Below, piece after piece: positions 1-43,108 of a stretch of 43,108 nucleotides of DNA (position 1 is the first letter of the stretch; each line of letters opens with the position of its first letter). The notes beneath the pieces were generated by a model. That model worked only from the letters and a program-made list of their open reading frames with translations, was not told where the DNA came from and made no database searches. This stretch comes from a virus. Taxonomy: Duplodnaviria; Caudoviricetes. The stretch is from positions 1-43,108 of the IMG/VR virus record IMGVR_UViG_3300003965_000020; one strand, given 5' to 3'. The position numbers and the translations under genes are program-made.

Positions 1-2724
1 ATGATCGTGCGCGAGGGCGGAGGAGACTTGCGCGCGCTGCTCCTCGAGCTTCTGTCGGGTTCGCCAGCGGTCACTTTGCTGCGTCCAGAACTGGAAGCGA
101 CCGTGCTGGACGCCACCGCCACGCCACAGTGCAGGCACGCAGCGCTCGATTGCCTCGTCAATGCGAAACTCGACCTGGCATTCATGGTCGATCCACTTAT
201 CGCGTCTGCCACGAACGAGGCGCTGCGTCTTGCTGCAAAGATCGTTGGCTATCTGGGCGTAGCTCGGTTACCTCGCGAAAAGCTTCGCGACCTGCTTCTG
301 GTTTGCGCCAACTTGTACCCGGCTGATCCAAGAGAGCGCGAACGCGTGATCGGATCACGGTACTTCATTCGAATCCTAGTGCGGGCCTTCGACGCTGATC
401 TGTGTGGTTGGCTGCTTGACGAGATTACTCAGGGCGTGGCGTGCACCTGCGGTGCGCATTCATTGGAATGTCACTGCCGAGATGGCATCAGCAAGATTGC
501 AGGGCATCTCCTTGACAGATTTTTCGACATCGCCGAGGCGCCGCGGGATCCTGTGAGGATCTGGCGCTGGCTGAAACCACTTAACTACCACCGCGCTGCC
601 AGTGCGAAGGATAGCGCGGCAGTCCGTGTCCTGCAGGAGGAACACCACCTGCGGCGTGAAATTCAGCGGATGATCTTCGAGGGGCTGAACACTCGAGAGG
701 CCATGATCGACCAAGGGATCGACCGCTATGGCCATGCGGGGTTGTCTTTTCAGTATGACGATATCCGGCCGATGATGGATCACGCAGTTGCGACAGGCAA
801 TGTCGAACTTTGGGACTTTTTCGTTCACTCGCACAACTTCTATCGAGCGCGAGGGGAAAGGGGCCCGGACGAGCTTCGAAATTATGCTCGACAGCAAGCG
901 CTTCAGAATCCGGACTTCCTCGCCAGGTGGGCACTCAGGCAACGCCGACAATTCCGTAGCTGGCGGCAAAATCGCGAACGGCGCTATCGCTTTCAGGCCC
1001 GTCGGCGGCGTCGAGAGCGCGCAGCTGAAGGCAAGGCGGTCAGATCACTGACCAGAGATCGCGGCATTATCGAAGCTGGCCAACACAAAGGCTGGTTGAC
1101 CTACATCGCGCGCTGTTATCTGGTTCAACCGAACGACATGGACGAGCTTACGCGTGGGCTGATCGACGTAGACGCGTCCCTGCGGAACTATCTCCGCACT
1201 GTCGGCGATGACATCCCGACCTTGGAACAGTGTGCGTTGGGCACAGCTCGCGCAAGCGTTGTCAGGCTCCATGCCGCCTGCGTCGCCGAGTTTAGAGCTA
1301 CCCGTGACCTGTCACAGATTGATCGGCGCGTCCTTGCCGCGGTCCGAACAGACATCGGTGGATACAATTGGGGCAGTGAGGGTGAACGCGAGCGGTTCGA
1401 GGAAGCAGTCGAAGTTACGCTTTTTCGCAACGCGGCCGATGCAGACGCGTTCATAACAGGGTACGTTGAAGCTCAGCTCGCCTCTGGAAGCGAAACGGCA
1501 GACGTAAGCTGGCTGGAACGAAAGCCAATGTTCCATTTCCTTCTGCTAAAGCGTCCTTTGGAATGGTTGCGCAAGTTTCCGGCCATTGCACACCACCCCT
1601 TAAACCGGCTCTTCGACATGGCTGTTCGCTACGGGGATCGCGCAGACCTGCTTTCCTTGATCAGGGAGCGCTGTGCAGACCTTGATTCCGGCATGCTTCC
1701 CCACAGGCTTGAAGCCCAAAGGCGCTTTTGGTTCCTTCGCCACTTCTGGTTCTTGGACGATGATCAGTCAGCGGTCTGGTCGGTTCTTGATCGGAACCCT
1801 AATTTCATCTTCGAACTCGAACACATCCGGAGTGACCAGAGAGGGGACGATGCGACGTGGCCCGACCTGAGTGCCGCGAAAATTGCGCGCATCTTGGACA
1901 CGTTCATTGACCGCTGGCCGCCTGTCCCACTTCCTTCAAGTTGGGGAACTGGTAGCCCGAAGCCGGAAACTGCTTATCGTTATCTGACTGACATCGTCTA
2001 CATGACAGGACGGGATACGACGGACGCTGTCTTGCCGGTTCTGGATGGCCTTCTCGCCGATCCTCGGATGGCACCGTTTCACAGAAATCTGCGGAGCATC
2101 CGGGCGGCGAGCAGGCGCACAATATCTCTACGCGACTTTGCCCCACCGAGCGCCGCAGCTGTCAGAGCTGCACTTGATCAGGGACGGCCAGCCAGCGTCG
2201 AACACATGCGCCGCGTCGTTGTCGAGTTCCTTGGACGACTACAAGACGACGTCCTCGGCGGTGATCTTGGGGTGATCGACCAGTTCTACGAGAACGGACA
2301 GCGGCTTGGCGAGAATCCCGCAACGCGGCGCATCGTGAACTGGCTGAGACCTCGCCTTGAGCCCCTTGGGTTTGTCGACGTAATTGAACATCAGCTTGCC
2401 GATGGCAACCGATGCGACATAACAGCCTCCATCCAAACGCCCGCTGGGCGCAAGATGTTGGTTGTGGAAGTCAAAGGCCAATGGAATGCCGAGCTTTTCA
2501 CGGCGGCCCAGATGCAGCTTGCAGATCGCTACGCGGTACATCCAACAGCGGAAGAACAAGGTGTTTACTTGGTCCTCTGGTTCGGTGCCGATGAAAAGAT
2601 CGCAGGTCTGAAGAACCACGATAACTTGCAAGCTTCTGATCTGAAAAAGAAACTTGAAAAAGGCCTACCCGCCGAGCTTGCGGGCAAGATTGATGTTGTG
2701 GTTCTTGACCTGTCGAGGCGTTAA
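1..2724 (+). CDS. Large helical protein with C-terminal PD-(D/E)xK-like nuclease domain; probably the N-truncated part of an NTPase-nuclease (candidate defence protein)
   Basis: 907-aa ORF starting at the window edge; C-terminal 'EHQLADGNRCDI...VVEVKGQW...GVYLVLWFG' resembles a restriction-endonuclease-fold active site; no Walker A visible in the window. Confidence 0.5.
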   Translation: MIVREGGGDLRALLLELLSGSPAVTLLRPELEATVLDATATPQCRHAALDCLVNAKLDLAFMVDPLIASATNEALRLAAKIVGYLGVARLPREKLRDLLLVCANLYPADPRERERVIGSRYFIRILVRAFDADLCGWLLDEITQGVACTCGAHSLECHCRDGISKIAGHLLDRFFDIAEAPRDPVRIWRWLKPLNYHRAASAKDSAAVRVLQEEHHLRREIQRMIFEGLNTREAMIDQGIDRYGHAGLSFQYDDIRPMMDHAVATGNVELWDFFVHSHNFYRARGERGPDELRNYARQQALQNPDFLARWALRQRRQFRSWRQNRERRYRFQARRRRRERAAEGKAVRSLTRDRGIIEAGQHKGWLTYIARCYLVQPNDMDELTRGLIDVDASLRNYLRTVGDDIPTLEQCALGTARASVVRLHAACVAEFRATRDLSQIDRRVLAAVRTDIGGYNWGSEGERERFEEAVEVTLFRNAADADAFITGYVEAQLASGSETADVSWLERKPMFHFLLLKRPLEWLRKFPAIAHHPLNRLFDMAVRYGDRADLLSLIRERCADLDSGMLPHRLEAQRRFWFLRHFWFLDDDQSAVWSVLDRNPNFIFELEHIRSDQRGDDATWPDLSAAKIARILDTFIDRWPPVPLPSSWGTGSPKPETAYRYLTDIVYMTGRDTTDAVLPVLDGLLADPRMAPFHRNLRSIRAASRRTISLRDFAPPSAAAVRAALDQGRPASVEHMRRVVVEFLGRLQDDVLGGDLGVIDQFYENGQRLGENPATRRIVNWLRPRLEPLGFVDVIEHQLADGNRCDITASIQTPAGRKMLVVEVKGQWNAELFTAAQMQLADRYAVHPTAEEQGVYLVLWFGADEKIAGLKNHDNLQASDLKKKLEKGLPAELAGKIDVVVLDLSRR

Positions 2725-2745
2725 AGGGCGACGTTGCCATCCTGT

Positions 2746-2991
2746 CTACCGGCATGCCCGCGCCTGGTCTCGCAAGACGGCGTAGTCGCTCAGCATCCGG
2801 ACGACCATGGCATCTTCTGGCAGCGCCACGACCTCGTCAGCGGCTCGCGCTTGATCGGCGGCAGTGTACTCAACCACTGGCGGACATGGCGCGCGGGTGT
2901 CAGTACCGCCCATCGCGCAGGCGCTCAGCCAAAGCATCGCGATCATGAGGACGGCGAGCCGCGGCGTCGAGCATCTGGCGATGGATGGCAT
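2746..2991 (-). CDS. Putative o-spanin (Rz1-like lipoprotein)
   Basis: Signal peptide with lipobox 'LWLSAC', Pro/Cys-containing mature part; overlaps the preceding gene in another frame; last gene of the lysis cassette. Confidence 0.65.
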   Translation of the reverse strand: MPSIARCSTPRLAVLMIAMLWLSACAMGGTDTRAPCPPVVEYTAADQARAADEVVALPEDAMVVRMLSDYAVLRDQARACR

Positions 2992-3145
2992 CGTTTCTCT
3001 CTCGGGCATCAAAGCGCTCGGCAGCACGCCCGGCACGTTCGCCTGCACGGCGCAAGTTCAGCAGGAACAGCAGGATTGCTGTGGCGGTAAGGATCAGGCC
3101 CAGCGCCTTGCGCACCGAGCCCTGGGGCAGGAGCCAGCCGATCAC
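2900..3145 (-). CDS. Putative i-spanin (Rz-like)
   Basis: N-terminal TM segment (LGLILTATAILLFLL) followed by a charged helical region; directly after the endolysin. Confidence 0.6.
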   Translation of the reverse strand: MIGWLLPQGSVRKALGLILTATAILLFLLNLRRAGERAGRAAERFDARERNDAIHRQMLDAAARRPHDRDALAERLRDGRY

Positions 3146-3816
3146 CGCTGGCCCCGTTTCCAGTCGTCGAGCCGCGCATGAATGGTGACGGCGATCCCGA
3201 TCAGCGCGATGACGATCAGCACCCAGCGGAGGGTGTCGAGATAGGGCACCAGCGGCTGGATCGTGGACTGCGTTTCGGCGAGGACGTCCTGCAGCACTTC
3301 AACACCGGCTGCGCCAACGGTCGCTGCCCCGGCCGCCCCGCCACCGCGCAGTGTGCGGCTTTCGGCCAGAACTTCGCGCGCAGGCGGCAGTTCCGGCGCG
3401 AAGGGCACTGGCCGTGCTGTGAAGGGATCGCCCCAGGACCGGGCGGGCCCGAGGTCGATATGCATGAAGCCCGAGCGGGGGTAGTATCCGAAGCCGAGGA
3501 AGCCCACGGCCCGCGCCGCGGCCTCGAAAGTCACCGGATCGTGGTTCGCCATCGCGATGTCAAACGCGGTCGCCTGCATGTGTTTCGAGGCTGGGGCCCC
3601 GCCGACAGCGCGGTTGTGTTCCGGGCTGCGATAGGCGGAGCGGATGATCAGCGGCTTGCCGAGGCGGTCGCGCAGGGCTTGCAGCTTGTCCATGGCCTCG
3701 GTGTTGATCTTGATCGCGCCGGTGCCGCGGCAGGCGATCTCTGCGGGCGAAAAGCTCGGCCAGCGCCACGCCTTCTCGGGAACGTCGCGCCAGGTGGGGA
3801 AAGACAGGGTCGGCAT
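3142..3816 (-). CDS. Endolysin, peptidase M15A (YcbK/DUF882-like) with C-terminal membrane segment
   Basis: 'SAYRSPEHNRAVGGAPASKHMQATAFDI' and 'FMHID' Zn-peptidase motifs; GGAGG RBS upstream. Confidence 0.85.
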   Translation of the reverse strand: MPTLSFPTWRDVPEKAWRWPSFSPAEIACRGTGAIKINTEAMDKLQALRDRLGKPLIIRSAYRSPEHNRAVGGAPASKHMQATAFDIAMANHDPVTFEAAARAVGFLGFGYYPRSGFMHIDLGPARSWGDPFTARPVPFAPELPPAREVLAESRTLRGGGAAGAATVGAAGVEVLQDVLAETQSTIQPLVPYLDTLRWVLIVIALIGIAVTIHARLDDWKRGQR

Positions 3817-3834
3817 GGTGGATCCTCCAAATGG

Positions 3835-3856
3835 AAAAGCCCGCCGAGGGGCGGGC
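3835..3856 (-). terminator. Rho-independent terminator/attenuator-like hairpin upstream of the endolysin
   Basis: GCCCGCC / 4-nt loop / GGCGGGC stem followed by TTTT on the minus strand. Confidence 0.5.
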
Positions 3857-3897
3857 CGGGTGGTCTTGTTAGTGGTGAAATGGGCAGCGCCTCCCGG

Positions 3898-4188
3898 TCA
3901 GGGCGCGCTGCCAAAGATCTTCAGCTTGATCGCAATCCCCGCGAGTAGCGCGAGAATGACGCCCGTGGTGATCAGGTGGACCGCACTCTGGACGGCAGTG
4001 CGGCGCACAAAGCGGATGGCATCGAGCAGAGCGCGCAGATCGCGGATATCGAGGGCGGCTTCCTTGCCGTCGAGGCCGACATCGGCCAGAGCACGCTTCG
4101 CCCCCTCTTCCGCCGCTCGAGCCAACAGTTCCTCGAATTCGGCATCTGGCATGCGGACATGGCCCTCTCCGGAACGGCGCGGGCTCAT
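3898..4188 (-). CDS. Holin-like small membrane protein (DUF6127-like)
   Basis: 'EFEELLARAAEEGAKRALADVGLDG...' plus C-terminal TM helix; upstream of the endolysin; ATGA overlap with the previous gene. Confidence 0.6.
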   Translation of the reverse strand: MSPRRSGEGHVRMPDAEFEELLARAAEEGAKRALADVGLDGKEAALDIRDLRALLDAIRFVRRTAVQSAVHLITTGVILALLAGIAIKLKIFGSAP

Positions 4189-5183
4189 GCGGACAGGATC
4201 CCGACTTCGGCAGGCAGGGTCACGCTCGTCCAGCCGCTGCTGTCGGCCGGGTTCAGGGCCCATGTGGAATAGACCGACCGTGGCATGAGGGACGGCACGG
4301 TGACCGGAGCCGCATCATGATTGACACCACCCATCCGCAGGAACCCCGCTGCCGCCTGTGGACCTATCGTCCCTGCCTGGGCGACCTGCTTCACATGAAC
4401 ACCGGCGATGGCCGCGACCGCCGCAGGCCCGGTCGGCCCGGTGAGTGAGAAGGACAGCCGCTGCCCGGCCGCGTTGCTGGTAACCCGCGTGCCGACATCC
4501 TCATCCTTCAGGGCGTCGATGCTGCCCGCCATCTGGCTGAAGGTCGCGATGGCGTTGGGGGTACGCCGCACGAAGCGCCGCCCGATGGTCGACACCCCAT
4601 CCAGCACCGCGAAATGCGCATAGTACCAGGTGCGTGTCGTGCTCGTGCCATGCAGACCGGTGTTGGCAAAGACGATTTGCACCGGCTTGCCCTTGCCTTG
4701 GGTGTTGGCGGCCGTGGCCGAACTTTGCAGCACGCCATCGACATAGAAGTCGATGGTGATGCTTGTTCCGACCGAAACCCGCACGTCGATCCATTGCGGT
4801 TGGCCGTTGGACGCGGTGTAGCTGGACCCACCCTGAACAGTCGTGTCCCCCCTGGCGATGGCATGGTATCGCTTCGTGCTGGACAGGGGCTGGACCTGCG
4901 CGATGCGGACCAGGTTCGCATCATAGATGTCGAGGAAGTTGGCCGTCGCCTCTGTGATGTTCTCGGAGTCGGCGTTGGGTGGCACATAGCGAAAGCCCAG
5001 CCAAAGATCGCCCACGGGCGGCGAAAATGCGACCGAAAAAGGGGCCGCATATGTGCGCGATCCGATGAAGCGAACACCATTGATGTCGAGGTTCGCGTCG
5101 AAGCCGCCAGCGACGGTACTGAGCATTCCGGCGATGCCCGAGACGTCGGTCGGCTGATGGCCGAGATGCAGGATGTAGCTCAT
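4185..5183 (-). CDS. Beta-rich virion protein (putative receptor-binding/lectin-like)
   Basis: Start MSYILHLGHQ coupled (ATGA) to the upstream stop; Gly/Thr/Ser/Val-rich; at the end of the tail module. Confidence 0.5.
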   Translation of the reverse strand: MSYILHLGHQPTDVSGIAGMLSTVAGGFDANLDINGVRFIGSRTYAAPFSVAFSPPVGDLWLGFRYVPPNADSENITEATANFLDIYDANLVRIAQVQPLSSTKRYHAIARGDTTVQGGSSYTASNGQPQWIDVRVSVGTSITIDFYVDGVLQSSATAANTQGKGKPVQIVFANTGLHGTSTTRTWYYAHFAVLDGVSTIGRRFVRRTPNAIATFSQMAGSIDALKDEDVGTRVTSNAAGQRLSFSLTGPTGPAAVAAIAGVHVKQVAQAGTIGPQAAAGFLRMGGVNHDAAPVTVPSLMPRSVYSTWALNPADSSGWTSVTLPAEVGILSA

Positions 5184-6046
5184 GGCAGTTCCACTTCGAT
5201 GTAGAGGTTGGCTTGGGTCCAGGTGGCGCCGCGACCCCCACCGTGCTCGACGAAGAGCGCGGCATCGGCGGCGGTGAGATGCGGCCCGCCGCCCCGGCTG
5301 ATCCAGAGGGAGGCGCCCGCAATGCTGAGGCCGCGATCCCAACCAATCTCGAGGAAGGCTGCGGCGTCGAAGACGCGGAGGTCTGGATCGAGGTACCCAA
5401 GCGCCGTCACGCCCGGGGGCACCGGATAGCTGAACTGGGAGGGAAGCGAGCGTAGTGTGCCGCCGTCGCCGGTGTTCCGTCCCTGCACTTGCGGGTAGAA
5501 GGCAGGGCTTCCGCCTGCGGTCCATGTGGCCGCGCCGCTCACCGGGTCATCGCGCCAGATGCCGTTCTTGCCGATCCAGAGACGGCCGAGGGCCGGGTCG
5601 AGGACGAACATCAGCACATCGCCTGCGCCGAAGGTGGGCAGACCGGTCAGGCGCTGTTCGGCGGTGGCGGTGGCCGAGGACCAGAGCGCGCCGGTGCCCC
5701 GCCAGCCGATCGAACCCAGCGTGATGGGGTTGAGGCCCGCATTGAACTCCTCGCGCTGCGCAGCCGCGACGACGCCCATGTAGCCGTCGAAGGTTGCGGC
5801 ACCTGGGGCGCAAAGGACTTCCCAATAGCGCCGCCCGTCTGTCGGCAGGATCGCTTTGGCGGTCGGCACCCAACGCAGGTAGTTCGTTCCACCCGAGGTG
5901 TTGACGGCGGTCTGGTTGCCGTTCGACAGGGTGTAGCCGGAGGGACAGCGGGTGATGTCGAGCTGCCAGACCGCGCCGATATCGACTGGGGGCGCAGCAT
6001 CCCCGCTTTGGGCGAGGATGGCGCCGCGCATCATCAGAAGGCTCAT
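5180..6046 (-). CDS. SPRY/B30.2-like domain protein (tail-associated)
   Basis: 'TLSNGNQTA...GRRYWEV...YMGVV...FGAGDVLMFVLD...GRLWIGKNG' SPRY pattern; ATGA overlap at the start. Confidence 0.7.
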   Translation of the reverse strand: MSLLMMRGAILAQSGDAAPPVDIGAVWQLDITRCPSGYTLSNGNQTAVNTSGGTNYLRWVPTAKAILPTDGRRYWEVLCAPGAATFDGYMGVVAAAQREEFNAGLNPITLGSIGWRGTGALWSSATATAEQRLTGLPTFGAGDVLMFVLDPALGRLWIGKNGIWRDDPVSGAATWTAGGSPAFYPQVQGRNTGDGGTLRSLPSQFSYPVPPGVTALGYLDPDLRVFDAAAFLEIGWDRGLSIAGASLWISRGGGPHLTAADAALFVEHGGGRGATWTQANLYIEVELP

Positions 6047-6720
6047 GCAACGGCTCCCGCCAGCGCGCCTTGGATGATCCAGGCATCGGCGCCGCGCTTC
6101 ACGAGTGCTGCCCCTGACCATTGGCCGTCGAGAGCAACGGAACCGCCCACAACCCCATTCAGCGACACCCCGGGTGCTGTAGCCACGGTGGCGACACCGG
6201 CGCCGACCTGTGTCACGTTGATAAGCGATCCGATCTCGAAGGGAACATTGGCCTCCGTCGGGATCGTCACGGTGACGGCAGAGGAACCTGTGGTCTCGAT
6301 TATGCTGCCCAGATCGACGGCTTCCAGCGTGTAGCTTGTGGCAGTCAGGGTCCTGATGCGCACGGTCCCCGGGCGTGGCACCTCGACCCATGCCCCGGCC
6401 GTGAAGCGCACGTGCCGCGCCTCATCGGCGACCCAGACCTGCCAGCCCTCCTGCGGGGGTAGGTAGACCCAAGCCGCTGCCCCGGCGGGCGACTGATCCC
6501 AGAGCGCCAGCGCATTGGCGTTCGCCCCGGCTGCGGCGGGCACGATCAGCATCTGGCCTGCGCTGCCCGTCGCAGGCAGCGGCGTGGTGCGGGATGCGGC
6601 GCGCGCCTGCACGAGGACCGAGAGGCGGCGGAGGTCTTCGCTGAGGCTGGTGCCCCAGTTGCGCTGGCCGGGATCGTAGAAGGCGCGCAGCCCCAATCCC
6701 GGCATGATCCGTTCCGGCAT
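6043..6720 (-). CDS. DUF2793-like tail fibre/adaptor protein
   Basis: 'LALWD...WVYLPPQEGWQVWVADE' motif and C-terminal 'VTIP...FEIGSLINVTQVGAG...WIIQGAL' fibre domain. Confidence 0.65.
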   Translation of the reverse strand: MPERIMPGLGLRAFYDPGQRNWGTSLSEDLRRLSVLVQARAASRTTPLPATGSAGQMLIVPAAAGANANALALWDQSPAGAAAWVYLPPQEGWQVWVADEARHVRFTAGAWVEVPRPGTVRIRTLTATSYTLEAVDLGSIIETTGSSAVTVTIPTEANVPFEIGSLINVTQVGAGVATVATAPGVSLNGVVGGSVALDGQWSGAALVKRGADAWIIQGALAGAVA

Positions 6721-6753
6721 ACTCGTCCTCGTTCGTTATTTTGAATTCCGGGG

Positions 6754-9700
6754 TCAGGTGCCCCAGAGGAAACCCCAGCCGCGGTCCCATCCGGCGGCGA
6801 AGGGCGCCGTCAGTCGAAACCACCGCGCCTCGCGGTCTGTGACCCAGCTGTCCTCGACCAGACGCCGGGACCGGACGGCCAGTTCGATCTCGGCCGTCCG
6901 ATCCGGGGCGCCGAGTTCCGGGATGGCCTCCGGAGCGAGGGACCAGCTGGCGGCACTGCCTGCATCCATCACCACGCCCGCGGGCAGGATCGCGATGCCG
7001 CTATCCGGATCCACCCAGCGCACTTCGATGATGTAGCCGACGCCCGGTTCCGGGCCGATCGAGGCGCCGGTGTGGTCGATGATGACGGGACTGGTCTGGG
7101 TCAGCCGATCACGGTGCGTCCAGCTCAATGTGAGATTGCCGGTGACTAGCGCATCGACATTGGGGGCGTAGCTGCCATTCCCTTGCACGCGCCCGGGCGG
7201 TAGGGGCCGGATGGCGCGGCGGTCGAGGGTGACGTTGTCCTCTGGGGCAAGCGCAAAAGCCAACGTGCCACGCCCGGTCTCGGGCAGAAGCCGCGCGGTC
7301 AGCGTCTCGCCAGCCGCCCAGCTGTCTTCGGGGATCCGTGCCACATCGTCGAAGAAGATGACTGGCGTGCCGGAGGCATGGGCGCGCGGAACGGTGTCGA
7401 GGCAACCCCGACCGACGGTGACGCTGCTCGGCGTGATCCCATCCACGCGGACCAGTTCGCCATCGATGCTGGCCAGCGTGCCGATCTCAACCTCGCCGAT
7501 ATCGCGCCAGCCGGTCACCGGGATCACCCGTGCCTCCGGGCTATCGGTCACATCGGCGGCCAGTAGTGCCGTCGGGGCGAAGGCGACCACGCCCTCCTGT
7601 GTGGGTCCGGTGCCGGGATCGACCCAGAGCTGGGCCGCCAAAGCATCGGCGCTGGGGCGTTCGCCGGTCGCAAGTAGCGCGCCTGCGTCCGGATCGTCGG
7701 CAATGCGGCGGTCGGCCTCGCTGTGGCCAAGCTCGCGGACGAGAAGCCAGTACGGGGCTTCCTCGACCATGCGGCGCGCGAGGGCCCGCGGCGGGGCGGC
7801 GACACCGGTTCCCGTGGGCATCCGCCCACCCGCGATGGCGGTAGCGCCCAGCGCGAAGACATCCTCGGCGATCTTGAGCCGGATACCGTTGTCGCGGCCG
7901 TCGCCCTGTCCGATCTCAGAAATCCGCATCACGACGTCATCGAGACCCAGCCGCGTCGAGCGCAGCCGGATCACATCCCCGGGGCCGAGATCGGCCCCCT
8001 CACGATTGACGACGATCTCTCCAGTCAGGAGCGGCGCCGACAAGGCACGCAGGTCGCGTTCTGCCACTCGCACGGCGAGCCCCTGATAGCGGATGCCGGG
8101 ATAGTCGAGCGTGGTGGCCAGCACCTCGCCCATGGCCTGGACGCGGGCGGTGTCGGTCACGCTGACCGCCCCGGTGTCGTCGGTCCAGGCATCGGTGAAT
8201 CGGACGGTGACACTGTTCACGAGATCAGACGGGGATCGGCGCCCGAGGCGACCCCAATCCACAACATTGGTCTCGTCGAACAGCGGCAGCGTTGCGGCTG
8301 TGTAATCCGCCCGGATCAGCTTCAGCTCCCAAAGCCCGGTGCGCCGGTCGATGAAGAGCGTGGCGTCGATATGGTCGAGGACGCTCGCGACGAACTCCTC
8401 GATGGACGAGTCCTGCTGCCAGATCAGCGAGAGGCCGAAGCCTTCGTTGTACAGGGTGTCGGCAGCAGTGTTGAAACTCGCCCCGATCTCGACCGACGAA
8501 TATCCAAGGCCCCAGTCCCGGTTGGTCAGGCATTCCCGGATGATGTGAGCCGGGTTCATGTCCGGGCCGTTGCCGAAGGCGCCGCGCAGCGAGGCAACCA
8601 GCGCCTGCGGATTGCCGGGCGGGATCACCGGCACGCCGTCCACGGGCGTGTTGTCGATGCGCGCGGTGTAGGACGTGTCGCTCAGCGCGATGTTGAAGCC
8701 GAAGATGTCTGCGGGCGGCAGGGTGCGGATGATCGCCAGCGCCGCATCGACCGAGGAGACCGGTGCGGGTTCACCATCGGTCACGAAGATCACGATCCGG
8801 CGCTTTGACCCGCCGCCTGCAAAGAATGCGCTGGCCTCCGCGAAGGCCGCGTTGAAGCTGGTGCCGCCGTTGGTGAAGTTCGAGAGCCCGAGCATCCAGG
8901 TCTCGAGCGCGGCATAGTCGGCAGGCCCCATGTTCCGCCGTTCGATGGATCCAGCGACGGCCACGTTCCAGAGGACGATGCGGATATCGTTCGGCCGGTC
9001 AGGATCAACGCCTGCGGCAATCTCGCGGATCAGCGCGGCGACACCCGCCTTCTGGGCCGACATGCGCGTGCCCGACATGGAGCCCGAGACATCAAGGGCG
9101 ATGTAGATCGCGGCATCCGAGATGTTCGCCTCGGGAACGATGGCCGCCTTCTCGGGATACCATTGCGCTGCGCCTGCCTCGCCGGACAGCACGCGAGTTA
9201 CGCGCACCGCCCATGGCTTCAGGTAAGGGTTGATGCCGAGATAGACCTGCCGCAGCACGAGGCTGCAGAGGCCGCGATAGGCGGGAACGTCTCCACCCAT
9301 GCGTGCAGCGAGATAGTCGTTCGCCCCCTGGCTCGTCCCGCCCATCAACACATCGACGTCCCCGCGGATGCCGCCCTCCCGGCTCTCCCCGCCGAAAAGG
9401 TCGGGCTTGTCGATCCGGATGCGCCCGCCACCGGCACCGGTACTGCTGGAGCCGGTCGTGGCCTCAAAGACCTCGACGGTCTGGGCAGCGAAGCTCAGGG
9501 CCTCGGGCAGCACGGTCCAGCGGGTGATGTTGGCGGCCGCATCGAAGGTAACGGCCTGCAGAGTGATCGTCTGGCTCGACCCGTTGACGAGCGCGAGGCG
9601 ATAGTCCTGCCCGATGCGCACGCCTGCGCGGGTGCCAGGTAAGCTGATGGTCGCGCCACTGTCGCCTGCCAGTGCCGCCGTGGCAGTCATTCCAGTGACC

Positions 9701-9888
9701 GTGCCGATGCGCGTCTCGACTGCCGCGCCGCCGCCACCGGAAGAACCCCCGCCTGTCGTAACGGACCAGGCGGTGCGGCGGTCGACGAGGATCTCGCGGA
9801 TGGCGTCGACCGGCCCGTGGCAGAGCGCCAGATGCACGCCCAGCGAATAGCGGTAGCCGACGGTCTGGGCCTTGCTCCTACCGCCCAT
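6754..9888 (-). CDS. Tail tip/host-specificity (J-like) protein with inserted vWA domain
   Basis: 'MGGRSKAQTVGYRY', 'PAYRGL', 'DMNPAHIIRECLT', Phage-tail_3-like region; MIDAS 'ALDVSGSMS...TSF...VTDGEP'. Confidence 0.85.
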   Translation of the reverse strand: MGGRSKAQTVGYRYSLGVHLALCHGPVDAIREILVDRRTAWSVTTGGGSSGGGGAAVETRIGTVTGMTATAALAGDSGATISLPGTRAGVRIGQDYRLALVNGSSQTITLQAVTFDAAANITRWTVLPEALSFAAQTVEVFEATTGSSSTGAGGGRIRIDKPDLFGGESREGGIRGDVDVLMGGTSQGANDYLAARMGGDVPAYRGLCSLVLRQVYLGINPYLKPWAVRVTRVLSGEAGAAQWYPEKAAIVPEANISDAAIYIALDVSGSMSGTRMSAQKAGVAALIREIAAGVDPDRPNDIRIVLWNVAVAGSIERRNMGPADYAALETWMLGLSNFTNGGTSFNAAFAEASAFFAGGGSKRRIVIFVTDGEPAPVSSVDAALAIIRTLPPADIFGFNIALSDTSYTARIDNTPVDGVPVIPPGNPQALVASLRGAFGNGPDMNPAHIIRECLTNRDWGLGYSSVEIGASFNTAADTLYNEGFGLSLIWQQDSSIEEFVASVLDHIDATLFIDRRTGLWELKLIRADYTAATLPLFDETNVVDWGRLGRRSPSDLVNSVTVRFTDAWTDDTGAVSVTDTARVQAMGEVLATTLDYPGIRYQGLAVRVAERDLRALSAPLLTGEIVVNREGADLGPGDVIRLRSTRLGLDDVVMRISEIGQGDGRDNGIRLKIAEDVFALGATAIAGGRMPTGTGVAAPPRALARRMVEEAPYWLLVRELGHSEADRRIADDPDAGALLATGERPSADALAAQLWVDPGTGPTQEGVVAFAPTALLAADVTDSPEARVIPVTGWRDIGEVEIGTLASIDGELVRVDGITPSSVTVGRGCLDTVPRAHASGTPVIFFDDVARIPEDSWAAGETLTARLLPETGRGTLAFALAPEDNVTLDRRAIRPLPPGRVQGNGSYAPNVDALVTGNLTLSWTHRDRLTQTSPVIIDHTGASIGPEPGVGYIIEVRWVDPDSGIAILPAGVVMDAGSAASWSLAPEAIPELGAPDRTAEIELAVRSRRLVEDSWVTDREARWFRLTAPFAAGWDRGWGFLWGT

Positions 9889-10096
9889 CGTCTGCCTCCC
9901 GCGTCGCCGTCTCTCGCAGTTCGGCCTGCAGGATCACCGGTTCCACCAGCGCGTCGCCCGTGGCGCGCAAGGCGTTCGCCTCGATGCCCCCGTCGAGAAA
10001 CGCCTGCCAGTCGAGCCCATGGCGCCGGAACCACGGCCGCACGCCCGCGAGGCAGTAGCGCGCCGCACGCAGGTCCTGGATCGTCACGCGGGTCAC
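9878..10096 (-). CDS. Small conserved phage tail protein
   Basis: 'YCLAGVRPWFRRHGLDWQAFL..GI' type small protein; overlaps both neighbours. Confidence 0.65.
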   Translation of the reverse strand: MTRVTIQDLRAARYCLAGVRPWFRRHGLDWQAFLDGGIEANALRATGDALVEPVILQAELRETATREADDGR

Positions 10097-10341
10097 TTCT
10101 TGCCGCCTTTCTTCTTGATCGGATCGACCTTCAGGTCGCCTGCCCAGACGACATTCGGGCCGGTGATCAGCACCGTGCCGAAGACGACCGGGATCGGACG
10201 CCCTTCCTCGGCCGTGGGCAGCGTGAAATCGTCGAGCCCCGCCGCCTGGGGCTTTTCGACTTTGGGCCGCGGGCTCAGCGCATAGGAAATCGCCGAAAGC
10301 ACGAGCCCGAGGACGAGCCGTGCGATGAAGGTCCAGACCAT
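10093..10341 (-). CDS. Small tail assembly protein
   Basis: N-terminal hydrophobic segment and 'PTAEEGRPIPVVFGT' motif. Confidence 0.7.
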   Translation of the reverse strand: MVWTFIARLVLGLVLSAISYALSPRPKVEKPQAAGLDDFTLPTAEEGRPIPVVFGTVLITGPNVVWAGDLKVDPIKKKGGKK

Positions 10342-10350
10342 GTATGATGC

Positions 10351-11211
10351 TCAGACGATGGAACTGCCGCCGAACGGGTTGCGGCCGGGGATATCTGGGA
10401 AGCCGCCGAAGTTCGCGAGGTTGCCGAACTTGGCCGCACAGGTGGAAGCGCGCAGGTCGCAGCCGGGGGCGATGTCAGCGACGACGGGGAGTGGGGCGCC
10501 GGTCTCGGGGTCGACCTCGGGAGCGGCCAGCGCCGCCGCCAGTTCCGACATCGGGCGCGACAGTGTCAGGGTCGTTCCGACATGGCCGGTGATGAACCCA
10601 AGCTGGGCCCCGAACCTCAGCACGCCGCCGCGGAACCAGCCGTCGGATTGCCCTGCCGCTTCCGGAATGGTCAGGGCATTGCCCGAGACGGCCGTCACGG
10701 TGCCGGTCTGCCAGTGGAACCCGATGTCCAGACCACAACCACGGCCGTAGAGCGCATGGCGGCAAAGGCGCTGGTACTTCGCACGCACCCCCGCCCGGCG
10801 CAGGGTGCTGAAGACGGATTCACAGTTCAGAAGGATCCGGACGCCATCGACCTCGGCGCCCACTACGCGGCCTTTCCAATGGGCGACGGTCTCGCCCAGC
10901 ACCTGCTCATGGCCGCGAAAGATGGTCAGCGTCACGGGCGTGTTGCCCAAGGGCGCAAGGAACCGGCGTGCGAAAGGATGCGAGAGCGGCCATGTCAGTT
11001 CCAGCCGCCCGCGTTCGATCTCGCTCGTTTGCACCACATCGCCATGGGAAATGGCGGCTGCCTCCCAGGTGATTGCGTCGCCTTCGCTGGCCGCGCTGGT
11101 CCAGTCGGTTGCCCGGCTGGTGAAGCGCCAGACCTGATCGCCCTCGACAAACTGGTAGAGGTAATAGGGGCGGCCCTCGGCGGTCGAGGACTCGATGGTG
11201 GCGTAGGTCAT
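10351..11211 (-). CDS. Phage BR0599/DUF2163 family tail hub protein
   Basis: 'CRHALYGRGC' and 'GCD....C..KFGN..NFGGFP.IP..NPF' Cys motifs. Confidence 0.85.
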   Translation of the reverse strand: MTYATIESSTAEGRPYYLYQFVEGDQVWRFTSRATDWTSAASEGDAITWEAAAISHGDVVQTSEIERGRLELTWPLSHPFARRFLAPLGNTPVTLTIFRGHEQVLGETVAHWKGRVVGAEVDGVRILLNCESVFSTLRRAGVRAKYQRLCRHALYGRGCGLDIGFHWQTGTVTAVSGNALTIPEAAGQSDGWFRGGVLRFGAQLGFITGHVGTTLTLSRPMSELAAALAAPEVDPETGAPLPVVADIAPGCDLRASTCAAKFGNLANFGGFPDIPGRNPFGGSSIV

Positions 11212-12374
11212 TCCAGAACCTCCACGACCGGCAGGGTCACTTCACTGGCCACGGCGCCGTTCCGGATCTCCACGCGATCCGCATCCGATCGCACCAGCGT
11301 CAGGAAATGCACCTTCGTCCCGATGGCCACCGGCTCGCCGAGGCTCGAAGACAGCGTCAGCCGGTGATCCGCGCCGTCCGCCACAGCCGCGTTGACCGTC
11401 CGGAACCGGAACCCGCTCGGCATCTCGAGGAGGATGGCGCGCCCGACATAGGTCGCCAGTTCCGCAACGGGCACCACGCGCATCAGCGTGGATCCGGAAG
11501 TCATGGCCGCACGCAGCTGCAGCTCGCGCCCCCACGTTGGCAACCAGAAGCTGGCCTGGCGGCCGCGCAGCGACCAGAGCCAGCGGCGCAACGCCCAACG
11601 CTCCGCCGCGCCCTTTGCCTTGAGGGTGATCGCCTCGCCCCTCTCGAATAGATCCCGCAGCGGCTCGACCACGACCGGCCCGAAACCGTTGTCGACATAT
11701 TCGACGGCACGGCGCAGGCTGGCGGTGATCGGCGAACGGGTCAGGCTCGGGTCGGTCTGGACCGGGCGACCAAGATAGGTCGGCAGCACGGGCGCGGTCA
11801 GATCAGGGGCATCGCGCAGCAGGAAGGTGGCGGTGATCATGCCGTCATTCTGGCGGCGACGGGCGACCTCGACAGGCGCTGAAAGAATTCCTTCCCGCAC
11901 TGGCGCGACGGTGATGCGCGCAGCGGCCACGGATGGTGCGGGCAGCTGCGCACCCAGCGGTTCCACCAGGATCAGCCGATCCGCCTCGACACTGGCAAGA
12001 TCCGCCATCGCTGCGTCGCGCCCATCCACCGCGATGGCCACCGCGTCCCCCACCCGGAAATCTGCCGCGCTAGTGTCGACGGCAATCTCTGTCGCGCCGT
12101 GCGCAACATCCGCCGTCGGCTGGACCGCCATGTGCCAGAGCGGCACTCGCCATTCGGCTACAAACCACGCCCGCACCAGTTCTGCCGCCCGCGCCATGGC
12201 CAGCGCGTCGCCGCGATGCTGGAAGGTGACGATCTCCCGCGGGCGGGATCTGAGCGCGATGCGCTGTTCGCCCGCTTGGGACTGCAGCACATCCGTGCGC
12301 CATTCGAGCACCTCGGTGATCTCTTGCGCCGCCGGAAAGGGCCAGAGTGGCGGCCGGCCATCCGGCTCAGGCAT
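11208..12374 (-). CDS. Distal tail protein
   Basis: 'E.LEWRTDVL....GEQRIALR..PR' and 'LRGRQASFWLPTW'; directly follows the tape measure gene. Confidence 0.7.
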   Translation of the reverse strand: MPEPDGRPPLWPFPAAQEITEVLEWRTDVLQSQAGEQRIALRSRPREIVTFQHRGDALAMARAAELVRAWFVAEWRVPLWHMAVQPTADVAHGATEIAVDTSAADFRVGDAVAIAVDGRDAAMADLASVEADRLILVEPLGAQLPAPSVAAARITVAPVREGILSAPVEVARRRQNDGMITATFLLRDAPDLTAPVLPTYLGRPVQTDPSLTRSPITASLRRAVEYVDNGFGPVVVEPLRDLFERGEAITLKAKGAAERWALRRWLWSLRGRQASFWLPTWGRELQLRAAMTSGSTLMRVVPVAELATYVGRAILLEMPSGFRFRTVNAAVADGADHRLTLSSSLGEPVAIGTKVHFLTLVRSDADRVEIRNGAVASEVTLPVVEVLE

Positions 12375-14829
12375 TGATGGCACCCCGATTGCGGCGAATG
12401 ACGTTCAGGATGGCCCGCTCCCCCGACGGCGTGGCGAGATAGTCGCCGACGACGGAGGGGTCGAGCACGTTGATGATCCGCGTCGACATGGAGGATGCCG
12501 CACCTGCGCCGTCGCCGTTCATCTCGACGCCGAGCCTGCCGCCTTTTCCACGCCGCAGGGGCAGGATGGCTTCGGGCCCAGCCTCACCCATGAGCCCCAC
12601 ACCTTTGGCGAAGGGAAACACCGTTGGCCGGTTCACGACGCCACCCCGCGCGAAGGCCGTCAGTTCCGCGCCGCCCGCGAAGACCCCACCCTTGGCAAAG
12701 CCGAAGAGGTTGCCGAAGAACCCGCCGCCGCCCGAAAAGGCGTTGATCAGCGCGTTCTCGATCGGCTTGAAGGCGAGATCGATCAGCCGCGTGGCGAGGT
12801 TCTGTGCGATCCGCGAAATCGCCCCGGCAAAAGTCTCCCAGGTGAACTCGCCCGAGGTCAGAGCCTCCTTGATCGGGCCGGTGATGTCCTGTGCGAGGCC
12901 TTGCGCGGTCTCGCGCGACTTCTCCTGCGCCTTGCGCACCGCCTCGGCCGTGGCCTTCCATGCGTTCTTCGCGGCATCGGCCCCCTCGCGCAGCGCATTG
13001 CCTGCGCCGCGCCCCGAACTGCCCGCAGCTTCCGCAGCCTCGCCCGCTCCCTGCAGGGCGGTGCCAAGACCTGTCGCGGCCGTGCGCGCGTCCTCGAGCC
13101 CGTCGGCAGCCTCGGTGCCGGAGGCCGAGACGGCCTCTCGCAGGGCCGCGACAGACTGCAGGGGCGCAGTGGCGGCCGTCGCAACCTCACCCATCATGTC
13201 GCGCAGACGCGCCGCTTCGCCCCGCGCTGCCTCGGCCGCCGCCGTCAGTCCCAGATCGGGCGGCGCGATGGGATCGCTATTGAACGCTGCCTCGAAAGCC
13301 GCGCGTGCTTCTGCCCCGGCATTAGCCGCCGCCCCCGCGAAGGGGTTCTCGATCCCACCCAGCTCGATGGTCCCGATGAGGGGCACCCGTTTCTCGATGC
13401 CAAGCACATCGAGACCGGCATTGATCCCTTCCAGGAAGCCGTCGATGCGCGCGGCCACGCCGTTCAGCATGGCCTCGACCCCGCCGATCAGCGCATTGGC
13501 CGCGCCATAGGCGAACTCGCCGATGGTCGCAGGCAGGGCCGACCAGAGCACCTTCACCGCCTCCATCGCCCCCTGAAACGTGTTCAGCGTCGCGTTCCCG
13601 AAGCCCACCACCGCTTCGAGCCCGGTCTGTAAGGCGGCGGTGATGCCTGCGCTGATCTCGGCCCAGCCCGCCATGATCGAAAGACCCAGCGCCACCATGC
13701 CGAGCTTCATCCGGTCCCAGACCTCGCGGGCAAGATCAGACAGGAGGCCCAACGCGGCCCCGACACTGCCTGTGCCTTGCACCAGCCGACCGAACTGGAA
13801 GATCAACTCGCCCGCGCCGACGATCAGCGCCCCGATGCCGGTGCGGATCAGCGCGCCACGGAGGACGACAAGCGCCGTCGCAAGCCCCCGGACAGAGAGG
13901 GCGGCGGCGGCGAGCCCCGCCACCCAGCGCCCGGCCATGATGCCCACGAAGGCCGCGGCATAAGACGCCATGCGCCCCAGGTTCTCGCCCAGCGCATCAA
14001 GGGCGGTGCGCAGCGCGCCGCCCTCGGAAGCCAGCGTCACGAAGGCCTCGGCGAGCCAGGTCACGGCAGGCGCCACAGCGACTGCGATCTGGTTGCGGAT
14101 CCCGTCGAAAACCATGCCGAGACTGCCCAGTGCGATCTGGGTTTGGCGCAGGGAGGACAGCGCCTCACCATCGAGGATCGCACCAACCGAGCGGGCCTGA
14201 TCGCCGAAGCGGGTCATCTCGGCCCCGCCATCGCGCAGCAGCGGCAGAAGGCGTGTAGCATCCGAGGCCATGGCCTCGAGGTAGAAGGTCATCTCCTGCT
14301 GGCTGAGACCAGCCTTCTCGAGCGAGGTCACATAGAGCTGCAGGGCTTCCGGCCCTGAGAGGCGCGCGAATTCTTCGGCCGTGACACCCACGAGCGGGGC
14401 GATCTGTTCAAAGAAATCCTTCATCGGCCCGCCGCCGGTCTGCAGGAAATCCCCGACCCGGTCGTTCACGTCCTTCAGGATATCGGCAAGCTTCTCCTGC
14501 TCGACCCCGACCGTGCGGGCCCCTGCCGCCCAGCGCTGGAAGCTCTCGGGCGTGGCATTGGCCACTTGCGCGAACTGCCGGATCTGGTCGGCGCTCTGGG
14601 CAGCATTGCGAACGATGATGCCAAGCCCTGCCGTCGCGGCAGAGGCAGCAGCGGCCACGGCGATCCCGGCACGGCGCGCGAAGGCGGCAAGCCGTGTGTT
14701 CGCAGCTTCCATCTCGCGCGACAGGCGTCCGAAGCCGCGCGTCCCTGCCTCGCCGATCCCTTCCAGTTCGGCGCGCACCTGGCGGCCGCCCACGGCCGCG
14801 AGGCGGACAGAGACCCGTTTCTCAGCCAT
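12367..14829 (-). CDS. Tail tape measure protein
   Basis: 820 aa, Ala/Gly-rich helical; C-terminal 'FARGGVV..PT.F...GLMGEAGPEAILPL'. Confidence 0.9.
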   Translation of the reverse strand: MAEKRVSVRLAAVGGRQVRAELEGIGEAGTRGFGRLSREMEAANTRLAAFARRAGIAVAAAASAATAGLGIIVRNAAQSADQIRQFAQVANATPESFQRWAAGARTVGVEQEKLADILKDVNDRVGDFLQTGGGPMKDFFEQIAPLVGVTAEEFARLSGPEALQLYVTSLEKAGLSQQEMTFYLEAMASDATRLLPLLRDGGAEMTRFGDQARSVGAILDGEALSSLRQTQIALGSLGMVFDGIRNQIAVAVAPAVTWLAEAFVTLASEGGALRTALDALGENLGRMASYAAAFVGIMAGRWVAGLAAAALSVRGLATALVVLRGALIRTGIGALIVGAGELIFQFGRLVQGTGSVGAALGLLSDLAREVWDRMKLGMVALGLSIMAGWAEISAGITAALQTGLEAVVGFGNATLNTFQGAMEAVKVLWSALPATIGEFAYGAANALIGGVEAMLNGVAARIDGFLEGINAGLDVLGIEKRVPLIGTIELGGIENPFAGAAANAGAEARAAFEAAFNSDPIAPPDLGLTAAAEAARGEAARLRDMMGEVATAATAPLQSVAALREAVSASGTEAADGLEDARTAATGLGTALQGAGEAAEAAGSSGRGAGNALREGADAAKNAWKATAEAVRKAQEKSRETAQGLAQDITGPIKEALTSGEFTWETFAGAISRIAQNLATRLIDLAFKPIENALINAFSGGGGFFGNLFGFAKGGVFAGGAELTAFARGGVVNRPTVFPFAKGVGLMGEAGPEAILPLRRGKGGRLGVEMNGDGAGAASSMSTRIINVLDPSVVGDYLATPSGERAILNVIRRNRGAINA

Positions 14830-14845
14830 CGCGGCGACCTTCTCT

Positions 14846-15146
14846 CTATTCGTTCAACTTGCGCACCATCACGGCTTCGATCAGCGGCAGCAGTTCGACG
14901 ACGGCGCGCGGGGAAATGCCCATCGCGGATGCCATGGCCAGTGCCGCCGTCATGTCCCACCCGAGGACAGCGCCAGGGATGGCGCGGATCTGGCCGCCCA
15001 TGCGCTGCGCCAGATCCCAGACCTGCCAGCCCTCATGGCTCAGGGGGGGCGTTCAAGATTTGCGGGCAGTCCGGGCAGCGCCCTTCACAGGCTTGGCAGT
15101 ACCCTTCGCCCCCACCGAAGACCCAGTCGGCGAGGGCGTTGAGACG
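14846..15146 (-). pseudogene. Tail assembly chaperone extension (lambda gpT-like), apparently broken by an extra base in the G7 tract at 15043-15049
   Basis: The -1 frame reads 'RLNALADWVFGGGEGYCQAC...CPDCPQILNAP' then stops; with one base fewer it continues 'LSHEGWQVWDLAQRMGGQIR...RKLNE'. Confidence 0.55.
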
Positions 15147-15490
15147 TTTTTTTCCGCCTCGAGCTCCAGACCCTTTGCGACATAGGCGGTCTGGAACTTC
15201 TCGAAGATCGGCCAGAGATCGAGAAGCGCGTCGATGGCCTCGGGGCTGACCGGGATGGGAACCCCACCCGCATCGCCGACACCCTCCCAATCGACGATGG
15301 CGCGAGCGGCGATGGCCTTGGCAAAGGTCACCGCGATGCTGTCATCGGGCGTTCCGGGGGCGATGGTGCGCACGGCCGGATCGGTGCGGGCGGCGACCAT
15401 GATGGCCGTGGTGAGCGGCTCGACCTTGACGCGCACGCTCAGCGCAAGGTCGAGCCAGCAAGCCTCGCGGGAAAGGTTCAGGCGCAGCAT
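15053..15490 (-). CDS. Tail assembly chaperone (lambda gpG-like)
   Basis: Between tail tube and tape measure; 'IVDWEGVGD..G...P'; contains the GAA AAA AAC slippery site. Confidence 0.8.
   Translation of the reverse strand: MLRLNLSREACWLDLALSVRVKVEPLTTAIMVAARTDPAVRTIAPGTPDDSIAVTFAKAIAARAIVDWEGVGDAGGVPIPVSPEAIDALLDLWPIFEKFQTAYVAKGLELEAEKNVSTPSPTGSSVGAKGTAKPVKGAARTARKS
15146..15152 (-). other. Programmed -1 frameshift heptamer A AAA AAC
   Basis: X XXY YYZ heptamer in frame near the 3' end of the chaperone; the -1 frame is open downstream. Confidence 0.75.
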
Positions 15491-15492
15491 GA

Positions 15493-16437
15493 TCAGTATT
15501 CCTCGATGTCGTTGACGAGCGTGGCGGTGCACATCCGGCCCAGCGTGGCATCGCGCGCGGCCTGCCAGTCGAAGGTGGCCTGAATGCCTTGCGGCCCCGG
15601 GATCTCAATGCGGGGGCGCGGCAGATAGACAGCATGCGCCGTGAAGCTGAAACTCTCCCCCGAGGGCAGGCTGTAGGCGAAGGTCAGCGCGCAGGGATCG
15701 CCCGCGATGGCCTGGTTCACCAGAACCTGATCAGCGAAGCGGACCTCGATCTTGCCGGTCAGCGCGGCAATGGAGGGGTCCGCCCCGTCGATCCGGCCAT
15801 CCGAGCGGATCGTCTCCACCCGGTCGAGGTTGTTGGCATAGGCGATCTCGGCCGAGATGATGTTGCCCAGCGGCTGGCCGTTCCGCGTGATCGCCCCGTT
15901 GAAATGCCCGAAGCGCTGGAGGTCGAGGTCAGCCAGCGTGCCTGCGGCGGAGGTGCTGGCGATGGCTTCCCCTTGCGCCATGAGGCTTGCGGTCGCGGTG
16001 AGCAGGCCGGATCGCTGCATCTGCCAGTTGAGACTGTCGAGGACGCAGCCTGAGTACATCGCGTAACGGGGCACCTCCGGCATGCCGGTCTCGATGGACA
16101 TCGACGGAAGCGACCAGGCCCCGGAGCGGAACTCGTGCGTGAAGGGGCCCGGTGCGGCGCCGGTGGTCACAGGTGCCCCAAAGGCGGCCTTCAGCCAGAA
16201 GCCGAAGGCGGATGCGTCGATGGGGACGACGACATTGCCATCCGCCGTCACCGCATCCTTGATCGGCGCCAGCGGGTCACGGCCATAGCCCAGCAGTTCG
16301 CTGTTCAGGAGCGGCTGTTCCGACCCCAATGTGGTGCTGGCGAACGGCATCTTTGTGAAGCCGCCCGCGGGCGGGGTGCCATAGTTGGTCTCGAACGCAA
16401 GCGCCATCTGCGCCCGCGCGCCTTGCGCACGTGCCAT
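15493..16437 (-). CDS. Phage tail tube protein
   Basis: 'MARAQGARAQMALAFE..YGT.P' N-terminus; position in the tail operon. Confidence 0.85.
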   Translation of the reverse strand: MARAQGARAQMALAFETNYGTPPAGGFTKMPFASTTLGSEQPLLNSELLGYGRDPLAPIKDAVTADGNVVVPIDASAFGFWLKAAFGAPVTTGAAPGPFTHEFRSGAWSLPSMSIETGMPEVPRYAMYSGCVLDSLNWQMQRSGLLTATASLMAQGEAIASTSAAGTLADLDLQRFGHFNGAITRNGQPLGNIISAEIAYANNLDRVETIRSDGRIDGADPSIAALTGKIEVRFADQVLVNQAIAGDPCALTFAYSLPSGESFSFTAHAVYLPRPRIEIPGPQGIQATFDWQAARDATLGRMCTATLVNDIEEY

Positions 16438-16461
16438 GGGGGTCTCCTTGATTTGCGGGTG

Positions 16462-16884
16462 TCAGGCCAGGGGGCCGGTGGTGGTGTAGTGCAAGACGAC
16501 GGTGATCAGCGCCGCCTTCAGCGCTGCTGCGCCCTCGACGGGCAGATCGATGGATGACGTGGCTTCGGGTTCAACCCAGTCGCAGAGGCCGCCCAGTGTC
16601 CGGTCAGCATCCAGCGTTGTGCCGATGGCTGCTATCAGGTCGTCAAAGGCGCTGGCCCGGTCCGTGCCCGCCTGGACGACGACCTCCAACTCGGCCCGGT
16701 GCTGGTAGTGATAGCGCAGCGGCGACAGCGTCACTTCCGGCTCGCCCGGCTGGCCGTCGCGCAGGATGATCAGCCCGGCTGCGGGGATCCTCTCGGGCAG
16801 CACCTCGTCACGCAGGGTTAGGGCGGCAAGCGGCTGCAACCGCGCGTGCAGCGCGTCGAGGACGCGTTCGCGGGTGGTGGGCAT
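16462..16884 (-). CDS. Putative tail terminator/completion protein
   Basis: 'MPTTRE...LIILRDG.PGEPEVTLSP...DRTLGGLCDWVE'; immediately upstream of the tail tube gene. Confidence 0.7.
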   Translation of the reverse strand: MPTTRERVLDALHARLQPLAALTLRDEVLPERIPAAGLIILRDGQPGEPEVTLSPLRYHYQHRAELEVVVQAGTDRASAFDDLIAAIGTTLDADRTLGGLCDWVEPEATSSIDLPVEGAAALKAALITVVLHYTTTGPLA

Positions 16885-16963
16885 GAGCTGCGGTTTTGAA
16901 CTTGATAGTTCTCGAATATGTCGCTTGGGCAAACTCAACAGGAAAACACTCTAGTTCCGGCGA

Positions 16964-17530
16964 TCAGTCTGCATAACCCAGCCTAGCGCCAGACAGCGAC
17001 TTTCCGACAAGAAAACTATGGAACTCTGATGCTTTGACATCCAAGGGCAGTTTAAATCTCCCGCCAAGAGGGTGATCATCATCTTTCAGGTACTCAATTC
17101 CTGGTAATAGCTTTCGGATTAGCGCTATTGCGCTGCCCTTTTTTCCAGAGGCATTCACGGTACGCATAAGCTGGTCCCAATCGCGATGCGTCACCACCCG
17201 TTGAGTAAGTGAAAGTATGCTTTTGATTTCGGCGTCGATGGCTATTTCTTGCTCGCGCTCTTTGATAAGAACTGAAATCACTTCATAACCAAGCTTCGTT
17301 GGGACCCACCCGTCATCTTTTGGCTTTGCTAATCCTTTATCTTGAAGTCGACGCCTTATTGGGCCCTGTTGGCCATAGCCATGAGATGAACCATGCAGAT
17401 ACGGAAAAAGATCCATCAAGCTTTCGCATTGGGGGCGGGTGAGCGAATATCGTAGCGAACTGGCCAAAGGGCTCGGCACAGGAAGCTTCCGTATCGCCTT
17501 GTCGCGAAGTTGTTCAATAGGTGATTTCAT
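16964..17530 (-). CDS. Hypothetical moron protein, possible winged-helix segment
   Basis: Lower-GC 188-aa ORF; 'RRRLQDKGLA...WVPTKLGYEV' resembles a wHTH wing. Confidence 0.55.
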   Translation of the reverse strand: MKSPIEQLRDKAIRKLPVPSPLASSLRYSLTRPQCESLMDLFPYLHGSSHGYGQQGPIRRRLQDKGLAKPKDDGWVPTKLGYEVISVLIKEREQEIAIDAEIKSILSLTQRVVTHRDWDQLMRTVNASGKKGSAIALIRKLLPGIEYLKDDDHPLGGRFKLPLDVKASEFHSFLVGKSLSGARLGYAD

Positions 17531-17767
17531 TTTCAGCCCGTGTCGTAGTTTGCGGTGCGAGAGAAAATTTTGTATCGTCGAAGAAACTTATTGCGGCCTT
17601 TTAAAATGTAAACTTTGTGACTCGACGCTAGCTTCGTGTTGATGCGTGCCTGGCAGCAATCAAGAGGCTTTGTCACGATTAGTGCGGCTCGCACAGAACC
17701 TTGTACAATACCAACAAGTCCGGCATGCCAGAAATAGAGCCACCCAGCACTGGCCTTTGACGCTTGC

Positions 17768-18280
17768 TCACCCAACCAATTCATAACGATAAGAATCATG
17801 GTCGATCACCAAATCAACTCCATCCCAGACGGCTTCTGCGCTCTCAGCAGCAGAGACAGTGTACCAGAACTTGCTGGCAACCAGGTCTTCAATCAAGTCA
17901 CGAATGAAAAATCTCTCTCCAATCGCTGCATCGGACGGGATAATATAAGCAGCCCAATCACTATCGCGGCGAACTGAGCGCGCGTACCCTTCAACATCTT
18001 GAATGAGTTCCCAGTCTTCCTCAGTGTATGATTTCTTTCCGCGACCATACTGCTGAAAAACTTCGCGGCTTGGCGTTACTATGTATTCGCCATCCTTCCG
18101 ATTTCGCAAAAGGAGCGCAAAAGTTTGTAGCTCTGGATTTTTCATCAATTTTCTTAATTTGCATATCGCGCCAGCACGATGTGCGCTATTCAGCTGGCCG
18201 ATATCAAAAACAGTAACTATTTCTCGTAGTTCGTTCTTGTTCTTGAGGCGGTCTGTTTCGCACGAAAATGCATTAAACAT
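17768..18280 (-). CDS. Hypothetical moron protein
   Basis: Lower-GC 170-aa ORF overlapping the upstream gene by 8 nt. Confidence 0.6.
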   Translation of the reverse strand: MFNAFSCETDRLKNKNELREIVTVFDIGQLNSAHRAGAICKLRKLMKNPELQTFALLLRNRKDGEYIVTPSREVFQQYGRGKKSYTEEDWELIQDVEGYARSVRRDSDWAAYIIPSDAAIGERFFIRDLIEDLVASKFWYTVSAAESAEAVWDGVDLVIDHDSYRYELVG

Positions 18281-18536
18281 CTTGAACTCCCGAAAATAGC
18301 GGGTTCATTCGGTTTATATACACGCATGTATCGGGATTCTCTCGTAGGATGGCGATAAGTTCGTCCTCTTCCAGAATGTCAGTGTTGACTATCGATCTTT
18401 CGCAATGCCCGCAGAGGAAATGATCATCATTTCTCTTCTGTAGCTTGGATCCCTTGACCTGCTTTGGGCATGACAGCGTCTTCAGCTTTGTTCCGTCACT
18501 TGCGTATAAGGTTTCGTTGAGTATTCGTATTGGCAT
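18273..18536 (-). CDS. Small Cys-containing (possible Zn-binding) moron protein
   Basis: C-x18-CxxC...C pattern; strong GAGGAGGT RBS just upstream. Confidence 0.65.
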   Translation of the reverse strand: MPIRILNETLYASDGTKLKTLSCPKQVKGSKLQKRNDDHFLCGHCERSIVNTDILEEDELIAILRENPDTCVYINRMNPLFSGVQDV

Positions 18537-18691
18537 CTCACCTCCTCAATAGCGAATTCCCATGTTTGTCAGGTGGGCTGACGTTTCTACCGTGCACGTT
18601 GTTTGAGTGAGTGTTGCTGGGTCATACTCGTGAAGCAAGTGATTTGCACATCGAGGTCACGCTAAAGGTTCGCTGTGGACCTTCAAAGCAT

Positions 18692-19312
18692 TCAATCCAC
18701 CCACCCCGCCACGATCCGCACCGGCACGCCGTCGATGGCCCGTTCCGCATCCCGAGCCAGATCGAGCCGCTTCCGCAGCTTGATTTGCGGAACCAGCAGG
18801 AAGATTGGCACGGTGGTCAGCCCGCGGCCGGTCTTCGCGCGAGATGCCACCGCCCGTCCCATGCTGTTCAACCGCCCCTCTGCCACCAGTAGGCTGGGCC
18901 CCCGGCGGCGATAGATGAAGCGCAGTCGCAGGCCCGTTCGGCGTTCCCATTCGCTGGGGGTGATACGGCCGCCTTTCGTGCTTTTCCCCGCCGCCTGGGT
19001 TGGGATGGCCAGCCAGAAGCCGTTGCGCGACCGGATCAGCGGCCCGGCGTCATGCGCGCCGACGATCACTGGGGCATTTGACCAGACCAGCGCCGCAGCA
19101 TTCAGGCTTTCGCTGCCGTTGGGATAGGTGGCGAGCCGGATCGAGTTGCCAAGCCTGGTGCCCATCCTCGCGCCGGTGATCTGGCCGCGCCAAGCGGATT
19201 TCAGGCCCGTGCCCGCCTCGCGCATCGCGGTGGTGACCGCCTTCTCGCCCGCGGCGATTTCCGCCTGCATCAGGGCGGCAAGGTCGGGGTCGATGGTGAG
19301 TTTCAGTTTCAT
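18692..19312 (-). CDS. Phage neck/tail completion protein (DUF6441-like)
   Basis: 'AMREAGTGLK..WR.QI..A..G.RL', 'WLAIPT', 'FLLVPQ.KLRKRLDL'. Confidence 0.75.
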   Translation of the reverse strand: MKLKLTIDPDLAALMQAEIAAGEKAVTTAMREAGTGLKSAWRGQITGARMGTRLGNSIRLATYPNGSESLNAAALVWSNAPVIVGAHDAGPLIRSRNGFWLAIPTQAAGKSTKGGRITPSEWERRTGLRLRFIYRRRGPSLLVAEGRLNSMGRAVASRAKTGRGLTTVPIFLLVPQIKLRKRLDLARDAERAIDGVPVRIVAGWVD

Positions 19313-19623
19313 GCTGGCTTCAGGTCCAGCGTCCAGATCAGCCGTTCGCGGTCGCGCAGCGGTTCCCCCTGGATGACATGGCTGTCCGCACCGATGACGA
19401 TCACGTCGCCCGGGCGCGGGGCGGGCAGGTCTGCCACGCGCACATCCACCACCGTCGTGTCGCTGACGAACCTGCCCGCACCGAAGTCGGTGACCCGATC
19501 CGGGGCGCGGCGGATGATGCGGATCGGGCGTTCCTCGGAGGTGGTGGCCGAGATCCAGAGGGCGGGTGCCGCCATGGAGGCATGGGTGAAGATGCGGTCC
19601 ATGGCGGCGGAAAAGACGGACAC
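19309..19623 (-). CDS. Head-tail joining protein (FII-like)
   Basis: Follows the capsid gene; 'P.PGD......IQGEP.RDRERLIWTLD'. Confidence 0.75.
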   Translation of the reverse strand: MSVFSAAMDRIFTHASMAAPALWISATTSEERPIRIIRRAPDRVTDFGAGRFVSDTTVVDVRVADLPAPRPGDVIVIGADSHVIQGEPLRDRERLIWTLDLKPA

Positions 19624-19635
19624 GGGGTGCGTCCG

Positions 19636-20661
19636 TCAGTTCGACGTGTGCAGGCGGATCGCCAGCCTCGGCCGCTTGTTCACCGGCAGGATCGAGGCCT
19701 CTGTCATCACGTCGATCCAGCGGCCCTTTTCGTCGAGATGCTGGCGGGCGTAGAGCGGCAGGCCAATGGTGTTGGCGGTTTCCAGAAGGTTCGCGGGGCC
19801 ACCATAGGTGGTGAAGGTGTCCATCGTCCCGAGCGGGAAAGCGATCCCTTCGTTCGCCGGGACCAGCCGTTCTGTGGTCTTGGTCGAGAGGGTGACGGTG
19901 CCCGAATACTCCTCGAACAGGATCCCGCCGAAGGGGAAGTTGCGGCGCACATCCTCGCGCAGCGGCTGGGCGCCGGTCGAGGCGTAGAACTTGTAGGCCT
20001 CTTCCGTCTTCGGATGGGCGATCAGCTTGTCGAAGAACTCGCGGCTGACCAGCGCATGGACGGAGGTCATGGCTTCGCCCAAGAGGTTGTCCTCGATGGC
20101 GCGCAGCACCTCGCGGACCTTGCCCTGCACGTTCGTGCCTGCGGTGCCCAGCACGAAGTCCACTGAAATCTGCGCCAGGCCGAATTCGGTGAAGTAGTTG
20201 TAGAGGGTGGTCCCGGCCCCGTCCTTCACGATGCCGCGCAGCGCGTTCATCTCCATGTATTCCCGCGTCTGGGCATGTTTGCGCCGCATGAGCAGCAGCT
20301 TGCGGTTCATCACCTCGACGAGGGGATCGGCCGCATCGAACGCGCCGCCCAGCGCGGGCTGGCCTTGGATGTCGGCGGGCAGGACCACGTCGTCATGCGG
20401 GATCCACGGCAAGGCAAAGCTGCGCATGGACCGGCCCTCGCGGGTGCCGACGGTGGCGGGGCCACCCAAGGGGACGGAGGGCAGCAGGCTCAGAACGCCT
20501 TCGTACTGCTCGATGATGATCGAGCGCTGGCTGACCCCTTCGAAGCGGAAGAGACCGATCTGGGCGAGGCGGGTGTAGAGGTTGGGCAGGATGTTGATGG
20601 CCTGCGTCATCTCGGCCAGCGAATAGCCGCCAGCGTCGAAGGGATTGCGGACGAGGGTCAT
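19636..20661 (-). CDS. Major capsid protein (lambda gpE family)
   Basis: 341 aa; 'LAEMTQAIN.LPN.Y', 'H..TREY....ALRG', 'LPVNKRP'. Confidence 0.9.
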   Translation of the reverse strand: MTLVRNPFDAGGYSLAEMTQAINILPNLYTRLAQIGLFRFEGVSQRSIIIEQYEGVLSLLPSVPLGGPATVGTREGRSMRSFALPWIPHDDVVLPADIQGQPALGGAFDAADPLVEVMNRKLLLMRRKHAQTREYMEMNALRGIVKDGAGTTLYNYFTEFGLAQISVDFVLGTAGTNVQGKVREVLRAIEDNLLGEAMTSVHALVSREFFDKLIAHPKTEEAYKFYASTGAQPLREDVRRNFPFGGILFEEYSGTVTLSTKTTERLVPANEGIAFPLGTMDTFTTYGGPANLLETANTIGLPLYARQHLDEKGRWIDVMTEASILPVNKRPRLAIRLHTSN

Positions 20662-20688
20662 GGGGATGCTCCGGGGGAATGAGGGGGA

Positions 20689-21069
20689 TCAGACGCCGTC
20701 GCGGGCGATGATGCCTGCGGCGGCCAGTTGGCCGATCTTGGTGGTGATCTTGGCCCCGTCATCGACGGTGGCGTCGTAGGCGAGAGCTGCGCGCGAGACG
20801 ATTGCGGGGCCACGGGCTAAGACGATGCCGGTGGCGTCCGCGAGGGTTGCGTCCACAGCATAGAGGAGAACAGCCGAGGCAGTCTGCGCGCCATCGGTGC
20901 CGCCGCTGGTTGCCAGCTTGAATTTGCCGCTGGCGGTGATGCGGCCGAGGACGGCGCCGACGGGATAGGGCATGCCCGCGAGCAGCGTCACCACTTCGCG
21001 GGTGTAGTTCGGGTTGACCTCATATTTGAGGACGTCGCCCATGCTGGGCGCTTCCGTCAGGACGGGCAT
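20689..21069 (-). CDS. Head decoration protein (gpD-like)
   Basis: 'YTRE.VTL.AG..Y.VGAVLGRITASGK'; between protease and capsid genes. Confidence 0.85.
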   Translation of the reverse strand: MPVLTEAPSMGDVLKYEVNPNYTREVVTLLAGMPYPVGAVLGRITASGKFKLATSGGTDGAQTASAVLLYAVDATLADATGIVLARGPAIVSRAALAYDATVDDGAKITTKIGQLAAAGIIARDGV

Positions 21070-21124
21070 GGTTCAGTCTCCAGGATTTTGGTGGGGGTGG
21101 GTCGCCCGATCCGGGCGGTGCGCG

Positions 21125-22438
21125 TCAGCGCGAGGCGGCAGCCGATTTCTTCGCGGCTGCGACGATGGGGCTTTCCTTCGCGCCCGCCGCAGGGGCGGTG
21201 GCGATGATGCCCGCGGCATCGCTGCGGGCCGCAAGATCGGCCAGCACCTTGGCGCGCAGCGCTTCCGGCTTCACGCCCTTGGCGACCGCGTCCGCGGCGT
21301 CAATCTGAATGCCGAGACGCGCGGCCTGTGCGCAAACTTGCGCGACCTCGGCCGCCTCGGCCCGGATCGCTTCGGGCGACATCGCGGCCGCCGCCGTCTG
21401 CGATGGTGCGAATGCCGTGGGCGGGGCCGGTTCCGGCGGGGTGCTGGCAGCAGGCGCGGTCGCAGGCTGCTCATGATCTTCGGGGGCGGTGGTCATCATC
21501 GGGCCCTTTCCTTTGGGGGTGGTTGTGCCGCGGGGAGCGGCGGCGAAGGTACGAAAAGCGGTGACAGGATCGGCCACCTCGTCGGCCAGACCGGCAAAGA
21601 CGGCCGCCTCGCCGCGGAAGACGGCGGCCTCGGTGCCCAGCGCTTGCAGGGTGTCGAGGCGACGGCCGCGCCCTTCGGCGACAGTTTCGGCGAAGAGCTG
21701 GCGCAGATCTTCCAACTCGCCCGCGATCCGGGCGCGGACGGCCTCGGGCAGGGGCTGGTAAGGGTTCGCATCGACCTTGCGCGCGCCCGCATGGATCAAC
21801 GTGACGGCGATCCCCTTCTGGTCGAGCGCCCCGCTCATGTCGCTGTGCATGGCGACGACACCGATGCTGCCGACAGCGCCGGTGCGGGGCAGGATGATCC
21901 GGTCGGCCTGGGAGGCCAGCGCATAGGCTGCGGACAGCGCGTGATCCGCGACGAAGGCACGGACTGGCTTCTGCGTCCGAGCGGCCCGGATACGATCCGC
22001 GAGGTCAAAGGCCCCCGCGACCTCGCCACCGAAGCTGTCGATATCGAGCGCAATGCCGCGGATGGCAGGATCGGCCAGCGCCGCCTGCAGCTGGGCGGCG
22101 ATCCCCTCGTAGGAGGTCAGGCCGGAGGATTGCCCGATCCAGGCCCCGCGATGCACCAGCGTGCCCGCGATCTCGATGACCGCGATCCCGTCCACGACGG
22201 CAAAAGGTTGGCCGCCGTTTCGCGTCTGGCGGTTGGTCAGGTCGTCGCCGAACAGCGAGCCCCGAGCGGGCAGGGTGGCTGCATGCTGATCATCGGCCAT
22301 GATCTCCAGCCCCTCGACGCTGATTTCCCTGCCGGTGATCCGGGGGCCAAGACCGGTCAGGAAGGCCAGCGCCTTGGCGGGATCGACCATCAGGGGCGTG
22401 TTGAAGACGCGCTGGGCGATCTGGGTGTGGTGCATCAT
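21125..22438 (-). CDS. S49 family head maturation protease with C-terminal scaffold region (gpC/Nu3-like)
   Basis: 'LDIDSFGGE', 'ALSAAYALAS', 'GSIGV'; internal 'MMTTAPE' after a purine-rich stretch suggests a nested scaffold start. Confidence 0.9.
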   Translation of the reverse strand: MMHHTQIAQRVFNTPLMVDPAKALAFLTGLGPRITGREISVEGLEIMADDQHAATLPARGSLFGDDLTNRQTRNGGQPFAVVDGIAVIEIAGTLVHRGAWIGQSSGLTSYEGIAAQLQAALADPAIRGIALDIDSFGGEVAGAFDLADRIRAARTQKPVRAFVADHALSAAYALASQADRIILPRTGAVGSIGVVAMHSDMSGALDQKGIAVTLIHAGARKVDANPYQPLPEAVRARIAGELEDLRQLFAETVAEGRGRRLDTLQALGTEAAVFRGEAAVFAGLADEVADPVTAFRTFAAAPRGTTTPKGKGPMMTTAPEDHEQPATAPAASTPPEPAPPTAFAPSQTAAAAMSPEAIRAEAAEVAQVCAQAARLGIQIDAADAVAKGVKPEALRAKVLADLAARSDAAGIIATAPAAGAKESPIVAAAKKSAAASR

Positions 22439-23946
22439 CCTTCCTCCGCGGGCCGGGGTGCCCGGTTCTCGCCGTCGTCATCCTGATCGTCGCTGTCCTG
22501 CTGTTCCTGCCGCTGGCCCTCGGCATCACCCGGCGCAGCGCCGCCACCCGCCGCCTGTGCGGGCGATCCGGGCCGCCGGAAGTCGAGACCCAGTTCCGCC
22601 TCGCGCTTGCGTTCGGCCGCGATTTCCCGGTCGACCTGTTCAGCGTCGTAGCCGCGTTCGGCGATGGCTTGCGTGCGGGATTTCAGGCCTGCTTCGATCT
22701 GCAGGATTTCCGCCGCGGCATCCTTGGCCGGGTCGATCCAGTCCCATTTCGTCGGAAGCCAGTCGCAGGCGAGCCAGGCTCGCCGGTCGCTGGCGTAACC
22801 CGGCAGGTCGATGGCGCCCGCCAGCACGGCCATGTCCATCCACCGCGTCCAGACGGCGCGGCAGAGTTGGTAGACCATCACCGAATGCTGGAAGGCCGAG
22901 ATGCGGCGGCGGAAGTCGACCAAGGCAATCCGCGTGTTCGAGAAGTTTCCCTTGGCGGTGTCACCGGTCAGATACCCATAGGGTACGCCCAGCGCCGCGC
23001 CGATCTGCAACAGCGTGCGATACTGGAAGGGTTCGTAGGTGGACCCGGAATCCGGCGTCGAAGGCGTAGTGACATCCTCGCCCGGGTCCAGCCGCACGAC
23101 TTGGCCGGGTTCCACCTCCAGATCGTCCTCGGCCGGGTCGAGGGCGGTTTCTGGCGCGGGCGAGGTGATGAACATCGCAAACATCGCCGCGGTCTTCTTC
23201 CGCTCCAGCTCCGCGTCGTCGTAGAGGTCGAGGGTGAAGAGTTTCACCACCGCTGCGGCAAAGCGCGACACGCCGCGCAACTGGCCCGCCTCGACAGGGT
23301 CGAGGATATGGATCACCTCGGACGCGGGTACGCGCACCGTCTCGCCCGCCAGCCCCGGATCGGTCATGTCCCCCGGATGGCGGCGCAGGAAATGGTAGGC
23401 GACGCGCCGCCCGATCTCGTCGAATTCGATGCCCTGCCGGATCGATCCCGCACCGGGCAGGACGCGGGTCATGTCCTGGGGCAGCATTTCTGACGGCAGC
23501 ATCTGCAGCTGCATCGGCACGGTCAGCCCGTCTTCCATCCTTCGCGTTCGGATGCGCAGCAACACCTCGCCCGCAAGGAAGACTTCGCGTGCCGCCCGCC
23601 GCTGCAGCCCGAAGAAGTCCGTTAGCCCCTCGGCATCAGCCTCGTCCGTCCAGGCAAGCCAGAGCTTCTGCAACTCCTCCTTCCGTGCCGCTTCCGCGAT
23701 CTTCGAGGACGGCTTGATTCCGTCGCCGACGACATGGTTCGCGAAGGCATCGACGGCGTTCGCGGCGTAGCCGTTGTTCCGAACCAGCCAGCGCGCGCGG
23801 GCGGTGATCGTCTCGCCCGAGGCCGCAATCAGCGTGTTCACGTGGGCCCGCGTGGCGCGGAACCCGCGCATGCGCCGATGGGACTGCGCCGCGTCAAACC
23901 CACCGATGATGGACCCGAGGCGAGCGCGGAAGGCGTCAAGGACCAT
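22435..23946 (-). CDS. Portal protein, lambda family
   Basis: 'ARARWLVRNNGYA', 'GQLRGV', 'WIDPAKD'. Confidence 0.92.
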   Translation of the reverse strand: MVLDAFRARLGSIIGGFDAAQSHRRMRGFRATRAHVNTLIAASGETITARARWLVRNNGYAANAVDAFANHVVGDGIKPSSKIAEAARKEELQKLWLAWTDEADAEGLTDFFGLQRRAAREVFLAGEVLLRIRTRRMEDGLTVPMQLQMLPSEMLPQDMTRVLPGAGSIRQGIEFDEIGRRVAYHFLRRHPGDMTDPGLAGETVRVPASEVIHILDPVEAGQLRGVSRFAAAVVKLFTLDLYDDAELERKKTAAMFAMFITSPAPETALDPAEDDLEVEPGQVVRLDPGEDVTTPSTPDSGSTYEPFQYRTLLQIGAALGVPYGYLTGDTAKGNFSNTRIALVDFRRRISAFQHSVMVYQLCRAVWTRWMDMAVLAGAIDLPGYASDRRAWLACDWLPTKWDWIDPAKDAAAEILQIEAGLKSRTQAIAERGYDAEQVDREIAAERKREAELGLDFRRPGSPAQAAGGGAAPGDAEGQRQEQQDSDDQDDDGENRAPRPAEEG

Positions 23947-23949
23947 CGG

Positions 23950-24162
23950 TCACAGACCCTTCGTGGCCACGGTGCCCCAGCGGCGGCGACGCGGGGTGGC
24001 CGAGGCGGTAGCAATCCGGCCTTCCAGATCCCGGATCGCGGCGGCCAGTTCGGCGTCCGAGCCATAAGTCACGGTCTTGCCGTCATAGCTGACGCTGCGC
24101 AGCCCGGCGAAGCGGGCTTCCTGCAGCGCGGTCAGCAGGGCCTGCATGCGTTCCAGGTCCAT
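23950..24162 (-). CDS. gpW-like head-tail joining protein
   Basis: 'G.RSVSYDGKTVTYGS..EL..AI..LE'. Confidence 0.8.
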   Translation of the reverse strand: MDLERMQALLTALQEARFAGLRSVSYDGKTVTYGSDAELAAAIRDLEGRIATASATPRRRRWGTVATKGL

Positions 24163-26213
24163 CAGTCCCTCATGAAGTTCGGGGTGTAGGCCCGCCGTTT
24201 CCGGCGCGGCGTGGTCAGGGTTCCAGCCTTGGGCTGGGCCGGGTCGGGTGTTGCAGTGTCGGTAGCGACGGCCACTGGCAGGCGGGTTTCGACGCCCGCC
24301 TGCGCCTCAAGCCGCCGCCAGGTAGCTTCGTCCCAGCGGTCAGCACCGAGGATCCAGGCGGCGGCGCGGGCGTAGACCCGGCAGTCCAGCGCCTCGTTCC
24401 GCTCGCGCATCTTCTGCCATTCCTGATGGGCATAGCCGCGCTTGTTGCGGATGGTGACCAGCTGTTCGGCCACCAGCTGCTTCAGCCATTCGGTGTCGGC
24501 CCAGCCGGGAAGGTGGATCTTGCCGGGGGCGTCCAGCACGCCCAGCGCACGTTCCTCGTCCGAGGGCCGTTCGATCCGCAGGAAGCGGTAGGTCTCCGCC
24601 TTGAACGTCGCGGTCGCCACCGACCAGAGCCGCGCGCCGCGGCGCAGACGCTTCCCGCCGATGGTGGCGTCGACGAAAGTTGGCCCAGACACGGGTGCCG
24701 ACCGGTTGAACCCTTCGAGGCCCTTCAGCGGCGCCACCTGTTCGAACCCGACCTTGCGCGACCAGGCATAGACCGCCGCGGCTTCGTATCCGGTGTCGAT
24801 GCCCAGCCGCGCCACAGTCATGAAGGCGCCATTGGCATGCTGCCACGACCTGCCGAGGAGGGCCGTCAGCTTGTCCCAGGCTTCTGGGGCGTCAGGCCCG
24901 CCCGGAATGACGATGTGATCAACCAGCCAACTTTCCAGACCCCGACCCCAGGCCCAGATATCGACCTCGATGCGGTCCCTCTGGACGTCCGCCCCGGCGG
25001 TCAGGAACAACCCCGCCATGGGCACCGTGCCTGGTTTCCAGGATTCACGCCGATCCGCCAGCCGCTGCCATTCCGGTGCGTCGCCGCTCTCGACCCATGT
25101 CTCGCCCAGAAGCGTGTTGCGCGCGGCGCGCAGCGTCTCGTCCGACCCCTGGGCCGCCAGCCATTCCCGCGCGACGTCGGACCAGCTTTTCCACCCGAGC
25201 GGCGAATAGAGCGCCGAGAGGTGGAAGCCGATGGCCTTTGGATCGGTCGCAACCGCCGTCGCCCGCCATTCGCCGCGGGCCAGAATCTCGGTCTTGTGGT
25301 GCTCGGCGATGGGGCGTTCGCAGCCTTCGCAATGATAGGCGGCGGTTTCCGGCTTCCCCTTCGCCCAGCGCAGCCGCTCGAACTGCAGCCATTGCATCGC
25401 CCCGCAATGCGGGCAGGGCACAAAGTAGCGCCGCTGGTCGGAGGCTTCGAATTCCCGCTCGATGCGCGACAACCCCCGGATCGTCGGGGTCGAGACCATG
25501 AACACCTTGCGCCGATGCGAGAAGGTGGTGGTCCGCGCCTCGGCCAGCGTGACCGGGTCGCCTTCCTCGTCGGCTGAGGCTGGATAGGCGTCGACCTCGT
25601 CCAGGAACACATAGCGCGCGGGCATCGACCGCAGGCCGGTGGCCGAATTGGCCCCGGTCAGGACCAGGATGCCGCCGGGGAATTCCTTCGACAGCATCGA
25701 ATTGCCCGCATCGCGGGATCGGGCCGGGTTCACCCGCTCGCGCAGCGCCGGGCTGTCCGCGATGAGGGGATCTAGACGGCCTCGTGACGTCCGCTTCGCC
25801 AGTTCGAGGCTCGGCAGCACCGCCAGCATTGGCCCCGGCGCATGGTGGATGACGAAGCCGATCCAGTTGTTGCCCGCTTCCGTGGCCCCGACCTGCGCGG
25901 CCTTCATGAAGGTGATGCGCTGGGCGGGATGGCCGGGCGAGAGCGCATCCATGATCTCGCGCAGATAAGGCGCGCGGGCGGTGCGATACCGCCCTGGCTC
26001 GGCCGCGCCGCGCGACGACAGCCAGCGATGTTGATCCGCCCATTCCGAAACCGTCAGGTCCGGGTCGGGGCGCAGCCCCTGTCGCCAGACCCGGAGCAGG
26101 TCCTCGGCCCCGTCGAAGCCGAGGTCGAGACCCGCGGTCAGGTCGTTGTCATCGTCCTCATCATGCAAGCGAGACCCGGAGGTCGGCGAGGGCGTCGAGC
26201 TGTTCGCGGACAT
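24162..26213 (-). CDS. Terminase large subunit (lambda gpA family); start may be TTG at 26168
   Basis: 'KAAQVGATE' Walker A, 'FLDEVD' Walker B, 'STPT', 'CPHC', 'NEALDCRVYA'. Confidence 0.95.
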   Translation of the reverse strand: MSANSSTPSPTSGSRLHDEDDDNDLTAGLDLGFDGAEDLLRVWRQGLRPDPDLTVSEWADQHRWLSSRGAAEPGRYRTARAPYLREIMDALSPGHPAQRITFMKAAQVGATEAGNNWIGFVIHHAPGPMLAVLPSLELAKRTSRGRLDPLIADSPALRERVNPARSRDAGNSMLSKEFPGGILVLTGANSATGLRSMPARYVFLDEVDAYPASADEEGDPVTLAEARTTTFSHRRKVFMVSTPTIRGLSRIEREFEASDQRRYFVPCPHCGAMQWLQFERLRWAKGKPETAAYHCEGCERPIAEHHKTEILARGEWRATAVATDPKAIGFHLSALYSPLGWKSWSDVAREWLAAQGSDETLRAARNTLLGETWVESGDAPEWQRLADRRESWKPGTVPMAGLFLTAGADVQRDRIEVDIWAWGRGLESWLVDHIVIPGGPDAPEAWDKLTALLGRSWQHANGAFMTVARLGIDTGYEAAAVYAWSRKVGFEQVAPLKGLEGFNRSAPVSGPTFVDATIGGKRLRRGARLWSVATATFKAETYRFLRIERPSDEERALGVLDAPGKIHLPGWADTEWLKQLVAEQLVTIRNKRGYAHQEWQKMRERNEALDCRVYARAAAWILGADRWDEATWRRLEAQAGVETRLPVAVATDTATPDPAQPKAGTLTTPRRKRRAYTPNFMRD

Positions 26214-26697
26214 GGGCTTCCAGCACCCTCTGCATGATCGCGGTCTCGATCGTCACCGATGCCCCGGATTGCCGTTCCACCTCCGCCATGATCTGCGCCG
26301 CCATCAGCGCGGCCACCCGTCCGGGCCAGGTGACCCAGACATCCCGTTCCTGCCGCGCAAGACGAAACACCAGCGTTTCCGCCCTAGCGCGGTCGACCAG
26401 TGTGCCCTTCTTCTTCTGGACCGCCAGCTGACGTTCCTGCGCCGCATAGACCGTCAGCGCCGTGCGGGCCTTGATGTAGGATGTCGTGTCGCCGGGGCCG
26501 CTGGCCAGCCCATCCCCGCCTAAGCTGCGGCGCTGCTGGTCCGGGTCCGTCGTTTCCGCCCGCCGAACGTCCGAGGCTCCGGCGTTGATCGACCCGTCGT
26601 CGTGGACCACCAGCCGCCCGTTCTTCCGCGCCTTCTGCACCCCGCCGCGAGACAGGCCGGAATAGGCCGCGTACTCGCGTTCGCTCATGCCTTTCAT
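26161..26697 (-). CDS. Terminase small subunit (Nu1-like)
   Basis: N-terminal HTH 'MSEREYA...GLSRGGVQKA', 'G.LVDR'; directly upstream of terL. Confidence 0.8.
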   Translation of the reverse strand: MKGMSEREYAAYSGLSRGGVQKARKNGRLVVHDDGSINAGASDVRRAETTDPDQQRRSLGGDGLASGPGDTTSYIKARTALTVYAAQERQLAVQKKKGTLVDRARAETLVFRLARQERDVWVTWPGRVAALMAAQIMAEVERQSGASVTIETAIMQRVLEAHVREQLDALADLRVSLA

Positions 26698-26813
26698 GGC
26701 GCAAAAATCCCGATCAAGCTTATGATATCGCTTGGTATTCAGTTGATTGGAGGGCGCGACAGAGCGAGTCTGATCGCGAGGAAACGATGCAACTCAGCGA
26801 AGGACGCCCCGCC

Positions 26814-27041
26814 ATGACCACCCGCCGCGCCGCCCCGAACGAGAAAGCCCTCGACGCCTTCATCGCCGCCAGGGCCGAGATCGACACCATGCTGGAGCGC
26901 CTGAAGGCCCTGAGCGACGACCACTTTGAGATCCACCCCGACGAGATCCATTGGGGCGATGTCGGGACGCTGAAGCACTACGCGGGCCTGCTGCGCCAGA
27001 TCACCGACAGCGCCTTCAAGGAAGGCGAACACGCCGTCTGA
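26814..27041 (+). CDS. Hypothetical phage protein
   Basis: 'ALDAFIA..AEID.ML.RL..LS.DHF...PDEI.WG.VG.L..YA' pattern; AAGGA RBS. Confidence 0.65.
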   Translation: MTTRRAAPNEKALDAFIAARAEIDTMLERLKALSDDHFEIHPDEIHWGDVGTLKHYAGLLRQITDSAFKEGEHAV

Positions 27042-27137
27042 CGCGCGCACTCGGCGCGATGGCCGCCCCGTCCGACGACGGGGCTTGCCTTCGTAGAAGG
27101 CGCGCACACCGCGCGCCACAGCGCCACGGAGGCCCCG

Positions 27138-27704
27138 ATGACCACCCCGTCCGACACCCAGTCCCTTATCCTGTCCCGCGCCGCGACCCGGCCCGGCAAT
27201 CTCGCCCTGCCGCTGCCCGAGGGGCTGGTGGGCGCCGCTGCCAAGATGGTCGTCGGCAAGATGATTGCCCGCGGCTGGCTTGAAGAGGTCGAGGCCAACC
27301 TGCGCCGCAGCGAGCCGATGTGGCGCGAGACCGGCGACGGCCACGGCACCACGCTGATCGCCACTGAGGCCGGGCTGGAGGCCATCGGGATCGAGCCGGT
27401 GGTGGCCAGCGCCGTCACCAGTGCGCGGAATGCGAAGCCGAAGCCGGAACCGGCGCAAACGCCTGACGACACCGACACCGCGAAACCCGTCGCCATCCGC
27501 GCTGGCACCAAGCAGGCGCAGATCATCGCCATGCTCCAGCGGCCCGAGGGGGCGACGGTCGCCGAGATGGTTGAGGCCACCGGGTGGCTGGCACATACCG
27601 TCCGCGGCTCGATCTCAGGAGCGCTGAAGAAGAAGATGGGTTTGCCCATCACTGCCGAAAAGGTGGAGGGCAGGGGGACGGTTTACAGGCTGAATCGCGA
27701 CTGA
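27138..27704 (+). CDS. DUF3489 domain (wHTH-like) protein
   Basis: 'RAGTKQAQIIAML.RPEGATV.E...ATGW..HTVRG.ISGALKKK.GL'. Confidence 0.85.
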   Translation: MTTPSDTQSLILSRAATRPGNLALPLPEGLVGAAAKMVVGKMIARGWLEEVEANLRRSEPMWRETGDGHGTTLIATEAGLEAIGIEPVVASAVTSARNAKPKPEPAQTPDDTDTAKPVAIRAGTKQAQIIAMLQRPEGATVAEMVEATGWLAHTVRGSISGALKKKMGLPITAEKVEGRGTVYRLNRD

Positions 27705-27750
27705 GGTTAAAACTGGCACCGGATGTTGGGCGAGCGAAGAATTTCAGAAA

Positions 27751-28338
27751 TCATCGCTGACCCTTAAGCTTCTGGTCATCTGGCCGCATCGCGAACCATT
27801 CCTTACGAATGGCTTCACGATGTGACTTTACAGCCTTCAGGGCGGCAGCTTCACCCCTGAGTTTGCGTTTCCCCGCCACGACACGCGGTTCAACTTCTAA
27901 AGAGATGTTGATCTTGCCATCTTGAAGCTGGACGGTCACATGCGGGAAGCCAGTGTGCTTGGACTCGTTAGGATAGATGAACATCCTGAAACCGGTCTCT
28001 TCTTGGACTTCTTTCTCATCAAGACGTACTGCTCCCTCACCCTCGAATGAAAGCGCCTCGACGAAACTGTTCAATAGATGTGCTTCAAGCTCACCTGACA
28101 TGGCCGTTGTCTCGCCATCGGGAAACGTAGTGTACGAACCCGCCTGACGTTCAACTGCAGCATCTACCTCAGTTGGGTCATATCCTGCGTCCTTCATCTG
28201 CTGTGCGGCAATCGGGTATGCCCGTAGCAGCGCCAGTGCCATGTCGTCGCCATTCTTGATATCTGGCGCGGCAAGTTTGCCGACGAGGCTAGCCAGATTC
28301 ATTTCGACGTTTGAATATTCGCGCAGGGCGTCGATCAT
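27751..28338 (-). CDS. Moron protein with C-terminal DUF4160-like (toxin-type) domain
   Basis: 'GFRMFIYPNE..H...PHVTV...I...W' pattern; lower GC than flanks. Confidence 0.55.
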   Translation of the reverse strand: MIDALREYSNVEMNLASLVGKLAAPDIKNGDDMALALLRAYPIAAQQMKDAGYDPTEVDAAVERQAGSYTTFPDGETTAMSGELEAHLLNSFVEALSFEGEGAVRLDEKEVQEETGFRMFIYPNESKHTGFPHVTVQLQDGKINISLEVEPRVVAGKRKLRGEAAALKAVKSHREAIRKEWFAMRPDDQKLKGQR

Positions 28339-28368
28339 TTTGGGCCATCTATGATTAGTTTCGAGAGC

Positions 28369-29718
28369 TTACTTTGAGCTTTCTGCGCCTCCGATGCTAG
28401 TCAGCACCGCCTTAAGATCTGTGGCGCTCTCCCACCGCCGTACGGCGACGTCGCAATAGAGTGGATCCAGTTCGACCGCGTAGCAGCGCCGCCCGGATCG
28501 TTCGGCCGCGATCAGTTGGGTTCCCGATCCGCAAAAAGGCTCGAACACCAGGTCGCCGGGATCGGTGAAGGCCTCCAGCACCGCCTCGACCAGCGCCACC
28601 GGGAACACGGCCGGGTGCGATCCGGCCGCGCCCAGCCCGCCCTTGTGGCGCATGATCCGGAACACAGAATCCGGGATGCGATGGCTCTGGATCGCGTTGC
28701 CGTAGCCGGTCTTGCGATGGACCGTGCCGTCGGCCCCGCGCAGGCCGCCGCCGCCGAGGATTTTGCCTGCGTGCTTGCTCTCGACCGTCTTGTTCGGCTT
28801 CCGCGGCTGGCGGTTGAAGTGGAAAATAAACTCGTGCGACGGCGCCAGCCGCCCATTCCAGTCGCCCGGCAGGCCCGGCCCCTGGTCCCAGACATACCAG
28901 CCGAACCGTCGCCAGCCTTGCGCGCGCATCCAGTCGACCCAGCCCTCCCAATACGGGATCCATTCGCCGTCGCGATGGACGAGGCCGAGGTTCACCAGCA
29001 GCTGGGCATCGGCGGTGACCGGCGCCGCGGCGAAGACGCCCTGCATCAGCGCATCCCAATCGCCGACCTTTTCCTTCGCCGCGCCATAGTCGCGCTGCTG
29101 GGCATAGGGTGGGGAGGTGAATATCAGCGAGGCCTGCGCCCCGTCCATCAGCCGCGCCACCGCGGCCGGGTCGGTGGCATCGCCGCAGATCAGCCGGTGA
29201 TCGCCTAGCGCCCAGATGTCACCGGGCCGGGTGATCGGCTCGGACGGGGCCTCGGGGATGGTGTCGGCAGCGTCATCGTCGATGGGCGCGCGGTCGTCGG
29301 CATCGTGCAGCAGAGCGTCGAGCTCTTCCTCCGGGATCCCAATCAGCCGGAGGTCGAAATCCTCGGCCATCAGCCCGCGCAACTCCTCGAGCAGAAGCGC
29401 CTCGTCCCACCCGCCCAGTTCGGTCAGCTTGTTGTCCGCGATCCGGTAGGCCCGCCGCTGTGCCTCGGTCAGATGGCCCAGCACGATCACCGGCGCCTTT
29501 GCCAGCCCGAGCTGGGCTGCGGCCAGGATGCGCCCATGGCCTGCGATCAACTCGCCATCCGCGGCGACGAGGCACGGGACGGTCCAGCCGAACTCCGCCA
29601 TGCTGGCCGCGATCTTCGCCACCTGGTCGGCGTCGTGGGTCTTGGCGTTTCGCACATATGGTCGGAGGCGGGCCAGCGGCCAGTGCTCGATCCGGCCAGG
29701 CAGGAAGGGCGCGCTCAT
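28369..29718 (-). CDS. ParB N-terminal domain + beta-class DNA amino-methyltransferase (SPPY, likely m4C)
   Basis: 'L.PY.RNA.TH...IAGHGR' ParB motif; 'FTSPPY'; 'HPAVFP'; 'EPFCGSGT'. Confidence 0.9.
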   Translation of the reverse strand: MSAPFLPGRIEHWPLARLRPYVRNAKTHDADQVAKIAASMAEFGWTVPCLVAADGELIAGHGRILAAAQLGLAKAPVIVLGHLTEAQRRAYRIADNKLTELGGWDEALLLEELRGLMAEDFDLRLIGIPEEELDALLHDADDRAPIDDDAADTIPEAPSEPITRPGDIWALGDHRLICGDATDPAAVARLMDGAQASLIFTSPPYAQQRDYGAAKEKVGDWDALMQGVFAAAPVTADAQLLVNLGLVHRDGEWIPYWEGWVDWMRAQGWRRFGWYVWDQGPGLPGDWNGRLAPSHEFIFHFNRQPRKPNKTVESKHAGKILGGGGLRGADGTVHRKTGYGNAIQSHRIPDSVFRIMRHKGGLGAAGSHPAVFPVALVEAVLEAFTDPGDLVFEPFCGSGTQLIAAERSGRRCYAVELDPLYCDVAVRRWESATDLKAVLTSIGGAESSK

Positions 29719-30977
29719 GCCGCAAGCCGCTTGGCCTTCAGGGCCGCGAAAGTTTCGCCGGTTTCCACCAGCATCGCTTCTTGACCGGTGAAGGACTGCC
29801 AGCGCTCGATGGCGACATCGACATAGGCCGGGTTCAACTCGACCCCGAAGCAGACCCGGCCCGTGGTTTCGGCTGCGATCAGCGTGGTGCCAGATCCCAT
29901 GAACGGCTCGTAGATTGCCTGTCCCGGGCTAGAGTTGTTCAGGATCGGCCGCCGCATGCACTCCACCGGCTTCTGCGTGCCGTGCACCGTTTCAGCGTCC
30001 TGATCCCGGTTGGCAATCTGCCACAGCGTCGTCTGCTTGCGGTCGCCTGCCCAGTGACCCTTTCCCTTGGCGCGCACCGCATACCAGCAGGGTTCGTGCT
30101 GCCAGTGGTAATCGCCGCGGCTGAGGACCAGTCTGTCCTTTGCCCAGATGATCTGTGACCGGATGGCGAAGCCCGCGGCTGCCAGGCTGTCGGCCACAGT
30201 CCCGGAATGCAATGCGCCGTGCCAGACGTAGGCGACGTCACCGGGGAACAGCGCCCATGCTTCGCGCCAGTCGGCCCGGTCGTCGTTCAGCACCTTGCCG
30301 GTGCGTTTGGTCTTGGCCGCGCCCGCCTGGTTGCGCCAGGACGGATCGTACTCCACGCCATAGGGCGGGTCGGTGACCATCAGCAGGGGGCGGACATCGC
30401 CCAACAGCCGCCCGACCACGTCGGCTGACGTGCTGTCGCCACAGATCAGCCGGTGCGCGCCCAGCTGCCAGAGGTCGCCCGGCACCGAAACCGGCGTGAC
30501 CGGAAGCTCGGGAACATCGTCCTCGCCCTCGACCGGACATTCCCCGCCCAGCGCCACGGGATCCCGCAAAAGCGCGTCGAGGTCATCGTCGCTGATGCCC
30601 AAGAGCGTCAGGTCGAAGTCCTCGGCCAAGAGCCCTGCGATCTCTTCGCGCAGCAGGGCTTCGTCCCATTCGCCGAGTTCCGTCAGCTTGTTGTCGGCGA
30701 TGCGGTAGGCGCGGCGTTCGGCCTCGTCGAGATGGCTGAGGCGGATCACCGGCACCTCGGTCAACCCGAGCATGGTCGCGGCCATGACCCGGCCATGGCC
30801 CGCGATCAGTTCGCCGTCGTCGGCAACCATGCAGGGCACGGTCCAGCCGAACTTGGCCATGCTGGCGGCGATCTTCGCCACCTGGTCTTCGCCGTGCATC
30901 TTGGCATTGCGGGCATAAGGGCGCAGCCGGGCAATCGGCCAAGACTCAACCTGGCGCGGCGCGAAGACGAGGTCCAT
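29715..30977 (-). CDS. ParB N-terminal domain + beta-class DNA amino-methyltransferase (DPPY, likely m6A)
   Basis: ParB motif; 'VTDPPYG'; 'HGTQKPVE'; 'EPFMGSGTT'. Confidence 0.9.
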   Translation of the reverse strand: MDLVFAPRQVESWPIARLRPYARNAKMHGEDQVAKIAASMAKFGWTVPCMVADDGELIAGHGRVMAATMLGLTEVPVIRLSHLDEAERRAYRIADNKLTELGEWDEALLREEIAGLLAEDFDLTLLGISDDDLDALLRDPVALGGECPVEGEDDVPELPVTPVSVPGDLWQLGAHRLICGDSTSADVVGRLLGDVRPLLMVTDPPYGVEYDPSWRNQAGAAKTKRTGKVLNDDRADWREAWALFPGDVAYVWHGALHSGTVADSLAAAGFAIRSQIIWAKDRLVLSRGDYHWQHEPCWYAVRAKGKGHWAGDRKQTTLWQIANRDQDAETVHGTQKPVECMRRPILNNSSPGQAIYEPFMGSGTTLIAAETTGRVCFGVELNPAYVDVAIERWQSFTGQEAMLVETGETFAALKAKRLAA

Positions 30978-31010
30978 GGGATGGGGCTCGGGATGTGGGG
31001 GAGGAAAATG

Positions 31011-31042
31011 AAAAGCGCCCGCGAGGGGTTTCCTCCGGGCGC
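31011..31042 (-). terminator. Terminator-like hairpin upstream of the methyltransferase genes
   Basis: GCGCCCG...CGGGCGC stem with inner GAGG/CCTC pairing, followed by TTTT on the minus strand. Confidence 0.45.
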
Positions 31043-31127
31043 AATTCTTCGATGATCGAGGGGTAGGTCAATGGGGGCAGGTCTGTCAACCCAAAAAGTA
31101 AAGCGGATTCAACAGCTTCTGACGAAT

Positions 31128-31286
31128 TGGCTTCCAGGGGTGGCTTCCGGCCACCTGGCTTCCCCGAAGGTGGCTTCCTTGGCTTCCCACTGGGAATCCA
31201 CCCCGGCCAGATCGTGATTCCGCAAGCCGCTGATCTGACTCACGAATTTCGGCTCCGGGTCGCAAGGTGGCTTCCGCCTGGCTTCC
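31128..31286. repeat. Seven direct copies of TGGCTTCC
   Basis: Copies start at 31128, 31141, 31156, 31171, 31180, 31268 and 31279. Confidence 0.85.
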
Positions 31287-31303
31287 CCGGTGAAAACGCC
31301 TCA

Positions 31304-31360
31304 CGCTAGCGAACCGCCGCGCTGCGCCCCCCCGCATACGTTTGGGGCCGGGGAGGAACC
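31304..31360 (-). other. Lambda-like cos site (cosQ-cosN)
   Basis: Minus strand GGTTCCTCCCCGG...TATGCGGGGGGGCGCAGCGCGGCGGTTCGCTA parallels lambda GGGTCCTTTCCGG...TTACGGGGCGGCGACCTCGCGGGTTTTCGCTA; terminase is gpA-type. Confidence 0.65.
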
Positions 31361-31497
31361 ATGCCGTGGGGTAGGATATCGCAGTAGGGTTGCAAAAAGA
31401 GTCCGATGTGATGATAGCAGCAGTGATGCGCCTAAGTGTCCGAAGCAGTTTGCCGAACTGTCAAACGCCAGACTAGCAACCGAAGGTCGAACAGTTA

Positions 31498-31740
31498 ATG
31501 AACGAAGAAGCAGCCCCAAGCGCAACTCTGGATGTACAAGGGATGCTTTGCCCGCTTCCCGTCTTGAGAGCAAAGAAAAACCTTAAATCGCTAAAAGTCG
31601 GTGAGACGCTTCTCGTACTCACAACGGATCCAGTCGCGCTTATTGATTTGCCGCACATGTGCGCGCAGTTCGGCCACACGCTTCTTGAGATCAAGAACAC
31701 CGATGCAGGGCACTCATTTTTGATCAGGAAGGCAAGCTGA
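31498..31740 (+). CDS. tusA: TusA/SirA family sulfur carrier
   Basis: 'LDVQGMLCPLPVLRAKK.L..L..GE.L.VL.TDP....D' with the CPxP motif, 80 aa. Confidence 0.92.
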   Translation: MNEEAAPSATLDVQGMLCPLPVLRAKKNLKSLKVGETLLVLTTDPVALIDLPHMCAQFGHTLLEIKNTDAGHSFLIRKAS

Positions 31741-31744
31741 GAAG

Positions 31745-33289
31745 CTATTGGGCCTTCCATGACTGGATTTTCCTAGCAGACGGATCACCGCGCCGCTTTA
31801 CATAGGCCTGCCCAGTAGAGAGCGTTGCCAGGTTGGCGGCCTTCCCTAGGATACGAGTGGCGTTCCTTGATGGCGCATTGGTTGAGAATGCGGCGACCAA
31901 GCCCATCTCGCTGAGGAAATCATCATCCTCACCCGTGAAGTCATCAGGCGACTGTGAGATCAGCATCACTGCGCCACCTTTAGATCTGCTCATCCGAACC
32001 AAATTGGACAGCGAAGGCAGTTTGGTTCCAAGCACGCGGTGTGCCTCATCGACCATTGCAATAATCCGCATCCCGCGGCTACCGTCGCCGTCTACAGGTG
32101 TGTCCGGAAGGCTATTGAGATACTGGTCAAGAGCGTCCAGCACAAGATTCACAACAATACTCCGGCTTTCTTCCACTACATGCGGGGGAAGTTTGATGAT
32201 CCAGCTACGCTGAAAAAATTCTTCCGGTTTCATCTCAGGAACAAACAGCGGAAACCGGCATACTTCACGAGCGGCAGCTATCGCCCCGTCTTCTTTAATC
32301 CCGCGCTCTGCATAGACATTGGTCAATTCACTCTGAAAATCTCGGAGCTCACATGGCGTCTTCGTGGTTAGTGCGCGTTCCGCCGCTTCGTAAACAGCGT
32401 CCCGCTGCTTGTCGCCCAATTTGGCACCCTTCAATCGAGAGAATGACTCTCTAAAGCGTGATGCCGCTTGGGAAATATCGATGCTTTCACGACTTCTAAG
32501 TGAAAGTACGTCCAATGGAATAGGCATTCGGGGAGGTTCAATGACCGTCGCGTCAAATAGGCTCTCAAGGTGATAGCCGCCACCTGCGTCATCCGTTGCC
32601 AAGTCGCCTTTGAAATCAAACGCAATAATAGGCAACGGTGCACGCTTCCTAAGGCCCTTGAGAATCGCAACTGCGGTCCGAGTTTTACCTGAGCCAACGC
32701 CCCCCATGATAGCGCTGTGAGGTGAACATCCAGAACCGTTTAGAATCCACTCAAGATCAGCACCGGTACTTGCGTCAGTCGAAATCTCTCCTATTGGCAC
32801 GGACACGAGACCGGAACTAGCAAAGCCTGGCCGCAAAGACGCTTTGTCGCCGAGCGACATGCGACCGGACAGAGGAAGTTCGGCGTGTTCAACAAGGCGA
32901 CGAACGAACTTAGAAATGTCTTCGCCGGTTTGCTTCCAGTCGGCGTCCAATAGCAAAATCCCACGCCGCCAGTGTGCTGCCACGATATTGATGAGCGATC
33001 GCAGATCCTGTTCAGAGCTTGGGCTATGTTGGATTACTATTGAGATCCAAGACATTAGTGTCACGCCCGTTCCGAAGAGAGTGTCGCCTTTAATCGTTTT
33101 GCCCCAATCGGCCCCTTCGGCCACTGGTTCAGGTGGAGTTGGCACTCCAAGGGAACGCGACAAAGCGAGGCGTGCTGGAAGGTAGCGCTTTCTCATGCCA
33201 AGGCGCTTCATGAACTCAGTGTTCAGTTCGTCTGATGCCTCGTCCGTTCGGAAGTTTGCGCCGGCAACCTCTACAACTGTAAATGTCAT
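31745..33289 (-). CDS. dndE: DndE-like domain fused to a HerA/FtsK-type P-loop ATPase (DndEi-like)
   Basis: N-terminal 'FRT..AS...ARLALSRSL...GK.IKGDTLFG...H..RG..LL'; Walker A GGVGSGKT, 'FDFKGD', Walker B MVDEAH, 'RMSRSKG..V.L.SQ'; ATGA-coupled to dndD. Confidence 0.7.
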   Translation of the reverse strand: MTFTVVEVAGANFRTDEASDELNTEFMKRLGMRKRYLPARLALSRSLGVPTPPEPVAEGADWGKTIKGDTLFGTGVTLMSWISIVIQHSPSSEQDLRSLINIVAAHWRRGILLLDADWKQTGEDISKFVRRLVEHAELPLSGRMSLGDKASLRPGFASSGLVSVPIGEISTDASTGADLEWILNGSGCSPHSAIMGGVGSGKTRTAVAILKGLRKRAPLPIIAFDFKGDLATDDAGGGYHLESLFDATVIEPPRMPIPLDVLSLRSRESIDISQAASRFRESFSRLKGAKLGDKQRDAVYEAAERALTTKTPCELRDFQSELTNVYAERGIKEDGAIAAAREVCRFPLFVPEMKPEEFFQRSWIIKLPPHVVEESRSIVVNLVLDALDQYLNSLPDTPVDGDGSRGMRIIAMVDEAHRVLGTKLPSLSNLVRMSRSKGGAVMLISQSPDDFTGEDDDFLSEMGLVAAFSTNAPSRNATRILGKAANLATLSTGQAYVKRRGDPSARKIQSWKAQ

Positions 33290-35367
33290 TTGCGGGCCTC
33301 CTGACCCGCGAAATAGCCTTCACGGACTGAGGATTCTCCTGTGTCGCCGACACGTTCAAAGCTGATCAGGAACTTTTTTTGCACATTCTGTTCGATCTCT
33401 TCCAAGTATTCACCGACCACTTCTGTGTTGGTTGAAAGAAGAATTACTTGGTGGCCTCGTTGGACGAGATGTCTAAGAACGCCCTTACGATGCGCTACGT
33501 CGAGTCGGCCAAGCGGCGTATCGATCACCATTGGAAATGCGCGCTGCGACACAGAGGCAACGGCAGAGATCAACGCTTGTGTGAAGATCTGCTTCTCGCC
33601 TGCAGAAAGGTCATAGTTTCTCAGATCTACACCTTCCTTGTTCAGTAGGCGGACCTGGCAGTCATCGTCAATATCGATCCGATCAACCATATCTTTCTTG
33701 TGCGCCATTGAGTGATGCGCCTGCGTCATTGCTTTTGCCACTGCTGAAATCTGGCTTGGGACGGCTTGGTTCACTATTGAGTCAACCATCGTTGCAACCT
33801 TGAGCGCTCGCGAAGCCCTGCGGAGGGAAGGTTTCGCCTGATCCCACGCGCCAGACAGCTTGGACAACTCGGTGTTCTTCTTCACAATGTCGGCTTCGTA
33901 GACGGAAACTTCGCGCTTCAGTGCCCCAAGTTCTTGATCCACCTCTTGAATCCGTCCATTGACGGCAGCCAAATCCGACTTTTTCTTGTCGACATGCGGA
34001 GCAATGGACTCAGTACGGGTGATCTCGTGCTGGAGTTTGTTATAGGCCTCATCATTGGCCGAGATACTGTCCAGGAGTTCCACCACTGCGGGTGCACCAA
34101 GCTCATCGAGCTGATCAAGTTGCTCGACGACCTTGAGCTTGTCCATTTCGTTCAGGTACGTGTGAACGATGCTTTCAGAAATGTTTGTCGGGGGCGGATT
34201 CCAAAGTGTGTCCCACGCCTCTGAAGCAATGGCTACTACAGCTTCTTTTTGAACGTCAGCTAGATCGGGCCTTACGTCGTCAAGTGAGGCACGAACATTG
34301 GTGAGGTACTTGGTCAGATTGGCGTCGCCCTGTTGGCGGCCAACCTGCCATTTGTCCCTCATTATTTCACCCTGAAGCGACTTCTTCAGTTGGTCGCGTA
34401 GCCCCCTCCCCGACAACGCGAGCGCGATATCTTGGGCAAGCAGTGTCTCTAGCCGGGACTTTCCATCATCGAGTTCTCGACCGAGCCGGTTGAGCCGCTC
34501 GAACTGCTCTTGGAACTGCGCTTGCGAGCCTGCCCCGAAGCTGGCCAACTCACGTTGGAGCTTTTCGCGCTGTTCCTTTAGGCTTGCATGCTCAGGTTCA
34601 AGTTCAGCAACTCTCTCCTTCCGTTTTCCAAGCTGAAAGTTTAAATTGTCGAGGTCTAATTCGATCCGATCAATTGTCCGGTCGGAGACATTATTTACTT
34701 CGCCTTTTCGGACTCTGGCATACGCCCTAAGGTCTTGGGCCAGTTCTTTAAGGACTGGAATACCAAGCAATCCTTCAATACCAGATCGTACCTGCGCGGC
34801 CATCTCACGTTCTGCAAAAGCGCTTACTTGCTCGCCATCGAACAGGAAGAATGCTGCGAGATAGTAGGGCAAGAAACGCCTGGCAATGAAATCCCGGTAC
34901 CATTCGAGATCCTCTCCATCGTCAGCGGCGGTGGGGCCAACAACGCGCTTAGTGGTGCCTTCGTATATGCGTACTTCTTCATCACCGGGGCGAAGTGCGC
35001 CCTTGTCAGTAAAATACCAGATGCGTTGGATTTCGATTTCTTCGCCGTCGTCGACAAAACATAGTTTCACCGAGCAAGATGTTCGGCCTGCGTCAACGGC
35101 GCCACGGTGTATAGCCTTCTCCAAAAACGCTCTGTAGGAGGTCGCTAAACGCTGCTTGTCATCACTGGAAAATGGTGACCGAGCGACAAGAGGGAGGCCA
35201 CTTTGGCCAAATAGGCCCAACACAATTGCTTCGAAAAGACTAGTCTTACCGAAGCCATTTTGAGCGCCAATCAGGATGATATTGCGATGTACTTCGGGCG
35301 CAGGGAAGTCAAAATTGCCAACCGTATAAGCCTTCCAGTCCCGCAGGACGATGCTCTTAAGATACAT
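33286..35367 (-). CDS. dndD: DNA sulfur modification protein DndD (SMC/ABC-type ATPase)
   Basis: 'LIGAQNGFGKTS', 'FFLFDGE', long coiled coil, 'LSAGEKQ', 'IDTPLGRLD..HR', 'QVILLSTNTEV'. Confidence 0.9.
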   Translation of the reverse strand: MYLKSIVLRDWKAYTVGNFDFPAPEVHRNIILIGAQNGFGKTSLFEAIVLGLFGQSGLPLVARSPFSSDDKQRLATSYRAFLEKAIHRGAVDAGRTSCSVKLCFVDDGEEIEIQRIWYFTDKGALRPGDEEVRIYEGTTKRVVGPTAADDGEDLEWYRDFIARRFLPYYLAAFFLFDGEQVSAFAEREMAAQVRSGIEGLLGIPVLKELAQDLRAYARVRKGEVNNVSDRTIDRIELDLDNLNFQLGKRKERVAELEPEHASLKEQREKLQRELASFGAGSQAQFQEQFERLNRLGRELDDGKSRLETLLAQDIALALSGRGLRDQLKKSLQGEIMRDKWQVGRQQGDANLTKYLTNVRASLDDVRPDLADVQKEAVVAIASEAWDTLWNPPPTNISESIVHTYLNEMDKLKVVEQLDQLDELGAPAVVELLDSISANDEAYNKLQHEITRTESIAPHVDKKKSDLAAVNGRIQEVDQELGALKREVSVYEADIVKKNTELSKLSGAWDQAKPSLRRASRALKVATMVDSIVNQAVPSQISAVAKAMTQAHHSMAHKKDMVDRIDIDDDCQVRLLNKEGVDLRNYDLSAGEKQIFTQALISAVASVSQRAFPMVIDTPLGRLDVAHRKGVLRHLVQRGHQVILLSTNTEVVGEYLEEIEQNVQKKFLISFERVGDTGESSVREGYFAGQEARK

Positions 35368-35373
35368 ACGGCT

Positions 35374-35574
35374 TCAATCTCCGATTTCTATGCGGTCAAG
35401 TATGTCATCGAAAGAGTCCCAGAGGCCCTTCTTTTTCTGCTTTCCGGTTTGATCAACTTCAACCTGCACCAACTCTGTGAACTCCGGGAAGCTTATACCG
35501 TTCTCGACACACTCTTCGCGGACTAGGGATCTGCCCTCGGGGTTGTCGAGCAATACGACGACATTTCTAGCCAT
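35374..35574 (-). CDS. Small DNA-modification-system-associated protein (resembles a detached DndC C-terminal helical region)
   Basis: 66 aa, packed between dndC and dndD with 2-nt and 6-nt gaps; 'LVREEC.E.GI....F.EL...E......KKKGL...D.IL'. Confidence 0.65.
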   Translation of the reverse strand: MARNVVVLLDNPEGRSLVREECVENGISFPEFTELVQVEVDQTGKQKKKGLWDSFDDILDRIEIGD

Positions 35575-35576
35575 CT

Positions 35577-36737
35577 CTATTTGACCTTCTTGATCAACGT
35601 GTTCACCGAAGCAGCGTCAGACCGTGTGGGTGCCACTAACTCTTCAGACCATAGCCGACGTATTTCTTCAATTTCCTCACGCGAAATCAGTTCGGACCTC
35701 TGGTCAATTTGTATGGAGAGAAGACGGTCAAGAATTTCCTGCCTGGTTTCCATCGTGAATGGACCCGGTACGTAGGTTCCTGTGTCAGTAATGGTTATGG
35801 TGCCATTCCTGCGTCTCGCTTGACGACGCTTTGGGTCATTCCTGATCTCAACAAGCCAGTCGCGAAAATCAAGAAGCGGCCCAAACTCTACAAACCCAGA
35901 GTCAACAAAACCTTCGAGGCTTCTGTCCTTGTCAACAACTGTGCACGTCCAGCAGCCAAAGCGGGACGATGAGCTTCCGCATGAAGGTGCATCAGATTTT
36001 TGCGTTACGACTGGGCATTCTCCACCACCTGCATCCCTGTAGAGCTTAATCAGCTTCCGGTAGTCACCGCCCCAAGGGGCGTCGTTGGCTGCAAGATACT
36101 CCCAAACTTCATCTGTGGAGAGTTCTACAATCGGCCTGAAAACTTGGCATCCTGCCAAATCATTGTGGCGGTTGAGCCTTTCCCCATTATCATATCGCTT
36201 TACAGATGCGGCGCGAGTTGCGCTCTCACTGCGTCGGACACCCAGCAGGAGGATTACGGTCTCGTTGCGTTCGATCTGGGCTTTGATATAGGCTGAGGTC
36301 GGCTGAATTTTCATCCGATCGGTGCACCAGCGGAAATTGCGGTTTGGAGACGGATAGCCACGGCCGATCACATTAACCCAGAAGGTTTGGCTCAACGCTG
36401 GCCTTGTGATCTGCGTCACAATCGGAAGACGCAGTGCGCGCGCGGCTTCTGCAATTTGGTCCATACTGTCAATGATGTGCTGGATAACCAGCGGGCTCTC
36501 AACAAGTGTGTCATTTGACACGATGTGGATTTGGCGTTTTCTCTGGCTCCTCGGCAGTTTGAGAAGCGCTTTAAACACCAGATGTGCAACTAGAGTGCTG
36601 TCTTTTCCGCCAGAGTAGCCTATGACCCACGGGAAATCATGCGGTTGAAGATATTCATCAAGTATCTCGGCTTCGATTAAAGCTATTCCTTCGTCAAGCG
36701 AAAGATCGCTGAAATCATGAAGCCGAAGATCATCCAT
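35577..36737 (-). CDS. dndC: DNA phosphorothioation sulfurtransferase DndC (PAPS reductase family); likely start MDDLRL at 36737
   Basis: 'PWVIGYSGGKDST', 'DTLVESP', 'FWVN.IGRGYP.P...FRWCTDRMKI.PT', 'GECP', 'SRFGCWTCTVV..D.S', 'PGPFT...R'. Confidence 0.93.
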   Translation of the reverse strand: MDDLRLHDFSDLSLDEGIALIEAEILDEYLQPHDFPWVIGYSGGKDSTLVAHLVFKALLKLPRSQRKRQIHIVSNDTLVESPLVIQHIIDSMDQIAEAARALRLPIVTQITRPALSQTFWVNVIGRGYPSPNRNFRWCTDRMKIQPTSAYIKAQIERNETVILLLGVRRSESATRAASVKRYDNGERLNRHNDLAGCQVFRPIVELSTDEVWEYLAANDAPWGGDYRKLIKLYRDAGGGECPVVTQKSDAPSCGSSSSRFGCWTCTVVDKDRSLEGFVDSGFVEFGPLLDFRDWLVEIRNDPKRRQARRRNGTITITDTGTYVPGPFTMETRQEILDRLLSIQIDQRSELISREEIEEIRRLWSEELVAPTRSDAASVNTLIKKVK

Positions 36738-36868
36738 TTTTTTGCCTGTCGGTAGTCCCAATCTTGCTGATGGGGGTCTATGTTGCTTGGGAATGTCGCA
36801 AGATGCACCCTTGGCGTCAAGCGCTGATCCTGCGCCGCCCGGCGGTCTTGGTTGCGTTTGGTCAGTTT

Positions 36869-37540
36869 TCACGGGGTCTTAGCGCCGTTGCGCCAAGGTT
36901 GCCCTCTAGGCATCGCTGCCGTCACTTCAACCTCCTGCAGCATCCCGCCCGCGATCAACCCACCTCGCACCCAGTCTAGCGCTTGCCACCAGTCCTCATA
37001 GCCACGCCGGGCAGATGCGATTTGTTCCGGATGCGGCCGCCAAGTCACCGGGCAGGCCAGCACGTCCACCGTTCGCCATTTGCCGCGCGTTTTCACCCGT
37101 TCGGTACCAACGACAATGGTCGTTGCCCGCTCGCCATGCTGGTTGGTCTTGATTTCCAACGGCACGCAGCGTGGGACGACACCTGGCATCCATCCTGGGG
37201 TCAGGCCAGCTCGCGCCAGCTCGGCCATTTGGATTGCCATGCGGATGCCGCCGAGGCGGTCGGGCATGCCTGCGACGGTGGCGGCGATCACCTCAGCATC
37301 TGGATTAGTGTAGCTGCCGATCTTGTGCTGGCCGCCGTCCACCTTGCAGCCAAGCATCGCACGCTGCAGCAGGACGTATTCGAGGCCAAAACCGAAGCCT
37401 TCCTCGGCCCCGTCCTTTGGTGGTGGCAGTTCCAGCTGCGCTTGCTCGACGCGGAACGCCCATTCCAGCGCAGCTTGGACGGCCAGCGCGCGTTTCACCT
37501 TTGTGCCGCCCGCGCGCCCGATCCTTCCTTGGACGCTCAT
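36869..37540 (-). CDS. Conserved hypothetical phage protein (position of a late regulator)
   Basis: 223 aa, ATGA-coupled to the upstream ORF, phage-like GC. Confidence 0.6.
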   Translation of the reverse strand: MSVQGRIGRAGGTKVKRALAVQAALEWAFRVEQAQLELPPPKDGAEEGFGFGLEYVLLQRAMLGCKVDGGQHKIGSYTNPDAEVIAATVAGMPDRLGGIRMAIQMAELARAGLTPGWMPGVVPRCVPLEIKTNQHGERATTIVVGTERVKTRGKWRTVDVLACPVTWRPHPEQIASARRGYEDWWQALDWVRGGLIAGGMLQEVEVTAAMPRGQPWRNGAKTP

Positions 37541-38799
37541 GGCTGCATTCCTTTAAGGAAATCCATCTGCGCCGGGCGCTGGGGCTCGTCCGATGGCCGC
37601 CAGATCCACGGGCCCGAAGCCGTGGGCAGCCGCGAGAGTGCGCCACGCATGTGCTGCTGCCAGAGGGTGAACTCCGTTGCCGAGCAGGCGCAAAGCGCGT
37701 GCCCGATGGGCCAGCCCATCAGCCATCCGACGAAGAGCGGGTTCAGCCGCCACCGCGACCGGCCCTTCAGGATCCGCCGCGAGACGGCGCGCCCATGCGA
37801 GGCAATCATCGAAGCCCAAAGCGGGCGCGAGATCGGGGCGTGATGCGAGGATCGCTGACCATGCAGCATTGTCGCTGGGACCGGGCGGGTGAAGCCCTGT
37901 TCCGCCCTGTAGTGCAGGATATCCATCCGGGACTTGCCATCCGCCCGGGTGATGCTGGCCTCGCTGGAACCCTTCCAATTCTGTGCGGCTGGAGTGGGCC
38001 ATTGCAGCGCCTGCGCCGATAGCTTGGGTTCGCCCCGACTGTTGATCTTGCCCCGCAGCCGATCCATCTGGTCGTCCGCCACCGGCGTTTGCCACTGTGC
38101 CGCCTGCGCTGGCAGGGGCGGCATCCCTCCCGAACCATAACTCTGGCCCGGGCCACCCTTCGCGCCATCGGTCGCCTTGGGCGTTGACCAGTTGGTGATG
38201 CCCAGCGCCAGCGCCTCCGCCTTGCGGGTGAAGTCGCTGTTTCCGGCCGGGTTGTAGTTCGCCGTGCCGGGGTGCAGACTCATAGGAGTGGGCCAGGATG
38301 AAGATGCGCAGCCGATGGTGCGGCGCGCCAACTTCTGCCGCGCTGAACAGACCCGCCGCAGGCGTGTAACCCAGACCCCAAAGCTCTCGCAGGACGGTTT
38401 CGAGGCCGAGGGTGACGTGCCCAGGTACGTTTTCGAGGAAAACCCATTCTGGGCGGCATTCCCCGATGACTCGGGCGACGTCCGGCCAGAGGTGCCGGGG
38501 ATCGTCGGCACCGCCGCGCTTTCCAGCGGCGCTAAAGGGCTGGCAGGGATATCCTGCAAGGACGATGTCGAAGGCGCCGAAGAAAGACCGGGCATCGAAT
38601 ATGCGCAGATCGTCCCAAACTGGGGCAGGGGCGAAATACCCTGCGCGCTGGGCGGCGATGAGGACGGCGCGGGGCCAGCCCTCCCATTCGACGAAGGCGC
38701 GGGTGTGGAAACCGGGTTCGGCAAGCATGACGCCCATATCCAAGCCTCCGCCGCCTGCGCAGAGGGACAATCCGTGCCGGGGACGTGACACCATGCCAT
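37537..38799 (-). CDS. Alternative-frame ORF overlapping the C5 methyltransferase; putative beta subunit with repeated W-x-T-P units and a motif IX-like segment
   Basis: 420 open codons; WPTP/WSTP/WQTP/WPTP repeats; 'RLNPLFVGWLMGWP'; stop coupled to the next ATG. Confidence 0.6.
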   Translation of the reverse strand: MAWCHVPGTDCPSAQAAEAWIWASCLPNPVSTPAPSSNGRAGPAPSSSPPSAQGISPLPQFGTICAYSMPGLSSAPSTSSLQDIPASPLAPLESAAVPTIPGTSGRTSPESSGNAAQNGFSSKTYLGTSPSASKPSCESFGVWVTRLRRVCSARQKLARRTIGCASSSWPTPMSLHPGTANYNPAGNSDFTRKAEALALGITNWSTPKATDGAKGGPGQSYGSGGMPPLPAQAAQWQTPVADDQMDRLRGKINSRGEPKLSAQALQWPTPAAQNWKGSSEASITRADGKSRMDILHYRAEQGFTRPVPATMLHGQRSSHHAPISRPLWASMIASHGRAVSRRILKGRSRWRLNPLFVGWLMGWPIGHALCACSATEFTLWQQHMRGALSRLPTASGPWIWRPSDEPQRPAQMDFLKGMQP

Positions 38800-38803
38800 T
38801 CAC
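37553..38803 (-). CDS. DNA (cytosine-5) methyltransferase
   Basis: Motif I 'LSLCAGGGG', IV 'GYPCQPFS.AG', VI 'ENV', VIII 'APHHRLRIFI', X 'LGNGV'; GTG start overlapping the upstream TGA. Confidence 0.9.
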   Translation of the reverse strand: MNGMVSRPRHGLSLCAGGGGLDMGVMLAEPGFHTRAFVEWEGWPRAVLIAAQRAGYFAPAPVWDDLRIFDARSFFGAFDIVLAGYPCQPFSAAGKRGGADDPRHLWPDVARVIGECRPEWVFLENVPGHVTLGLETVLRELWGLGYTPAAGLFSAAEVGAPHHRLRIFILAHSYESAPRHGELQPGRKQRLHPQGGGAGAGHHQLVNAQGDRWREGWPGPELWFGRDAAPASAGGTVANAGGGRPDGSAAGQDQQSGRTQAIGAGAAMAHSSRTELEGFQRGQHHPGGWQVPDGYPALQGGTGLHPPGPSDNAAWSAILASRPDLAPALGFDDCLAWARRLAADPEGPVAVAAEPALRRMADGLAHRARALRLLGNGVHPLAAAHAWRTLAAAHGFGPVDLAAIGRAPAPGADGFP

Positions 38804-39750
38804 CGGATCCCCCGCTCGCGCAGGCGTTCGGCCGTAACCAGCCCCCGGCCCAGCATGGCATCGCGCATGGTGTTGCTGATTGCGCTGACTGGCAGGTATC
38901 CGTCCGCGTTGACGATCTTGGCGTAGAAGGCGGGCAGATCGGTAATCGACTTTGCCGCCGGTTCCGGTTCGGCTTTGCGCTTGCGACGTTTCTGCCCGGC
39001 TGCTTCGACCTTGCGCTGGGCGGCGCGCTGCATGGCGCGGTCCAGCGCCTTTGGCCCATCGGGCGGTTCGGGATGCTCTTGGCGGGATGCCTCGGCGGCC
39101 ACGACGATCTCCGCCGCGGTCAGCCCCAGCTCGTCGCGCCAGCGCTGGACGTGCAGTCGAGGCGGCCAGCCTTGCCACCAGCCGGGCAGGGCGGTGGCAT
39201 CGAGGCCCAGCGCATCCAGCAGTTCCCCAAAAAACTGATCAGAGATCGCCGCGCAGGCTTGCGCGCCCTCCTCCTCCTTTACAGGTTTACTTAGGGGTTC
39301 TCTTACAAGGTTAGTCTCCGGATTCCGGAGATGGCTTTCGGCAAAATCCGGAGATGGCTTTGCCGAAAATCCGGAGATGGCTCCATGTCCGGAATCCGGA
39401 GTTGGGTCGCAGTCTCGTTCCTCGTCCGTTCCTGAAAAGCCGTCTCCGGTTTCCGGAGTTGGCTTTTGTGGAAATCCATCCTCGAATCCCAGGATGTAGC
39501 GTGTCGCCTGCCGCTTGTGGGTGCGGGGATCATGGAGGCGGACGCGATGGATTAGGCCCAGTTCCTCGAGCCGCGCTAGGTGTTCGTTCAGGGCGGAGAT
39601 CGACATTTCCGCATCGTCGGCCAGCCGGGCCTGCGTCGGGAAACAGCCAAAATCCGGGTTGTGCCGGTCGCAGAGAAACCAGAGGACGATCTTGGTGGCG
39701 GGTTTCAGCCCGCGTTGCTGGATAGCCCAGACGGTGGCCTTGTGGCTCAT
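38800..39750 (-). CDS. Replication initiator with N-terminal HTH (lambda O-like)
   Basis: 'K.VL..LCDRHN...GCFPTQARLA.D.E.S...LN.HL..LE..GLI.R'; internal iterons. Confidence 0.8.
   Translation of the reverse strand: MSHKATVWAIQQRGLKPATKIVLWFLCDRHNPDFGCFPTQARLADDAEMSISALNEHLARLEELGLIHRVRLHDPRTHKRQATRYILGFEDGFPQKPTPETGDGFSGTDEERDCDPTPDSGHGAISGFSAKPSPDFAESHLRNPETNLVREPLSKPVKEEEGAQACAAISDQFFGELLDALGLDATALPGWWQGWPPRLHVQRWRDELGLTAAEIVVAAEASRQEHPEPPDGPKALDRAMQRAAQRKVEAAGQKRRKRKAEPEPAAKSITDLPAFYAKIVNADGYLPVSAISNTMRDAMLGRGLVTAERLRERGIR
39324..39464. repeat. Iterons / probable replication origin inside the initiator gene
   Basis: TCCGGAGATGGCT at 39324, 39347 and 39370 (23-bp period); variants TCCGGAGTTGG at 39395 and 39452; AT-richer patch near 39280-39315. 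Confidence 0.75.
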
Positions 39751-40139
39751 AGTGCCGCCCTCCGCGCTGGGCGGACACGGCTGGTGAAACCATGATCGGC
39801 CAAAGCGCCCAGCGCGTCGTCGAGACTGCGGACCAGCGCCCAGCCGAAGCCCTGTACCAGCACGCCATCCCGGAACGCCTCCTGGTCGGGGCGCAATCGA
39901 CCCTTGGGTGCCTTCAGTTCCAGAAACAGGACGCGCCCATCGTACATCACCATCAGATCGGCAAAACCGGCATGCACGCCCATGCCGACCAGGATAGCCT
40001 GACGCTTTGCGCCGCGGGGGCCGGGTTCTGTCACCTCGTTGGCGCAATGGTGGATGATGGCCGTGCGGGGCAGGGCGACGCGCAGCGCCTGGACGACGGC
40101 GCGCTGCAGATCGGCCTCGGGCGTATGGCGGCGGGTCAT
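39747..40139 (-). CDS. VRR-NUC domain nuclease
   Basis: 'E..LQ', 'GV.AGFADL......V.FLELK...GR....Q..F'. Confidence 0.85.
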   Translation of the reverse strand: MTRRHTPEADLQRAVVQALRVALPRTAIIHHCANEVTEPGPRGAKRQAILVGMGVHAGFADLMVMYDGRVLFLELKAPKGRLRPDQEAFRDGVLVQGFGWALVRSLDDALGALADHGFTSRVRPARRAAL

Positions 40140-40375
40140 TGCGCGGACCTCCCGTTTTCTTCGCGCTGGGCACGTCGCACCGGGCGCCGCGCGTCGATCA
40201 CCACCAGCAGAACGCTGGCGTCCTTCCGCTCGGCCGCCGTGTCGCCATGGGTGACAAGGACATTGCAGGCCAAACGGATCAGGTGGTCGCTGTGATGGGC
40301 GACATCAGCGATGACGGCGCGGGCTTCGACGACACGGTCGGCTGGCCAGTCGGAGTTGTGGGGGTGCGGATGCAT
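40136..40375 (-). CDS. Hypothetical phage protein
   Basis: TGATG and ATGA overlaps with both neighbours. Confidence 0.55.
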   Translation of the reverse strand: MHPHPHNSDWPADRVVEARAVIADVAHHSDHLIRLACNVLVTHGDTAAERKDASVLLVVIDARRPVRRAQREENGRSAQ

Positions 40376-40632
40376 CAACGGCGCCCTCCGGCACGACGGC
40401 GGCGCGGGGCGGCCTGCTCCTGCTCCTCCAGCCATTCCTCGACGGCGGCGCGACGGTAGTAGACTTTCCGACCTGCGCGAACGCAGGCAGGACCGGTGCG
40501 CTGGGCCTCCCAACGACGCAGCGTGTCAATCGACAGGCCGAGTTCCACGGCGAGATCGAGACGGCTGATCCAGCCGACCAGCAGCGTACGGGGTTTGTCC
40601 TTCGGGTCTGGCATCGATCCAAGGCGCGGCAT
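40375..40632 (-). CDS. Excisionase/AlpA-like HTH protein
   Basis: 'LAVELGLSIDTLRRW....GP...RAGRKVYYRR.AV.EWL'; GGAG RBS. Confidence 0.85.
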   Translation of the reverse strand: MPRLGSMPDPKDKPRTLLVGWISRLDLAVELGLSIDTLRRWEAQRTGPACVRAGRKVYYRRAAVEEWLEEQEQAAPRRRRAGGRR

Positions 40633-40712
40633 TGGGGTCTCCCTGTTCCAGGCCCCCGATGACGGCGGGCGTCAGGGGGCGGTTGCAGAGAGCAGTGAGC
40701 GCAGGGCCGAAG

Positions 40713-41147
40713 GGGTGGCGGGAAGGCGCAGGGTGGCGCAAAGGAATGCACCCACGCGCCACCCCTTGTTTCATTGGGTTTTGCGCGTCGGGCGGCGTGG
40801 CGTGGGGTTGGGCAAGCCGTCGTGGCAAATGGGCCAAATGGACGCCAAAGCTGCAAACACCTGCGAACACCCGGATTTACAGGTGATTGACCGGCATTGG
40901 CAGGCAAAGAGGGGGTGGCATCCGGCACGGCACCCCTGCCACCCATTGATTTGCTTGGAAATTTTCAGGCGCAGCATGCATTACATCAGTGATTCCAGCC
41001 TGGCGGACGCCAGGTAGGGCGCGGGAAAGGCTGACATCCATCATCACGCGCGCCGATGATCGGCCCCTTTAGCGCTGAAACCTCAATGAAACAAGGGGTG
41101 GCGCTAGGAGGGCGACCTTTCCGCCACCCTGCGCCTTCCCGCCACCC
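40713..41147. repeat. Imperfect inverted repeats of about 75 bp (40713-40787 and 41072-41147) with multiple GGGTGGC(G) boxes
   Basis: GGGTGGCGGGAAGGCGCAGGGTGGCG...CGCCACCCCTTGTTTCATTG is mirrored by CAATGAAACAAGGGGTGGCG...CGCCACCCTGCGCCTTCCCGCCACCC. Confidence 0.85.
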
Positions 41148-41217
41148 GAACTGCCATGCTTGCCTTGATAGTGCGGCGGAACCACGCCTCATGTCGGATG
41201 CAAGAAGGATCCAACGC

Positions 41218-42483
41218 ATGCCCGAACGCATCAAGCTGACTGAAAAAGTGCTCCGTGAAGCCGTACCCATTGTGGGGCGCGACTACCAGATATTCGACAC
41301 CGATGTACGCGGGTTTGCCGCCTGCATCTACCGTGGCGGCGGGCGGGCCTTCACCCTCGACTATCGCCACGCCGGGCGGCAGCGCCGGATGACCTTCGGA
41401 CGCTGGCCGGAATGGTCCGTGTCGGCGGCCCGGGAACGGGCCAAGGAAATCCGGCGCGAGATCGACGCCGGTGCGGATCCGTTGGCCCAGCGCGGGGCGC
41501 TGCGCGAAGCGCCGCGTGTGGACGACCTGATCGAACGCTACTGTGCCCAGCACCTGCCAAAACTGGCTGAACGGAACGCGTCCGACCAGAAATCTGCGCT
41601 GGCCAAGATGGTGGCCCCGGTCTGGGGCCGGAAGCTGGTGACGGAAATCACCTCGACCGACGTTGACAAGCTGCTGAACAAAGTGGCCGAGGGTCGGCCC
41701 CGGCCGCACAAGGAAAAACCCAACAACCGGGCCAAAAAGCTGCAGCCCGCAAAGCCCACCCCGGTGCGTGCCAACCGCATCGGGGAGGTGTTGCGCAAGA
41801 TGTTCACTTTGGCGGTCGAATGGGGGTGGTGCGAGGACAATCCCGCCCAGCGCTTCCATCGCCGGATTGAGACAGCGCGGGAGCGGTTCCTGTCAAAGGA
41901 TGAAATCAACAGCCTTGCCGCAGCCCTCGATGCTGCTGAAGACCGCCGCGCTGCCGACATCATCCGCATGTGCATGCTGACCGGTGCGCGTCTGGGTGAG
42001 GTGCGGCAGGCCCGGTTCGAACAGTTCAACCTTGAACACATGAGCTGGTCAAAGCCGCCTGCCATGACGAAACAGCGCCGGGTGCATCGTGTGCCGATTT
42101 CGGATGAAACCGCCAGCATCGTGCGCCAGCGTCTGTTGTCGGTGCCGCGCGGCACGCCGTGGCTGTTCCCCAGCGACACGCCCGGCCAGCCGGTGCAGGA
42201 GGTGCGGCGGTTCTGGGCGCAGATCCAGAAGGAGTGTGGGCTGCAGGAAGTCCACATCCACGATCTGCGTCATACCTTTGCATCTTTGCTGGTCAGCGGC
42301 GGGGCCTCGCTGGAAATGATCGGCAAACTGCTGGGCCACAGCCAAATGCAGACCACGCTGCGCTATGCCCACCTGATGGACTCGCCGCTGCGCGCCGGGG
42401 TGGATGCCGTCGCCAGCGCCTTCCGGCCAAAGCCCCGGTTGGTTCACGATGCCGATGATCAAGGTGGCCGAAAGACCGCGTGA
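41218..42483 (+). CDS. int: Tyrosine integrase with N-terminal arm-binding domain
   Basis: 'TGARLGE', 'HDLRHTFAS', 'LLGHSQ..TT.RYAH' catalytic residues; N-terminal 'D....GF...R.T.GRWP..SV..AR'. Confidence 0.95.
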   Translation: MPERIKLTEKVLREAVPIVGRDYQIFDTDVRGFAACIYRGGGRAFTLDYRHAGRQRRMTFGRWPEWSVSAARERAKEIRREIDAGADPLAQRGALREAPRVDDLIERYCAQHLPKLAERNASDQKSALAKMVAPVWGRKLVTEITSTDVDKLLNKVAEGRPRPHKEKPNNRAKKLQPAKPTPVRANRIGEVLRKMFTLAVEWGWCEDNPAQRFHRRIETARERFLSKDEINSLAAALDAAEDRRAADIIRMCMLTGARLGEVRQARFEQFNLEHMSWSKPPAMTKQRRVHRVPISDETASIVRQRLLSVPRGTPWLFPSDTPGQPVQEVRRFWAQIQKECGLQEVHIHDLRHTFASLLVSGGASLEMIGKLLGHSQMQTTLRYAHLMDSPLRAGVDAVASAFRPKPRLVHDADDQGGRKTA

Positions 42484-42508
42484 TCCGGAGCAGCCCGGAC
42501 CCTGATCA

Positions 42509-43108
42509 TCACGCATCCTCTCGTCGCAGTGCCCTCCATATCGGCGTGATCCGCCGCCGGATGCTGCGGCTATCGGGCATTTTCTTGCCGTCCGACCGGT
42601 CCGCGAACCACTCCTGCATCTCGGCAACCAGGTCTGCTTGGGTGTCGGGCAGACCGTGATCGAAAATGCGCACGATCAGAGCGATGTTCATCCCTTCCCA
42701 ATCATAGGAGGTTGAAACCCCGGGTCCGGCCGCCACGCGTCGGATCATGTCGTTCTCGTCCTCGAAGGCGTGAACCTCTTCGGCCATGATCACCATATCA
42801 GCCACAGCCACTGTTATGCCGTACACTGGATCGGTGATCAGCAACCAATCCTGACGCCCGGCAGGCTGAATGCGCCGCATGATCCCTTCCGATGGCCCTG
42901 TCCCGCAACGCCGGAAAAGCGGCATCAACTCCATTGGCGACAAGGTGACCTTGCCTGCAATGACCTCATCGCCACAGCGGACTGCGGTAATGCCGGTCAG
43001 GATTCGGAACCTGCCTGCATCGGCCCACCCCGCGATATCTGCGATGTTGCACCCCCAGCGCGCTGAGGTTTCGTGAAGGGTCAGATAAACGCGGGCGGGT
43101 AAAGCCAT
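42509..43108 (-). CDS. Conserved hypothetical protein with HTH-like termini (possible regulator)
   Basis: N-terminal 'TLHETSARWGCNIADIAGWA'; C-terminal 'GLP.TQA.LV.EMQEWF...PD.RSIRRRI'. Confidence 0.6.
   Translation of the reverse strand: MALPARVYLTLHETSARWGCNIADIAGWADAGRFRILTGITAVRCGDEVIAGKVTLSPMELMPLFRRCGTGPSEGIMRRIQPAGRQDWLLITDPVYGITVAVADMVIMAEEVHAFEDENDMIRRVAAGPGVSTSYDWEGMNIALIVRIFDHGLPDTQADLVAEMQEWFADRSDGKKMPDSRSIRRRITPIWRALRREDA

Follow-up and report, generated by a model that had tools for sequence, protein, structure and literature searches.

A lambda-like (lambdoid) prophage of Rhodobacterales carries a mobile cassette of five genes for which, judging from the proteins encoded, we see an even chance that it writes phosphorothioate (PT) into DNA and is used for anti-phage defence of the lysogen. 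The cassette lies in the virus record IMGVR_UViG_3300003965_000020, the 43,108 nt of which are referred to as the window. Four of its genes form an operon on the minus strand: dndC (35577..36737; 386 aa), a small open reading frame (35374..35574; 66 aa), a gene for a DndD-related coiled-coil ABC ATPase (33286..35367; 693 aa) and a gene for a DndE::HerA fusion (31745..33289; 514 aa). The first two junctions are gaps of 2 nt and 6 nt, and at the third the genes overlap by 4 nt. The fifth gene, tusA (31498..31740, plus strand; 80 aa), is convergent with the operon, its stop 4 nt from that of DndE::HerA, and is transcribed separately. The cassette has a GC content of 52.1% (GC3 0.54) versus 65.8% (GC3 0.83) for the phage backbone. 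An earlier note had described a tightly coupled, lower-GC four-gene operon with a convergent tusA 4 nt away, and coordinates, junctions and GC content all agree with it; the gene identities and the location in a prophage that it gave are upheld. All five genes are intact, catalytic motifs included. Neither a cysteine desulfurase nor DndB was found when 38 chosen window ORFs were compared with Pfam, and neither a full DndFGH nor PbeA in PADLOC scans of nine window ORFs. These scans concur with the note's statement that the window lacks a cysteine desulfurase, dndB, dndFGH and pbe genes, with one ATPase match being PbeC-labelled. Family, structure and fold searches found no nuclease encoded in the cassette.

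Genes for replication, terminase, head, tail and lysis are present in the record. The window ORFs scanned yielded neither an integrase nor a repressor, and the record therefore looks like a partial prophage. Known PT motifs show no clear avoidance in its backbone (observed/expected ratios of 1.05 for GAAC/GTTC, 1.03 for GATC and 0.89 for GGCC). The cassette occupies a variable slot that is bounded on one side by a cos-like packaging signal (31328..31360, minus strand) and on the other by a conserved phage gene (36869..37540, minus strand) encoding a 223-aa protein of PHROG 9306. We take the former to be cos on the basis of the lambda cosQ–cosN layout; the exact pattern recurs in 17 of 147 loci, every one from the window's phage family. 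Equivalent slots were read in 31 of 36 related viral loci, with L079, L086, L099, L100 and L105 left out as too short or duplicate, and were scanned with PADLOC using one representative per protein cluster, the counts being made by hand. Defence matches at E ≤ 1e-10 were present in 28 of the 31 slots. The contents of 23 of these 28 were of the methyltransferase/restriction type (type I, II, IIG, III, Hma and Mza-like), and the remaining contents include Hachiman, Kiwa and RosmerTA. Neither dnd genes nor tusA occur in any of the 36 loci, and tusA was accordingly rejected as a phage backbone gene. The slot is thus a cos-adjacent defence hotspot between conserved phage genes, with exchangeable contents. 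The earlier note had offered a defence moron as one of two roles for the cassette, and the defence systems that fill the slots of sister phages favour this role.

DndC, a PP-loop, PAPS-reductase-like protein, matches TIGR03183 with 402 bits (cut-off, 290). It has the short form typical of the subtype, approximately 60–80 residues below the canonical profile, and its SGGKDST loop and cysteines C138, C241, C253, C262 and C265 are invariant in 27 homologues. The DndC profile had no match among solved structures. The ABC ATPase matches TIGR03185 with 270 bits (cut-off, 246) and has an intact Walker A motif, LSAGE signature and Walker B motif. Its best PADLOC match is a PbeC-labelled model (940 bits versus 314 bits for DndD). 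A PbeC/CxC identity was rejected because PbeA is absent and an alignment of 16 sequences contains no CxC zinc hook; given the missing hook, we keep the ATPase as DndD-related. The 66-aa protein, encoded between dndC and dndD, is likely to be a divergent Sp-DndD. It does not itself match PF20306 (Sp-DndD); 5 of 20 homologues match weakly (best E = 2.9e-4), the syntenic ORF at L037 passes the cut-off, and an Atlas lead gave Sp-DndD for the protein at 0.76. Its Cys22 is near-invariant: of the family matches that cover the column, all 71 strong ones and 52 of the 61 weaker ones have a cysteine there. Its model is all-helical, at low confidence (pLDDT 66). A TusA-like identity, to which weak TusA matches of 2 of 20 homologues pointed, was rejected on the basis of the all-helical model and of a profile comparison probability of 0.4%, obtained with a TusA alignment that included one misframed row.

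The DndE::HerA protein comprises an N-terminal DndE domain (approximately residues 1–135), a flexible linker and a C-terminal HerA/FtsK ATPase. PF08870 (DndE) matches residues 20–117 with 28.8 bits (cut-off, 25), and PF01935 (HerA) is also matched. The HerA motifs (Walker A GGVGSGKT, Walker B VDEAH, RSKG and SQ) are conserved in 27 homologues. In the AlphaFold model (pLDDT 86), the best fold match of the HerA part is the C-domain of DndH (7ES4; E = 2.8e-17), and the protein also gives weak PADLOC matches to DndH. No nuclease domain was found in it. Searches for a full-length match returned none in 50,697 phage records. Word patterns derived from the fusion likewise had no match in IMG/VR, a result that does not indicate absence, since a scan with DndC reached distant phage-borne cassettes.

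The cassette TusA matches PF01206 above the cut-off (83.5 bits), and at 61 bits it falls below the 78-bit cut-off of the NCBIfam equivalog for the E. coli-type TusA. Its CPxP motif, with Cys18, is intact, and C18, P19 and P21 are invariant in eight linked copies. Seven cassette-linked copies form one clade (support 99/100) apart from the housekeeping tusA of their hosts; this clade sits on a long branch and is not a recent duplicate of the housekeeping gene. Of 401 family genomes, 374 have tusA, eight with two matches. Each of five carrier genomes has exactly two copies; one adjoins the cassette and the other is located elsewhere, between rne and ccdA in three of the five. A second copy was rejected as a general sign of dnd genes: a search of five of the six further two-copy genomes gave no DndC, and their extra copies place outside the cassette-linked clade. 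In four Rhodobacterales genomes that encode the HerA protein, the only tusA is housekeeping-like. A viral scan with the alignment of linked TusA proteins gave a single, unrelated match (38%).

Among 33 bacterial cassette loci, tusA adjoins the cassette in seven, non-phage loci among them, and is missing beside 26, four of which are cut short downstream. Because most loci do without it, tusA is accessory to the cassette. Within the DndE::HerA subclade of the window, tusA accompanies all five members, in prophage, satellite-like and island contexts. Two further placements beside a cassette were found (L014 and L031), and at most three independent events link tusA to the cassette; the tusA of L014 could be the leftover of a replaced cassette. 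At L033, tusA is intact and HerA is reduced to a 72-residue remnant, with no dndC found in that genome. In lineages with saturated synonymous sites, tusA stays at the same junction. The link between TusA and the cassette is real and firmer than could be seen in the earlier note, with its role in sulfur supply still putative.

Cassette genes are under strong purifying selection. Between the window and L001, dN/dS is 0.011 for dndC, 0.016 for dndD, 0.042 for DndE::HerA and 0.082 for tusA, and values across the cassette comparison range from 0.00 to 0.08. In the same pair, dS is 0.05–0.27 for the cassette and 0.64–0.81 for three flanking phage genes, indicating a more recent sharing of the cassette than of the phage backbone. 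Gene order is constant wherever contigs reach in the 33 bacterial loci, and the four-gene form is kept across alpha-, beta- and gammaproteobacteria. Most copies reside in islands or chromosomes, not in phages, and the cassette is present in the isolates Rhodobacter viridis JA737 and Paracoccus ravus YJ057, which belong to the window's subclade and have the linked tusA. In the genome G001, the prophage that carries the cassette yielded neither terS nor the first 168 residues of terL, and the cassette itself is intact, which fits a gene set that is useful to the host.

Expression was considered from sequence and from public RNA libraries. A candidate promoter of the dnd operon was read at 36792..36820 (minus strand; TTGACG, 17 nt, GACATT). 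A TTGAC...CTTGCGA pattern occurs in four of five aligned upstream regions; the candidate scores below the scanner's threshold, and a promoter and terminator scan gave no excess over shuffled sequences. RNA-library contigs that match the operon at 99% or greater identity cover it in three runs from a single study, one reaching part of tusA, and carry no information on strand or level; that they end at 36772–36776 is a weak hint for the promoter. Lytic genes have little or no contig cover and the cassette is covered, a pattern that a bias for low-GC DNA could also produce. This difference was set aside as evidence of expression because the cassette itself had served to find the runs and contigs cannot rank genes. 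The window's prophage was not found in four raw RNA runs.

The literature that we searched contained neither an experimental test of the DndE::HerA subtype nor a PT measurement for any of its members. The four-gene core corresponds to a Dnd subset noted by comparative genomics, in which DndE forms one protein with a HerA/FtsK ATPase of clade 3 (Rakesh, Aravind, Krishnan 2024, PMC10853773, where Krishnan 2020 is cited). As in that subset, DndE::HerA stands in the window beside a DndD-related ABC ATPase, dndC and the small protein, and the HerA is related to that of DndH; the fusion and the adjacent ATPase are both present, and a putative likeness to clade 3 comes through the DndH fold match and the weak PADLOC matches to DndH. 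The main text of PMC10853773, where the subset is a prediction, makes no mention of TusA or prophages. The four-gene core was thus already known from genome comparison, but the accompanying tusA appears to be new.

The cassette shares the DndC, DndD and DndE domains with the canonical DndABCDE–DndFGH system, in which a host desulfurase is expected when dndA is missing. Unlike that system, it lacks dndA, dndB and dndFGH, has a shorter DndC and a DndE fused to a motor, and brings its own TusA, which is reported as dispensable for the canonical system in E. coli (PMC3519819). PbeABCD/CxC systems resemble it in having a small protein, a coiled-coil ABC ATPase and a DndE cognate in that order, and in the best-scoring PbeC-labelled model; however, the HKD nuclease–SF2 helicase PbeA and the CxC hook are missing here, and dndC leads the operon. 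TdpABC (attributed to An et al. 2025; mentioned in PMC12914056) is said to include a nuclease subunit and to lack the DndD/DndE pair. It, too, is a compact PT system, combining a PAPS-reductase-like writer with a translocase of the HerA fold (PDB 8WET/8WFD), whereas the present cassette encodes DndD and DndE but no nuclease. The slot itself recalls the cos-adjacent hotspots reported for P2-like phages and P4-like satellites, where exchangeable defence systems occupy a variable cos-side position (Rousset 2022, PMC9122126). Here, by contrast, the phages are a lambdoid alphaproteobacterial family and the slot is dominated by restriction–modification-type systems; the term 'Dnd' is absent from the main text of that paper.

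On the reading that we prefer, a host cysteine desulfurase would load a persulfide on the cassette TusA, which would secure sulfur for DndC against Fe–S and cofactor pathways; TusA is reported to compete for IscS sulfur in E. coli (PMC3296357; PMC11446229). Each of the five carrier genomes, which do not include the window's host, encodes two or three Aminotran_5 proteins, an assignment to the cysteine desulfurase family only. The conserved cysteine of the small protein is possibly a further sulfur station. DndC with the DndD-type ATPase probably inserts sulfur at sites chosen by DndE, in host and prophage DNA, and we lean slightly towards TusA serving DndC. The HerA ring, whose fold is nearest to the DndH translocase, would be brought to DndE sites and would translocate on, or jam, unmarked incoming DNA, as a reader or effector without its own nuclease; otherwise, it may be only a scanning motor for modification. 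A role of the fused HerA as effector is tentative, somewhat short of an even chance. With no nuclease or known effector encoded, the defence step is without tested precedent. The complete scheme, in which temperate phages carry 5.2 kb encoding a self-contained PT immune system with a relay from desulfurase to TusA, small-protein cysteine and DndC and a nuclease-free, DndE-guided HerA that stops unmarked DNA, is improbable in all its parts together.

The missing nuclease would also suit an orphan PT writer that only marks phage and host DNA against PT-sensing or other restriction, with HerA as a scanning motor. Three methyltransferases are already encoded in the phage backbone, and 16 of 401 host-order genomes encode DndC, an indication that PT-positive hosts exist. 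However, the slot of sister phages holds defence systems, most copies of the cassette lie in islands or chromosomes, none of the 50,697 phage records searched matches the fusion at full length, and a search for DndH (TIGR03237) in which no positive control rang gave 0 of the 401 genomes and none of the carrier genomes. We consider modification alone unlikely, and the evasion of PT-based restriction raised in the earlier note is weakened by the DndH result and by the predominance of copies outside phages. Another reading keeps the dnd core as proposed and gives TusA a compensating task: it would keep sulfur available for tRNA thiolation or the molybdenum cofactor while DndC drains the desulfurase, and could protect the tail-chaperone frameshift. 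According to PMC3296357, IscU and TusA are competitors for IscS, and the lambda gpG:gpGT ratio shifts when TusA is lost. Between its tail tube and tape measure genes, the window's phage carries a slippery run (~15153) that is followed by an open −1 frame. The independence of canonical Dnd from TusA and the separate transcription of tusA from the other strand also agree with such a task. The linked TusA proteins, however, are a long-branch clade of their own rather than recent housekeeping copies, and none of the 36 related, cassette-free viral loci has tusA, so it is no general phage helper; this reading is rather unlikely.

The shortened DndC leaves some room for an enzyme that makes another modification, or only adenylates or nicks DNA, with defence by abortive damage and not by PT self-marking. 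SAM methyltransferases and DGQHR proteins do stand at the position of tusA in homologous cassettes. Nevertheless, DndC passes a curated cut-off with all five conserved cysteines, a sulfur carrier is its neighbour, and the PT-associated families TIGR04096 and TIGR04172 occur beside the cassettes of L024 and L008, making this highly unlikely. Decay from a larger dnd locus, with tusA next to it by chance, is largely refuted as an origin of the cassette and scarcely credible. The window lacks dndA, dndB and dndFGH and L033 holds a decayed copy, but the four-gene form is conserved across three proteobacterial classes, dN/dS is at most 0.08 and tusA keeps its junction despite saturated synonymous sites. 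The earlier note had allowed for degradation from fuller loci with dndA or dndFGH; neither was found among the neighbour proteins scanned at cassette loci.

The complete scheme, if confirmed, would be the first case of a TusA-dependent modification of the DNA backbone and would imply PT-marked virions. The cassette speaks to two questions, the sulfur route to DndC and the role of PT systems without DndFGH. Dnd systems are reported to be negatively linked with prophages (PMC8569181), a point against the preferred reading, and a cassette in a prophage is a counter-example to this avoidance. Small, intact and bounded by known phage genes, the cassette bears on PT writing, on nuclease-free motor defence and on TusA feeding DNA modification, and its slot points to a cos-side hotspot, rich in defence systems, within a widespread family of Rhodobacterales phages.

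The five-gene cassette described in the earlier note is present in full at 31498..36737 and tightly coupled, comprising tusA (+) followed by genes for a DndE::HerA fusion, a DndD-type ATPase and a 66-amino-acid protein, and dndC (all −). Its GC content is 52.1%, compared with 65.8% for the phage backbone. Curated profiles for TusA, DndE plus HerA, DndD and DndC matched above their own cut-offs. The 66-amino-acid protein gave no match in a direct profile search with the window sequence; it is probably a divergent Sp-DndD, and its Cys22 is retained in 71/71 strong and 52/61 weaker family matches. Sequence motifs are kept across alignments of 16–27 homologues: DndC has its PP-loop and five cysteines, the ATPase its ABC motifs, and the HerA domain its Walker, arginine-finger and SQ motifs. 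The cassette is real, intact and under selection. PADLOC labelled the ATPase PbeC, an identity that was rejected: the protein lacks the clade-defining CxC hook and the PbeA nuclease is also missing.

A GTDB scan recovered 33 loci, from alpha-, beta- and gammaproteobacteria, whose gene order is identical as far as the contigs extend. Clade-3 HerA/FtsK domains fused to DndE, adjoining a DndD-related ATPase, have been reported in a subset of Dnd phosphorothioate (PT) systems (Rakesh et al. 2024, PMC10853773). That was the only paper found since 2020 to combine phosphorothioate, DndE and FtsK, and its main text contains neither ‘TusA’ nor ‘prophage’. The cassette core is a new member of this predicted subtype, the architecture of which is already in print; what sets it apart from the published subtype is a TusA of its own and its position in a prophage hotspot. 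No match over the full length of DndE::HerA was found in 50,697 GenBank phage records.

The 43-kb window record has lambda-type genes for terminase, portal, head, tail, lysis and replication functions; as the ORFs scanned included neither an integrase nor a repressor, it is probably a partial prophage. A motif at 31328–31360, common to 17 of the 147 loci examined (all 17 of this phage family), has a layout that we take to be that of lambda cosQ–cosN; if it is cos, the cassette sits at the right-hand end of the packaged chromosome. Elsewhere, a 5′-truncated NACHT protein (1–2724, +), convergent with the lysis genes, scored 838 bits against the profile of antiphage protein EruA (NF058535), below the cut-off of 1000; its locus would be either flanking host DNA or a second site for defence cargo. 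Two low-GC inserts lie among the structural genes, at 16964–18536 (−; ORFs of 188, 88, 170 and 87 amino acids without clear family match) and at 27751–28338 (−; a 195-amino-acid ORF with a weak DUF4160 match). A slippery A run at about 15146–15153 (−), located between the tail tube and tape measure genes and followed by an open −1 frame, is likely to be a gpG/gpGT-type programmed frameshift.

To characterize the slot that holds the cassette, 36 related viral loci (L072–L107) were fetched via the conserved phage gene adjoining dndC (36869..37540, −, PHROG 9306); dnd genes and tusA were absent from all 36. Slots were readable in 31, spanning 1.3 to about 10 kb, with eight lacking the far flank and read for up to 10 kb. 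They are mostly GC-poor relative to the phage, and 28/31 contain PADLOC matches at E ≤ 1e-10, with R-M-type genes in 23/31; Hachiman, Kiwa, RosmerTA and PD-Lambda-like proteins also occur. Candidate new defence systems are three slots (L073, L087 and L090) and many single slot genes that PADLOC did not match. Judged by gene content, the slot (31360–36869) is a cos-adjacent defence hotspot of a widespread Rhodobacterales lambdoid phage family, paralleling the cos-adjacent hotspots described for P2 and P4 (PMC9122126).

The cassette moves between prophages, because a second prophage (L001, in carrier genome G001) holds the same cassette in the same slot with synonymous divergence from the window of 0.05–0.27, compared with 0.64–0.81 for flanking phage genes, and because a third (L033) retains a remnant there. 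In G001, neither terS nor the beginning of terL was found beside an insertion of three integrase genes, but the cassette remains whole. L001 also has, immediately beyond the cos-like site as seen from tusA, a WYL-domain gene (L001:12226–12849) that the window lacks; defence systems are often under the control of WYL proteins. The lysis end of this related prophage in G001 (L150:3631–13237) holds a TerB-domain/helicase cluster and a Sir2–HerA pair, beyond which lie a further integrase and phage early region, the elements being in tandem. Related cassettes adjoin phage genes (L008, L034, L037 and L043) or integrases or primases of satellite-like elements (L003, L005, L009 and L015), and many others sit among housekeeping genes; prophage residence is not unique to the window cassette. 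P2-like L037 has dndC, Sp-DndD, dndD and DndE::FtsK (4717–9684) flanked by the repressor and a baseplate gene; here a phage has captured the module independently, with a motor that differs from HerA. In the literature, dnd systems correlate negatively with prophages (Jian et al., PMC8569181) and a solo DndC match is mentioned in a Sinorhizobium prophage (PMC12429752); a search for published accounts of a prophage containing a complete dnd module found none.

DndC also occurs in other settings. A viral contig (L038:9358–10801) carries dndC (68% identical) and the small cysteine protein among genes of unknown function, with no dndD or dndE match, which suggests that the small protein is a DndC partner and that phages may use this pair alone. 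Solo DndC-like genes were observed in phages at L044:6454–7491, L057:1710–2669 (Thermus phage Tsatsa) and L047:9944–11197, the last in a nucleotide-metabolism cluster (DNA polymerase A, dUTPase, Thy1, dNMP kinase and methyltransferases). A SAM methyltransferase family without a specific NCBIfam name recurs beside the cassette (L004, L005, L006, L008, L009, L012, L022 and L032), at the convergent position of tusA in three loci.

tusA adjoins the cassette in 7 of the 33 loci, 29 of which extend at least 500 nt downstream; it is convergent in L001, L002, L003, L007 and L033, upstream in L014 and co-directional in L031. In the DndE::HerA tree, all five members of the window’s subclade have tusA and L014 and L031 are placed separately, therefore indicating at most three independent association events. 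A housekeeping tusA is found in 374/401 family genomes (two matches in 8), and five Rhodobacterales carrier genomes have two copies each, one at the cassette. In a tree of 72 alignment columns, seven linked copies group in one clade (support 99/100) with a long stem, separate from the 46 other TusAs included, for the most part selected because they were the closest matches; the L031 copy sits on a long branch without clear placement. Linked copies keep CPxP intact, with dN/dS of 0.08–0.4 in measurable pairs. By these sequence criteria, linked tusA belongs to the cassette. An obligatory role is disfavoured, because most cassettes lack tusA and a SAM methyltransferase or DGQHR protein occupies that position in others. 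Also counting against such a role, the only tusA is housekeeping-like in four genomes that have the HerA gene, and canonical Dnd in E. coli does not need tusA (PMC3519819). No positive link between TusA and DNA phosphorothioation was found in the literature available.

The operon is covered at ≥99% identity by contigs from three RNA-seq runs, all belonging to one study; such contigs give neither strand nor level, and RNA libraries can contain DNA. The upstream contig ends (36772–36776) lie just downstream of a promoter-like element kept in 4/5 homologues, a weak hint that fits transcription from the cassette’s own promoter.

In established Dnd chemistry, DndC receives its sulfur from a desulfurase, and DndD and DndE together direct the insertion (PMC12707154, PMC12914056); carrier genomes encode 2–3 desulfurase-family proteins each. 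Because E. coli TusA is a competitor for the sulfur of the desulfurase (PMC3296357, PMC11446229), a dedicated copy would secure sulfur flux to DndC once the cassette enters a new host. From the slot contents, we infer a role in defence. The predicted DndE::HerA structure (pLDDT 86) best matches the DndH C-terminal domain (7ES4, E = 2.8e-17), followed by HerA translocases and TdpA, and has no nuclease domain; with no nuclease present, the DndH-like motor is the only candidate effector, but it could just as well do the scanning for a system that only modifies DNA. Evasion of PT-based restriction, as proposed in the earlier note, is less likely: DndH, the target of a search in which no positive control gave a signal, was found in neither the carrier genomes nor any of 401 genomes of the host order, whereas DndC is present in 16 and DndE::HerA in 8 of the 401. 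The cassette would allow questions about sulfur delivery and about PT systems that lack DndFGH to be tested in compact form.
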